Positions 1 through 64,000 of a stretch of DNA of 64,000 nucleotides are shown piece by piece. Source of the stretch: Nitrososphaerales archaeon (GTDB taxonomy: Archaea > Thermoproteota > Nitrososphaeria > Nitrososphaerales > UBA213); the NCBI GenBank assembly GCA_965197925.1, contig CBDAOC010000017.1, positions 32,001 through 96,000 of the forward strand. The letters are read 5' to 3'. Below the pieces are notes generated by a model, which saw only the letters and a list, made by a program, of their open reading frames with translations, was not told the DNA's origin and did no database searches. Made by a program: the position numbers and the translations under genes. Every line of letters starts with the position of its first letter. Within the stretch, counting starts at the first letter, position 1.

Positions 1-269
1 CTGCCCATCTTCATATATAGTAGTATCAAGAGCAAAATCGAAAGGTACTCGATGCTTCGTATCCACAAGTTCGTTTTGTACATACAATTCAACCTCCTCC
101 ACATCTTGTCCAATAGCCGCCACACTTAGAGTGGTATTACCTTGTAATACTTCTTCTTTCGGTAAAAGTATTGCTACAATTAAATCAGAATCATCAATAA
201 TAACAAAATCTATTGTTTGACATTGATGTCCACTATCTCCAAACAACTCCCTTTGTGGACATGCCTTAA
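1..269 (-). pseudogene. Fragment of an Ig-like-repeat surface protein, interrupted by an IS
   Basis: Minus frame reads ...VAILLPKEEVLQGNTTLSVAAIGQDVEEVELYVQNELVDTKHRVPFDFALDTTIYEDG, a bacterial Ig-like pattern; it is cut at the IS end at 270 and runs off the window edge. Confidence 0.5.
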
Positions 270-436
270 GAGCCTATCCTAAAATTCTATCTGATAGTTA
301 ATGATTGGTAGAAATGATAACATTTAGAATGCAAGAATATTAGTTCATACTGTCAGGTTTAGTTTTCTTACTATTGATTTTATTAGTATTGTAGACAGTA
401 GATACTAGAAACAGTTGCATTAACGTGTTTATGACA

Positions 437-1246
437 CTACCAATATATCGCTCTGTACACTATTAGACAGTCAGCAAATTCTGCTAGCGCCTGATAATTT
501 TCCTTCTTCTTCTCGAACCTTACCAATAACTTTCTGAACCTGTTATGCCAAGATGCGGTTCTTTCTACAACCCATCTCTTTGCTTTGTATAAATTCTTTT
601 TCAACACTTCACCCTTATGACGAATGTGATCCACATATCCCCTTCCTAACTCCATATTTCATACTCCATACTCTATCTCTGGAAAATCATATCCTATTCA
701 TGCATATGTTCTGTTTAACTTTGGGCCTATCAACAACAATGCTATCTATTGTAGGAAAGGCTGATTTCATATCGTGCTTGTTTGCTTCAGTAATTACAGA
801 TGAGAGAGGAATACCTCTGCTATCAACCAGCATGTGACGTCTGGTACCTAGCCTGCCTCTATCCGCTGGGTTTGCTCCGGTCGTTTTCCCCCTAATGGGG
901 CCTTCGGTACGCTATCCATGGATTGCCAGTCCCATCCCATGCCCTTCAATTCGTCATATATTTCCAGCAGCCTCTCCCATACCTTCTTGAATACTCCTAT
1001 CCCAATCCATTCCTGAAATCTTGCATGGCAAGTTGAGCCAGAACCAAATTCTTTCGATACCTTCTTCCACTGGCATCCAGTTCTTAATACGTACAGTATT
1101 CCATTCAACACTTTTCTAAATGGCACAGCTGGCCTTCCAACTGTTCTTGCTGGTTTCCCTGGCGGCAGCACTAGTTTGAACTCTACCCATAGATCATTTG
1201 GTATATGCCATATGGTCGGCATGCTCTTTTTCTTTGATTTTCTCAC
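437..1246 (-). pseudogene. IS5-family transposase (orfA 848-1246 plus frameshifted DDE part)
   Basis: ILYVLRTGCQW motif in orfA and RWVVERTASWHNRFRKL motif in the C-terminal piece; split over several frames. Confidence 0.85.
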
Positions 1247-1265
1247 AAATTTAGCTAGAGAGGAC

Positions 1266-1429
1266 AGATCTAGAACATACGAAAACGTAAACTAGCCATT
1301 TTAAAATTTTGACAAATCTGACGGCCATTATATAATGAATAAAAATTGATCATGGTTGAATGAATTGATAACGGCAAGGTCATGCCAGCTCATTGAATGA
1401 GGAAGCCAGCGTAGTCGTTGGTAGTTCAC
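1266..1429 (+). repeat. 164-bp inverted repeat, copy 1; miniature TnpB-family (IS605/IS607)-like element
   Basis: Exact reverse complement of 2285-2448. Contains TTATATAA and ends GAAGCCAGCGTAGTCGTTGGTAGTTCAC, like tnpB right ends. The repeat is certain; the identity is inferred. Confidence 0.8.
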
Positions 1430-1573
1430 GGATCAATGGAAAGGGAAGAGTTGGAGTTGAGAGAGATTATATGATTTATATAAGCATTTGATAACTATAT
1501 ATGAGATAAATATGTCTTATACAAATATGTATATACGTTTATATGGCATCGCTGTCTATTAAGAAATAGGTAA

Positions 1574-1843
1574 TTGGAAATGAGTAAAATAATACACTCT
1601 CCAAAATTAGATACGATTAGAATGGTAGAAAATGCTATCAAGACAGCAAAAACATACCCCTCAACCAACCAACTCTCCCGCACTCTAGAAAGACAGGTTC
1701 AGTATCCAACTCTCAAAACAATATTGAAGTATTTGGAAGAAAGTAACAAAATAATGTTTGACAAAGACGGCTCGATTATATGGATCTTCGCTGGCAATGC
1801 AAAATCCAAGAAATTACTATCTAGTGCTACCAGATATCGTTAA
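1574..1843 (+). CDS. Small winged-helix DNA-binding protein (putative antitoxin or regulator)
   Basis: 89 aa; HSPKLDTIRMVE...QYPTLKTILKYLEESNKI pattern; convergent with a RelE-like gene, stop codons overlapping at TTAA 1840-1843. Confidence 0.6.
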   Translation: MEMSKIIHSPKLDTIRMVENAIKTAKTYPSTNQLSRTLERQVQYPTLKTILKYLEESNKIMFDKDGSIIWIFAGNAKSKKLLSSATRYR

Positions 1844-2173
1844 CTTGTGTGGTATCCAAATCTTTTATCATATTCTTTATGCTGTAATACTTCCAAAATC
1901 AGACATGTAGTCTCTTTACCATTCGCTCATAATGGTATAGATCATTCTCCAGTTAGATCCTATAGCATATCTGAATAGATTGGTGATACCAAATTTCTTG
2001 ACATATTTCTTCGGCCAATGATTTTTCTCTATCTTATCACCTATATTAGGCTCTACTTTAAGAGAATCCATAGCTTCATCAATGTAATTCTTTAAATCAT
2101 TATTTAGATTATGAGACTTGTAAAATTTATCAAATTCCTTACTGCCAGAGATAGGTATTTCTCTCTTAGCCAA
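1840..2173 (-). pseudogene. RelE/ParE-like toxin, frameshifted near the C-terminus
   Basis: ITNLFRYAIGSNWRMIYTI continues in another frame as GKETTCLILEVLQHKEYDKRFGYHTS*. Confidence 0.55.
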
Positions 2174-2284
2174 TTATAAGATAGACAAAATATTTAGTTT
2201 ATAGGATTAACGGTTTAATTAAACTACTAACCATATTCCCAACCATTTTTTCCCAACATATTATTTCCCAGTGCTTGTGACTAT

Positions 2285-2448
2285 GTGAACTACCAACGAC
2301 TACGCTGGCTTCCTCATTCAATGAGCTGGCATGACCTTGCCGTTATCAATTCATTCAACCATGATCAATTTTTATTCATTATATAATGGCCGTCAGATTT
2401 GTCAAAATTTTAAAATGGCTAGTTTACGTTTTCGTATGTTCTAGATCT
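2285..2448 (-). repeat. 164-bp inverted repeat, copy 2
   Basis: Exact reverse complement of 1266-1429. Confidence 0.8.
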
Positions 2449-3014
2449 TTTCGATCATGTTACATTAGGGGTCGGCCCGTCACACTAGGTGTGGGGGGAT
2501 GGTGGGTAACATGTGTTCACGCTAGCTGATTATTTGGCGAAATCTGGACTTCATGGCCCATTCCCCCACGGGTCACGCTCCTTCCAGAATCCTCTACCCG
2601 CCAGGGGGTTGCCTTGTGACACCTCCGACCCGTGATCCCTTCAGTCCCGTGAACCTTTCAGTCTCGCGATGCCGTGAAGGGGCAAGGCAATGCGGTAAAA
2701 CGCCACCCATATTGTGTATGGTGGAAAAACCCCTTGCAAATCTTCTGTTATGCTGCCTTCCTGGCATCTGTTGTGGCAGTCGCAGAGTGCGTCCTGCAAT
2801 GCATCGGATCTGACCAGCGGAAAACTCCCATTCACCGTCAAAGCTGTATTTGACTATCCACATACCGAGTCACTCTGAACCATGCCCTCATACGTGGCAG
2901 TGTCCCATCGACTCTCAGATCCAACAGGGTAAATGTCAGTCACCACTATAACGGCAACACAGTGTATGAGTGTATACGCTTAATACGTTCTTTAGTTTAT
3001 TATGAATAACTGCT

Positions 3015-4483
3015 ATGGATGAGACAAATGACTCCCAAGATATTTTGATAGATCGCATTCATGTTGCAACTGGAGTATATTTAGTTAGAAAAAATGCCAA
3101 ACAAGCATTTCAAGATGCTAAATTTCTTTATGATAATCAAAAATTCCAAAATGCAATTCCTCTTTTTATAATCTCTCTTGAAGAAGCGTTGAAATCTCAT
3201 GAATTAGCCATTAAATTCAGAAAAAAACAATCCATTAGTTCTCAAGATTGGAATAATCTCCAAATTCATAAACATAAGCTAAGTTTTGTTTCAGATCTTG
3301 CAATTGAAAATATGGAATCTATGGATGAGGAAACTGCAAAAGATATTGCTAGAGAATTAGGAGAAGAAAATATGGTCAAGCGTAGAAATGAGATCATAGA
3401 CTTGATGAAAGCTGAAAAAGGCATAGAATCTCATTTTCAAAAACTCAAAGAATTTTGTCTTTATCAAAATTGGAATAAAGAATTTGCTGAGTGGGATGAA
3501 TTTGACGGATTGAATTCTGAGCAAAAAGGGGATCTAGCATATTTTGTGATGAAAAAAGCTGAAATTCATCTGCATCAATTAGATATGGCTATTGAAATGG
3601 CTGTCTATGTAATTCGTAGGGATGATTTTATGATAAAGGATCTAGAATTTCCCAGTTATAATGAACTTCGAAAGCCGGTAGATTTTGAAACTACAAATAG
3701 TATACATAACATTCTAGATAATCATTTCAAATATCATAGAGGTTTAAGAATTCTAGAATCAGTAATGGTTAAAAAAGCATTTGCGGTTGTTGATCAACTT
3801 CTTTCGAATGATCTAATAAACAAATGTTTAAAGCTTCCGCCTCGAAATGATTTAGATAACTGGTATCCTCATCCAGTAGTCAAATCAATATTTAATGCAA
3901 TGGCTGCATTGCATGAAGGAAAAAAGGATGGAAATTATGCAGGAGCTTCTGGAGATGCTGATTTAACTCAAAAAGGAGAACCCATGATGTTCGCTGTTTC
4001 AACAATTAATAAAAAAGATAAAATCATAAAAATTGAAAACATTATGATAAATGGAGAAGGGTATTCAATTAATGACAAAGTCATTGAACAAATTATGAAA
4101 ACAGAAATTGTAATAGATGCGGAGCCCGGGGAAAAAATACCGTTAGAAAAAATGCATCTAGCATTATCAAAAATTGGTTTAAAAATGAGAAAATTAAGAG
4201 ATGATGAAATTCAACCTGCAATAGACGATGCACTTTTCATGATTGAAGAAGGGAAGATAAACATTTCAGATGAAATGAAAGAACAGATTAAACTCGTAAC
4301 CCCGCAAAATAGGATCCTAACATACGTATAATAATTGGGACTAATTTTAGTTGTAAAATTCTAAAAGATGAAAATACAATTGTAATGACTGGCCAATACG
4401 ATCCATTAGAAAAATTCAAAGTTAGAGGAATGATATATGCTATGTTAGTTACTAGAAATAAACTGAGACTGGGCACAGGTTGA
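3015..4483 (+). CDS. AbiV-family (HEPN-like) abortive infection protein with a long C-terminal extension; probable late frameshift
   Basis: N-terminus NAKQAFQDAKFLY...AIPLFIISLEEALK...HKHKL fits the AbiV pattern. The ORF stops at 4331, but coding-like sequence continues in another frame to TGA 4481-4483. Confidence 0.65.
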
Positions 4484-4959
4484 TATAAATAGCAAGGCAA
4501 TCAATTTTTACAGTTTTAAAGCAACCTTAGACTTGATAAACCTCCCCTCCTCCGAAACATGCCATTCATGTTATTCCATCGTATGTTGCCCCACTGTACC
4601 AATGACTTTAAGAGTTTAGGTGATCCAGAAGCAACATAGAATCTATACTACGAGGATAAACTATAAGATCAATAAATGTGGAAAAACATTTTGAGCAGAT
4701 TTCATTTATGAACCAAGATTAGACCGCAAAAACGAAAAGGATGTCGATGTCAGGGATGTTGCTCATACACATCACACGGGACAATATGATCATAACCGGT
4801 GCAGCAGTCCACAGAGGTATGGCTCCGTCATAGGGAGCTAAATGACACCAACACTACATCGACGAGGGCATCAGGGGACTGCAAACGCGGCGGAACAGGA
4901 AGGACTGTCACGGATTTCCAAGGAGGACATGATCTTGATAAAGCGGCCTCTACCATAAC

Positions 4960-5052
4960 GCCCCTGAGGAATTCCATGTCTATGGAGTCCCCATCAATCA
5001 GCACGGCCATCTGGCGTGAGTTGGTTGTCATAACGCAATAGGCATCTACCAT
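4960..5052 (-). pseudogene. N-terminal fragment of an NYN/LabA-like domain
   Basis: MAVLIDGDSIDMEFLRGVMVEAA resembles the NYN start motif (AVLIDxDN); truncated and GC-rich. Confidence 0.4.
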
Positions 5053-5488
5053 GAATTATACTGTTTTCTAGATCTGTTTCGGTATAAACAATTAGGCTAT
5101 GATGTTAATTTTCGGATAAGCCCTTATTTGGTATAAATACTGCTGAGTACACTAGGTCTTGTATAATGTTTGACCTTTGTGGCTCCTAGGACTTTGGTAT
5201 TAATGATGAACTCGAACCACAATTTATCAAGTTGAAGGAAAAGAACGAAAGAAGGTTCAACCTAGCCCAAGTATGAATCCTGTATTATTGGAATGGCTTA
5301 TGGGACATGATATAGGTATAGCCGAACATTATCTAGCGAATAATGTCAAGTGGGAATATACTAAATTTGAGAAAACTGTACGAGTTTTCTAAAAATTGAA
5401 ATGATGATAGATTAGATTTTTGTTACTAGAATAGCTTCTTGTGCATATTTGATCTGGTTCTAGTAACATCAATAATCCAAAATCGTGA

Positions 5489-6049
5489 CTAATCTTGTTT
5501 CTTAGCGGATCCAAGTTTTTTAAGTAACATTATCACCCCTACAACTGAAACACCTGCCAGTAACGCAATGATAGACAACAAGCCTAAGAGATTCTGCCTA
5601 TCAACTGGTTGTAGAACAGTACCAGAACCCAAGGCATCCAAATCTTCCTGGGCATTGGCAAGCAACATTGTTCTGCTGCAAATACTTGTGTGCAATGAAC
5701 CCGAGACATCATGTGCATAGACTAGGTACTTTTCATATTCATTAAAATCATAACTGCACGTTGAACTACTTGATGTTCCAACAACAACTATTTTTTCAGT
5801 AACTCCTTTCCAAGATCTTTCCACATCAAATGTCACACTAATGCTTCCAAGGAAATCGTCAATACCAAGAAAACCCCTATCAACATTTAAAACTGTACCA
5901 GAAAATACAGCTGTAGATTTCTCAAGTGCTTCAATGGGTAGAGGGGATATTCTGCAAGAGCAAGCAAAAGCAGAATCCATACTACCAATTAAGACAAAAC
6001 TTGCTATGATAGTAAAAATCATTAATGAAGTAGTTGGACTCTTTCTCAT
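5489..6049 (-). CDS. Secreted TIMP/NTR-like protein with C-terminal membrane anchor
   Basis: Signal peptide ending AFA, then CSC; later SSTCSY, YLVYA and HTSICSRT; C-terminal TM helix followed by a basic tail. Confidence 0.7.
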   Translation of the reverse strand: MRKSPTTSLMIFTIIASFVLIGSMDSAFACSCRISPLPIEALEKSTAVFSGTVLNVDRGFLGIDDFLGSISVTFDVERSWKGVTEKIVVVGTSSSSTCSYDFNEYEKYLVYAHDVSGSLHTSICSRTMLLANAQEDLDALGSGTVLQPVDRQNLLGLLSIIALLAGVSVVGVIMLLKKLGSAKKQD

Positions 6050-6191
6050 AGAATTTATACATTGCAGGACTCATTTAATCTTTCGCTGAAATCTGCTTAA
6101 GATGACCCACTTCAGTAGAGCATGAAGAATTATGAGTAGCCGATGGTCTACCATATAGCGTTATAATCACATTATCGTAAAATTCAGAATT

Positions 6192-6797
6192 TTGAACCAT
6201 CACGCTTTGTCAGGTCATGTATTAGTAAAACAGCTAGGTGCCGTAAGAGGAATCGAAGGTGATGTGGCACAATGGTATTGGGATGCTGTAACAAACGTAA
6301 TTGATGACAAGTTTGAGTTTGAATCCAGGAGTGGTCAAAGAAAACCCAGAAATGCCATAGATCCTGTTAATGCTTTACTGAATTATGGATATTCAGTTTT
6401 GGAAAGTGAATGTTGGAAAGCCGTCAACAAGGTTGGTTTGGATGCTTATGTGGGATTTTTGCATGAAAATTACAACAACAAAGCATCATTAGTATACGGT
6501 TTGATGGAACCATTTAGATGGCTAGTTGATATCACTGTAATCAAAATAGCATTAAGGAGATTGATAAAGAAAAAGGATTTCCTAGAAACTAATGAAGGTA
6601 ATGTGTGATTAAGACCTAATGGCGTTAAACTACTTTTAAATGAGTTAGGAAAGTTGTTTGGAATGAGAGTTATTTACAAGATCAGAAAGCATCAGTGGTC
6701 TGGTATAATCGAAATAAAAACAAGAGAGTTGATGATGTATATTGATAAAAGATTGGATTATTTCGATTTCAATGTCCTAAGAACTAATATATTATGA
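6192..6797 (+). pseudogene. cas1: Solo Cas1 (casposase-like), C-terminal half
   Basis: GIEG, DPVNALLNYGY, GLDAYVGFLH and SLVYGLMEPFRWLVD motifs; N-terminal domain missing; in-frame TGA at 6606-6608, frame continues to 6797. Confidence 0.85.
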
Positions 6798-6854
6798 TTT
6801 CAAAAAAGTTAATTCTTGGGATTATTTATAATGTAATATTATGGATAATAAGAT

Positions 6855-7040
6855 ATGGGAATATCATCAGAGGGGCCAAAGTTAAGACAATTTTCGAATT
6901 TCTTAACTAATTCTGACTCAGAGGAATCGAAAAACTACATTGATGATATTATTGCTGGAGGGACTAAAAGGCCAGAGGATCTTTTTGTCCAAAAATTTCT
7001 AAGTGTGGATTTGTGGAAAGAATTAGGTTTTTCTGACACT
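6855..7040 (+). pseudogene. Truncated 5' end of a gene, possibly a restriction-modification enzyme
   Basis: PEDLFVQKFL...LWKELGF resembles HsdR_N/type IIG N-termini; cut by the IS at 7041. Confidence 0.35.
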
Positions 7041-7918
7041 GAAGTCATCCCAATACTCTCCAATACATCATAATCGACGAAATGATAACAAATGCCAGAT
7101 AGTTTTGTGCATTCTTCTCATATCTGATCCTGGTTCTGTGGAACCCATTCTTCAACCAGGCAAAGAATCTCTCCACAACATAGCGCGTCTTGCCGTATAG
7201 GTATTGTTCTGTATTATCATTTTGTTGTTGTGTCTTACTGTTTTTTCTGTAAGGCATGCAGTCAGAGATTTTTCTTTTGGTGAGGTATTTCCTGATGAAT
7301 TCTGCATCATAGCCCTTGTCTGCTTGGCACCGCGCAATTTTTCTGATAGATCTCTCATCCAGATATTGTGAGATGCCATCCATCACGTCTACAAATCTTG
7401 CAGAGTCATGCTGATTTGCAGGACATTACTACTGAGACTGGCAGTCCGTTTTGTTCCACCGCAACGTGTATTTTTGTGCCTGAAATCCTGTTGAATCCGT
7501 TGTATCCTATGACGCTTCCCCTTTTTTGGCCGGAACTGATGACGAATCGACCGTTTTTTGCAGCTGCATCTTGCCTGATCTGTGGGCTGATTTGACTGCA
7601 GCGGAGAGGATATTCTTCCATATTCCACGTCGCTGCCAGTTCTGCAGTCTGCGGTGCGCAGTTGATTTGGAGCCGTACCTTTGTGACATCCCAGTCCACC
7701 TGCATCCTGTTATCCCGACAAACAGGATTCCGTTGACTGTCTTTCTGTCGTCTGCCCTTGGCCTTCCGGTTCTGGCTGGCTTGGGGAGATGCGGTGATAT
7801 CATCTTCCATTGTTCACCTGTTATCTCCTGAAATTTCATGATCTGCTACGGGCAGCATTGCAAATAGATCCAAATGATCGTCAATTATTCACTAAGTGAT
7901 CAGTTTTGGGATCAGTTG
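7041..7918 (-). mobile_element. IS5-family element (family B, orfA/orfB), copy with a 2-bp deletion in orfB
   Basis: Imperfect TIRs CAACTGATCCCAA / GAAGTCATCCCAA; near-identical to 27191, 31435 and 58309; ITGCRW and RYVVERFFAWLK motifs; A6G slippery site between the ORFs; no target-site duplication. Confidence 0.92.
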
Positions 7919-7997
7919 GTTGTTGCAAAAATAGAAGCTGTCTTTTTCACTACATGCTTTGATGTTAACGAATCGTTTATAATTTTATCTTAGATCA

Positions 7998-8342
7998 CTA
8001 TGATTGTAACGGCACAAATACAATATCACTTACAATCTCTTTATGCTCTTGTATTATAGCAGCTCGTAATCTTAGTTTTGCTTCTTTCTTTGAGCTCTGT
8101 TCAATCTTTGCTGTAAATCTTAGTGACTTGTCAATTAATGCCTCTTTGCCGGCATACAGCCTAGTCGAGGGCGTAATTGTTTTACCATCTATGTTTGTAA
8201 AAAGTACCTGATCGCTCGCACCAGTAATATACGCATTCACTTGTATGCCATCAAACCTTCCTTCATAATTTATTAATACGATCCCAGTAATGGTCGAGCC
8301 TGCAAAACTATTCTGATCCATGATTATCTGAATCTCCCTCAT
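7998..8342 (-). CDS. Hypothetical protein
   Basis: 114-aa ORF with normal composition. Confidence 0.65.
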   Translation of the reverse strand: MREIQIIMDQNSFAGSTITGIVLINYEGRFDGIQVNAYITGASDQVLFTNIDGKTITPSTRLYAGKEALIDKSLRFTAKIEQSSKKEAKLRLRAAIIQEHKEIVSDIVFVPLQS

Positions 8343-8376
8343 AAGACTTTCTCGGCCTCACTCCTAATGTTTTTTC

Positions 8377-8685
8377 TCATAACTCGTTCATGATATAATA
8401 TTTGTAACGCTTCTCCACTCCCTCGTTATCTCCATTGAGAACCTCTTTGATCATTTTTACCAGCATACTGGTAACGAACTTGTTCAATGAATCATATTTG
8501 GGTGTATCAACAAATGTGTTTAAGGTATATTCATAGTGCTTCATAAACTCAACGACCTTAGCCCTATATTCTTGCTTCGTTGGCTTTATTTTATATATAC
8601 GAAAGTAATAGTTCGCATTAGGGGCACCATAACTTTTCGCAAGGTTTTCAAGCAAAATGTTTAGCTCGTAATAGAGATCTGACAC
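8377..8685 (-). CDS. Hypothetical protein
   Basis: 102-aa ORF, tandem with 7998-8342. Confidence 0.6.
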   Translation of the reverse strand: MSDLYYELNILLENLAKSYGAPNANYYFRIYKIKPTKQEYRAKVVEFMKHYEYTLNTFVDTPKYDSLNKFVTSMLVKMIKEVLNGDNEGVEKRYKYYIMNEL

Positions 8686-8949
8686 GTAACTTCTGCAAAT
8701 TCTATCCTAAAATATCTTCCTCAAAAGTGCTGTCTCGAACAATTGCATGATTGGTGACCAAAGCCTACTGTAGATTCTTTGTCGTAAACATTTTGGTTAT
8801 CGATGCATTGGATCATTTCCTTAACCATATTCAACCATTTTACTGCCCATAGAGCTACCGAAAATCCATGTGAAAGTAGTATTTGTTTAGTTAGTTATAA
8901 ATGGGGGAATTACAGAAAACACTATTAACTTTTGAATTAAAATAATATC

Positions 8950-9468
8950 ATGAAAGTCAATAATTCATACATCGAACTTGTTCAAGGAGATATTACAGAA
9001 CTAAAAACAGATGCGATAGTTAACGCCGCAAATTCCAAGCTGAAACATGGAGGAGGTGTTGCAAGGGCAATTGTAAACAAAGGGGGATATTCGATTCAAA
9101 GAGAATCAGACAAACTGAAATTCTGTCCCGTAGGTAACGCTGTGATAACAACAGCAGGCAAACTGAAAGCACAATATGTTATACATGCAGTGGGTCCTAG
9201 GATAGGAGAAGGTAATGAGGATACAAAACTATTGAATGCAACATTAAGCGCATTGAAATTGGCCGATAAACACAAATTAAATAGTTTAGCATTTCCAGCA
9301 ATTTCTACTGGCATTTACAAATTTCCTACTGATAGATGTGCCTACATTATGCTTAATACTACCATAGAATTTTGTAAAGGGCAGATCAGCTTAACAAAGA
9401 TTATTTTCTGTTTGTATGAGCAACATACACTTTATACGTTCCAAAACACACTTAAGGATTTAACTTAA
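8950..9468 (+). CDS. Macro domain protein (ADP-ribose binding/hydrolase)
   Basis: GDIT, DAIVNAAN, GGGVA, VIHAVGP and AFPAISTGIY motifs. Confidence 0.93.
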   Translation: MKVNNSYIELVQGDITELKTDAIVNAANSKLKHGGGVARAIVNKGGYSIQRESDKLKFCPVGNAVITTAGKLKAQYVIHAVGPRIGEGNEDTKLLNATLSALKLADKHKLNSLAFPAISTGIYKFPTDRCAYIMLNTTIEFCKGQISLTKIIFCLYEQHTLYTFQNTLKDLT

Positions 9469-10628
9469 CCGCTTGCATATTTGTATTTGAACGGAGAAAT
9501 CTGTCTCAATGTGTCAACAATCCTTCCCATATCTTTTACAGTTTGTTCAATTTCATCAATCGTGTTATGTATACCAAGTGTCAATCTCAATGAACCAGTT
9601 ATCTCTTCATGGTTGAAACCCATTGCCTTCAAAACATGTGAAGCTTGTTGCTTCTGAACAGAACATGCAGAACCTGTTGAAGCCTCAATACCAATTTCGT
9701 CTAGTTTGGTAATTAGATCTTCGCCATTCACACCTAGAAACGTGAAATGTGCATTGTTAGGTAATCTCAGTATTGCATGCCCATTCAATTTAGCATGTCT
9801 TATACTTCTTAACGTTGAATCGATTAAATGATCACGTAATTTGCCAACTCGATTTTCATATTCATCCATATAATGCATTGCTAATTGCGCGGCTTTACCC
9901 ATCCCTACTATACCAGCAACATTCTGCGTTCCAGGTCTGATCTCTTCCTCCTGTCCTCCTCCATGCAGTATGGGGTCAATCTTCAAATCACTCTTAATGC
10001 AGATAGCACCTACTCCCTTTGGACCATACATTTTATGTGCAGATAATGTTATCATATCAATTCCTGCAGCTTCCATATCAATAGGTATCTTTCCAACAGC
10101 CTGCACAGCATCTGTATGAAAGACAATTTTATATTCATGAGCAATCTGCGCAATTTTTCTGATAGGTTGTATGGTTCCTACCTCGTTGTTGGCAAACATA
10201 ACACTAATCAAAATTGTTTTTTCATTAATGGCGCTCTCTAGCGCATCAAGGTCAACTATTCCATTACTGTCAACCGGCAAGTAGGTGACATTGAATCCGT
10301 TTCGCGCCAATTCGTTACAGGGTTTAAGAACGGATTCATGCTCAATGCCGCTGGTAATTATATGATTACCTTTTGCTTTCATAGAACTTGCAAAACCTTT
10401 CAAAATTAGATTATTTGCTTCAGTGGCACCCGAAGTAAACACAATTTTGCCTTTAGAATTGATGAGCGTAGAAATTCTCTTTCTGGCAAGCTGTAAGGCA
10501 TTATTTGCCTGCCTTCCCAACCTATGCATAGAAGATGGATTTCCATAATATTCTTTCGTGTACGGCAGCATTTCATCCAGAACTTCCTCCAATATGGGTG
10601 TAGTAGCTGCATGATCAAGGTAGACCAT
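9465..10628 (-). CDS. iscS: Cysteine desulfurase (IscS/NifS)
   Basis: YLDHAATT, TSGATE, HTDAVQ, SAHK (PLP lysine) and STGSAC motifs. Confidence 0.93.
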   Translation of the reverse strand: MVYLDHAATTPILEEVLDEMLPYTKEYYGNPSSMHRLGRQANNALQLARKRISTLINSKGKIVFTSGATEANNLILKGFASSMKAKGNHIITSGIEHESVLKPCNELARNGFNVTYLPVDSNGIVDLDALESAINEKTILISVMFANNEVGTIQPIRKIAQIAHEYKIVFHTDAVQAVGKIPIDMEAAGIDMITLSAHKMYGPKGVGAICIKSDLKIDPILHGGGQEEEIRPGTQNVAGIVGMGKAAQLAMHYMDEYENRVGKLRDHLIDSTLRSIRHAKLNGHAILRLPNNAHFTFLGVNGEDLITKLDEIGIEASTGSACSVQKQQASHVLKAMGFNHEEITGSLRLTLGIHNTIDEIEQTVKDMGRIVDTLRQISPFKYKYASG

Positions 10629-11423
10629 TCACATCACATTAAGACTTCCAGTAATATACCCTCTCGCCTCTATTGCAATATACGTGTAGCCTAGTCTCTT
10701 AAGATTGACGTCCAGTTCATCGAGTTTTTCCTGATCAAATAATAAATATCTCTCATTTCTACCAACTTCGATCCTAGCAATTTCATTATGGTCTCTAACC
10801 CTAACCTGTTTTACACCAAATAGTTGTTTGACGATTGCTTCTGCTATCTCTATCTTCTTGAGCTTGTCACTTGTAACCTTTAGTCCATGCGGAATTCTTG
10901 ACGCCAAGCAAGCATTAGATGGTTTGTCGAATATAGATAAGTTTAATGTATAAGCGATCTGCCTCACTTCACTCTTCTTTATCGATAGCTCTGCTAGAGG
11001 ACTCTTTACACCATTCTGTTGTAACGCAATAAGACCAGGTCTGAAATCTTCAAAGTCCTCCACATTAGTACCATCAACTATTAATTTCGTATTTTCCCTA
11101 TTTGCGACCTCAAATAAGTGAGTAACAAGTTCGGTTCTGCAATGGAAACATCGGAATTCATCATTCCTGACAAAATCTGGGTTTTCTAGTTCAGAGTACT
11201 CTATTAATTTATGTTTAATTCCTATTTCTTTCGCTACTTTTCTAGCACTTTCGAGCTCATCGTCAGAAAGTGTCTTGTAATCAGCGGTAACCGCAATGGC
11301 ATTGCCATCCAATGCCTTCTTTGCAGCATAAGCAACAACCGCGCTGTCTACTCCTCCAGAAAGAGCAACGATTACCCTATTCTTACCTGAAAACCATTGC
11401 ACTAATTCATCAAACTTTTTCAC
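10629..11423 (-). CDS. larE: LarE ATP-dependent sulfur transferase
   Basis: PP-loop SGGVDS, RCFHC, DGTN, RPG, ACLASRIP and QVRVRDH motifs. Confidence 0.9.
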   Translation of the reverse strand: MKKFDELVQWFSGKNRVIVALSGGVDSAVVAYAAKKALDGNAIAVTADYKTLSDDELESARKVAKEIGIKHKLIEYSELENPDFVRNDEFRCFHCRTELVTHLFEVANRENTKLIVDGTNVEDFEDFRPGLIALQQNGVKSPLAELSIKKSEVRQIAYTLNLSIFDKPSNACLASRIPHGLKVTSDKLKKIEIAEAIVKQLFGVKQVRVRDHNEIARIEVGRNERYLLFDQEKLDELDVNLKRLGYTYIAIEARGYITGSLNVM

Positions 11424-12655
11424 GATTGGTTCACTGCTAACTTATCCATTATTGAATGTTGTATCATGGTTGATGCAAGAGGAAATGGTATTCCCAACTT
11501 CATAGATACACTCTTCACATCTTCGTATTCTGGTTTTGCATATACCACTCTATTCTGCTCTTTGACTGTTTTAACCCGTATATTAAATTCCTCACCCTTA
11601 ATTCTAACGGGTATGGTAAGTATTATTCTGGGCCGAACGTACCGCGAAGTTTGATGAACTCTTACGCCTAAAGTACCAGACTCCTCTACCAATGCATTTA
11701 GGACAGAATTTACAAACTCGTTTTCGCAAATTACACGTATAATGTATCCCGGCCTGTTTTTTTTGGTTGTAGTGGGAATTACGCTAACATCTTTTACACC
11801 TTTCTCCACCAAGGTATCGATAATATTTCCAATCATTTCACCAGTTGCATCGTCAACATTTGTTTCTAGGACATGAATAATGTCCATCTGCATCTTTTGT
11901 ACTTCTTTACCTAGAACAATTTTTAACAAATTTGGGAATTCTGTAAAGTCCTTTCTTCCCGCGCCATACCCTACTCTACTTGGTTGAAACGCTGGGTAGT
12001 AATCCAATGATCCTTTTGCCAGATTAACCAGCATTGACGCACCCGTAGGAGTTGTAATTTCACTGTCAACCGGCCCACCTATGAGTGTAAAATTTCTATT
12101 CTTAAAAATCTCTAGTATTGCACTTCCTGGGTTTGTTATTGTTCCATGCGAAAATGTCAATACACCTCCTCCAACAGCAACTCTGCTTGAATATATTTCT
12201 GTATTAAATAATCCCAGATCCTGTATTGCAACAGCAGTACCAACAATATCAACAAGCGTATCAATACTTGATGCCTCATGTAAATGTACATTACCATATT
12301 CCTCACCATGCACATTTGCTTCAGTTTCTATCAATGTTCTTATGCTTCCCAAGGCGAACGCCTTCGCTTTATTTTCTAGATCCAATGAATCACAGCATTG
12401 TGCAATCGAGTCGTAGACATCTACCCCCTTTCTCTCATGCAGATCATCATCGATCTGTAAATTCAATGCCGTAGCACGAAAGCCCGATCGCTTTACCTCT
12501 AAAAATGATAAATCTACTATTTTGCTGCCTTCATGAAAATTCTGGTATGACAATAATGCATTAATGACCCTATTCTTATTTGCCCCAATATCAATCAATG
12601 ACGAAAGTAACATATCTCCAGAAATTCCAGCGATCTGACTGTCAATGACTAACAT
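11420..12655 (-). CDS. larC: LarC nickel insertase for the nickel-pincer cofactor
   Basis: AGISGDM, HLHE, DTLVDIVG, TPTGA, GYGAG, ETNVDD, KKNRPG and KPEYED motifs. Confidence 0.92.
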   Translation of the reverse strand: MLVIDSQIAGISGDMLLSSLIDIGANKNRVINALLSYQNFHEGSKIVDLSFLEVKRSGFRATALNLQIDDDLHERKGVDVYDSIAQCCDSLDLENKAKAFALGSIRTLIETEANVHGEEYGNVHLHEASSIDTLVDIVGTAVAIQDLGLFNTEIYSSRVAVGGGVLTFSHGTITNPGSAILEIFKNRNFTLIGGPVDSEITTPTGASMLVNLAKGSLDYYPAFQPSRVGYGAGRKDFTEFPNLLKIVLGKEVQKMQMDIIHVLETNVDDATGEMIGNIIDTLVEKGVKDVSVIPTTTKKNRPGYIIRVICENEFVNSVLNALVEESGTLGVRVHQTSRYVRPRIILTIPVRIKGEEFNIRVKTVKEQNRVVYAKPEYEDVKSVSMKLGIPFPLASTMIQHSIMDKLAVNQS

Positions 12656-12785
12656 ATAATATAGAATGTATATTTTTTATATAAATTTATTTTAAAAAAT
12701 TCAAAGTTATGGAAAGGTTTGATAAATCAGTTGCCGACTCGGTTTATGCAAACCTATAAGTAATTGCAGAAATGTAGGGCATCTT

Positions 12786-13700
12786 ACGATAACGATTATT
12801 GGTTCTGGCAAGGTTGGAAGTTCTATGGCGTTGCAGATTGCAATGAAGGAGCTTGATACACAAGTCCTGTTACTTGATGTAGTGAAAGGACTTCCACAGG
12901 GAGAGGCTATGGATATTTCACACTTACTCTCTGAAAGGGGCATCGACACTCATGTTAAAGGATCGAATGACTATGGAGACATGAAGGGTTCAGAGATTGT
13001 TGTAATTGTCGCAGGAGTTGGTAGGAAGCCGGGAATGACTAGAATGGATTTGCTTAACACTAACGCTTCAATCATTAAGAGCGTCGCAAAGAAGGTAGCA
13101 GAAAACTCAAAAGATACCAAGGTGATTACAGTCACAAATCCATTAGATCCTATGACATATGTAACATTGAAGGTCACACAGTTCAGCCCTAGTAGAGTAA
13201 TGGGTATGGGCAATATGTTAGACGTATCAAGGTTCAAGAACTTTATTGCAGATTCTACCAAAGCTTCGCGATCTACAATAGATGCTTTGGTAATCGGTGA
13301 ACATGGAGAGAATATGCTCCCATTGACACGATATTCATCAATATCAGGTATACCCTTGACTAACTTTTTAGATAATAAGGAAGTTCAACACATAGTCGAG
13401 GCTACGAGAAAGGTAGCAGCAGAAGTTATAGCGTTGAAGGGTGCAACGATCTTCGCACCGGCAAATGCTGTTACACACATGGTCGAGGCAATAGTCAAGG
13501 ACAAAAAGGAAATAATGCCTGTAGCAGGTTTTCTTACCGGTCAATATGGTATTAACGAGATCTGCATAGGTGTCCCAGCAGTTCTAGGTAAAGATGGAAT
13601 TGAAGAAATAATTGAACTTGAATTAAATGCAGAAGAAAAGGAATGGTTTGACAAGGGTGTTAAAAGTGTTAAAGATGCAATTGAAGGAATCTCATTTTAA
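12786..13700 (+). CDS. mdh: LDH-like malate dehydrogenase (start position is ACG)
   Basis: [11 protein letters not shown]ossmann motif upstream of the ATG at 12825; [15 protein letters not shown] and GEHG motifs. Confidence 0.9.
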
Positions 13701-13808
13701 CCCTAATATTTCTATAACTTTTCTAGGATGTGAGGATTACCCGATTAGTATAACCGATTCTATTCTTTTTAAGATACCCCCATATTGACCTAATAGGCGT
13801 CTAGCAAA

Positions 13809-14678
13809 TTGCAAAACACTATTAACATAGCCGTAATAGTAAAACTGGAGCCAGATCTCTCCGAAGGTAATGTAAGTTATAATTCAGATGGGACACTCAA
13901 CAGATCGCAGACCAAAAGTATTCTGGGTGCCCATAGTAGAATAGCTTCGAGGGCTGCCTTGTATTCCAAAGTTCTCTATGATACAAACATCAAAATATGT
14001 ACAATGGGACCACCTATTGCTGATACAGCACTGAAGCAAGCATTAGAGGTATGTGATGCTGATGAATTGCATTTGTATAACGATAGGGCATTTGCAGGTG
14101 CAGATACTCTTGCAACAGCAGAAGTTCTCAAAACTGGCATAGAATTTATGGGTTCTATTGATTTGGTGATCAGCGGACATAGAGCAGTTGATGGTGAAAC
14201 TGGTCAGACTGGCCCACAAGTGGCATGGAAGTTAGGTTTCAACTTTCTGGGCAACGTTATCGATTACAGAGTGGACACCATTAACAAAATACTGCATGTA
14301 TCAAGGCTTATAGAAATACAAGGGCTCTATAATGTTCTAGAAGAAGTTGAATGTCCATTACCAGCATTGATTGCTGTAGACCCTTCTTACAAGGACAATT
14401 ACAGTACCGTCTCGCAGCGGCTAAAATACGAGAGACTTCAAAAGAATGCATCAAAAAGGGCTGAGAATTATAAGAGGTATCTGAATGTATGGAATGGTAA
14501 GGATCTTGATATTGACAAGAAAAAGGTAGGCCTACCTGGATCTCCTACCATAGTGTACAAGGTTGAAAAGGTTCCTAGGGCCAAAGCGAGTAGACAGACA
14601 AAGAAAATAGATATTGACAGCGACGGTCAATTGAAAGATCTTAGCAAAAAATTGGTGGAGATACTTAGCAACGGGTGA
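13809..14678 (+). CDS. etfB: Electron transfer flavoprotein beta subunit (FixA-like)
   Basis: TMGPP, DRAFAGADTLATA, DGETGQTGP and GLPGSPT motifs. Confidence 0.92.
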   Translation: MQNTINIAVIVKLEPDLSEGNVSYNSDGTLNRSQTKSILGAHSRIASRAALYSKVLYDTNIKICTMGPPIADTALKQALEVCDADELHLYNDRAFAGADTLATAEVLKTGIEFMGSIDLVISGHRAVDGETGQTGPQVAWKLGFNFLGNVIDYRVDTINKILHVSRLIEIQGLYNVLEEVECPLPALIAVDPSYKDNYSTVSQRLKYERLQKNASKRAENYKRYLNVWNGKDLDIDKKKVGLPGSPTIVYKVEKVPRAKASRQTKKIDIDSDGQLKDLSKKLVEILSNG

Positions 14679-15847
14679 AATGCATGAAGTTTGAACATCT
14701 TATAGTATGTTTTGAGCATGATGATGGACATCCTGCAAACGTAAGTTTCGAGATGCTTGGAGAGGCAAGAAGGTTGATGGATGAATTTAACGAAAAATAT
14801 TCGCTGAATGAAAAGGTTATAGCAATAATCCTAGGGCATAATATAGGGCCTTTATGCGAAATGGCAATACATGCTGGTGCTGATGCTGTAATAATCACCG
14901 ATCATCCCGAATTGAGGTACCCAAGGACAACTATTGATACTAAAGTGATATGTTCAATAGTCAGAGACAAGAATACTATTGCAAGAGCAGTTAAAGTATC
15001 AGAAGAATATGTCAAACCTAGATTCATGTTCTTTGGTGCTGATGCTATAGGAAGGCATTTATCATCTACTGTTCTGGCTGAATTAGAATCGGGGCTAGCA
15101 TCTGATGTTAACAAGTTGGTTATTGATGACGTGCCTATTCAACATCAACATAAAACCAAGGGAACCCCTGAAGTGTACGAAAAAACGTTATTGATGTATA
15201 GACCAGATTTCAGCGGATTTCTGTGGACTCAAATCTTGTGTTTGGACAACAAAAATCCCGAGATTGAATTCGAGTTTTCACCCCAAGCATGTAGCATAAT
15301 TCCTGGCGTATTTCAACCCGTTAATGATAAGAGCAGGAGAGGCAATGTCGTTGAATATGAACCAACTTTTTCTGACAAGGATCTTAGATTCCGGATAATG
15401 AAGAGAGAGGTGATAAAGAATGAGGTACCATTGGAAGATTACAAGGTGGTGGTTGCTTTTGGTAGAGGAATAAAGGATAATCCAGAATATAATATTAAAC
15501 TGATTGAAATGTTAGCCAAGTCATTAGGTGCCGAAGTCGCAATTTCTCTTCCATTATCAAAACAACCTTACAACATAAGCCGGTCATTGAAATCAACTTA
15601 TTTCATTCCAGCAAGAGTGATAGGCACAAGTGGAAAGAAAATACAGCCGAAATTATATGTAGCAATAGGTATTAGCGGTGCTGCACAACATATAGTAGGG
15701 ATGAAAGATTCGGAATTCGTTTTATCCATAAATCCAGATCCGGAGGCACCAATCAAAGATGAAAGCGATATCTACATACACGGAAGAATGGAAGATGTCT
15801 TACCTAAATTGATCGATTTAGTGAAAAAACTAAAAGGCGATACATGA
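14675..15847 (+). CDS. etfA: Electron transfer flavoprotein alpha subunit (FixB-like)
   Basis: IGTSGKKIQPKLYVAIGISGAAQHIVGM and INPDPEAPI motifs. Confidence 0.92.
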   Translation: MKCMKFEHLIVCFEHDDGHPANVSFEMLGEARRLMDEFNEKYSLNEKVIAIILGHNIGPLCEMAIHAGADAVIITDHPELRYPRTTIDTKVICSIVRDKNTIARAVKVSEEYVKPRFMFFGADAIGRHLSSTVLAELESGLASDVNKLVIDDVPIQHQHKTKGTPEVYEKTLLMYRPDFSGFLWTQILCLDNKNPEIEFEFSPQACSIIPGVFQPVNDKSRRGNVVEYEPTFSDKDLRFRIMKREVIKNEVPLEDYKVVVAFGRGIKDNPEYNIKLIEMLAKSLGAEVAISLPLSKQPYNISRSLKSTYFIPARVIGTSGKKIQPKLYVAIGISGAAQHIVGMKDSEFVLSINPDPEAPIKDESDIYIHGRMEDVLPKLIDLVKKLKGDT

Positions 15848-17736
15848 TGGAAAAGTATGATGTTGCAATAGTGGGGGGTGGTTCTTCGGGTCTAGCAGCC
15901 TTAAAAGAATTATCCAAATTTGGTTTGCAAGCTGTTGTACTTGAAGCAGCTAAACCGGTGGGTTCCAAGAGCGTTAGTGGCGGAATACTTTATTCCAAAA
16001 TGTATGAAACTGCTATTGTTCACAATGTAGAGGAGGTTTATGAAAATTTCCTTGAGGAAGTTCCTGTGGAAAGGAGAATCAATAGTTATTATCTTAACGC
16101 AGTCTCAGGCAATAAGGTTTACACTATCGACCTAACTGAAGCGCATAACTATCAGACCAACTTTGCCTATTCAGTCTTGATGGCTAAACTTAATGGATGG
16201 TTTGCAGTACAGGCCGAAGAAGCGGCTCAAAAGAATGGAGGCGGTATTGTTTCAGGCGTTCATGTAAATAATATTGTATGGGAAAATGGCAAGACAATAG
16301 TTGAGACTGACGAACTTGAGCCCATACAGGTTAGCGCTGTTATTGCAGCCGATGGTGTGAATTCTGAAGTTGCCCTCATGGTTGGTGCCAGGAAAAAATT
16401 CGATTTGGAGGCTCTTTATCAGGGCGTGAAATCTATAGTAAAATTGCCCGAAGATATTATCAATGAAAGGTATAATTTGAGAGACGATGAGGGCGTTGCC
16501 CATTTATTTGCAGGTGATATTTCTAGAGGACACAATGGTGGTGGTTTCATTTATTCGAATAAAGAGACGCTCTCTGTTGGGTTGGTTTATCATTTGGACT
16601 CTTTAATTAAGAGTCCAATTGAACCATATAGCTTACTTGACAGCTTTCTAACGATCCCTCAAGTGAGTAATTTCATCAAGGATGAAGTTCCCTTTGTGAA
16701 GGAAATTGATAAGAATCTTCCAAAGGAGGAAAAGTTGAGAATAAGGTTCGGTATGAGTAAGTTATTGAAGTTATGGGCTGAATTGCGATACATATACTAT
16801 TCTAAAAATGCTAGAAAAAGAAATTTGGAATCTGGGCTATATAAAAACGAAGATGAATTGAAGCAAAGGTTGGATGAAACCAGAAAGCAGCTTGAAAAAC
16901 AATTTGGAGTTGAATTTGGAACCAATTACGTGGAACTAGAATATTCTGCGAAACTTGTCCCAGACGGTAAACGGGCGTTGATGGAGAAACCTTACTCCAA
17001 TAATGTATTGTTTGTTGGTGATGCCGCTGGAAGAGGTATATTTGTGGGCACAAGAATTGAGGGGATAAATATTGGTATAGATGATGCTGCAAGGGCTGCA
17101 AGAGCTATAGCAAGGGCAAAAGAGAGGAATGCTTTTACAGAAGACTATTTGGGCAGATTTTATGGGGATCTGATAAACGATAGCCCCTATACCAATGATA
17201 TAAAGAGAATAGATTTTGAGTATTTACGAATACTCGTAAACAAGTGCAAAGACATTCCTACCGAATCGTTTAACTTGTTTCTTCGCTTGGGATTCATGCT
17301 CATACAGAAGGCATCAGTCCAGGAATTTGCTAAAGCTGTCACGAAAATGTTAGATCAGCGATCATTGCTTGCATTGATTGAAAGCAATGAAGCGTATGTA
17401 AAGATACCTATGGAGGTTGCTGAAAAGATAGGTAAAAATGTCGAATCCGACTATGAAATAAGACCGCCAAGCATAGATGAGAGGATAGCCAGAATTAAAA
17501 TAAATGATGATCCAGAACCACACATCAAGATGATTGATCCTAATTCGAAGTTCATTAAAAGCATGGTTCAACTATGTCCAACGAAATGTTACATAATGGA
17601 GATTCTAAACAAAGAGAGGTTCAAATCCCAAGTTATTTTTCAACATGAGGGTTGCATTGAGTGTGGTACCTGTGCAAATGAAACTAACTGGAAGCATCCT
17701 AAGGGTGAGAGGGGAGTAACTTATGAATATGGCTAG
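15844..17736 (+). CDS. fixC: FixC-type flavoprotein oxidoreductase fused to a FixX ferredoxin
   Basis: GGGSSG FAD motif, SGG, ADGVNS and VGDAAG; C-terminal CPTKCY...GCIECGTC...HPKGERGVTYEYG matches FixX. Confidence 0.85.
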   Translation: MMEKYDVAIVGGGSSGLAALKELSKFGLQAVVLEAAKPVGSKSVSGGILYSKMYETAIVHNVEEVYENFLEEVPVERRINSYYLNAVSGNKVYTIDLTEAHNYQTNFAYSVLMAKLNGWFAVQAEEAAQKNGGGIVSGVHVNNIVWENGKTIVETDELEPIQVSAVIAADGVNSEVALMVGARKKFDLEALYQGVKSIVKLPEDIINERYNLRDDEGVAHLFAGDISRGHNGGGFIYSNKETLSVGLVYHLDSLIKSPIEPYSLLDSFLTIPQVSNFIKDEVPFVKEIDKNLPKEEKLRIRFGMSKLLKLWAELRYIYYSKNARKRNLESGLYKNEDELKQRLDETRKQLEKQFGVEFGTNYVELEYSAKLVPDGKRALMEKPYSNNVLFVGDAAGRGIFVGTRIEGINIGIDDAARAARAIARAKERNAFTEDYLGRFYGDLINDSPYTNDIKRIDFEYLRILVNKCKDIPTESFNLFLRLGFMLIQKASVQEFAKAVTKMLDQRSLLALIESNEAYVKIPMEVAEKIGKNVESDYEIRPPSIDERIARIKINDDPEPHIKMIDPNSKFIKSMVQLCPTKCYIMEILNKERFKSQVIFQHEGCIECGTCANETNWKHPKGERGVTYEYG

Positions 17737-18020
17737 CAATATGGTATTTTGAAATTTATTCCTTATCCATTTCAGCCTAGATAATATTGATACTACATTT
17801 TTTTAAGTATAGGTTACAAGATTTAGTCTAAAAATAATGTAAGCAAATCCATTTTCCAATTTGGTCATGAGTGAATTTATACCTCCTTTTCAGGTTCAAA
17901 CTCATTAGCAGCAAAAATCTTGAAAATTAATAGTTCTTCTCTTCTAATTTAGTGATTTGATCAAATAGCTTCCAATTAGATCCTTAGTAAACATGTTCTT
18001 CCTGCAAGTGCAAGCTAAAT

Positions 18021-19186
18021 GAGGCTTGGGCGTAATTTAGTTCGAAACGATAAGTTCAGATTCCATTTTTCATTGGTAATGTGTTTAGCTCAGACTCGAT
18101 ACTTCTTCATATATTATTTTTGATTGACGTGATTCGGACAAAACCTAATAGGAAAAGGGGTAGACCATTCTACTATTCTCCTACAGTTATGGTGAGATGC
18201 TTCATCGTTAGAGTATGGATAAGAATATCAGGCAACAATGCTTTGCATGAATATTTTTCGATAGACATGCCATACAACAGGAAGGTAATGAAGGCATGTG
18301 GTCTTGATAGGTTGCCAGACAGAAGGACGTTTGATAGAAGGTTCAAGGCCGTATCAATTGACATAAGATCAAGGATAGATGTTATGGGTATGCTCTTCAT
18401 AAAAGATGGGTTGGTAGACTTGCGGGATAAGGCCCTGGATAAAGGGCAAACTTGGGATGGGTATGCTCTTCATAAAAGATGGGTTGGTAGACCCAGCCAT
18501 AATATCCGTTGACAGTTCATTGTTGAAAGCAAAGGGACATGTATGGCACAAATCTAGCATGAAGAAGAATGAAGTGCCACGCTCCGGTATAGATACAGAT
18601 GCTCGATGGGGCTACAGCAGAACCAAGGGATGGGTATTCGGATACAAGATACATCTAGCATGTAGTACTGGTTCGTTGATAGTTCCATTATCAGCTGATT
18701 TCACAACAGCTAACATTACTGATAACAAGATGTATGAAAGCATAACATCTTCATTGCCTACAGGAATGGTAAGGTATGTTGTAGGAGATGAAGGATATGA
18801 TGATCACAAGTTATGTGATTTCAGCAGGTATAGAGGGTATCCAGTATTCCCATTGGAAAGGTATAGGCATACTACAGATAATAATAGACTGGCATTGCTG
18901 CAGTTCTATCAATCGGAATTTGGGCAGCATGTATATTCTCGGAGGAGCATAAGCGTTGAGCCATTGATAGAGCATATGAAGGATGTATTTACCATAGATC
19001 CATTGCCAGTTAGAGGATTTGATAAAGCTAGGAGCATCGTTCTGATTTCTATATTGCTATACCAGCTGATGGTATACTACAACTACTTGACAGGAAGACC
19101 ATTAAGGGCATTGAAGCACATGTTGGGAAGTTAATCAATCAGATGCATCAAGTTATTTTTGTTATATGGAATAATGCCCATGCCTC
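18021..19186 (+). mobile_element. IS element (family C, DDE transposase), disrupted
   Basis: TIR GAGGCTTGGGC / GCCCATGCCTC with AAAT on both flanks; VDSS, GDEGYD and RISVEP DDE motifs; frameshifted by a 73-bp insertion. Confidence 0.9.
18384..18492. repeat. 36-bp perfect direct repeat flanking a 37-bp unique insert (repeat-spacer-repeat)
   Basis: ATGGGTATGCTCTTCATAAAAGATGGGTTGGTAGAC at 18384-18419 and 18457-18492; single copy without insert in the sister IS copies. Confidence 0.95.
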
Positions 19187-19247
19187 AAATAAATATTGGT
19201 ACTGGGTTAACAAAATCTTTAAACCAAATGCCTAATAGTTGTAGAGT

Positions 19248-19721
19248 ATGAACAAATGGGCAGCAATAGTAGCGGTGATAATAGCCACATCAGCATTAGT
19301 CTTGTCTTCATCAATTGACACTATCGAGAGTCAAGTGGATACCATTGACGTATTTGACTCTACAACTATCTTACTTGATTTCAAAAAGCTAGAAGCAGCT
19401 GATTACATGATCTTGTACAGCTCAGGACCAAAAATCATAACTTCAGGGAGTATTGTAGCTAAACTACCTTGCGACGAAAACTCTGATCCAAAGGATTGGA
19501 TGTTGATAGGAGGTGTTGGTACAGACCTCTCTAGCTTTCAACCTATAGAAGTACAGCTTACCCAAGGTAATCCTGGAAGTATGTGTGCATATGGAGCCAA
19601 CATACTAGGTGAATATGCAACGATTTCTGTAGTAGTGATGGTCAATAACGGCGGCGATGCAATAAGATTACCAAGGACTTCAACTATTATAGTAACGGTG
19701 CATGCTTTAACTTCACAATAA
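19248..19721 (+). CDS. Exported protein, thaumarchaeal type
   Basis: Signal peptide; IVAKLPCD...GSMCAY cysteine pair. Confidence 0.75.
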   Translation: MNKWAAIVAVIIATSALVLSSSIDTIESQVDTIDVFDSTTILLDFKKLEAADYMILYSSGPKIITSGSIVAKLPCDENSDPKDWMLIGGVGTDLSSFQPIEVQLTQGNPGSMCAYGANILGEYATISVVVMVNNGGDAIRLPRTSTIIVTVHALTSQ

Positions 19722-20054
19722 GCATCTGTAATAGACAACGACTTTTTTTTGTCATCTCTCTAGTTTGTTATTATAGGCTGGAGGTGTTTTCAAATTAAAC
19801 ACCTTGTTTTGTCTTGGCGGATAGGTAGATTTAGTCAGTTAAGTATTAATCTCTAGACTTGCCTATTTTTACAACTTTTGGAAAATAATTTTTCTATATT
19901 AAATAGAATCAATAATCTTCAGAGATGAAGAATCAATCTTAAAAAAAGTGCTAAAACTTCTAAATAACTCTAAATTACACATAGAACCTATCATAGATTA
20001 AACAGAATCACTATATGAATTTCTGTTCTATTAAGCATATATTAATACCGTGCA

Positions 20055-20846
20055 TCAAATGGGCTTGCTTACTTCTCTTGTGAACATATATGCTGCAAGC
20101 ACTGTCATAGTTGTAACGAAGCCAATCAAAACTGAAATATTTACGAATAAATCAATGTTTGAAATAGTATGTCCAATAATAAACATCCTTACGAGCCCTA
20201 TCGAGTGGGTTAGGGGATTTAGCTGTACTATCAATGCCAACCAATCAGGCATTAACTCTAACGGGAATAATGCAGTGCTTAGCATAAATAATGGCATGCC
20301 AAGAAAGTTCATCATGGCCCAAAAGGCTTCCTGCGATTTGGCAAGCACTGCTGCAATCAATGATATACCAGCCAAACCCATAGAGAAAAAAATTATCACA
20401 AGCATAGCCGGCAGTAGGGCTATAGGGTTTTCCAATCGTACGCCCAAAGTCATTGCTATGGCAACTATTATTGATGCCTGAATAGCTGATATTATTGAAA
20501 TTCCAAACATTTTTCCCACTGCTATTGAGGTTCTTGAAATCGGCGTGGTCAATAATTTGCTCATATATCCAAACCTCCTGTCCCAAAGCGTTGTAGCACC
20601 TCCGAAAATGCTACTGAATATTGCGGTCAGCATTATAATACCTGGAGTTATATATTCAATATAAGAACCCGCATAACCAGTAGTATTAAGTAACTTCTGT
20701 GTTCCTGCAAATGTGCTTCCTATTAAGATTAGCCAAGCAGCCGGCTGCAATATTCTTATTGTCATCCCAATCCTAGATCTACTATACCTCTTCAACTCGC
20801 GCCAAAAGACCCAATAAGCATCTAAAATCGATACTAACATACCATC
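20055..20846 (-). CDS. ABC-2 type transporter permease
   Basis: YITPGII, DRRFGY..KLLTTPISR and NPLTH motifs; six TM segments; likely start near 20846, overlapping the ATPase stop. Confidence 0.88.
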   Translation of the reverse strand, partial: DGMLVSILDAYWVFWRELKRYSRSRIGMTIRILQPAAWLILIGSTFAGTQKLLNTTGYAGSYIEYITPGIIMLTAIFSSIFGGATTLWDRRFGYMSKLLTTPISRTSIAVGKMFGISIISAIQASIIVAIAMTLGVRLENPIALLPAMLVIIFFSMGLAGISLIAAVLAKSQEAFWAMMNFLGMPLFMLSTALFPLELMPDWLALIVQLNPLTHSIGLVRMFIIGHTISNIDLFVNISVLIGFVTTMTVLAAYMFTREVSKPI

Positions 20847-21864
20847 ATGCCCTTGCCCTCCTGAATCGCTCGGCCATCTGCATCCCAGTCCAAGCTGTTC
20901 CATCCTCGTCACGCAAACCCTTTCCAGTATAGGCCAAGAATACATCTTCCAGTGAAGGTTCCTTGAGTGAAATAGATGATATATTTATGCTCATTGCATC
21001 CGAAAGCTTGAATATTCTAGGGATCAACCTCTCCCCTCCCTTTGTAGAAACGATCAGATGATGATCCGTATTTGTAACGTTATCTATTTCCTTTAATCTT
21101 TTGATTTCACTAACAAATTTATCAAAATTTTCATTGTTCTTATTATTATTATGATCAAATTTCAAAACTATCACTTCCTGCCCAATCTTCTGTTTGAGCT
21201 CATTAAGATCTCCTGAAACTCTTATTTTACCATGATCTATAATGGCTATTCTACTGCACAGTTCGTCAGCTTCTTCCATATAATGCGTTGTGAGAAATAT
21301 AGTGATCTTATATTCCTTATTTATTTTATTAATGTAGTCCCAGATTCTGTGGCGTGTATGAATGTCCAGGCCCAACGTTGGTTCATCAAGGAATAGCACC
21401 TTCGGCTTGTTAACCAGTCCCCCCGCAATGTCCAAACGCTTCCTCATACCACCCGAGTAGGTACCAACTATATCATTCGCTCGACCTTTAAGTTCCACCA
21501 AATCCAAGGCTTCATCAATACTTTCATTCAGAAGATTTCTTGGCATATGATTTAATCTAGCCTGAAGTATCAAATTTTCCCTTCCAGTTAGATATTCATC
21601 AACTGCAATATCTTGTGATACGTATCCTATGTTGGCTCTGACCTTGCTTGCCTGCTTGGTTACATCGTATCCTGATACCAAAGCTCTTCCAGATGTCGGC
21701 TTCAGCAATGTCGTTAGAATCATTATGACTGTTGTCTTTCCCGCTCCATTTGGGCCAAGAAACCCGAATATTTCACCTTCTTCGACGCTGAAAGAAATAC
21801 CATCCAAGGCAGTAGCTCCATTTGCGTATGCCTTTGTTACTCGCTCAACTAGAACAGACACCAT
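20845..21864 (-). CDS. ABC transporter ATP-binding protein (DrrA-like)
   Basis: GPNGAGKT, YSGGMRKR, LFLDEPT and TTHYMEEA motifs. Confidence 0.95.
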   Translation of the reverse strand: MVSVLVERVTKAYANGATALDGISFSVEEGEIFGFLGPNGAGKTTVIMILTTLLKPTSGRALVSGYDVTKQASKVRANIGYVSQDIAVDEYLTGRENLILQARLNHMPRNLLNESIDEALDLVELKGRANDIVGTYSGGMRKRLDIAGGLVNKPKVLFLDEPTLGLDIHTRHRIWDYINKINKEYKITIFLTTHYMEEADELCSRIAIIDHGKIRVSGDLNELKQKIGQEVIVLKFDHNNNKNNENFDKFVSEIKRLKEIDNVTNTDHHLIVSTKGGERLIPRIFKLSDAMSINISSISLKEPSLEDVFLAYTGKGLRDEDGTAWTGMQMAERFRRARA

Positions 21865-23460
21865 CTTTTTTCTGTAACTATTTCTATTGTTATCTATAAA
21901 TTGTTAAGTTTTACTCTTACCATATTATTAATACTCAAAATGATGCTTACTTTTTATCAAGATAACCAATTACCATGCCTTAATCTCGTTGACCATATTT
22001 ATAGAATTATAGTAGCAAGATAATTAGAACATACGTTCTAATGAGGAAAGGTAGAACTTCCCTTAAAAGATACATTTCTCTATATTTAATTCAGATCTAC
22101 GCCAAACAATAAATGGTGTTCATCGAGATCCAGATCTTTTGCATATATTCCATGTAATACAGATTTTATAAAAAATTCGATGTATGTTATACATTACCAA
22201 AAGTCTCTTGATCTACGAGCTTTTTGTATCTAATATAATATGTTTCACGAACTCTGAATTGAATCTCCCGGTCTGTGATAGTCCAATTCACCATTTTGTT
22301 CATTCATCATCTCAAGATTACAGTTGTATTGTACCATTAAATCTGAAATGCCTGAATAGATAGCTGCTGAAAGAAGTGTCCGTTGACATCAATTTACCGA
22401 CCTCTGATATTATTGAATATTCATTTATACATGTTCCTTGGCTAATATTGAATTTACAGATTGAACTCGTAAATAGATATGAATCCTTACAACATTGATT
22501 ATTACATTGGAGATTGAATTATAGGAGAATGAATTGACAAAGTCAGTACAAGAACATAAGAATAACGTAATAGTTAAGGATTCAAACGGACAGATCTTTA
22601 CAAAACCTGATGGTAAAGCCTCGGGAGGACCATGTGCTCTCATCCCCAAAATCTAGTATTACAATAGAATAATTCCTAGAGTAGTGGGCCAATAAAGTGG
22701 GTTGCATTACCCCGAATGCCAAAATTGATATCAATGTTCTCATTGCTAAAATTTTAGTACTCGATTCATTAACAATTTTTTTAAACAGAAATTGCTTGTG
22801 TGTTAACAGCTAAAATTGATATAAGAGCTCAAGATACAGTTACTATAACATTAGAATTGAAGAACTGAAAACTAAGAGAGCTTAATATATTCTATATTAT
22901 ACCAATGAAGTTGATTCATATGCAGTAGAATTACTTAATCTACAAGGCAGAGTTCTTAGAGATGTTGAAAGTATAACCTATTTTACAACATTAGTGGCAG
23001 AAAGGAGGGATAAGACATTTGTCTGGGAAATATATATTTTATACAGATCACGCGTTCATTAGCTTTAGATTTTTTATATTTGTTAAATTGTGAATCAAAA
23101 AGTTCTGCTCTATGATATAGTTATCATCACAATTTCATTATTAGGCGTCTGATAATTCTGGTCTATAAATCAAGACAGCTATGCTCAGGTATCAACATAA
23201 GAATAACACAACCTAATGAAAATGTATTAACATATACTTGCTTTTAGATTAGGAGGATCTAGTATTTATGACATAAAATATTAGAATCTCCTTTTGTATA
23301 AAGTATAGGAATTTAGTTGTTGTAACATCCTTCACACAACAATTAAAACCACAGGGTTATTTACGACAATAGTAGAATCATCCTATCAAATTTTCATTAT
23401 GTGGATTATTCTGGATATCTTAAAAGTTTTAGGAAGAATCAAATGAATTATGGTTTCAAG

Positions 23461-24819
23461 TTATGATTCTACTGTGATAAGTTTTCGTACTATATACAGG
23501 TTTTTCTGTTCAGCATCCATCTGTTTTCCAGTTATTTTCCAAACTCCAACAGCATCTGAACCCGTAAGTGGATATGAGAAGGTTAAGACACCATCTTTAT
23601 CACTACTTAAACGACCACCATCTAATTGACCGTTAGGACCTTGAATTACATAATCCAATAAAGAATTAGGTCTTGCACCTATTATAGTGATCTGGGTAGT
23701 ATCTCCGGCTTTATAATTTTCTTTGTCAGTAGTTAGCTTCAGAGGACCAGGGTCTTCACCAGGTTCTCCATTGGTTGCTTGACCAGAACCACTACCCTCA
23801 GAACCGTTACCAGAACCCATTACTGTAAATACAGCCGTAGTTGTGTGTGGTACCTGTTTTGCAGTTATCACATATCTTCCATCAATGGCATTACTAGGAA
23901 GGGGGCAGGTAGTATTCCAAAGAAGAGATTCAGTGTTAACTCCTGGATTTTGACCACATATTATATGCCCTTTGGGATCAACTATCGATAATGATACCGG
24001 CCTTTCAAGCACAGCCGAACCTGTTAATCTAACCAAATCTCCAGCCCTATATTCTTCCCTATCTGATCTTACTACAAGTTTACCTCCTTCAAGTGGAGGC
24101 AACGAACCTTCGGGTACCTCAACTAAGAATTGAATTACTGATGATTGGTTAGTTGCATCCACACCCCTTATTAGATGTAATCCAATACTAACATCATTTG
24201 GAATAATAAAAAATGTACTGAACGTACCCAAGTTATCTGTTATTACAGCTGCAACCTCCAACTGATCAAAGTATATTTTAATCTGTGAATTGGTTTCATA
24301 TCCCTTACCATTTACCTCTACCTGATCCCCCCGAAATGCCTTCACTTCATTCACATTAACTTCCGGTTTAGATGGCTGTGGAAATATAACATCCTTGGGT
24401 GGTTCTCTAATCTTGATCTTTGTCACCTGGCCATTTTGAAGCATGTTACCATTGTTATCATTTACACTCCACTCAAATGCCGATGATGCAGGATCAGAGA
24501 CCTTAATAATCAATATAGCTCTTCCTCCAGGGCCTAAATCAGATCTCGTTGCTGTGAATGTCATTGTATTGCCGTTCCTATCACCTTCCCAACCTCTAGC
24601 TATTGCAACAATAGGTTTACCTTCTGTGAACGTGATTTCGAAATCATGAATAGAATGAGTGCTTTTAGATGAGTTAACCAATAATATCATTATTACTGAT
24701 TTTTTTCCTTTTGCCAAAACTCTTGCAGAAAACAAATCTTCTTGTGCTAATGCACTCGCTGTCACATTGAAAATCAGTACTATTGCAAGTGTAACTGCTA
24801 ATACTGCTTTGCTTTGCAC
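23461..24819 (-). CDS. Large secreted or surface protein with Ig-like repeats
   Basis: Signal peptide; repeated SDREEYRAGD / TDKENYKAGD beta-sandwich starts; Gly/Ser linker. Confidence 0.8.
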   Translation of the reverse strand: MQSKAVLAVTLAIVLIFNVTASALAQEDLFSARVLAKGKKSVIMILLVNSSKSTHSIHDFEITFTEGKPIVAIARGWEGDRNGNTMTFTATRSDLGPGGRAILIIKVSDPASSAFEWSVNDNNGNMLQNGQVTKIKIREPPKDVIFPQPSKPEVNVNEVKAFRGDQVEVNGKGYETNSQIKIYFDQLEVAAVITDNLGTFSTFFIIPNDVSIGLHLIRGVDATNQSSVIQFLVEVPEGSLPPLEGGKLVVRSDREEYRAGDLVRLTGSAVLERPVSLSIVDPKGHIICGQNPGVNTESLLWNTTCPLPSNAIDGRYVITAKQVPHTTTAVFTVMGSGNGSEGSGSGQATNGEPGEDPGPLKLTTDKENYKAGDTTQITIIGARPNSLLDYVIQGPNGQLDGGRLSSDKDGVLTFSYPLTGSDAVGVWKITGKQMDAEQKNLYIVRKLITVES

Positions 24820-26191
24820 AAAATTTGTAAACAGATGATTCTTTTATTTGTTATGTTTACCTTTTAGTACACAGTAGTTACACTAATCTTGAGAATTCCA
24901 CTTCACCTGATAGAGCCTGATTAATATAATGTATGATATACTTTTCAATTCCATCCCGCTAGGCTCACAGAAGTTATGAATATGAGAGGTTAAATGACAA
25001 TTGGACTTGCGCGGAGTGCATTAGTTAGCTTTATCTAATGCTAGGATAGTAGAAAATAATTTCTAGAATTGTATAATTACTTGGTGTGGCCATAAAACTC
25101 TTGAAATATTGATTATCTCGGTTATAGTCTGACTTGAATCTATAGCTATTTTATAACCACTATATCGTGGCCGAATGATATCGGGGTCCATAAAAATTGA
25201 GCAATTTTAAGTCTCCAAATTCCCTCAGTTGTGAAATCTGATAGAGGGTGAGACAATTGGGCCTGGAATTGGGCCTGGACCTTTGGCTATAGTTTTACTC
25301 AAAAAACCAGTGTTGATCGTTATACTTAAGCAATATGGTATAGAGATAGTAACGCACAGAAGACCGTGTTCAAAAAGCCATTCTTGGACTGGGTATATAT
25401 TGACGGAATAAGTGTTGGAATCCATTGGCAAGATCTAATCCATCCTGTCAGCCTCCTCCACTTGAGCTAAAAATTAATCTGTTGTAGTTGGAAACTAGGA
25501 TTGATGACTGGAAAGATTTTCTATTTTCTCTGATATTTTGCCTTTATGCAATGCAACATTACAAATGTGAAGTTCAATATCACTGATATTACAATTGAAG
25601 ATGAAAAAGGAAGACACCAATTTCCTCCAAAATACTCTGTTTAGGTATCTTTTATCAATTGATGATAAGCACTCTAAACTTGGCAATGGGAACCACTAAT
25701 GAATGTGCTAGGAGCAATCACATAACGATAATATCAATCATTGCAATCCTTAATGTTCAAGATATTCTCTTATCACATTGGTTTAATCACGGTCGATCAT
25801 TCCCTAATTTTAGACGATGCGTGGGCTGAAGAAGCAAATCCAAGTAAGTACTTCGATCTTGATAATGTGGAATTTGTAATGTTAGAGTGTAATACAATTT
25901 TGGTAGTTTATATTTATAGAATGGTCACTTGGGGTGGCAGATAGTACAGTATATATTGAATTTGGTGCACATTAAAATAGTTGTGAGATATTTGACTTTA
26001 CTCGGTCTTTCCTAATTCTAATAATTAGGTAAAATTCATCTTCCCGCGTGCCACACCAATTATAAGATTCCTGGTTTTTATGACTTTAGGATTGCCTATA
26101 TTGGTGACAATGTCTCTTAAAGTCTATATATCTAGTTTCGAACAGAGAGACTACAATAGCACTTATATATTTGAGAAAGTAAATCTGTTAA

Positions 26192-26530
26192 ATGGTAGCA
26201 GGACAAGATTTCTTTACTACAGCATTAACCAAACTGCCGGATAGCATGGTATTGAGATTAGTACATTACATTGATGATGGTAATAAATTTGAACATGCAT
26301 TTGATACTGATGGAAAACAAACTGGCTGTATTCTTAGGATAGTGACAAGGACATTTCATGACAAGTATGGAATTGACTATGAATCTGTTAGAAAGTACAC
26401 TCAACCTAGTGATCTATACCATTTCAATGACGAGTACCATGATAAACAGATTCTATATTCTCTGATTCTTAGAGAAGCGGAAAGACGCGGGTTTAATTCA
26501 ATTCCTGAAACATTAGTCCAGGTTGTTTAG
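26192..26530 (+). CDS. Hypothetical protein
   Basis: 112-aa ORF preceded by TTATATA about 25 bp upstream. Confidence 0.7.
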   Translation: MVAGQDFFTTALTKLPDSMVLRLVHYIDDGNKFEHAFDTDGKQTGCILRIVTRTFHDKYGIDYESVRKYTQPSDLYHFNDEYHDKQILYSLILREAERRGFNSIPETLVQVV

Positions 26531-26564
26531 CTGTTGGAATAGTTATAGCATCAGATAAATAATT

Positions 26565-28523
26565 GAGGCTTGGGCCTAATTTAGTTCGAAACGATAAGAT
26601 CAGGTTCCAGTTTTCATTATTGATATGTTTAATTCAGACTTGATACTTCTTCGTATATTATTTTTGATTGATTTAATTCAGACAAACCTCTTAAGAAGAG
26701 AGGTAAACCCTACTACTATTCTCCTACAGTAATGGTGAGATGCTTCTTCTTTAGAGTTTGGCTAAGAATATCAAGCAACAATGTGTTACATCATTGCTTT
26801 TCGATAGATATGCAATACAACAGGAGAGTTATGAAATCATGTGGTTTGGAGAGTCCCATACAGGAGAACTTTCGACAGAAGGTTCAAGACCATATCAATT
26901 GACATAAGATCAAGGATAGGTGCTATGGGTGTGCTCTTCATAAAAGATGGATTGGTAGACCCATTAGTATCCGTTGACAGTTCATTGTTGAAAGCAAAAG
27001 GACATGTATGGCTAAGATTAAACATGAAGAATGAAGTACCACGTTCAGGTATAGATTCAGATGCAAAATGGGGATTCAGTAGAACCAAGGGATGAATATT
27101 CAGATACAAGATGCATGTAGCCTGCAGTACAGGCTCATTAATTGTACCATTGTCTGCTGACCTAACTGCAGCAAATATTTCTGATATAACGAAGTCATCC
27201 CAATACTCTCCAATACATCATAATCGACGAAATGATAACAAATGCCAGATAGTTTTGTGCATTCTTCTCATATCTGATCCTGGTTCTGTGGAACCCATTC
27301 TTCAACCAGGCAAAGAATCTCTCCACAACATAGCGCGTCTTGCCGTATAGGTATTGTTCTGTATTATCATTTTGTTGTTGTGTCTTACTGTTTTTTCTGT
27401 AAGGCATGCAGTCAGAGATTTTTCTTTTGGTGAGGTATTTCCTGATGAATTCTGCATCATAGCCCTTGTCTGCTTGGCACCGCGCAATTTTTCTGATAGA
27501 TCTCTCATCCAGATATTGTGAGATGCCATCCATCACGTCTACAAATCTTGCAGAGTCATGCTGATTTGCAGGACCCATCACTACTGAGACTGGCAGTCCG
27601 TTTTGTTCCACCGCAACGTGTATTTTTGTGCCTGAAATCCTGTTGAATCCGTTGTATCCTATGACGCTTCCCCTTTTTTGGCCGGAATTGATGACGAATC
27701 GACCGTTTTTTGCAGCTGCATCTTGCCTGATCTGTGGGCTGATTTGACTGCAGCGGAGAGGATATTCTTCCATATTCCACGTCGCTGCCAGTTCTGCAGT
27801 CTGCGGTGCGCAGTTGATTTGGAGCCGTACCTTTGTGACATCCCAGTCCACCTGCATCCTGTTATCCCGACAAACAGGATTCCGTTGACTGTCTTTCTGT
27901 CGTCTGCCCTTGGCCTTCCGGTTCTGGCTGGCTTGGGGAGATGCGGTGATATCATCTTCCATTGTTCACCTGTTATCTCCTGAAATTTCATGATCTGCTA
28001 CGGGCAGCATTGCAAATAGATCCAAATGATCGTCAATTATTCACTAAATGATCAGTTTTGGGATCAGTTGAACATGTATGAGAGTATAACAGCATCAGTA
28101 CCAGGAAGGGATTAGATACATTGTGGGAGATGAGGGATATGATGATCATGAGTTATTTGATTTCAGCAGGTATAGAGGGCATTTACTAGTATTCCCATTG
28201 GAAAGGTACAAGCATACCACAGATAATAATAGACTGGCATTGCTGCAGTTCTATAACTGTACGGACAGTATGTATATTCTCGGAGAAGCATAAGTGTTGA
28301 ACCATTGATAGAGCACATGAAGGATGTGTTTGCCATAGATCCATTGCCAGTTAGAGGATTTGATAAGGTAAGGAGTATAGTGTTGTTATCAGTATTGTTG
28401 TATCAGGTAATGGTTTACTACAACTACTTGACAGGAAGGCCTCTTAGGGCATTGAAGTATATGTTGGGAAGCTAATAGTAATAATTTCAAAATAATATTA
28501 TAATTGAATTATGCCCAAGTCTC
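26565..28523 (+). mobile_element. IS family C copy, inactivated, with a nested family B IS
   Basis: TIR GAGGCTTGGGC ... GCCCAAGTCTC; homologous to 18021-19186; TGA at 27093-27095. Confidence 0.88.
27191..28070 (-). mobile_element. IS family B, intact orfB, nested in family C
   Basis: 880 bp, same TIRs as other family B copies; flanked by AAC on both sides. Confidence 0.92.
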
Positions 28524-28525
28524 AA

Positions 28526-28762
28526 CTAAATGCCTTCTTTCCAGAACATACTACTTTGCTTTTCACAAACTTCATATATCTTACAATATTGTCTTTGCAA
28601 TTTATTGACGTCATAATCGGATAAGAATTTCATAGTACCTTTTGAATCGACCATTCGCCAGATCATGATAGCAAGAGTCAAACCTGAAAATTTAATGCTT
28701 ATGTTCTTCAAATTATTAGTCACAAATACTAGCTCAAAGTTAGGTAATTTGGTAGAGTTCAT
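28526..28762 (-). pseudogene. Probable gene remnant between two IS copies
   Basis: 78-aa ORF with no recognised motif. Confidence 0.3.
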
Positions 28763-28877
28763 GATAGTTCTTGAAATAGCGAATCAATCTTATTGAAAAT
28801 TGCGGCTATGTAGAAACCATAGATTTTAGCCCCATTGTACATAGAAGTACGCCTGGAGATCAGTCTGTTAGATACCT

Positions 28878-29956
28878 GAGGACATGGGCATAATTCCATA
28901 ACAAAAATAACTTGATGCATCTAATTGATTAACTTCCAAGCATGTGCTCCAATGCCCTTAATGGATTTCGTGTAGATGATTGTAGTACTATTACCTGATA
29001 CAACAATACTGATAACAACACTATACTCCTTACCTTATCGAACCCTCTAACAGGTAGTGGGTCTATATCAAATACATCCTTTATCTGCTCTATCAATGGT
29101 TCAACACTTATGCTTCTCCGAGAATATACATACTGTCCGTACAGTTATAGAACTGCAGCAATGCCAGTCTATTATTATCTGTGGTATGCTTGTACCTTTC
29201 CAATGGGAATACTAGTAAATGCCCTCTATACCTGCTGAAATCAAATAACTCATGATCATCATATCCCTCATCTCCCACAATGTATCTAATCCCTTCCTGG
29301 TACTGATGCTGTTATACTCTCATACATGTTATTATCAGAAATATTTGCTGCAGTTAGGTCAGCAGACAATGGTACAATTAATGAGCCTGTACTGCAGGCT
29401 ACATGCATCTTGTATCTGAATATTCATCCCTTGGTTCTACTGAATCCCCATTTTGCATCTGAATCTATACCTGAACGTGGTACTTCATTCTTCATGTTTA
29501 ATCTTAGCCATACATGTCCTTTTGCTTTCAACAATGAACTGTCAACGGATACTAATGGGTCTACCAATCCATCTTTTATGAAGAGCACACCCATAGCACC
29601 TATCCTTGATCTTATGTCAATTGATATGGTCTTGAACCTTCTGTCGAAAGTTCTTTTATCTGGCAACCTATCAAGACCACATGCCTTCATTACCTTCCTG
29701 TTGTATTGCATATCTATCGAAAAGCAATGATGTAACACATTGTTGCTTGATATTCTTAGCCAAACTCTAAAGAAGAAGCATCTCACCATTACTGTAGGAG
29801 AATAGTAGTAGGGTTTACCTCTCTTCTTAAGAGGTTTGTCTGAATTAAATCAATCAAAAATAATATACGAAGAAGTATCAAGTCTGAATTAAACATATCA
29901 ATAATGAAAACTGGAACCTGATCTTATCGTTTCGAACTAAATTAGGCCCAAGCCTC
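28878..29956 (-). mobile_element. IS family C copy, inactivated, inverted relative to 26565
   Basis: TIRs GAGGACATGGGC and GCCCAAGCCTC; same TGA lesion (29424-29426) as the 26565 copy. Confidence 0.88.
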
Positions 29957-30213
29957 AATTAGTTAGGTGTGGAGAGCTTGCTAATAACTGACCCTAAAAG
30001 AATCATTATGTAATTGGGAATAATAGAACTAGAAATAAATCCTCGTAAATAATTACTGATGACACGCTTAATAACCAAAACAAATTAGGGTTCATTAAGA
30101 TAAAGATTTTATCTTCCGACATTCCATGCCTGTCCCCTACGGTTAGGATTATAAAAAAGTGAAAACGCCTGAAATCCCTACATATAATAAGGTTCTATTA
30201 TGATTATCAAGAG

Positions 30214-31173
30214 TTGGAAGAAAAGATTGTAAAAAATACCGGAGTATTTGAAAGGCAGAGTAGTGTTTTTGTAACTATTTTGCTTGTATCCCCAATAATC
30301 TATACCTTCGCTATAGCACCTGATACGTTTAATATGAGTTGGAATGAGGGTAGGGGTGGATTTCTTTTCGCACTTGCGTTCATAGGTGCTGAACTGATAG
30401 GTACAAAGTTCAAAATCAGCAAGAAACGATTCCTTGGAGTTTTACCTATTACTGCTGCTACTGTTGCTTACTTTACACTATTAGATTTTGGGTTGCGTTC
30501 TAGTATTATGGATGCAGCTTCTGCTTACAACATTAGATTAATCGATAGTTGGGTTTGGATGTGGGATTTCATTGTGATGGCTTTTTATGTAATCTTGTCA
30601 CTAACGGTCCTTTATGGAAAGAATTGGTTAAAAATTGCCCCTGCAGGACCAATTTATCTTTTTGGTAGCGCTGTCATTCTGTCACTTGATGCCTTCTTTC
30701 CTTACGATACCTTAGGTCCATTGCAGTTTTTTGTTCCTTACATGCTTCAAATGGATGCTTGGTTGATAAATTCTATGGGAATTGGTGAGGCGTTTGCAAG
30801 AGAGAATGTAATTTTACTTCAAGGTCAGCATGGTTCTATGGCATTACAGGTTTTCTGGCCGTCTGCAGGTGTACACAGCATGGTTATCTACAGTCTTGTG
30901 ATGATGGCTTTTCTATTAAAAATGAATATTCCACCAAAGAGAAAGATATTCTATTTTCTTATCGGTGCAACTGGAACTGTAATTGTTAACATGATACGAA
31001 TATTCTCACTTTCTCTATTCGCGTTGTTGATTAGTACAAATGTAGTGGAGTTCGAGGAATTCCATTCCATAGCTGGGGAAATAATGTTTCTACCATGGCT
31101 AGCTGCCTATCTATTCATCGTCATGCACCGCGAAGGTAAGCGATTAAAGGTAGCTACAAAGAAATCTAGTTGA
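30214..31173 (+). CDS. Thaumarchaeosortase (exosortase/archaeosortase family)
   Basis: Multi-TM protein; SWNEGRGG, VFWPSAGVHS (Ser at the catalytic Cys position), NMIRI and FHSIAGE motifs. Confidence 0.88.
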   Translation: MEEKIVKNTGVFERQSSVFVTILLVSPIIYTFAIAPDTFNMSWNEGRGGFLFALAFIGAELIGTKFKISKKRFLGVLPITAATVAYFTLLDFGLRSSIMDAASAYNIRLIDSWVWMWDFIVMAFYVILSLTVLYGKNWLKIAPAGPIYLFGSAVILSLDAFFPYDTLGPLQFFVPYMLQMDAWLINSMGIGEAFARENVILLQGQHGSMALQVFWPSAGVHSMVIYSLVMMAFLLKMNIPPKRKIFYFLIGATGTVIVNMIRIFSLSLFALLISTNVVEFEEFHSIAGEIMFLPWLAAYLFIVMHREGKRLKVATKKSS

Positions 31174-31434
31174 TTTGAAAAATTATATAATTATACATAA
31201 TATTGATGAAGGTCTTTATTATCTTGAAGTTGTTACTGATGTTGGAGATACTGAATGCTCATACAAGATCTATGGTGGTATTATCTTATAATGGATACTG
31301 GTAAAGTAGAGATCAAAACAGTTCATAATCATTACTAGTTGCTCAAATAATATTCTAAGGGCCACGTGATTGGGGGAAAATGACATCTCATCAAATCTAA
31401 CGAAACAACTCTAGGATATTTTGCATGAAATAGT

Positions 31435-32314
31435 GAAGTCATCCCAATACTCTCCAATACATCATAATCGACGAAATGATAACAAATGCCAGATAGTTTT
31501 GTGCATTCTTCTCATATCTGATCCTGGTTCTGTGGAACCCATTCTTCAACCAGGCAAAGAATCTCTCCACAACATAGCGCGTCTTGCCGTATAGGTATTG
31601 TTCTGTATTATCATTTTGTTGTTGTGTCTTACTGTTTTTTCTGTAAGGCATGCAGTCAGAGATTTTTCTTTTGGTGAGGTATTTCCTGATGAATTCTGCA
31701 TCATAGCCCTTGTCTGCTTGGCACCGCGCAATTTTTCTGATAGATCTCTCATCCAGATATTGTGAGATGCCATCCATCACGTCTACAAATCTTGCAGAGT
31801 CATGCTGATTTGCAGGACCCATCACTACTGAGACTGGCAGTCCGTTTTGTTCCACCGCAACGTGTATTTTTGTGCCTGAAATCCTGTTGAATCCGTTGTA
31901 TCCTATGACGCTTCCCCTTTTTTGGCCGGAACTGATGACGAATCGACCGTTTTTTGCAGCTGCATCTTGCCTGATCTGTGGGCTGATTTGACTGCAGCGG
32001 AGAGGATATTCTTCCATATTCCACGTCGCTGCCAGTTCTGCAGTCTGCGGTGCGCAGTTGATTTGGAGCCGTACCTTTGTGACATCCCAGTCCACCTGCA
32101 TCCTGTTATCCCGACAAACAGGATTCCGTTGACTGTCTTTCTGTCGTCTGCCCTTGGCCTTCCGGTTCTGGCTGGCTTGGGGAGATGCGGTGATATCATC
32201 TTCCATTGTTCACCTGTTATCTCCTGAAATTTCATGATCTGCTACGGGCAGCATTGCAAATAGATCCAAATGATCGTCAATTATTCACTAAATGATCAGT
32301 TTTGGGATCAGTTG
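31435..32314 (-). mobile_element. IS family B, intact orfB
   Basis: 880 bp, near-identical to 27191-28070. Confidence 0.92.
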
Positions 32315-32640
32315 ATAGAATAATAATGAAGTATAATCCTTCTTTGAAAAAAAGGGGTAAATTTTTTCTTGAATTAGAATGCGTTGATATCCCTACGTTA
32401 TTCTTCTATCTATTAACTAGGAAGATTACGCTTTACGACCTTTAAACACAGTTACCTTATGCCGTCACTAGTAGATTATGAGGCAACTCCTTTTCTTATA
32501 TAGAAGGTAAGGTGATTGTCTTGATAGACTTGATGCTTTATATTAGTACTTTCATCTGGAAATGGGGGATCCTCGTTTAGAAAGGAGTTGAAATAAAGCA
32601 ATAGGAGATTCTTTGGAATATAGTCAATTCAGACGCATGA

Positions 32641-33108
32641 ATGAAGTTTCTCGGTTTAACTCTACAATTTTTATTGAATGGTTTTCTTAATCCTTTAATG
32701 TCTGTGGATAATAAATATGGTTTGACACATTTGGGTTATGCCAATACTTCTCACCAAGAGTTACCATTCTTAATACACGCAAAGACATACGTGCCATACC
32801 TAATTGGGAGGTCTGGTCATACTATCATAGCAGTAGAGCTGAAAAAATTTGGCTGGAAGATAAAACTTTTAAAAAACAAAAACGAGTGTTATTTAATTGC
32901 TGGTAAGAATAAACAGAAATGGTTCATACGGATAATTACTACAGATACAAGAATGCTTGAAGCGTTTCGTAACGTAAGATTATACATCAACAAGGAACTT
33001 GAAATAATGGCCGATGAAAATGACGCACTTCCTGTAATAGCAATAGTCACATCTGACAGCGCCGTGTTCTTATCTTCCAAAACACTTGTAGGATTGTCAC
33101 TTGTATAA
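32641..33108 (+). CDS. Hypothetical protein, possibly a degenerate PD-(D/E)XK fold
   Basis: GRSGH...LKKFGW...YLIAGK...FIRI has Hjc-like spacing but lacks the acidic catalytic residues; start uncertain. Confidence 0.45.
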   Translation: MKFLGLTLQFLLNGFLNPLMSVDNKYGLTHLGYANTSHQELPFLIHAKTYVPYLIGRSGHTIIAVELKKFGWKIKLLKNKNECYLIAGKNKQKWFIRIITTDTRMLEAFRNVRLYINKELEIMADENDALPVIAIVTSDSAVFLSSKTLVGLSLV

Positions 33109-33149
33109 GAATGTGTCAGGAAAAGTGAATATGCTAGTGTTTATTATTA

Positions 33150-34226
33150 TTGATTGTGGACGATAGACTAGAGAGGGTAATCAATGATAAGATAGATGAT
33201 GCTATTCACAAATTGGATGAAATTGTTAAGATAACTGAGATATTGAAAGATATTGTAGATGATGAGGAACGGATATCCTTCGGCATAGCATTGGGGAGAA
33301 TCTATAATGCATTTCATTACCAAACCAGACGCGTCTTGAAACGAAATGCAACCGATGAAGAATTCACTGAATTTGTAGAGATCTTGTCTAAAAGGACAAC
33401 AGAAATCAAGATAGCGTTACGGGAACTAACCGATAGGAAAATCGAAATGCAGAAAAATCTTTCAGAAAAAATGAAAGTCTCAGGAATACTAGATGTCATT
33501 ACCAAAGAAATCTCATCAAAGAGAATAGTTGATACTCAAACGTATATTTCAGAAACAAGGGCAAGGGTGTGGAAGGCATTGAAGAGAGGTTTGCAGTTCG
33601 AAGCTTCTCTGGAAAGGTCCGAACTATTTTTGCAAAAACATGTCAATACAAGAAGGAGGTTTGTTGTACTAATAGCGGATTTGGTGGGTTCCACAAGAAT
33701 GACCAATACCCTACCCATAGAAAGACTTGCCACCATAATACAGACATTCAGTCAGGAAATGTTCTTCACAGTTTCAAACTTTGAGGGACGTGTGCTAAAG
33801 TATGTAGGTGATGCAGTAATTGCCTATTTCCCGGCTGACACAAACTTCTATATGGCAGTGGATAGAGCATTTAGTTGCGCCCGTTCCATGATTACAATTT
33901 TAGAGCAAGGCATAAACGTAGTTTTAAACCAATACGACTATCCAGAATTGAAGGTCAAAATAGGGATAGATTCTGGAATACATTCAGTAATACGATATGG
34001 TCTGGGAGAAAAATCACATGTAGATATTTTGGGCTATCCAATAAGTATGGCATCAAAGATAAACTCCATTGCACGAGCAAATCAAATAGTAATTAGTGAA
34101 AGCGTATACAAGAGTATTCATCCCTCCTCCAGGAATAGGTTTTCTGAAACACAATTGGATTCAAATTGGAATTATATAGATGAGAATACCGGTGAAATAT
34201 ATCGTCTATATACTTATGAAGGATAG
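33150..34226 (+). CDS. Class III adenylate cyclase with an N-terminal helical domain
   Basis: ADLVGST, KYVGDAV, KIGIDSG and VDILG motifs (Lys/Asp indicate ATP specificity). Confidence 0.88.
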   Translation: MIVDDRLERVINDKIDDAIHKLDEIVKITEILKDIVDDEERISFGIALGRIYNAFHYQTRRVLKRNATDEEFTEFVEILSKRTTEIKIALRELTDRKIEMQKNLSEKMKVSGILDVITKEISSKRIVDTQTYISETRARVWKALKRGLQFEASLERSELFLQKHVNTRRRFVVLIADLVGSTRMTNTLPIERLATIIQTFSQEMFFTVSNFEGRVLKYVGDAVIAYFPADTNFYMAVDRAFSCARSMITILEQGINVVLNQYDYPELKVKIGIDSGIHSVIRYGLGEKSHVDILGYPISMASKINSIARANQIVISESVYKSIHPSSRNRFSETQLDSNWNYIDENTGEIYRLYTYEG

Positions 34227-34259
34227 AGATATAAACAGACCTCTCCAAACTTACTAAAA

Positions 34260-35099
34260 ATGGTCAACCTTCTAAACATATTTTCTATACTAGCAATATC
34301 AATTCTTGTTTTTAGCCCCATTCTGCAAGCATACAGTCAGCTTGAATTACTTAAAATAAACGAGATAGAAATTAATCCACAAGGTCCAATTGAAGACAAT
34401 CAGTGGGTGGAGCTCTTCAATCCTGGTTCTGTATTACTGGATCTTACTGGTTTTTTGATGAAGAGTTCAAGAATGGGAAGAACAAATCTAATTCCAACTG
34501 GATTGGTGATAGAACCCAATGGATATCTCGTGATATCGTTTAGTGGTAGAGTGTTTGATGAAACAGGTGATTCGATTGTTCTGTTAACTCCAGATTCGGT
34601 TCAGATTGATAGAACAGATATCTTTTCTGACAAAGAAGATGATGACAAATCTTGGCAGAGGTTTCCTAATGGTAAAGATACGGATGATAAACGTGATTGG
34701 CAATTAAGAAACTCAACGTTTGGAATATCAAATGGATTTCCTGTAGCAAGACAGAACTTCACTTTATCGGATCCAGTATTCATAGATATGGAGGGGATTA
34801 GGGCTAATTCCTTTTTGGCAGGTCAAATGGTTGGAATAAGGTCTGATATTGTGAGTAAGATGGATGAGGAACGTGTTTTTGCGTTTATAATACAGGTCAA
34901 AGACGAAGAAGGATTTCCATTACTAATCACTTGGATCGAAGATATAGTAATACTGCCTAACAGAACTATCAAACCTTCGTTATTCTTTCTTGCAGAGGCC
35001 AGAGGTGAATATACTGTTGAAGTTTTTGTATGGGCAAGTATTTCTCTGCCTAATCCCCTGGCTCCTCCAAAATATGGTTTGATTAGGGTAGCAGGTTAA
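34260..35099 (+). CDS. Secreted lamin-tail-domain protein
   Basis: Signal peptide; INEIEINP, QWVELFN and SWQRFPNG motifs; C-terminal Ig-like domain. Confidence 0.82.
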   Translation: MVNLLNIFSILAISILVFSPILQAYSQLELLKINEIEINPQGPIEDNQWVELFNPGSVLLDLTGFLMKSSRMGRTNLIPTGLVIEPNGYLVISFSGRVFDETGDSIVLLTPDSVQIDRTDIFSDKEDDDKSWQRFPNGKDTDDKRDWQLRNSTFGISNGFPVARQNFTLSDPVFIDMEGIRANSFLAGQMVGIRSDIVSKMDEERVFAFIIQVKDEEGFPLLITWIEDIVILPNRTIKPSLFFLAEARGEYTVEVFVWASISLPNPLAPPKYGLIRVAG

Positions 35100-35153
35100 C
35101 CTATAGTATAATTTATTTAACTGTTTTTGGATCAGAGTTGGAGTTGGGCATAA

Positions 35154-37256
35154 ATGAGCTATGACATCTTTCTTGCTCCTAAATCCATCGCCGTTATAGG
35201 TGCTTCAGAAAGGCCTGGAACTGTTGGTAAGGCCATAATCTCAAATATCTTAAGTGGGTATAAGGGTACTATTTATCCAATAACACCATCTCATGATTCC
35301 GTTTTTGGCAAAAAGGCTTACAAGAACGTTATGGAAGTTCCAACAAGTATAGACCTTGCCGTAATAGTAACTCCGAGCAAGGTTGTGCCTGCGGTAATGG
35401 AAGAATGTGGAAGGAAAGGCATCAAAGGTGCGATCATAATTACAGCAGGTTTCAAAGAAGTTGGTGGAGAGGGAGAAGTACTGCAGAAACAAATTGCAGA
35501 GATCAGTAAAAAATATGGAATAAGGATCATAGGTCCCAACTGTTTGGGCGTAATGAACCTTTCCCCACATACTATGATGAATTCCACATTTCTGAAGATT
35601 ACCCCAAAGACAGGCAATATAGCGTTAATATCGCAGAGCGGTGCAATATGCGCTGCACTGGTTGAAGACGCAATTGCCCAAGATATAGGATTCTCTGCTG
35701 TTATAAGCATTGGAAACAAAGTGGATATGAACGAAACTGATCTGCTTGCAATGCTTGAAAATGATGACCAGACAAAAGTTATCGTTATGTATTTAGAAGA
35801 TATAAGCAATGGTAGAAAGTTCATTGAAGTATGCAGGAGAATTAGCAAAAAATCTCAGTATAAGAAACCAATCTTGGTATTAAAAGCAGGTCGCACTCCG
35901 GAAGGTGCAAGGGCAGCAATGTCACATACAGGTGCATTGATGGGTGCTGACGAAGTTTATGATGCAATGTTTAAGCAGGCTGGTGTTATTCGTGTAGATG
36001 GAATGCAGGAGCTCTTTGATTATGCTACTGCACTTGCAAAGCAACCACTTCCCGGAGAAGAAGTAGTAATTGTAACAAATGCTGGTGGACCTGGAATAAT
36101 CTCTACAGACGCAATATCCAATTATGGACTGAAGATGGCCGATATAGAAAGCTTAAGACCAAAGATCAATGAGATGATACCCTCGTATGGCTCATCACGC
36201 AACCCTGTAGATATTGTTGGAGACGCTGATTATGGCAGGTTTGAAAACGTATTGTCTGTAGTTCTTGATCATCCAAATTGTGGCGCTGTAGTAGTAATGT
36301 GTACTCCATCTGCAACGCTGGATTACGATGGATTAGCCCGTGTTGTTGTAAAGATGTCAAAGAGTAAGGGAAAAACTATGCTCGCGAGTCTTATGGGTCT
36401 TGCAGAGGGAACCGAAAACAAAAGAATTCTGTCTGAAGGCGGAGTTCCACATTATATGTATGCAGAGCTTGCAATGAGGGCTCTCAAATCTATGTATGAT
36501 TATAAATCTTGGCTGAGAGTGCTGGAAAACGAAGTGAAGACATTCAAGGTAGAAACGGAAACAGTTAGAGGGGTATTCAATAATGTCAAGAAACAGAATA
36601 GAAATTACTTAATTGAAGAGGAGGGGTATGAGGTATTAAAGGCCTACGGTTTTCCAGTACCAAAGAGTATTCTAGCAAAGGATGAAAATGAGTGTGTAAA
36701 AGCAGCTCAAGAGATAGGCTGGCCAGTTGTGATTAAGATTGCTTCACCCGATGTTATACATAAATCAGATGCTGGGGGTGTCAAAATAAATTTAGCAAGT
36801 GAGCAGGAAGTCAGAGCTGCATACAGAAGCATAATATCAAGTGTTAAGAATTACAAATCAGATGCAGAGATTCTTGGGGTACTCGTGCTGGAACTTGTGA
36901 AAGGAGGTAAGGAGACTATTATTGGAACAAAGAGGGATCCTAAATTTGGGCCATTGTTGATTTTTGGTATGGGAGGGATATATGTCGAAGTTCTCAAAGA
37001 TGTCATATTTAGACTTGTACCTATAAATGAATATGAAGCAAGGGAGATGATAGGTTCGATAAAGTCTAAGGAGTTGTTGAAAGGAGTAAGGGGAGAAAAG
37101 CCTTCTGATGTGGATGCGCTAGTAGATTGCATTTTGAGACTCTCTCAACTTGTTGTTGATTTTCCTGAAATAGCTGAATTCGATATGAATCCTTTGCTTG
37201 TATTAGAAGAGGGAAAAGGATGCAGGACTCTTGATGTTCGAATTAGCCTTACCTAG
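35154..37256 (+). CDS. ADP-forming acyl-CoA synthetase, likely 4-hydroxybutyrate--CoA ligase of the 3HP/4HB cycle
   Basis: GPNCLG, SQSGA, SHTG, NAGG, NPVD and HKSD motifs; fused alpha-beta ACD; adjacent to the dehydratase, as in Nmar_0206/Nmar_0207. Confidence 0.88.
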   Translation: MSYDIFLAPKSIAVIGASERPGTVGKAIISNILSGYKGTIYPITPSHDSVFGKKAYKNVMEVPTSIDLAVIVTPSKVVPAVMEECGRKGIKGAIIITAGFKEVGGEGEVLQKQIAEISKKYGIRIIGPNCLGVMNLSPHTMMNSTFLKITPKTGNIALISQSGAICAALVEDAIAQDIGFSAVISIGNKVDMNETDLLAMLENDDQTKVIVMYLEDISNGRKFIEVCRRISKKSQYKKPILVLKAGRTPEGARAAMSHTGALMGADEVYDAMFKQAGVIRVDGMQELFDYATALAKQPLPGEEVVIVTNAGGPGIISTDAISNYGLKMADIESLRPKINEMIPSYGSSRNPVDIVGDADYGRFENVLSVVLDHPNCGAVVVMCTPSATLDYDGLARVVVKMSKSKGKTMLASLMGLAEGTENKRILSEGGVPHYMYAELAMRALKSMYDYKSWLRVLENEVKTFKVETETVRGVFNNVKKQNRNYLIEEEGYEVLKAYGFPVPKSILAKDENECVKAAQEIGWPVVIKIASPDVIHKSDAGGVKINLASEQEVRAAYRSIISSVKNYKSDAEILGVLVLELVKGGKETIIGTKRDPKFGPLLIFGMGGIYVEVLKDVIFRLVPINEYEAREMIGSIKSKELLKGVRGEKPSDVDALVDCILRLSQLVVDFPEIAEFDMNPLLVLEEGKGCRTLDVRISLT

Positions 37257-37460
37257 CAATCCTAACTGAATAAAAATTGATATTAACTAATTTTCTTTCA
37301 GATTCAAGGACGCAAACCTAGGGATAATATTGTAACTTGGTATTAACACTCTATTGAAAATCTATGATTTAAATAATAAATCAGTACTGATACCTCAATT
37401 TTGTGTACATTTAGTAATGGTAAATAGAGTATAATAAAAGGTAAATAGAACTACATAAAG

Positions 37461-37472
37461 CATTTATATATA
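37461..37472 (+). promoter_or_regulatory. Archaeal TATA box upstream of the dehydratase
   Basis: TTTATATATA about 25-30 bp before ATG 37495, preceded by a purine-rich BRE-like stretch. Confidence 0.55.
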
Positions 37473-37494
37473 TTAGCCAAGAAATTATATTAAT

Positions 37495-39048
37495 ATGCCA
37501 ATACAAACTGGCGCAGAATATATAGAAAGCTTACGCGGGCGTAATCTAAAGGTCTATCTTTTTGGAGAATTGGTTAAAGAACCAGTAGATCATCCTATGA
37601 TCCGCCCTTCAATAAATGCTATTGCAGCCACCTATGATCTTGCAGTTGAAAACCCAGAGCTTGCTACAGCTTATTCATCAATTTCAGGCAAGAATGTAAA
37701 CAGGTTTCTACAGATAACGGAAAGCGTAGATGATGTGGTGTTGCAGAACAAGATGCAGCGAAAGTTAGGCCAGCTGACGGGTACTTGTTTCCAACGCTGC
37801 GTTGGTATGGATGCAATTAATTCATTGTTTTCAGTGACATATGAAATAGATGAAAAACATAATACGAAATATCTTCAACGATTAAAAGATTTTATCAAAG
37901 ATGTTCAAGAAGAGAACTTTGTTATAGGTGGTGCAATGACTGACCCAAAGGGGGATAGGAGCAGGGGACCTTCAGAACAGGAAGACCCTGATATGTTTGT
38001 ACATATTGTAGAAAGGAGGAAGGATGGGATTGTAATCAGGGGTGCAAAGGCACACCAGACCGGTTGCATAAACTCTCACTGGATAATAGCTATGCCTACT
38101 TTAAGGTTGGGACCAAACGATAAAGATTATGCTGTTGTGTGTGCCATACCTGTGGCTCATCCTAGTCTTACTTACATTTATGGTCGTCAATCCTGTGACA
38201 CTAGAAGTATGGAGGGTGGTGAGATTGATCAGGGCAATATGATGTATTCTGGACAGGAAGCAATGATCATAATTAACGATGTTTTCGTACCCTGGAAACA
38301 TGTCTTTATGAATGGAGAAACAGAGTTCGCAGCAATGCTTGTCGAGAGGTTTACCACTTATCATCGGAGAAGCTACGTATGTAAAACTGGTGTGGGTGAT
38401 GTAATAATAGGTGCAGCTGCCACAATAGCTGATTACAACGGAGTATCGAGTGCTTCTCATATAAGAGAAAAACTCGTCGAGATGACCCACATGAACGAAA
38501 CTATATTTGGTGCAGGTATAGCTTCTTCATACGAATCATATAAAATGAAAGCTGGTAACTACCAGAATGATGATATGCTATCAAATGTGTGTAAACACAA
38601 TGTAACTAGATATCCATATGAAATAGCTAGGTTGGCACAAGACTTGGCAGGAGGTGCGGTGGTAACACTCCCATCTGAAAAAGAGTTTAACAGCCCCGAA
38701 ACTGGTCCTTTGCTCAAGAAGTATCTTAGAGGACGTAAGGGAGTCTCAACGGAAAACAGAATTCGTATACTGCGACTGATTGAAAATATGACATTAGGTC
38801 GCAATGCTGTGGGTTATTTAACGGAATCTATGCACGGAGCGGGATCACCACAAGCACAAAGAATACAAATAGCCCGTCAAATGGAGCTCGGATATAAGAA
38901 AAAACTTGCGAAGCATTTAGCTGGAGTGAAAGAGGACGAAGGTGGTGACGAACTTTCATCAACGGAGAAGGAGTACTTTGATAGAATATTCACGCTTGAC
39001 AAACATGAGACGGTCTCAAGAGCATCAGCAAAAAAAAGTGAAGAATAA
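37495..39048 (+). CDS. abfD: 4-hydroxybutyryl-CoA dehydratase
   Basis: CFQRCVGMD, AMTDPKGDRS, HRRSYVCK and ESMHGAGSPQAQ motifs. Confidence 0.95.
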   Translation: MPIQTGAEYIESLRGRNLKVYLFGELVKEPVDHPMIRPSINAIAATYDLAVENPELATAYSSISGKNVNRFLQITESVDDVVLQNKMQRKLGQLTGTCFQRCVGMDAINSLFSVTYEIDEKHNTKYLQRLKDFIKDVQEENFVIGGAMTDPKGDRSRGPSEQEDPDMFVHIVERRKDGIVIRGAKAHQTGCINSHWIIAMPTLRLGPNDKDYAVVCAIPVAHPSLTYIYGRQSCDTRSMEGGEIDQGNMMYSGQEAMIIINDVFVPWKHVFMNGETEFAAMLVERFTTYHRRSYVCKTGVGDVIIGAAATIADYNGVSSASHIREKLVEMTHMNETIFGAGIASSYESYKMKAGNYQNDDMLSNVCKHNVTRYPYEIARLAQDLAGGAVVTLPSEKEFNSPETGPLLKKYLRGRKGVSTENRIRILRLIENMTLGRNAVGYLTESMHGAGSPQAQRIQIARQMELGYKKKLAKHLAGVKEDEGGDELSSTEKEYFDRIFTLDKHETVSRASAKKSEE

Positions 39049-39050
39049 AA

Positions 39051-39728
39051 CTAGGAAAGTCTAACACCACATTGTTCACAGAATTTCGAATCATCCTTAT
39101 TATAAAATGAACATTTCTTACACTTATTTTGAAAACCGTTATCGAACACCTCTTCTTTTTCTGCCTTGATCAAAACAATATCACCTACTTTTATGACCAC
39201 ATCCCAGGATATTTCTTTCTCTAATTGTTCTGTTGTAGAAATCACTATCACGATCTTTGATTTGTTACTGCTAAGACCTACATCCTTTACAGTCCCTATA
39301 AGAATGGCGTTATTATCATAAACATTGATGCCTTTAATCTTCCTTAAAGCTACAAAACCTTCTTGCTCGTACAATGATTGAGAGGAAGCCAAACCAGAGC
39401 TCTTGTCAGCTTGGTCTGCAAATGTTTTGTATTTTGCAATAACTATTCCACATTGTCTACAAATGTATTCACCTTGTTCAGACAAAAAAGAGCCTTTAGC
39501 AACCTCTTGGTTCATTTTCTCATACTTTATTTCGGGTGCACCATCAAATTTCTTGTTACAATTCTTGCAAAAATGGTGCAGGATTCTTTTCTCTTCAATT
39601 CTCCCTGCAGCACCTAGGAACAGGTCAACCCCAGCAACTCTTCCCTTCTTGATCTCCTGCGGTGTAAGGTTGGCAATTATATATCCCCCTGAACCCTTCA
39701 GAGTATTCTTCTCCAGTTGATCACTCAT
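39051..39728 (-). CDS. Zinc-ribbon plus PRC-barrel protein
   Basis: Two pairs of CxxC motifs; GINVYD...IGTVKDV and VGDIVLI PRC motifs. Confidence 0.78.
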   Translation of the reverse strand: MSDQLEKNTLKGSGGYIIANLTPQEIKKGRVAGVDLFLGAAGRIEEKRILHHFCKNCNKKFDGAPEIKYEKMNQEVAKGSFLSEQGEYICRQCGIVIAKYKTFADQADKSSGLASSQSLYEQEGFVALRKIKGINVYDNNAILIGTVKDVGLSSNKSKIVIVISTTEQLEKEISWDVVIKVGDIVLIKAEKEEVFDNGFQNKCKKCSFYNKDDSKFCEQCGVRLS

Positions 39729-39813
39729 ACCATTGTATAGGTAAAGTAATTTAAAAATTGATCAAGAATATGAAGATATATAAATTACATCCACATCGTA
39801 TATTTCGATAATA

Positions 39814-40146
39814 ATGGGTAAAGTAGAAGATACATCTTCAAAGGCTTGGGGCAAGGATGTAATCCAATCGCAGACACCAGTCTTAGTCGATTTCTGGGCT
39901 GAATGGTGTGGTCCATGCAAGATGGTTTCACCAACAGTTGAAGATTTAGCTCAAGAATACATTGACAAGGTGAAGTTTCTCAAGCTCAATGTAGACCAAA
40001 ACAAGGAAATAGCTGCGAAATACGAAATATTTAGCATTCCAACTTTAATGATGTTTAAGGGGGACAAAGTAATTGGACAACACATAGGCGCAGCATCGAA
40101 GGATGTCTTGAAAAGGTTTCTCGAACAATCACTGCAGAACGCTTAG
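39814..40146 (+). CDS. trxA: Thioredoxin
   Basis: DFWAEWCGPCK and SIPTL motifs. Confidence 0.95.
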   Translation: MGKVEDTSSKAWGKDVIQSQTPVLVDFWAEWCGPCKMVSPTVEDLAQEYIDKVKFLKLNVDQNKEIAAKYEIFSIPTLMMFKGDKVIGQHIGAASKDVLKRFLEQSLQNA

Positions 40147-40763
40147 GTAATATCTTAGTAAATTATTTGTGGATTTTTTTGATAAACAAAACATCACATT
40201 AAGAAACTTTGAACACTTTTGAGATGTAGAAAGCGAACTATGATAAATAATAAGTTCAGTATGCATATAAAGAGCCAGATGAGGAATATATTGAGTTCAA
40301 GAATTTGCAAAACCAAGTTTGTATTAAGATATTGAAGTTCTTCTTCTTGATATTGGGGTAGGATAATATCAACTTAAAGGACCGTTATGCGACTTTGGTT
40401 TAAAGCTTTAGTAATACCAATTAATTGGTTTACCATAATTTCAATTTGTTGTTTCTAACCAGAACTCTTAGAGATTCAAGTGAATACTCTTACTTTGTCA
40501 TATTGTAAGTGTTATATTATAACAACAATTTTTGCATTGTTCTAAATGCAAGGATTGATCATTAATATAAGGATGTAATTTGAGCCCATTGAAACATGAC
40601 TGTATAAGCAATAGTCAAAACCAAAGAATCCCAAGATAGGATTTCTGTAAATCAATCTAGGATTTCTATTCATGAGTATCAATATATGATCCTATACTTG
40701 GATAAAAAGCCCTAAAAACATCTATTCAAGTTTTAAATAGGTTATACAACGAGATTAATTTGG

Positions 40764-41201
40764 ATGGGAGATCTAGGTTATGGCACTAGGGAGCCTTTTG
40801 TAGATAAATTAAAACAGTTAGCTGACGATATACAGTCACTTTATGAGGAATTTTTAGATGTAGAAACACTATATCAACAAGGCAAGATTTCTGACAACGA
40901 CTTCTTCAAGAAGATGGGAAGTTTTTTGAAAGCATTTTCTTCACTGGGGTTTCTAACTGTAAAAGTAGTTGTTGAAATTAACAAGACTATAGGTAAAGAT
41001 GATAATCTTCAAAAACCTAAAGGGGTTACTAGACCTTCGGCAACATATCGACCAGAAATGATGAGTGGTAAATCAACGGCAGTTTATTCCCCCACTTATG
41101 TTCCAGCTGAGGAACAGACTACGCATAAGGTGTGTTCCCAATGTAGTGCTAATATTCCCGTACAGGCCAAGTTTTGCACAAAGTGTGGTACTCCTCAATA
41201 G
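40764..41201 (+). CDS. Protein with C-terminal zinc ribbon
   Basis: CSQC...KFCTKCG at the C-terminus. Confidence 0.78.
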   Translation: MGDLGYGTREPFVDKLKQLADDIQSLYEEFLDVETLYQQGKISDNDFFKKMGSFLKAFSSLGFLTVKVVVEINKTIGKDDNLQKPKGVTRPSATYRPEMMSGKSTAVYSPTYVPAEEQTTHKVCSQCSANIPVQAKFCTKCGTPQ

Positions 41202-41244
41202 CGTAATGAAAAGAGATATTAGATCTTTATTGTAAGATATTCAT

Positions 41245-41670
41245 ATGAAAGTCTTTAATGGAAAAATGGCTGCAGAACAGTATATGTCAAGTCATACATT
41301 AACATACTCTACACCAGATATGATGCTGAAGAAGTTTGCGTACTGGCTAGGAGATTTGGTAGATGTAGATTGTAATCTAGAAGAAGATAAATGTTCTAAT
41401 GAAGATGGATTACATCCAAAGCATAGGGTTCCAAGGTCAATGCTATTTATAGAATTCAAGGACATTCCTTACACACCCAATTCTGAAGAAGTTGATGAAA
41501 CTGCTTTCAAACCTTCTGGTGCTATTTCAACATTCTCTTACGTTAAGAAACTCCATCCTGAAAATGAGGAGCGTGCGACAGAATCGGAAACAAGGTTTTG
41601 TATGGAATGTGGCGGAGGAATTCAAGAGTTAACAAAGTTTTGCCCATGTTGTGGGACAGAACAAAAATAA
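41245..41670 (+). CDS. Protein with C-terminal zinc ribbon
   Basis: FCMECG...KFCPCCG at the C-terminus. Confidence 0.78.
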   Translation: MKVFNGKMAAEQYMSSHTLTYSTPDMMLKKFAYWLGDLVDVDCNLEEDKCSNEDGLHPKHRVPRSMLFIEFKDIPYTPNSEEVDETAFKPSGAISTFSYVKKLHPENEERATESETRFCMECGGGIQELTKFCPCCGTEQK

Positions 41671-41804
41671 CTGCCGTGTTTAGCAACCCAGGAATTTGAC
41701 TTACCTACAGATTATGAGGTATAAGATCCTGAAAGCAATATGGTCACAAGCAATATTCCAAGTATTGTGTTGTGTCTCTTCATCGTTTCACCTAATGATA
41801 TTGC

Positions 41805-42026
41805 TCATAGGGGACGTGTCGTTGCTTTCATGCATTTCCAAAGTATCAATGCATAAAATGCAATTAATGGCATTGCCATCAAGATGCTATAAACATAATC
41901 ACGTGTCTGCAAAACACTTGCTGGTAAACCAATCCATAGATTTACGTCGTAAGCTAATGTATACAATATTGGCATAAAGATGAACATTCCAAGACCTAAC
42001 GCAAACATTGAAATGATAAAACGCAT
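41805..42026 (-). CDS. Small two-TM membrane protein
   Basis: Two hydrophobic helices and a basic tail; start position uncertain. Confidence 0.45.
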   Translation of the reverse strand: MRFIISMFALGLGMFIFMPILYTLAYDVNLWIGLPASVLQTRDYVYSILMAMPLIAFYALILWKCMKATTRPL

Positions 42027-42176
42027 TATCAAGTTAACTGTTATTGTAGTTGAGTGACAATGTGATGATGTATTAAAGAAATAATCAAGAGTCTTTTTCA
42101 CGCGTATTTTATTTATCTATCCACCTGGCAAATTAGATAAAAATAATAACGTGGAATGTTATAGCAAAATTGTTCA

Positions 42177-42839
42177 ATGTCAGCGATTATTAAAAAATTG
42201 GCATCTCTTCGCCTTGCAAAATATGGCAAAATTTGGAATAATCGTAATATTGGATGGTGGGCCGAAATTTATCACAATAGACCATTCCTACATGAAAACT
42301 TTGGTAATTATATGAACGGAATACGTGAGCCAATCAACTCAGTTTTAGAGATTGGTTGCGGTGCTGGTATGTACCCCATCGAAAATATTCAATTGTTTTC
42401 AGGACTTGACTATACTGCCATTGATATATCCCAGACAGCTATTGATTATTGTAAAATTAATTCCAATTTCAAATTTATTTGAGATGATTTTTTTAAACAT
42501 GAATTTGATACAACATATGATTTAGTGTTTTCACATGCTGTTATTGACCATGTTTCTGATATTGATAACTTTCTTACCAAGGCCATTAATTTATCCAATC
42601 GGTATGTCTACATCTCTGCTTACCGTGGATTCTTCCCAGGTATAGAACACCATATGATGAATTATGATAATAAGGATGGATGTTATTACAATGATGTGTC
42701 AGTCAAGCAGGTTGAAAGGTTGATGGAAAAACTAGGCAAAAGTGACGAAGAATATCTAATCAGGGCACGTCAAGTGGTAATAAGAAAACACCTGATAGGA
42801 TGGATACTATTATTAGGATGGATACTATTAAGTGACTAA
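42177..42839 (+). pseudogene. Class I SAM-dependent methyltransferase with an in-frame stop
   Basis: VLEIGCGAG, AIDIS and YDLVFSHAVIDH motifs; in-frame TGA at 42480-42482. Confidence 0.8.
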
Positions 42840-42841
42840 AC

Positions 42842-42965
42842 AGGGCTCGGTAGAAACTATAGCATAAATACAGTCAATCTATGCATGTTGTAGGCTATCA
42901 CCCTGAACATCAGTTCCCTATTCTGCATTTTCACCAGTCTCTTTTCATTTTCATGGCAATCACTA
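42842..42965 (-). mobile_element. Right-end remnant of another IS5-like element (family E)
   Basis: Terminal AGGGCTCGGTAGAAAC and transposase C-terminus QNRELMFRVIAYNMHR. Confidence 0.6.
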
Positions 42966-43768
42966 TGTCCCTGTCCAATCTCTTTACAAAACTTCAATAT
43001 CGCCTTTGACGCCATAGATGGTCTACTGATGAAAGACCTTCGGGATATAATGATACAGCAGGGCATTGCAATGTCTTTGAAAAGTCCTTCGATGGTAATA
43101 GTAAGGAAAACACTTTCAAAAGCAAGGCATGTATACTTTACATTCCTTACCAACACTGGAACGCAGAAGTTAGTTACCTATTTCGATGATAGGCTTCTAA
43201 ATAATGAGGCTCTGAATGCAGAATCGCCGGTGATCGCTCCAGATGCGAAATATTCCTACGGACGAAGAGGAAATATTGGAAAGTTCTTACCCACGGAACA
43301 AATAACTAATACAATAAGGAAATCTTTTCGACCTAGATTTCAGTGGAGACTCTAGTATTGATGGCCTATTTCGACACACAATTACTCATAGCAGAATTCA
43401 AAGATAAAATTGCATGTGACTTTAGGGTCTTTTTCATGGGTCATAAAGGAACAATTGAAGCAAGATATACTACCAATAAAGGGAAGCTACCGGAATCGCT
43501 TGAAAATGAAATGCGTGAATCGTTCAAGAGAAGTGAAGAGTTCTTGGATTTGGAAATAAAGGAAGAAGACCAATCAATGAAGCAGAAAGAACAAATCCAT
43601 AATATGGTAGAAAGGGCTACTCCTGAAAGTGCAAGAGATGTTGAAATTACTTAGCATCTGCGATACTTGATTCAGAGAGTAGCAACAAATGAACAGGCCG
43701 AAATTCTAATTCCACTGGGATGGAACTTTATTGGAACATTACCTAATGGCATAGTCTTACAGAAATAA
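42966..43768 (+). pseudogene. Tyrosine recombinase/integrase, C-terminal catalytic part, frameshifted
   Basis: DGLLMKDL, LSKARHVYFTFL and AYFDTQLL...FFMGHKGTIEARYT (catalytic H and Y); ends 28 bp before the tRNA. Confidence 0.75.
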
Positions 43769-43796
43769 ATAAGTGATAATGAACTACTGGCCCCAT

Positions 43797-43869
43797 GGGC
43801 TGGTAGTTCAGGGGTAGTAATGCTCGCTTCGCAAGCGAGAGGTCGCGGGTTCGAATCCCGCCCAGTCCA
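43797..43869 (+). tRNA. tRNA-Ala(CGC)
   Basis: Acceptor GGGCTGG/CCAGTCC with G3:U70; anticodon stem CTCGC-TT CGC AA-GCGAG; T-loop GTTCGAATC; discriminator A; weak D-stem. Confidence 0.93.
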
Positions 43870-44248
43870 TATCGCTATTAGGAATACTTTTTCTCAACTT
43901 GTCTTTAATGAGTGAAGAAAGCATGTTGTAGTTAATGTCAAAAGGTATACCTTTGATCTTGATATATCTCTCAATAGCTGACTTGCAGTGTCATAACCTA
44001 ATTCCTGAAATTTACGATTTAGTGCTATAGTATCATTATCCGTAAGTTTGGCATTAACTACTCTTGGCATAATACCACTCTTCTTCCCTTACCGTTACAA
44101 GTATTTTTTCAACAATTCAGATGTCATAGGATCTAACTATTACTTTGCAGACCATGATTGTACGATCTGGCGATGTAGTTTGAGTAAGAGTTCATCTAGA
44201 ATTTCTATAAATTAAAAAAAAAGAAAGTGATGATTTTGTTCGTTGTAC

Positions 44249-45710
44249 CTACGTTAGCACATTACCTATTACAGTAATGTAAGCATCTGCTGGAAGAGCT
44301 CCTACAGCGCCTATTACTACTATGTCGGTCAGCAGGTCTGCACTGACATTTGCGACAGTTATAGTCCTATGGAATATGCACATATCGGAGTCATTGTCAA
44401 ATGTATTAGCATTGCTCGCATCTCCCACAAAGTCCGCTCTTCAGGCAATTCCCGTGTTATGAGCACCCATCAGCACTATATCAAGATTTGGAGCCTGATC
44501 CGCCTTTACATCTACCAATAGCTCCTGATCATCACATCCATCGGCACCAACGTCTGCGACTGGAAGGGTTGCGGCTATATGAACCTGGCCCATTCCGTGG
44601 GGAGTAGTATCAGCGACGACTATTGTACTACCATCGGTAACGCCGCCCAGGTTAACGGTCTCCAGGAAAAATCTGTTCTTGCGAATTTCGCCTTAAACTG
44701 CATCTTCAACCGCATCTATCCTAGCTTCTAGGCCAGTGTGCACCGTGCTTGCCCTCTCTACTGGCATGAATGCAAATATTCCTGCTATCAATACTGTTGC
44801 TGCTAATATACCCAACTCATCTCAAAACCCTACAATACATCAAAAATGATGCAGGATTAACAAATGCCAGATAGTTTTCTGCCGTTCTTTCATACCTGGT
44901 TCTTGTTCTGTGAAATCCATTCTTGAGCCATGCAAGGAATCTCTCAACTACAAATCTTGTCTTGTTGTAATGTTTGCAATCATTATTTTGCAAGATGAAC
45001 TTGGAATTTATTTTGTATGGGATGCAACATGCAATATTTCTATCCCACAAATACATTCTGATGTATTTTGCATCATTTTGTCTGCATAAACTGATTCTAT
45101 CTGTTGTATTGAATCATCATCAAGATAGTCTGAAATTGATCCTGTAACATCCATGCATTTTGTACTGTCATGTTCATTTGCTGGACTCAACAGTATGGAT
45201 ATTGGAAATCCGTTACTCTCTACTGAGGCATGTATTTTTGTACCTGTTATTCTCTTGAATCCATTATATCCAGTTACATTGCCCCTTTTTTATCAGGAAT
45301 GGATGAAGAGTCAACTGATATTTTTTGTAGATTAATTTTGCCAGATTTATGTGCTGAGTGAATAGTACGTGATAGAATCTTTTTCCAGATTCCTTTTTGT
45401 TGCCATTTGTTTAACCTTCTGTTTGCAGTAGAATCATCACCATATCTTTTTGGCATATCGTCCCATCGGCATCCAGTAGTTAGAACATGGATTATTCCGT
45501 TAATGATTTTTCTATCATAATCCCTAGGCCTGCCAGTTTTTGCATGTGGTGGTATGTGTGATTCCATCATACTCCACTGTTTGTCTGATAATTCTTGGAA
45601 TTTCATAAAATAATTTTAGATGTCGCTATTCATGGATCTAAATGGTTGCTAAAAATTGTCTAAATGGTTAGTTTTGAGATGAGTTGACTAGGTATTGTTA
45701 GTTTATTCAT
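44249..45710 (-). pseudogene. Exported protein gene interrupted by an IS and carrying internal stops
   Basis: MNKLTIPS (45710) joins ILAATVLIAGIFAFMPVERASTVHT across the IS; two in-frame stops downstream. Confidence 0.75.
44813..45686 (-). mobile_element. IS5-family element (family D)
   Basis: Perfect TIR CAACTCATCTCAAAAC; TGCRWDD and RFVVERFLAWLK motifs; orfB frameshifted. Confidence 0.92.
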
Positions 45711-46272
45711 TGATATAAATGGTTCTTACAGGTGTGTATTTAAGCATAATGAACAATTGATTTAGAATTACCTGTATGAAATTATTAGAACTTTCTAGAA
45801 TTATGTGAAACATCATAGAATTAAATTTAATTGCTAATGTTACTAGTGCAGGCAAACAATTACTCTAGCGGTATCAGCATTTCTTGATATCGCTAGAGAA
45901 ACTGATAGCCCTTTGCAGTTACTCCTAAAAAATCACCAAGGATTTCTAGGATAACCCTTCTGGCGAAATTTCCAATCAATTTCTATTCCCTCATAAAGGT
46001 AAGAAGTTTCATTATTCGTGAATGATTTGTCCTTACCTCATTCATAGCCCATCAAGTTACGAACGAATGAGTTAGAATAAATTACTAATAAGATTTCCAC
46101 TTTAGGTTAATATTTCCTCGACTTAATAAGCATATAACTACAACTTATGAAACCGAGGATTTGTTTAGGGAATCAATCCAAAGAGTTCTTAGTAAGTTCC
46201 TTTCTCAACCTACTCCGAGCACCAGGACCTGCTTCATTATAATCTGCGAATTCAGCGGATTCCATCAACTTA

Positions 46273-47337
46273 GAGCCTATCCTAAAATTCTAGCTGATAG
46301 TTAATGATTGGTAGAAATGATAACATTTAGAATGCAAGAATATTAGTTCATACTGTCAGGTTTAGTTTTCTTACTATTGATTTTATTAGTATTGTAGATA
46401 GTAGATACTAGAAACAGTTGCATTAACGTGTTTATGACACTACCAATATATCGCTCTGTATACTATCAGGCAGTCAGCAAATTCTGCTAATGCCTGATAA
46501 TTTTCCTCTCTCTTCTCGAACCTTACCAATAACTTTCTGAACCTGTTATGCCAAGATGCGGTTCTTTTTACAACCCATCTCTTTGCTTTGCACAAATTCT
46601 TTTTCAACACTTCACCCTTATGACGAATGTGATCCACATATCCCCTTCTCCTTTCTCCTTTCTCCTTTCTTCATACTCCATACTCTATCTCAGGGAAATC
46701 GTATCCTATTCATGCATATGTTCTGTTTAACTTTGGGCCTATCAACAACAATGCTATCTATTGTAGGAAAGGCTGATTTCATATCGTGTTTATTTGCTCC
46801 AGTAATTACAGATGAGAGAGGAATACCTCTTCTATCAACCAGCATGTGACGTTTGGTACCTAGCTTGCCTCTATCCGTTGGGTTTGCTCCGGTCGTTTTC
46901 CCCCTAATGGGGCCTTCGGTACGCTATCCATGGATTGCCAGTCCCATCCTATACCCTTCAATTCATCATATATTTCCAGCAGCCTCTTCCATACCTTTTC
47001 GAATACTCCTATCCCAATCCATTCCTGAAATCTTGCATGGCAAGTTGAGCCAGAACCAAATTCTTTCGATACCTTCTTCCACTGGCATCCAGTTCTTAAT
47101 ACGTACAGTATTCCATTCAACACTTTTCTAAATGGTACAGCTGGCCTTCCAACTGTTCTTGCTGGTTTCCTTGGCGGCAGCACTAGTTTGAACTCTTCCC
47201 ATAGATTGTCTGGTATATGCCATATGGTCGGCATGCTCTTTTTCTTTGATTTTCTCACAAATTTAGCTAGAGAGGACAGATCTGGATCTGTTTCGGTATA
47301 AACAATTAGGCTATGATGTTAATTTTCGGATAAGCCC
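46273..47337 (-). mobile_element. IS family A, complete ends
   Basis: TIRs as at 270/5123; TTA duplication at 46270-46272 and 47338-47340; inserted in the last codons of the oxidoreductase gene. Confidence 0.92.
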
Positions 47338-50225
47338 TTATTCCATATGCTTTTATCAACAGATCTACTGTCAATCCTAATTCAATTCCAGAACCTTCCT
47401 CAATCTGTAATTTACATGACTCTCCCGTTGTGTAAATCCTCTTATCCTGTTTTACGGCTTCAAATAATTCTCTTCCTATCTGCATTGCCAGATCATAATT
47501 ATCCTTGATAAAACTATAAGAGCCACCCACACCACAACAACCCTTTTCAACAATATGATAACGCAGCTTTGGTATCAAATTCAGCAGATTTATCACATGT
47601 TTGTCTACACCCTGTACTAATGTGTGACAGTGGAAATGTATTCCAACCTTTCATCTATAGGTTTAAAATCAGTATCTAGTTCATTTTTTTTACGCAAATT
47701 GCTCAGAAATTCGTGTATATCAAAAGTATTGTTGACAACTGTTCGTCTCCTCGTTATCCAAAAACATCTAGGTAATCCATTTTCAGTGCGATGGAAGAGC
47801 TGGGAGAGAAGCATATAATAGGTATACCTTTTACTACATGTGAATACAAATTCCTTACATTATATTTAGCGATTTCTTTTCCAACATCTGGAGCATCTTC
47901 AAGCAATGCCTGTAGCCCAGATGATAATTGTGATGGGAAAATAACATTATAACCATTTCTTTCCAATACCTTTACTAAACGTATTCCAAGCAACGGATCT
48001 ACATATCGTATGTAAGTGTCACAGAAGAACACCACATGTTTGTCTAGTGACCTAAGAGTATCATGTGAGTTGAACATAGCATCAAAGGTTCTTCTACTAA
48101 ATTTGGGGAATTTCTTTCTAGAGTCTATACCAGTTTTACTTTCAAGTATTTTTCTAAAGAATCTATTATCCATTAGGAAATTTGATAATGGTGCCAGTTT
48201 ACATGCAAGTGATGCGTGTTTATCTATCTCTATAAAATATTCATAACCTTTTGGAAGACCTACCTTCTTTTCATATAGAGCTCTTGCCTCAGCCATCGAT
48301 TTGCCTACATTAACATTTGTTGGACAATCTATCAAACACATTTTACATTGAACACAGTATTTGTAAATAATGCCTTTATATTCAGTAGTTAAGGCAAAAT
48401 CATTCGCCAAACCATCAACCTTTGCAAGCCATCTCAACACATTATTCCTTCCCCTGCAACTAGCAATCTCATCATTTATTCACTTATATACAGGACACAT
48501 TCTCGAACCAAAATTCAGTTCTCTGCAAGCACCACATCCATGGCACAAATCCACTTCGTTATCATGACTCAACTCTTCCCTGTAACCAGTCACTTCTCTC
48601 TGCACTTTATTATCATTTAATTACCATTTCAGTACATTCCCTTGATATTTGCGCTTGTAACCATATCTAAAATTTTTCACAAATGTTCCTGATAGAGTAA
48701 TTTTCTTGTTTGGGTTCATTATATTGTTAGGGTCAAACATTTCCTTTATCTTTACAAACAATTGGTATATTCCATCACCATACACATCCCTTATGAATTC
48801 GGAACGTGCAAGACCATCTCCATGTTCCCCAGATATGCTACCGTTAACGCTTGTTATTGCATTTAGAAGATCTTTAGATATATCTTTCATAATTTTCATA
48901 TCCTCAGTATTACCAACATCAAGCAGTGGTCTAGTATGCAAGTTTCCATCACCTGCATGTCCATAGATGACATAATTCAGGCCATATTTACCATATACCT
49001 GTTGCAATGTGTCAACTAGAAATCCTAATTTATCCACAGATACCAAAGGGTCTTCCATGAAAGCAATAGGTTTTCTCTCACCTTCTCTTATCTTCATGGT
49101 ATATGATAAAACGTTCTTTCTAATTTCCCATAACCTTGCTATTTCTTCATCGTCAGATGAAAATGTTATAATTTTACCCTTTATTTCATGAACAATTTCT
49201 GAAAGGTTGTTAACACACTCTTTCATCTCGGACATATTAGTACCATCAAACTCCACAAAAAGCAAACAATTAAAATCTGATTGTAGCATTGAAGAAAGCT
49301 CGTCACTTGCAGTGCTAGCAAGCCGTATCACGGTTTTATCTAAAAGTTCAACCGTTGACGGCTCTAGCTCTAATATTTTTTTGATAGATTGAGAAGCCCG
49401 TAACGTGCTATCAAATCCCAGAAGCAATAATGTTTTTTTCTTTGGGAGATCCAGTATTCTAAACTTGGCCTTTACTACAATCCCAAGAGTACCTTCAGAT
49501 GCTACAAATAACTTACTCATGTCAAGCATGTTATCCCCTAACACTTTGTCTATCCTATATCCACACGAATTCTTTCTAACCTTGGGAAATTTGGTGTGGA
49601 ACAATTCTTCGTTTGGTTTTAGTAATTTTAGGAGTGATTTCAATAACATGCCTTCAATCGATTTGTCTTTTATACCAGACATCACTTCCTATTACTATTG
49701 ATTCTACATGTAGAAGTTCCCCATTTGACATAATCACATCAAGTGATAGAACGTAGTCAACCGTACTGCCATACTTGACCGTATGTGCTCCACTTGCATT
49801 AGTTGCTATCATACCACCGACTGTGCAGTAGTTCGCACTTGAAGGATCTGGTGGCAAAAACTTTCCATCTGTCTCGAGAATTCTATCTAGAATACCTTTG
49901 TATAATCCGGTTCCACTACGTAGTTTTCATTTGTATTAACCTCGACAATCTTGTTCATATATTTGGTAAAATCGATGATAATACCATCGCCGATAGCCTG
50001 ACCAGCTAGTCCGCCACCGCTACCCCTAGCAGTCACAGATATATTATTTTCAGACGCAAATTTTACAACCTTTGTCACATCATCTATATTCCTAGGTAGA
50101 ACAATACATTTGGGTACAATCTCATACGCGCTAGCATCACTTGCATACATGTATCTCTGCCATGTATCGGAGAGGATATCACCACTTATCGACTTTAATG
50201 ATCCATGAATGAATTTTGAACTCAT
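47338..50225 (-). pseudogene. FAD-linked oxidase / Fe-S oxidoreductase (GlcD-GlcF or YdiJ type), multiply frameshifted
   Basis: RGSGGGLAGQA, PDPSS, SEGTLG, GHAGDGNLH, GEHGDG, CHGCGAC, CVQCKMCLIDCP and CCGVGG motifs spread over at least six ORFs. Confidence 0.9.
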
Positions 50226-50334
50226 ATTATTTGTTCTTATTATTTTTATTTTTGTAATATAAAGCCTTTAACTCATAAATTGAGATTTTAAAAGCAAAGC
50301 TTTAATTTACTAAGGCTAACTTTTTGATTTAAAC

Positions 50335-51465
50335 ATGAATTTACTGGATATCCAATTACAACTAAATCCATTATTTCCGGGAGGAGGTGAAGGCCAATGG
50401 TGGACTTACCTGATCTGGATTTTACCGATATTTTTATTCTTATTTTATGGACAGAAACTTCAGATGTGGATGATGCTTAAGGATGTGTCCAAGTCTATGA
50501 ATAAGCTTAAAGGCATGAAAGACAGTTCTAGGAAAGAGGCAATAGAATATGCAAAGTCCGTAAATTCAAATTTGGATCCTACTGAGAGAATCGATCAATT
50601 CATGGAATATTTTACCATTATGCCTGTGTCAATGGATCCAAATGGGATAATACCTAAACTGCAGCACTTGATGCGCATAAGAGATGATAGAATGAAGGCA
50701 GAAGTAAGAAAATTTTTGCCTTCCATTGATGCTTTAACCGCAAGCAAGATGGAGAATATACTTGAAGCTTCAACTATCCTACATTTGATCTTCAAAGTGG
50801 TAAGACATTTTTACCTGATGGGAAAGAAAAGCGGTAGTATGTTTTTCCTTGTACAATTACAGATGATAATGCCTATCCTTTTGGAGGAAGCTGAAGCGTT
50901 GAAAAAAGCTATAAACGCGTTCAAAGACGGGCAGCCCATTGGTGATGGAATAGGACCAATGATCGTGGGAAAGATGATGCTCAACAAGGAAAAGAGAACC
51001 CTTGCCAAGGAAACCGTTGTATGCGAGGATCGATACAATGGACGGACATTGTACCTGATGAAGGCAGAAGGCCCAATGGGCAGTGTAGGTGAGCCTGGGA
51101 CTGCTGTTGAGAATCTAATCAATGAAATGGGGGTAACCGTGAATTCGATAGTTATGATAGATGCTGCTTTGAAACTCGAAGGAGAAAAAACTGGGGAATT
51201 GGCAGAGGGTGTTGGTGCAGCTATAGGTGGAATTGGTGTAGATAGGTTCCAGATTGAAGAGGTCGCGACCAAGCATGGGATACCTGTTTATGCGATAATT
51301 ATCAAACAATCAGTACTTGATGCGATCACTGTGATGAAGAAGGAGATAGCTGAATCAATTGAGAAAGTTAACAAGTCTATCTTCAACGTGATAGATGACA
51401 AAACAAGAGAAGGTGATAAAGTCTTAATAATAGGTGTTGGAAACACGATAGGTGTTGCGCAATGA
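50335..51465 (+). CDS. DUF1512 family protein
   Basis: PVSMDPNGI, PIGDGIGP, IDAALKLEGE and GVGNTIGVAQ motifs. Confidence 0.88.
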   Translation: MNLLDIQLQLNPLFPGGGEGQWWTYLIWILPIFLFLFYGQKLQMWMMLKDVSKSMNKLKGMKDSSRKEAIEYAKSVNSNLDPTERIDQFMEYFTIMPVSMDPNGIIPKLQHLMRIRDDRMKAEVRKFLPSIDALTASKMENILEASTILHLIFKVVRHFYLMGKKSGSMFFLVQLQMIMPILLEEAEALKKAINAFKDGQPIGDGIGPMIVGKMMLNKEKRTLAKETVVCEDRYNGRTLYLMKAEGPMGSVGEPGTAVENLINEMGVTVNSIVMIDAALKLEGEKTGELAEGVGAAIGGIGVDRFQIEEVATKHGIPVYAIIIKQSVLDAITVMKKEIAESIEKVNKSIFNVIDDKTREGDKVLIIGVGNTIGVAQ

Positions 51466-51644
51466 AGAAGGACCAGAGTGAAAAGCCCACAATCTATACA
51501 ATTGAGGAATGTCAGCAGTGTAGGCAAAAGACGAAACGTACATTCAAGCTTGGAGATTTTGTTTATAAATTGGGAGAATTATGTTCTAAATGTAGTACTT
51601 CGACATTAATTACTATGATCTATGCTGAGGTTATGAAACCTTAA
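51462..51644 (+). CDS. Small zinc-ribbon protein
   Basis: CQQC...KRTFKLGDFV...CSKC; overlaps the DUF1512 stop. Confidence 0.75.
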   Translation: MKKDQSEKPTIYTIEECQQCRQKTKRTFKLGDFVYKLGELCSKCSTSTLITMIYAEVMKP

Positions 51645-52558
51645 CTTGTTATTATGATTACACTGTTTTCAGTAGGCATAACCGTATGTTCTGCCTGTGC
51701 CACAAACTTCCCGTTACCTTCTATCAGTATTGGATAGGAATGAATAAGTTTTTTCTTAGCTAGAAATTCCAACAAATGACGTCCTTCCTTTTCTTCATAG
51801 TCTCTGAGTAACCAGCGCAAGGCAAAGGGTAATGTCTTGAATCTCTTCCAAAGATAATCTAGGAAGGCATCTGCATTTTTGTCTCCAGTTCTTTTCCTAG
51901 TAGAGATAGCATGTATGTTCTTCACTTTCCCGTTATGAACTACACCACTACCATCTTTAGTAGTGAGGAAGGGTTCTATAGCATATGCCTCCATAGGTGC
52001 CAAACTAGAGCTTCCTATAGTCCAGATATTAGGTATTGATTTTCCAGCATGAATTGTATATTGTGCAAGGGAATGGCCACTCAAATTGTGTATTGGTTTG
52101 AAACCCATTCTATTTGCCGTATGCTCAACAATCTTACCAATTCCATTAGTCTTTACATTTGCTTTTACGATTTTAACTGCTTCTTGCAAAGCAAGTTCTA
52201 CGGCATTTACAAGTAAATCATACTCTGGATTATAGCATAAAGTAACTGCAGTATCTGCAATGTAACCGTTTATGTGAACGCCGATATCGATCTTCAATAT
52301 ATCGCCATCCTTCACGACAATCTCGTCGCCTGGTTCAGCTGTATAGTGAGCTGCAATTTCATTTAAACTTACATTGCACGGAAAAGCGGGTTGTCCACCA
52401 CGCTGCCTTATCATATCTTCTACATGTTCGCATATCGTGAACAGCATTTCACCAACGTGATATCGCTTTCTTATCTCTTCTCTTACTTCACCAGCTATTT
52501 TACCAGCTTTCTGATAATTTTCTATACCCAATGAGATAGAAATCCTGTAGGGCTCCAA
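51641..52558 (-). CDS. map: Methionine aminopeptidase type II
   Basis: AAHYT, DIGVHINGYIADTA, GHSL, IEPF and QAEHT motifs; true start may be slightly downstream. Confidence 0.95.
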   Translation of the reverse strand: MEPYRISISLGIENYQKAGKIAGEVREEIRKRYHVGEMLFTICEHVEDMIRQRGGQPAFPCNVSLNEIAAHYTAEPGDEIVVKDGDILKIDIGVHINGYIADTAVTLCYNPEYDLLVNAVELALQEAVKIVKANVKTNGIGKIVEHTANRMGFKPIHNLSGHSLAQYTIHAGKSIPNIWTIGSSSLAPMEAYAIEPFLTTKDGSGVVHNGKVKNIHAISTRKRTGDKNADAFLDYLWKRFKTLPFALRWLLRDYEEKEGRHLLEFLAKKKLIHSYPILIEGNGKFVAQAEHTVMPTENSVIIITS

Positions 52559-52696
52559 TATAAAATATGTTTATTATTCAATTATGAAAGGGCTTGTTTT
52601 ATACATCTAATGAGTCTGCTACCTACGGTAATATGGAAAGACATCTTCTGTTGCTTAAAATTGTTTTGAGCAAGAAGATCTACCTTTAACTAATTG

Positions 52697-53323
52697 TTAT
52701 TGTTTGACCCCGATTGCTAGGCCATCCCTTGCAGGTATGATAACAGAAGGCATTCTTCCCATCAATAACTTGTTAAACGTTGCGATGGCATCTGCATCTT
52801 TCGACTTGTTCTTGATTGTTACCTCTCCTCTCCATAATGCATTATCAGCTATTAATAAACCATTTTTGTTCAATCGTTCAATGCAATGATCAAGGTAGTT
52901 GGGATAATTTTCTTTGCTATCATCTATGAATATTAAGTCAAATTTATCCTTAATTTTGGGTATAATTTCCAATGAATTTCCATTAACAACTTTTATAGTA
53001 TTTTCAAGTCCCGCACGCCTGATGTTTTTTACGGCTTCACTTGCAAGATCACTGTTGATTTCTATTGTCATAACCTTGCCGTTATTTGGCTTTACGGCTA
53101 GCCCTAACCATATAGCAGAGTATCCTATAGCGGTTCCAAATTCCAAAACATGCTTAGTATTTGACGCTATAGCAATAATGTGCAACAGCCTACCGATCAT
53201 AGGACCAACTATAGGTATGTGTTTGGATTCTGCAATTATCTCCAGTTCTTTCAACACCGTAGGACTGGTAGGTAGAAGACTGTAAAGATATTTTTCAATC
53301 TCATTATTAGTAATAGAATCCAC
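52697..53323 (-). CDS. O-methyltransferase (YrrM/CCoAOMT-like)
   Basis: VLEFGTAIGYS, FDLIFID, ADNALW and DGL motifs; probable GTG start at 53323. Confidence 0.88.
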   Translation of the reverse strand: MDSITNNEIEKYLYSLLPTSPTVLKELEIIAESKHIPIVGPMIGRLLHIIAIASNTKHVLEFGTAIGYSAIWLGLAVKPNNGKVMTIEINSDLASEAVKNIRRAGLENTIKVVNGNSLEIIPKIKDKFDLIFIDDSKENYPNYLDHCIERLNKNGLLIADNALWRGEVTIKNKSKDADAIATFNKLLMGRMPSVIIPARDGLAIGVKQ

Positions 53324-53532
53324 ATTTGTTCTACATATAACTACAAGTTTAAGTCTTAGCATTTTCAACGTAATCCAAATACTTTGACGAAGAACAAACA
53401 TCATGATAACGCAGATTGAATTGTCACGGTAACGGATCTTCACCATTAATTTTCATTCAATAACAATAAGTTGGATGGGAAAGTTCCAAAAGCCTAGACT
53501 AAAATTATCAATTCTTCACTGTCAGAAATAAT

Positions 53533-54117
53533 TTAATGTTTATATAATGGAACCTTCATCGTAGCGAACATTATATCATTGCTATCAGTAATATGCTGGA
53601 ATTTTTTATCATAAAATTCAAACTCCTCTACACCATAAAGATGTTTATCCCATTGTTCATGTATTTTCTCTCCAAATATCTTGTTGTCATAATGCTTTTG
53701 TCTCCCTACTTCATGAAGTAAAATATGGGAGACTCTTGAGCAGTTTTCCAATGCAAAAAATGTATGCTTTTCTGCATCCCTCCTAAATTCTTTCCATTTA
53801 ATCAGACCCATGTTATCCGTAAAGAAACCTGAACTACAATCCGACCATACTGGTTTGAAGTAGGAGAGATAGAAATGATAATCAAGTTCACCTTTCTCTT
53901 TATGATGTTTTATGAGATCATTCATTCCAAATCTAAGTCGCATTAACCAAGTCTTTTCTATAACCAGAACATCTACATTGATGGTACAATGCAAAGAAAA
54001 TGTCTCCCGCAACCACCACCTGTAAAATTTTGCCATCTGAGGAACATAAGGCCAATCATCTCTTAATTTTTCCTCATATTCATCACTTTGTGAAACGTAA
54101 ATGAAATGTATATTCAT
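53533..54117 (-). CDS. Hypothetical protein
   Basis: 194-aa ORF containing SHILLHE. Confidence 0.72.
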   Translation of the reverse strand: MNIHFIYVSQSDEYEEKLRDDWPYVPQMAKFYRWWLRETFSLHCTINVDVLVIEKTWLMRLRFGMNDLIKHHKEKGELDYHFYLSYFKPVWSDCSSGFFTDNMGLIKWKEFRRDAEKHTFFALENCSRVSHILLHEVGRQKHYDNKIFGEKIHEQWDKHLYGVEEFEFYDKKFQHITDSNDIMFATMKVPLYKH

Positions 54118-54449
54118 TCAAGATGTGACAATAATCACTGGTAATAAATCATATGCCATATCATGACATTACTGATTCTTTTATTAGGACTTCCTCCACA
54201 AATTTTTATTTCGAATTGTCTGTATTTGCCCGTTACTCGTAATATCCCCTGGATAGGTTCCTGATATGTCTTGGACATTTACACCTTACAATAGATCTAG
54301 ATCCAAACCAAAATTACTTTTTTTTGAATTCGTCAAAAACAAATATGTGAATTGTAAACTAATGAAAAGGATTTAATCAATTATGGTTGTTATACATTAG
54401 TTTCACTCACTTTAACTGGTAAAAATCAAAAAGGAAAAGGGTAAACTTT

Positions 54450-54731
54450 TTATTTTTCTCTGCTAACTTCTATTTCTATTGTCGAGACATTCCTAGATCT
54501 TCCGTCCTGAGATTGCATTTCCTCAGAACCTATTTTCACTCCATTGACCACATACCCAAGGGTGTTCATTCTTTTGACAATTATCTGAGACACATCTACT
54601 GCTAGTGTTATGCTCATCCCCCTTGCTTTAATGATCACTTTTGGCTCATTTGCTAATTGAACCAATGCTGCTGTGACATACGTCATTATAGGTTTCTTTC
54701 CTATATAAATTTCATTCATTGGCTTTGACAT
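54450..54731 (-). CDS. albA: Alba chromatin protein
   Basis: IYIGKKPIMTYV, IKARG, AVDV and NVSTIEI motifs. Confidence 0.95.
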   Translation of the reverse strand: MSKPMNEIYIGKKPIMTYVTAALVQLANEPKVIIKARGMSITLAVDVSQIIVKRMNTLGYVVNGVKIGSEEMQSQDGRSRNVSTIEIEVSREK

Positions 54732-54781
54732 AACTCTATATCCCGTCAGACATCATATATATTGGTTTGCTGGCTGATTAA

Positions 54782-55051
54782 CTATACATCTTTTTCCCCC
54801 TGCTGCTTATCCAGATATTTCCCAAGAATACTCTTTATTGAATCTGAATCCGGATCGCATATTATAGCTTCTGCAACCTCCTTATCTTCTACTTCATAAC
54901 AATTTACCAGTTCATTTTCATCTTTAAAAAAAAGAAATGTTCTCCTCCCATAAACACAATAATATATCTTATCAATCTCCATTATTTTCGTCTTAACAAC
55001 TATACCATCCTCTTTTACAATGAGGGGATAATCTTCATTCAATGTTTTCAT
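54782..55051 (-). CDS. Hypothetical protein
   Basis: 89-aa ORF next to alba. Confidence 0.7.
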   Translation of the reverse strand: MKTLNEDYPLIVKEDGIVVKTKIMEIDKIYYCVYGRRTFLFFKDENELVNCYEVEDKEVAEAIICDPDSDSIKSILGKYLDKQQGEKDV

Positions 55052-55117
55052 TTAGTGTTTCTACTATTTAGACAAGTATAGATATTTTCATATTGAGTAC
55101 CCAATATTTAAAAAAGA

Positions 55118-56230
55118 ATGAATGCAAGTACAAAGGAAAGGATTATCTTCCATATCGATTTTGATTACTTCTTTGCTCAATGCGAAGAACTTAGAACACC
55201 AGAATTAAGGGGTAAACCAGTAGTCGTATGTGTATATTCTGGCAGAACAGAGGATTCAGGAGCAGTGAGTACGGCCAATTATGAAGCTCGTAAATACAAT
55301 GTAAGATCTGGTATGCCTATTAATCTGGCGAAGAAGAGACTAAAGGATATATCAGATGTTTCGTTACTCCCTGTAGATCATGAATACTATAAAGAGATGT
55401 CTGATAAAGCAATGAACATTATCCAAAATCATGCCGACAAGTTTGAGATAGCCAGCATTGATGAAGCATTTATAGATGTTGGTGAAGCTCTGAAATACGA
55501 ATTTACGAGAGCTGTAGAACTTGCCGTTAAAATAAAGGATCAATTAAGAAATGTTCTAAAATTATCATGTTCAATAGGAATAGCATCGAATAAGTTGGTT
55601 GCCAAGATCGCTTCCGACTTTGAAAAACCAGACGGTCTTGTGATAGTCCATCCAGGTGATACTCAGAGTTTCCTCAGAAATTTGGATGTAAGTAAGGTCG
55701 TTGGAATTGGGAAGAAAACTGAAGAATGCCTGAATCAAATGAACGTAAAAACAATTGGACAACTTGCTGAATTAGATATCTACTCGTTAACAAAGATGTT
55801 CGGAAGGAAAAATAGTGTATATATTTTCAACTCCTCTAGAGGTATTGATAATGAACCAGTTAATGAAGATGATTCTGTCACTCAGATAAGCAGGATAATG
55901 ACTCTGAAAAAAAGCATCAATTCCGTGGGTGAAATATATGAGGATTTGGCATCCATATGCCGAGACGTTCATAAATCTGCGACAGATCGGGGTCTTTCAT
56001 TTAAGTCCGTAGGTATAATATTGATATTAGATGATCTTAGCACAAGGACAAAATCCAAAAGTCTAAGAGCGCCGTCAATGGGCTACCACGAGATTTTCAA
56101 AACATCAATATCTCTTTTTGAAGAAGCCTTATCTGGAAGTCAATTAATGGTAAGGAGGATAGGAGTTAAAATTTCTGAATTGATCATTTGTAGCGGTCAA
56201 GATACTTTGTTCAAATTCATGGAGGAATAA
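55118..56230 (+). CDS. dinB: Y-family DNA polymerase IV (DinB/Dbh)
   Basis: HIDFDYFFAQ, TANYEAR, SIDEAF, AKIASD..KPDG and GIGKKT motifs. Confidence 0.95.
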   Translation: MNASTKERIIFHIDFDYFFAQCEELRTPELRGKPVVVCVYSGRTEDSGAVSTANYEARKYNVRSGMPINLAKKRLKDISDVSLLPVDHEYYKEMSDKAMNIIQNHADKFEIASIDEAFIDVGEALKYEFTRAVELAVKIKDQLRNVLKLSCSIGIASNKLVAKIASDFEKPDGLVIVHPGDTQSFLRNLDVSKVVGIGKKTEECLNQMNVKTIGQLAELDIYSLTKMFGRKNSVYIFNSSRGIDNEPVNEDDSVTQISRIMTLKKSINSVGEIYEDLASICRDVHKSATDRGLSFKSVGIILILDDLSTRTKSKSLRAPSMGYHEIFKTSISLFEEALSGSQLMVRRIGVKISELIICSGQDTLFKFMEE

Positions 56231-56794
56231 ATCTCACTACAAAGTAACGGTATATTCGTCTCATTAAAGATTGAAGCAACATATTGGCATAGCTTCATAG
56301 GGAGAGCTACTAATAAAAACAATAAAAGCTGGTTGAACCAACGAATTAGTGGTTGGCCATTTTTGTCATTAATACTTTCATCAAAGAAGCTGATGATGTA
56401 ACTTGGATGAGGCATAAGAGTATAAGTTGTTAGAAGCTTTAAGCTTGAGGTTAGAAAAGCACTAACACGAAGACGTTATTATGACTATACCAATATACAA
56501 AATAACAAAGAATGAGAATAGGTTGATATCAATTAGAGTGTAACTGATACTGGTAGATAAAATTCAAAAAAATCCTATTTTAACACATTCAATTTATTAG
56601 TAAATAAGGTTTTTTGCCATAATATTATTTCGTGATTTTCTTAATGTAAATTGATTTAGATATAATAGACCGTTAAAAAGCAAATATTACGTTTCGGAAA
56701 CGAATAAAAAGGAAGGAGAAACGTCAACTCATTAAACTGATTATCTTTCCATCCAATGGTAAAAAATCAATCTCCCAAATAGAAATAGTGTGGT

Positions 56795-58071
56795 GTGTTG
56801 CACCTTTCGAGGCAGTAGAGGGCCGTCGTCTTTGGATCATGGTTGGGATGGTCACTTGGTTATGATCTAGTGCTAATGCTTCTTGTAACCCCATATTTAA
56901 GTCAGCCCTTCTTCCCATCTGAAGATCCCACTTTTAGTTTATTAGTAACATTCGCAACATATGTCATAACGCTGATAATGCGGCCTGTAGGTGGTGCGTT
57001 GTTCGGCAGTTTAGGAGATAGACATGGTAGAAAGAAACCTATGATAATTACTATCATGGGTTTTTCTATTGCTACATTCGCAACAGGTTTGTTACCTACC
57101 TGGCAGATGGTAGGCATATTTGCGCCATTTCTGTTAGTACTCTTACGGTTAGCTCAGGGACTCTTTTCAGGGGGTGAATGGGCTAGCGGTGCAGTGCTCA
57201 CGATGGAGACTACCAAGATCAAGCCGGGGATTACTTTCTAGATTCGTACAGAATGGATTTACATTGGGATTCCTCATTGCGTCGATAACATACCAATTTG
57301 CATCTGTTGCATACACTGAGGACACCTTGGAAATGGGGTAGAGGGTTATGTTCTTCACAGGCATAATTCCGGGTTTGGTAGCTCTTTTCGTCAGATTTAA
57401 GATGAAAGAATCCGAAGTATGGTTGGAGAAGGTGCGCCAGAAGAAGATTGAGAGGGCAACCTTGCGTAAGGTTATGTTAAATGTTGAACATAGAAAACGT
57501 TTCTTCCTTTCTTTAATGATCATGACAGGTCTAATGTATGCTTATTACACATCAATTGGCTTTATGCCAACATTTCTTCAACAGTATGATCATCTTGAGC
57601 GACCAGAGGTTGCCACTTATGATTGCCGCTACAGTTTCATCCCTGCTCGGACATATTTTTACTGGCTTTATCAGTTAGTACATAGGTAGAAAGAAGTCCA
57701 TAGCGATATTTGCTCTTGCAGCTATACTGCTAGCTGTTCCTATGTTAATTGGTCTTTATAATGCTACTCATATTTCAGAAAGGATAATCTATACAGGTGT
57801 GTTAGTGTTTGTAACAACAACTGGATTCGGACCTATACCAGCATTTCTATCAGAGAGATTCCCAACGGAAATTAGAAACAGTGCGTGTGGTTTCGTATAC
57901 AACGGCGGGTTGATATTCGGCTCCTGGGCACCGTTGATAGTAGTCAACTTATTATCCCAAGCAGGATCTCTTGTTCCAATTATCCTTGCTTTAAATATTG
58001 TGGTAGGTTCAATAATAATTCTTGTTGGTACAAAACTCAATCCAGAGACACGTGATACGGACTTGACATAA
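56795..58071 (+). pseudogene. MFS transporter (metabolite:H+ symporter type), frameshifted
   Basis: RPVGG.LFG.LGDRHGRK, GGEW and SERFPTEIR motifs in three frames, plus an early TAG. Confidence 0.88.
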
Positions 58072-58308
58072 CTACTATATTCACAAACAGGCAGATTATG
58101 GGGAAAACCCATAATTTACAAATAATAGATTACTAACTATCTTATCTCACTAATTCAACTTCAAGATACTCAATAAAACCATTTCATTTAATCCAAAGAT
58201 CCTTTCTTAACTATAATTAATTATGTTTCTATTTCATTCTGTCTAGAAATATAGTCGAAGTGTTGTTCGTTGTCATCCCTCCCATCAGGTAATTGCTTTA
58301 TGTATACT

Positions 58309-59186
58309 CAACTGATCCCAAAACTGATCATTTAGTGAATAATTGACGATCATTTGGATCTATTTGCAATGCTGCCCGTAGCAGATCATGAAATTTCAGG
58401 AGATAACAGGTGAACAATGGAAGATGATATCACCGCATCTCCCCAAGCCAGCCAGAACCGGAAGGCCAAGGGCAGACGACAGAAAGACAGTCAACGGAAT
58501 CCTGTTTGTCGGGATAACAGGATGCAGGTGGACTGGGATGTCACAAAGGTACGGCTCCAAATCAACTGCGCACCGCAGACTGCAGAACTGGCAGCGACGT
58601 GGAATATGGAAGAATATCCTCTCCGCTGCAGTCAAATCAGCCCACAGATCAGGCAAGATGCAGCTGCAAAAAACGGTCGATTCGTCATCAGTTCCGGCCA
58701 AAAAAGGGGAAGCGTCATAGGATACAACGGATTCAACAGGATTTCAGGCACAAAAATACACGTTGCGGTGGAACAAAACGGACTGCCAGTCTCAGTAGTA
58801 ATGTCCTGCAAATCAGCATGACTCTGCAAGATTTGTAGACGTGATGGATGGCATCTCACAATATCTGGATGAGAGATCTATCAGAAAAATTGCGCGGTGC
58901 CAAGCAGACAAGGGCTATGATGCAGAATTCATCAGGAAATACCTCACCAAAAGAAAAATCTCTGACTGCATGCCTTACAGAAAAAACAGTAAGACACAAC
59001 AACAAAATGATAATACAGAACAATACCTATACGGCAAGACGCGCTATGTTGTGGAGAGATTCTTTGCCTGGTTGAAGAATGGGTTCCACAGAACCAGGAT
59101 CAGATATGAGAAGAATGCACAAAACTATCTGGCATTTGTTATCATTTCGTCGATTATGATGTATTGGAGAGTATTGGGATGACTTC
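58309..59186 (+). mobile_element. IS family B, copy with the 2-bp deletion
   Basis: 878 bp; same orfB lesion as 7041-7918. Confidence 0.92.
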
Positions 59187-59194
59187 TATATTAG

Positions 59195-59740
59195 TTATTG
59201 TTTCTTTATGGAGAGGACCTTTTGAACTTCGCTAATACTGTTTATGAACTTCTTTTTCGCCTCAAAAACATCAGATACTTTTACAACTACCTCTGTAGAA
59301 GAGAGCATTACATCCTTTACAACTAATGGTGCACTGAGGCCAAGGAGTTCACTGAGCACGTCAAATATATTACTAAATTTAGCACCACCCCTGTATGTAT
59401 AAATTGTATTCCCATCGTTCATCTTAGGAGTAGGTTCTATAGGAATGATAAGGTCCGATGATGTTATTTCGGTTATGAAGGTAGTCATGTCATTATTAAT
59501 AGTATCATCAAGTGTATCTCTCTGCAGCAATAGTTTCTCTCTAGTGCTTTCAAGCATTCCAAGTTCATCATGATACTCAACGCCAATCATTTTTGCAAAA
59601 GCTGATTCGGTTGCGCTTTTTATTGGTAGTTCATGCATCTTGACACCTATATCTGACAATTCATTATCAACGTCAGAAAGTTCCAGTCTGTTAGTCTTAA
59701 TTCTTCCAGCAAGTTCTTCTAAAAAATGAAAGTCAACCAT
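59195..59740 (-). CDS. Uncharacterised protein with N-terminal coiled coil, downstream of tubulin
   Basis: 181 aa; starts 11 bp after the tubulin stop on the same strand. Confidence 0.8.
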   Translation of the reverse strand: MVDFHFLEELAGRIKTNRLELSDVDNELSDIGVKMHELPIKSATESAFAKMIGVEYHDELGMLESTREKLLLQRDTLDDTINNDMTTFITEITSSDLIIPIEPTPKMNDGNTIYTYRGGAKFSNIFDVLSELLGLSAPLVVKDVMLSSTEVVVKVSDVFEAKKKFINSISEVQKVLSIKKQ

Positions 59741-59751
59741 ATTCCATCACT

Positions 59752-61134
59752 TTAGCTGAAGTGATGAACAACATCCATAAGACTTTGTTTAAATTCTTCG
59801 TTCGCAAGTCCCCATTTAGCATACTCTTCCCTAAATGAATCCCATGATTGCTCCGCCTCTGTGGCAATATCGAGTATCTTTTGTCCTATAGCTTTGGTAT
59901 TTATCAGGATTGTAACATGAGCCGGCTCATTTTCCATTATGGGTATTTTTACAAATATCATCCTTGAATCCTCGATATTAAACCGTTCTCTTATCACCAT
60001 CTTTAGTGCTTCTCTTTCTTTCAAGTCAAATTCGCCCCTTACTTTAACCAAGGCACAGCAAGAATCCCTTGAACCTCCTTTATCCCTTATTGCATTCTCA
60101 TCTATATCGAATAGAATTGCATCTTCTTTGTGGTGAACTGCGTCCATAATTCCCTCCATGGTGTTATTATTGTCAATATTCATTGGGTTCCAATGACCAC
60201 CTGAAGGTACAAGAGGTATTACCCAAGGTATTGCGAATTTTGGGCGTTTGGTCGCCAACCACGTTCTGTAGTTAGACATATCCCACTCTGTCTCCCTTGC
60301 AAATGAAGCTATAAACATAGATATTGCATTTGCAGCTATGATATTCATACCTCTATAGTCCTTCCATCCTGCTTCATGCTCCTTGGGTAAGTCGTCTATT
60401 ATCGATTGCATTTTATCAAGTTTATTTTTGAACTGTTGTGAATACTTTCGCAATGTTTTGTTATCCAATAATAATGAACAGTCTGAGAACTTGATTTGAT
60501 ATTCTAGATTCATGACTATGTTTATTGCCGCTGCTTCAAATATTACTGGATCCCATCCGAACTCAGGGAGCAATCCTATGGTTGCTAGTGTTGCATGTGC
60601 TCCAATATCCTTTTTTATGTATTCTATGAAGGCACTTGCAAATGAACTGCCTGTCCCTCCGCCCATTGCGAAAGGAATGGTGAAGCCTCTAACCGGTTCA
60701 GGTGAGAGCGATGCCAGCTGTTTTTGAATATCGAACTTGGAGGAAACTTCCTTCGTGAAGCGTGTTCGGCCCTCAGCCCAATTCCTCGCTGCTCCTCCTG
60801 TTCCATGTATTACATGCTTATCCCTTAACGCAAAAAGATCTGGGTATGATTGAAGGATTAGATTAGCCGCTCGAGGATCTAGGTCTACGAGAAGCGCTCT
60901 TGGAATTAGAGGTATTTCTCCTCCATTATACGAGTTGGGGAACCTTAGGATAGTGCTTCCATATCTTTTCAAGACTTTCGACTCCTCCTTCTCACCATGC
61001 AGTACTGGCTTCAATGGATCTGCGCCTACGTCTAAAAGAAGCCTCCTGTATGATTCTGCCCCCAATCCTATACCACAATGTCCGAAGCAGGTCATCAACA
61101 CCGGGGCAGGTGGAAGCGGAGTAAATTTAGCCAA
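59752..61134 (-). CDS. Eukaryote-like tubulin (artubulin)
   Basis: GHCGIGLG, PRALLVDLDP, GAARNWAEG, GGGTGS, DCSLLLDN and YRGMN motifs; 460 aa. Confidence 0.88.
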   Translation of the reverse strand: MAKFTPLPPAPVLMTCFGHCGIGLGAESYRRLLLDVGADPLKPVLHGEKEESKVLKRYGSTILRFPNSYNGGEIPLIPRALLVDLDPRAANLILQSYPDLFALRDKHVIHGTGGAARNWAEGRTRFTKEVSSKFDIQKQLASLSPEPVRGFTIPFAMGGGTGSSFASAFIEYIKKDIGAHATLATIGLLPEFGWDPVIFEAAAINIVMNLEYQIKFSDCSLLLDNKTLRKYSQQFKNKLDKMQSIIDDLPKEHEAGWKDYRGMNIIAANAISMFIASFARETEWDMSNYRTWLATKRPKFAIPWVIPLVPSGGHWNPMNIDNNNTMEGIMDAVHHKEDAILFDIDENAIRDKGGSRDSCCALVKVRGEFDLKEREALKMVIRERFNIEDSRMIFVKIPIMENEPAHVTILINTKAIGQKILDIATEAEQSWDSFREEYAKWGLANEEFKQSLMDVVHHFS

Positions 61135-61218
61135 ATTTCAGCCCTAATATTCATGGCAAACCCCCTTTCTTTAATCATAGAGTGTAACAAATTCCGTTTT
61201 TGTATAAATTGTTATTTA

Positions 61219-61734
61219 CTAATCTATAGTTATTACTCTTTCAGGTCCTGCTGGTCTTCGATCTAAATCACTATACCCTGTTGGATTTATGGTAGGTTCT
61301 AACTCCAAACAATTTGTGTTTTCAATAAAGTCTAAAACAAAGAGTCCCTCTGCACGTAGGTTTCTATCATAATCATTGTTCATAGTTCTACAATGGATAC
61401 TAGCATTAACTGTTCCATCATGTGTCTGAAATCTTAAATTCAAACTCAATATGTTATTTTTTTCAAAATTAGAAACTCCTACCTCTAAGTTTCCACCATG
61501 TCTCTGGTTTCGCAGTTCTTCTTTAGCATCAGGGAATCTTTCATAAAATGCTGCATAGGAGGGATGTGCTTTGAGTTTCTTTAGCAGTTCTTCATCACTC
61601 ATGAATGAATTTCCAATTTCTGCCCATGGATTGTTTTCAATGATGTTTGGTAAGAATGTATACCAGAACAAGCCAAACATAGAGATTGTAATTCCCAATC
61701 CTACAAAATAAGTAATTTTTCTTAACGTAATCAT
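61219..61734 (-). CDS. Membrane-anchored hypothetical protein
   Basis: N-terminal TM helix; AFYERFPDA. Confidence 0.7.
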   Translation of the reverse strand: MITLRKITYFVGLGITISMFGLFWYTFLPNIIENNPWAEIGNSFMSDEELLKKLKAHPSYAAFYERFPDAKEELRNQRHGGNLEVGVSNFEKNNILSLNLRFQTHDGTVNASIHCRTMNNDYDRNLRAEGLFVLDFIENTNCLELEPTINPTGYSDLDRRPAGPERVITID

Positions 61735-62055
61735 AGTTTCCCATTAAGAAATCAGCATATATTTGTATTTCTTTTTTTGGCCAGCTAGAAATCATCACGC
61801 TTTCACTCATTTGTAGATCAAACCAAATCATTTGGATCAATGAAACATTACATATTTCTCATTTCATGAATAAAAAATACAGACGATGATCCGCATCATG
61901 CTGTCCATACTAAAGAAGATGCATGTTCCACTTTTTGCATAGCAAATCCAAGCATGAATTTTCCATTCACACCATGTTCCCATCTTATCCCATAACCTCT
62001 TCCTGATCTTTTCTCATCTTATCCGCCTTTTGGTAATTTTATCTAGCTCATTGTT

Positions 62056-62505
62056 TCACTTGGGATATAGGTCGCCCTGCACCTCATAAGCCCGCCTGTC
62101 ACATGTTGGACATTTTAGAATAACATGCTCTGATAGCGTCAGATCGGGATTGCTCTGCAGCTCAACACCAGCCTCAACCTCACTCACCTTTATCTCCACT
62201 TCCAGAACATCATCCGTGTCTTCTATGGTGGTTAGCGTGAAGGTGTTGTGTGTGAATTTTGCTTCAAGTGCTGCAAGTGAAGAGTTGAACTGTGTCTTAA
62301 TTGATGCTTTGATGCTTGTCCTATCTGCTGCTGGGAGATCTACCTCTCTAGGATCGCCCCCTTCGTCAACAATGGTCTTTTTCGGTACATCCACCCTGTT
62401 GTGTTCAATTAACGTGTATTGGCTCCATCCGGGGTTTATGCTCTTTGGTGCTATGAATAGTGTATGACAACCATTACACTCGAATGAAGCTTCTATTTCG
62501 ACCAT
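62056..62505 (-). CDS. Hypothetical protein with terminal CxxC motifs (possibly viral)
   Basis: CNGC and CPTC; higher GC than the host; GGAGGTG SD-like site upstream. Confidence 0.6.
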   Translation of the reverse strand: MVEIEASFECNGCHTLFIAPKSINPGWSQYTLIEHNRVDVPKKTIVDEGGDPREVDLPAADRTSIKASIKTQFNSSLAALEAKFTHNTFTLTTIEDTDDVLEVEIKVSEVEAGVELQSNPDLTLSEHVILKCPTCDRRAYEVQGDLYPK

Positions 62506-62510
62506 CTATC

Positions 62511-62636
62511 TCAAGCACCTCCAATATCCATAAAGAAATAATTCCCGCCCTGTCCATTACCACCGTTTTGATTACCAGTGCCCCCACTACCGCCCGTTAC
62601 TGAAACACTTTTGGGGGCAAATTTTGAGATTACTAA
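62511..62636 (-). pseudogene. Gly-rich C-terminal fragment cut by an IS
   Basis: VISKFAPKSVSVTGGSGGTGNQNGGNGQGGNYFFMDIGGA*. Confidence 0.5.
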
Positions 62637-64000
62637 GAGCTTATCCGAAAATTAACATCATAGCCTAATTGTTTATACCGAAACAGATCTAGATCTGTCC
62701 TCTCTAGCTAAATTTGTGATAAAAGCTAAGAAAAAGAGCATGCCGACCATATGGAATATACCAGACAATCTATGGGTAGAGTTCAAACTAGTGTTGCTAC
62801 CAGAGAAACCAGCAAGAACAGTTGGAAGGCCAGCTGTGCCATTTAGAAAAGTGTTGAATGGAATACTGTATGTATTAAGAACTGGATGCCAGTGGAAGAA
62901 GGTATCTAAAGAATTTGGTTCTGGCTCAACTTGCCATGCAAGATTTCAGGAATGGATTGGGATAGGAGTATTCAAGAAGGTATGGAAGAGGCTGCTGGAA
63001 ATATATGATCAACTCATCTCAAAACCCTACAATACATCAAAAATGATGCAAGATTAACAAATGCCAGATAGTTTTCTGCCGTTCTTTCATACCTGATTCT
63101 TGTTCTGTGAAATCCATTCTTGAGCCATGCAAGGAATCTCTCAACTACAAATCTTGTCTTGTTGTAATGTTTGCAATCATTATTTTGAAAGATGAACTTG
63201 GAATTTATTTTGTATGGGATGCAACATGCAATATTTCTATCCCACAACCACAAATACATTCTGATGTATTTTGCATCATGCCCTTTGTCTGCATAAACTG
63301 ATTCTATCTGTTGTATTGAATCATCATCAAGATAGTCTGAAATTGATCCTGTAACATCCATGCATTTTGTACTGTCATGTTCATTTGCTGGACTCAACAG
63401 TATGGATATTGGAAATCCGTTACCCTCTACTGCGGCATGTATTTTTGTACCTGTTATTCTCTTGAATCCATTATATCCAGTTACATTGCCCCTTTTTTAT
63501 TAGGAATGGATGAAGAGTCAACTGATTTTTTTAGACTAATTTTGCCAGATTTATGTGCTGAGTGAATAGTACGTGATAGAATCTTTTTCCAGATTCCTTT
63601 TTGTTGCCATTTGTTTAACCTTCTGTTTGCAGTAGAATCATCACCATATCTTTTTGGCATATCGTCCCATCGGCATCCAGTAGTTAGAACATGGATTATT
63701 CCGTTAATGATTTTTCTATCATAATCCCTAGGCCTGCCAGTTTTTGCATGTGGTGGTATGTGTGATTCCATCATACTCCACTGTTTGTCTGATAATTCTT
63801 GGAATTTCATAAAATAATTTTAGATGTCGCTATTCATGGATCTAAATGGTCGCTAAAAATTGTCTAAATGGTTAGTTTTGAGATGAGTTGGATGAATTGA
63901 AGAGCATGGGATGGGACTGGCAATCCATGGATAGCGTACCGAAGGCCCCATTAGGGGGAAAACGACCGTAGCAAACCCAACGGATAGAGGCAAGCTAGGT
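62637..64000 (+). mobile_element. IS family A (runs off the window) with a nested family D IS
   Basis: TIR GAGCTTATCCGAAAATT at 62637; orfA interrupted at 63010 and resumes at 63891. Confidence 0.9.
63010..63890 (-). mobile_element. IS family D, nested
   Basis: Perfect 16-bp TIRs; GAT target duplication at 63007-63009 and 63891-63893. Confidence 0.93.

What the first reader, a model, noticed from the sequence alone, without database searches (positions are those of the whole stretch)
59195..61134. Eukaryote-like tubulin in a two-gene unit with an unknown coiled-coil partner
Seen: the motifs match tubulin rather than FtsZ/CetZ: PRALLVDLDP (cf. PRAVLVDLEP), GAARNWAEG (cf. GAGNNWAKG), GGGTGS, DCSLLLDN (cf. 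DCAFMVDN), plus a C-terminal helical region. The T7-loop region is divergent (ETEWDMSNY). The gene is intact amid widespread decay, which implies selection. Known: artubulins were described in Nitrosarchaeum next to an ESCRT-III (Snf7) gene. Here the gene 11 bp downstream encodes a 181-aa protein with a coiled coil followed by an alpha/beta region that I do not recognise as Snf7. Inference: a distinct archaeal cytoskeletal module with a dedicated tubulin-binding partner.
Basis: partly seen in the sequence, partly recalled or inferred. Interest (0 to 1): 0.8.

Follow-up and report, generated by a model that had tools for sequence, protein, structure and literature searches.

The report
Known archaeal tubulin with fixed partner
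This is an already named but never tested archaeal tubulin ("artubulin"); what stands out is that it is almost always followed by one small gene of an undescribed family, which is probably its working partner.

Summary
The 460-aa protein is an ortholog of the published Nitrosarchaeum artubulin (about 74% identical). The 181-aa gene is not peculiar to this locus: it follows artubulin within 22 bp in 80 of 80 named and 20 of 20 deep-branching loci, including loci with the published Snf7-artubulin order. Snf7 was adjacent in only 3 of 89 loci. In 301 genomes, all 72 with an artubulin match had the partner. Where artubulin was deleted, the partner was broken in 3 genomes and intact in 1. Tubulin-free families keep shortened or tip-altered relatives. 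The partner is not Snf7 by sequence; it is a helical hairpin plus a small alpha/beta domain of no known family. The T7 loop is not drifting: it is almost invariant in 222 sequences and appears to have Asn where tubulin has its catalytic Glu. Best reading: a slow-hydrolysing, non-essential tubulin filament with a dedicated binding cofactor. Binding is inferred; the complex predictor was unavailable. This scan noted the pair twice before on other genomes; my searches found no paper on the partner.

The parts
59752..61134 (-). artubulin gene, 460 aa, TTG start; full tubulin fold with C-terminal helices
   Evidence: homologs begin at the same place with Met
59195..59740 (-). partner gene, 181 aa, acidic (pI 4.8), no strongly hydrophobic 19-residue segment; N-terminal helical hairpin (1-92) plus alpha/beta domain (93-181, low-confidence model)
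59741..59751 (-). 11-bp spacer between the two genes; 2-15 bp in nearly all relatives
60256..60297 (-). T7 loop / start of helix H8 (R280-L293); 280-288 invariant; N288 at the inferred catalytic position
   Evidence: register inferred from a recalled N-x-D-x-x-D/E pattern and the genome's own FtsZ
60649..60663 (-). GGGTG phosphate-binding (T4) loop
60769..60795 (-). GAARNWAEG (T3-region) motif, invariant in the family
59582..59635 (-). hairpin tip of the partner (residues 36-53); P39, F48, G53 invariant in 105 of 105 artubulin-linked partners; candidate binding surface
58309..59186 (+). multi-copy insertion sequence (DDE transposase, frames split) ending 8 bp from the partner's stop codon; not part of the module

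Best explanation
A two-gene operon of Nitrososphaerales: artubulin plus a dedicated cofactor. Shown: identity as artubulin, conserved linkage, joint inheritance, purifying selection, an intact-looking GTP pocket. Inferred: artubulin binds GTP and stacks head to tail as a homopolymer through its invariant T7/H8 surface; with Asn at the catalytic position it hydrolyses GTP slowly or not by itself, so the filament is stable; the partner binds it directly, probably by the tip of its hairpin, and stabilises, bundles, anchors or turns over the filament. The unit is an accessory scaffold (shape or internal organisation), not the core division machine. My odds by step: identity and operon 0.97; partner works with artubulin 0.85; direct binding 0.55; stable filament 0.5.
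For: Orthology. Fold: OdinTubulin Z 30.3 (rmsd 3.5, 395 aligned), BtubA 30.0, beta 29.2, gamma 28.8, against CetZ 22.9, FtsZ 20.5, TubZ/PhuZ 15-17. Linkage: 80 of 80 and 20 of 20 loci; 72 of 72 artubulin-matching genomes of 301 carry the partner, 71 adjacent, 1 split at contig ends. Trees of 105 pairs: 36 and 29 well-supported splits, 18 shared, 0 in conflict. Loss: G087 and G166 lack artubulin between Snf7 and a frameshifted partner while both neighbours stay 81-85% identical; G129 lost artubulin with most of the partner. P39 and P138 are invariant in linked partners and missing in 3 of 3 tubulin-free f3 copies; the f4 form lacks the hairpin tip. The genome holds FtsZ and three Snf7 paralogs elsewhere. 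RNA-library contigs of one study cover most of the tubulin gene.
Against: No binding, polymerisation or GTPase data exist or were produced. Partner relatives occur without artubulin: full length in 6 of 10 f3 genomes, short in 17 of 43 f4 genomes, a second unlinked copy in G157, and an intact copy beside a 5'-deleted artubulin in G192. The partner is split or cut short beside an intact artubulin in L002 and L047 (may be assembly errors). Tree congruence is expected of any linked genes. G087 and G166 probably share one event. The T7 register has no residue-level structural alignment behind it, and invariant E281 or E283 could do the catalysis. The tubulin model has mean pLDDT 72 and the partner model 65.
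Confidence: 0.5

Rival explanations
1. Artubulin works with ESCRT-III (Snf7/CdvB) in cell division, as proposed in 2012, with the partner as a linker.
For: Snf7 directly upstream in L112-L114; the partner's hairpin scores best against the CHMP4B hairpin, Z 10.2, rmsd 1.6, 78 aligned; proposal in PMC3349469.
Against: Snf7 found in 3 of 89 loci (9 of the 80 named loci had under 1 kb upstream); PMC3835317 already noted no Snf7 beside the Nitrosotenuis gene; Snf7 stays intact where artubulin is deleted; 228 of 301 genomes had no artubulin match; Z near 10 is ordinary for a helical hairpin and ties with unrelated coiled coils.
Confidence: 0.15
2. The partner is only co-transcribed and has its own, tubulin-independent job.
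For: Orphan copies in f3, f4, G157 and G192; distant relatives in Bathyarchaeia and Thermoprotei whose neighbours are unknown.
Against: Linkage holds down to 52% tubulin and 22% partner identity while the other neighbours change between groups; the partner is broken in 3 genomes that lost artubulin; no artubulin-matching genome lacked it.
Confidence: 0.15
3. A DNA-positioning system in the manner of TubZ/TubR: tubulin filament plus adaptor that reaches DNA.
For: Distant partner relatives of about 300 aa carry a C-terminal region with weak winged-helix-type matches (TFIIE_alpha E 8e-4, z-alpha E 2e-3, HTH_5 E 8e-3, one member each of 5), and their profile recovers the window's partner at E 1.5e-29. 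PMC4202323 grouped artubulin with TubZ.
Against: The linked partner has no such region and is acidic; the model is much closer to tubulins than to TubZ; the pair is chromosomal and inherited with congruent trees.
Confidence: 0.1
4. The partner is itself a strongly derived ESCRT-III/PspA-type protein that binds membranes.
For: Hairpin of similar size to the CHMP4B and Shrub hairpins.
Against: No Pfam Snf7 match; deep profile against six Snf7 proteins scores 2 bits or less, profile-profile probability 0.3%; strands predicted in the C-terminal half.
Confidence: 0.07

Closest known systems
Artubulin of Ca. Nitrosoarchaeum limnia/koreensis (Yutin and Koonin 2012, PMC3349469) and Ca. Nitrosotenuis uzonensis (PMC3835317)
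   Same: Same family: the published rows match P0069 almost letter for letter by eye, and P0069 is 74% identical to the window protein; coexists with FtsZ; loci with the published gene order carry the same partner.
   Different: No Snf7 nearby here. The passages read do not mention the downstream gene. The family also reaches a deep-branching family (24 of 81 genomes), where a vWA gene lies head to head (20 of 20) and a third 300-aa gene follows (18 of 20).
OdinTubulin, Asgard AtubA/B, Prosthecobacter BtubA/B
   Same: Full tubulin fold with C-terminal helices; top structural matches, Z about 30.
   Different: Only 16-20% identity in the structural alignments; single gene, no A/B pair; T7 apparently without the catalytic acid.
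gamma-tubulin and beta-tubulin as non-catalytic T7 donors
   Same: PMC13394414 states that K254 in beta (K248 in AtubA) leaves a GTP site inactive; N288 may do the same. That gamma-tubulin works with dedicated scaffold proteins is recalled.
   Different: No alternating catalytic subunit in the genome; the partner matches no known tubulin-binding family.
CetZ and FtsZ
   Same: Archaeal tubulin-superfamily GTPase domain.
   Different: Lower structural scores, alignments stop at model residue 436 and 414; no tie to archaellin as a marker of motility.

Membership tests
Artubulin | High full-length identity to the published Nitrosarchaeum proteins | tested here: met
   Supplement text compared by eye with P0069; 74% identity to the window protein
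Artubulin | Closer to eukaryote-type tubulins than to FtsZ | tested here: met
Artubulin | Present beside a regular FtsZ in the same genome | tested here: met
Artubulin | Next to Snf7 (described for Nitrosarchaeum; a genus trait, not a defining one) | tested here: not met
   three Snf7 paralogs on other contigs; 3 of 89 loci have Snf7
Microtubule-forming alpha/beta-type tubulins | C-terminal helices beyond the FtsZ core | tested here: met
   model helices 415-440 and 445-459 with pLDDT 81-90; alignments run to residue 460
Microtubule-forming alpha/beta-type tubulins | Second tubulin paralog for a heterodimer | tested here: not met
   three Tubulin-domain genes, the other two FtsZ and FtsZ-like; genome 98.7% complete
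Microtubule-forming alpha/beta-type tubulins | Catalytic acid at the 254 position of T7/H8 | tested here: inconclusive
   N288 in 222 of 222; register inferred, E281 and E283 also invariant
Microtubule-forming alpha/beta-type tubulins | Placement inside the tubulin clade in a tree | not tested
   no reference set in hand; PMC13394414 calls the position unresolved, PMC4202323 disputes it
Microtubule-forming alpha/beta-type tubulins | GTP-dependent tubes | not testable with these tools
   needs protein
CetZ / FtsZ | Best structural match, no tubulin C-terminal helices | tested here: not met
   Z 22.9 and 20.5 against 30.3
Snf7/ESCRT-III (partner) | Sequence or profile match to Snf7 | tested here: not met
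Snf7/ESCRT-III (partner) | ESCRT-III fold beyond the hairpin | tested here: inconclusive
   hairpin Z 10.2 is generic; C-terminal half pLDDT under 50

The most novel reading that the evidence does not exclude
The partner is an obligate second component of the artubulin polymer that controls or supplies GTP hydrolysis in trans (E8 is the only acid conserved in both linked groups). That would be a eukaryote-like tubulin whose switch sits in a non-tubulin protein. Its family may also serve other archaeal tubulin-like proteins: the winged-helix-fused forms resemble in outline the coiled-coil plus Snf8-like neighbour described for OdinTubulin (PMC9871819), a link I could not test.
Probability: 0.12. 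Interest if true: 0.85.

Novelty: new member of a known kind. Interest (0 to 1): 0.48.

Why it matters
Artubulin has figured in the debate on tubulin's origin since 2012, and the passages I read report no biochemistry or localisation for it. The comparative evidence says its constant companion is an unstudied 181-aa protein and not Snf7, that its T7 loop is a fixed but unusual surface, and that the pair reaches a deep-branching family of the order. This gives a direct experiment: co-express the two genes, and use natural deletion lineages as controls. If the partner binds, it is a dedicated cofactor of an archaeal eukaryote-like tubulin from a protein family with no known fold match.

Tried and rejected
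TBP-like fold for the partner's C-terminal half: suggested by a weak hit (E 0.36), not supported by profile-profile comparison (probability 1%). Atlas searches gave no usable hit for the partner and only unnamed or sub-threshold structural neighbours for the short form. No solved-structure relative beyond generic coiled coils. Motility link: archaellin over the cut-off in 18 of 43 chosen genomes with intact artubulin and 9 of 33 without; none in the window's genome (hand-picked set). Mobile-element origin: no plasmid match for the tubulin or for P0256; 2 viral hits, 1 inspected and lying in phage structural genes with no tubulin frame; no PADLOC match for the pair. Context of distant partner relatives: two metagenome scans found nothing; three searches of 401 genomes of the phylum gave no full-length match outside the order. 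Inter-protein covariation not attempted: effective depth 14-34. RNA contigs did not cover the partner, so co-transcription is not shown. The 2012 supplementary alignment omits the T7 region, so it could not fix the register; profile alignment to the genome's FtsZ stopped before T7. Bacterial promoter and terminator scans were at chance level. Dropped rows: G268 (E 8.8e-6 in a 903-aa frame) from the artubulin count; repeat-rich eukaryote-like hits P0275, P0283, P0286 from the partner family.

Full report
OBSERVATION. The large protein passes Pfam Tubulin (E 1.2e-15) and its best solved relatives by sequence are Asgard, gamma and beta tubulins. Against the close relative L003, dN/dS is about 0.04 for the tubulin and 0.08 for the small gene; synonymous sites were saturated in the two other comparisons.

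IT IS ARTUBULIN. Relatives at 72-89% identity are labelled Nitrososphaerales, Nitrosopumilaceae, Nitrosotalea and Nitrosotenuis. The two artubulin rows in the supplement of Yutin and Koonin match P0069 almost letter for letter by eye, and P0069 is 74% identical to the window protein. Locus L113 has the neighbours that the paper's figure legend lists (MFS, TBP, Snf7, dCMP deaminase, DNA polymerase, TIM), and there the same 181-aa gene lies 6 bp behind artubulin. So this is the standard artubulin unit and not a separate module. The predicted model (mean pLDDT 72, pTM 0.79) ranks OdinTubulin Z 30.3 (rmsd 3.5, 395 aligned), BtubA 30.0, AtubB2 29.8, beta 29.2, gamma 28.8, above CetZ 22.9, FtsZ 20.5 and TubZ/PhuZ 15-17; only the tubulin alignments reach the C-terminal helices. 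I built no superfamily tree; the published position is disputed or unresolved.

THE CONSTANT NEIGHBOUR IS THE SMALL GENE, NOT SNF7. The partner starts within -22 to 15 bp of the tubulin stop in 80 of 80 named loci (the best 80 of 194 found) and within 2-5 bp in 20 of 20 loci of a deep-branching family. It is cut by a contig end in two of the 80 and split or shortened in two more (L002, L047). In 301 genomes of the class, 73 matched the tubulin profile; I dropped G268 (weak, unrelated frame). All 72 others carry the partner: adjacent in 71, and in G271 both genes break off at contig ends (30 checked by script, the rest from the printed coordinates). Other neighbours change from group to group. 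Snf7 was found in 3 of 89 loci, all one genus (9 of the 80 named loci had under 1 kb upstream), and the window's genome has its three Snf7 paralogs on other contigs. Trees of 105 distinct pairs show no well-supported conflict, which linkage alone would also give.

NATURAL LOSSES. In G087 and G166 artubulin is gone from between Snf7 and the partner, and the partner carries frameshifts and stops while both flanking genes stay 81-85% identical to L113; the two probably share one event. In G129 a deletion removed artubulin and all but the last 40 codons of the partner. Against this, G192 lost the first 295 codons of artubulin and keeps an intact partner. Partner relatives also stand alone: full length in 6 of 10 genomes of family f3, in front of the same small gene that follows the pair in L002-L004; a 125-150-aa form in 17 of 43 genomes of f4; and a second copy in G157. 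Neither f3 nor f4 gave an artubulin match (0 of 10, 0 of 43). The f4 form lacks about 40-50 residues that include the hairpin tip, and f3 lacks P39 and P138, which are invariant in 105 of 105 linked partners. I read this as a tubulin-facing tip on a domain that also has an older, tubulin-free use. That is inference.

WHAT THE PARTNER IS. The model gives a helical hairpin (4-37, 59-92) with a short tip helix (42-52) and a poorly resolved alpha/beta half. No Pfam or NCBIfam family passes. A deep profile does not recognise Snf7. The top structural hit, the CHMP4B hairpin (Z 10.2), ties with unrelated coiled coils. A search of 1.84 billion representatives returned 49 hits, among them 229-241-aa forms (two named Bathyarchaeia), about 300-aa forms with a weakly winged-helix-like tail (one named Thermoprotei) and a 190-aa clade of 12 clusters with the tip intact. 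Profiles made only from the first two groups recover the window's gene (E 5.9e-9 and 1.5e-29). Their gene neighbours could not be obtained.

GTP SITE AND T7. In 222 distinct artubulins, 106 of 460 positions are invariant; the longest runs are 113-122 and 280-288. GGGTG, N225, Y260 and N264 are kept, which by known tubulin chemistry (recalled) points to GTP binding; His replaces the Gln of the first loop. The model places H7 at 261-278, a loop, then H8 at 286-296. On the N-x-D-x-x-D/E pattern (recalled; seen in the genome's own FtsZ) D285 is the conserved Asp and N288 stands at the position of catalytic E254, whose replacement by Lys inactivates the site in beta tubulin (PMC13394414). The register is not confirmed by superposition, and invariant E281 or E283 could substitute.

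MECHANISM. Most likely a homopolymeric, slowly hydrolysing filament with a dedicated soluble cofactor, serving as an accessory scaffold. There is no second tubulin for a heterodimer. It is unlikely to be core division machinery, since 228 of 301 genomes gave no match and this genome keeps FtsZ and Snf7 paralogs. It is not tied to archaella. Contigs from four RNA libraries of one sponge study cover 59853-61108 of the tubulin gene at 99% identity or close to it; DNA carry-over is not excluded.

LOCAL HISTORY. An 878-bp insertion sequence ends 8 bp from the partner's stop. An inverted copy (99.7%) lies at 31435-32314, just before the genes that follow the pair in L002-L004, so an inversion between the copies best explains the present order.

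LITERATURE SEEN. PMC3349469: parts 1-2 of 5 and supplement passages. PMC9871819: passages and a supplement search. PMC13394414: passages; its supplements could not be read and may treat artubulin context or T7. PMC3835317, PMC4202323, PMC10936438: passages. Figures were not visible; Fig. 2B of the 2012 paper and Fig. 6 of PMC9871819 may draw the partner unlabelled or as a coiled-coil gene. Searches showed no paper on the partner; the library lacks most subscription papers. The scan itself reported the pair on two other genomes.

VERDICT. A new member of a known family. Its value lies in correcting the Snf7 association, in the loss evidence for a dedicated partner, and in a clear bench test. 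Interest 0.48.

Noticed in passing
window 31435-32314 and 58309-59186: Inverted, 99.7% identical copies of one insertion sequence bracket a 27-kb segment; gene order in relatives suggests an inversion between them. The element has 104 hits of 800 bp or more in the genome, 39 at 95% or higher.
   Followed up: partly
L127 7237-10760; L132-L151: In the deep-branching family f5 the pair is part of a larger block: a vWA-domain gene head to head upstream (20 of 20) and an unknown 300-aa gene downstream (18 of 20; weak PaaX_M match). Neither was found in the window's genome.
   Followed up: partly
L120-L123, L131 (family f4): A short 125-150-aa partner relative without the long hairpin sits next to the RNase P Rpr2-like gene in several tubulin-free genomes.
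   Followed up: partly
proteins P0256, P0260, P0262, P0292-P0300: A separate 190-aa clade of the partner family with an intact hairpin tip and no taxon label; may mark an undescribed artubulin lineage.
   Followed up: partly
L153 1003-1971: A second, divergent 322-aa FtsZ-like gene in the same genome without an intact GGGTG motif.
   Followed up: no
L075 and L070: Records titled Gammaproteobacteria bacterium and Nitrososphaera sp. carry artubulin loci with the same gene order as records titled Nitrosotenuis; probably mislabelled or misbinned.
   Followed up: no
window 56843-58071: Transporter-like gene in three frames beside the insertion sequence.
   Followed up: no
window 61219-61734 and 62056-62505: Two unknown minus-strand genes upstream of artubulin, not conserved beside it in relatives; the first has an N-terminal hydrophobic stretch and some RNA-contig cover.
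   Followed up: no
G175 (contigs C69 and C7): Two complete artubulin-partner pairs in one genome.
   Followed up: no
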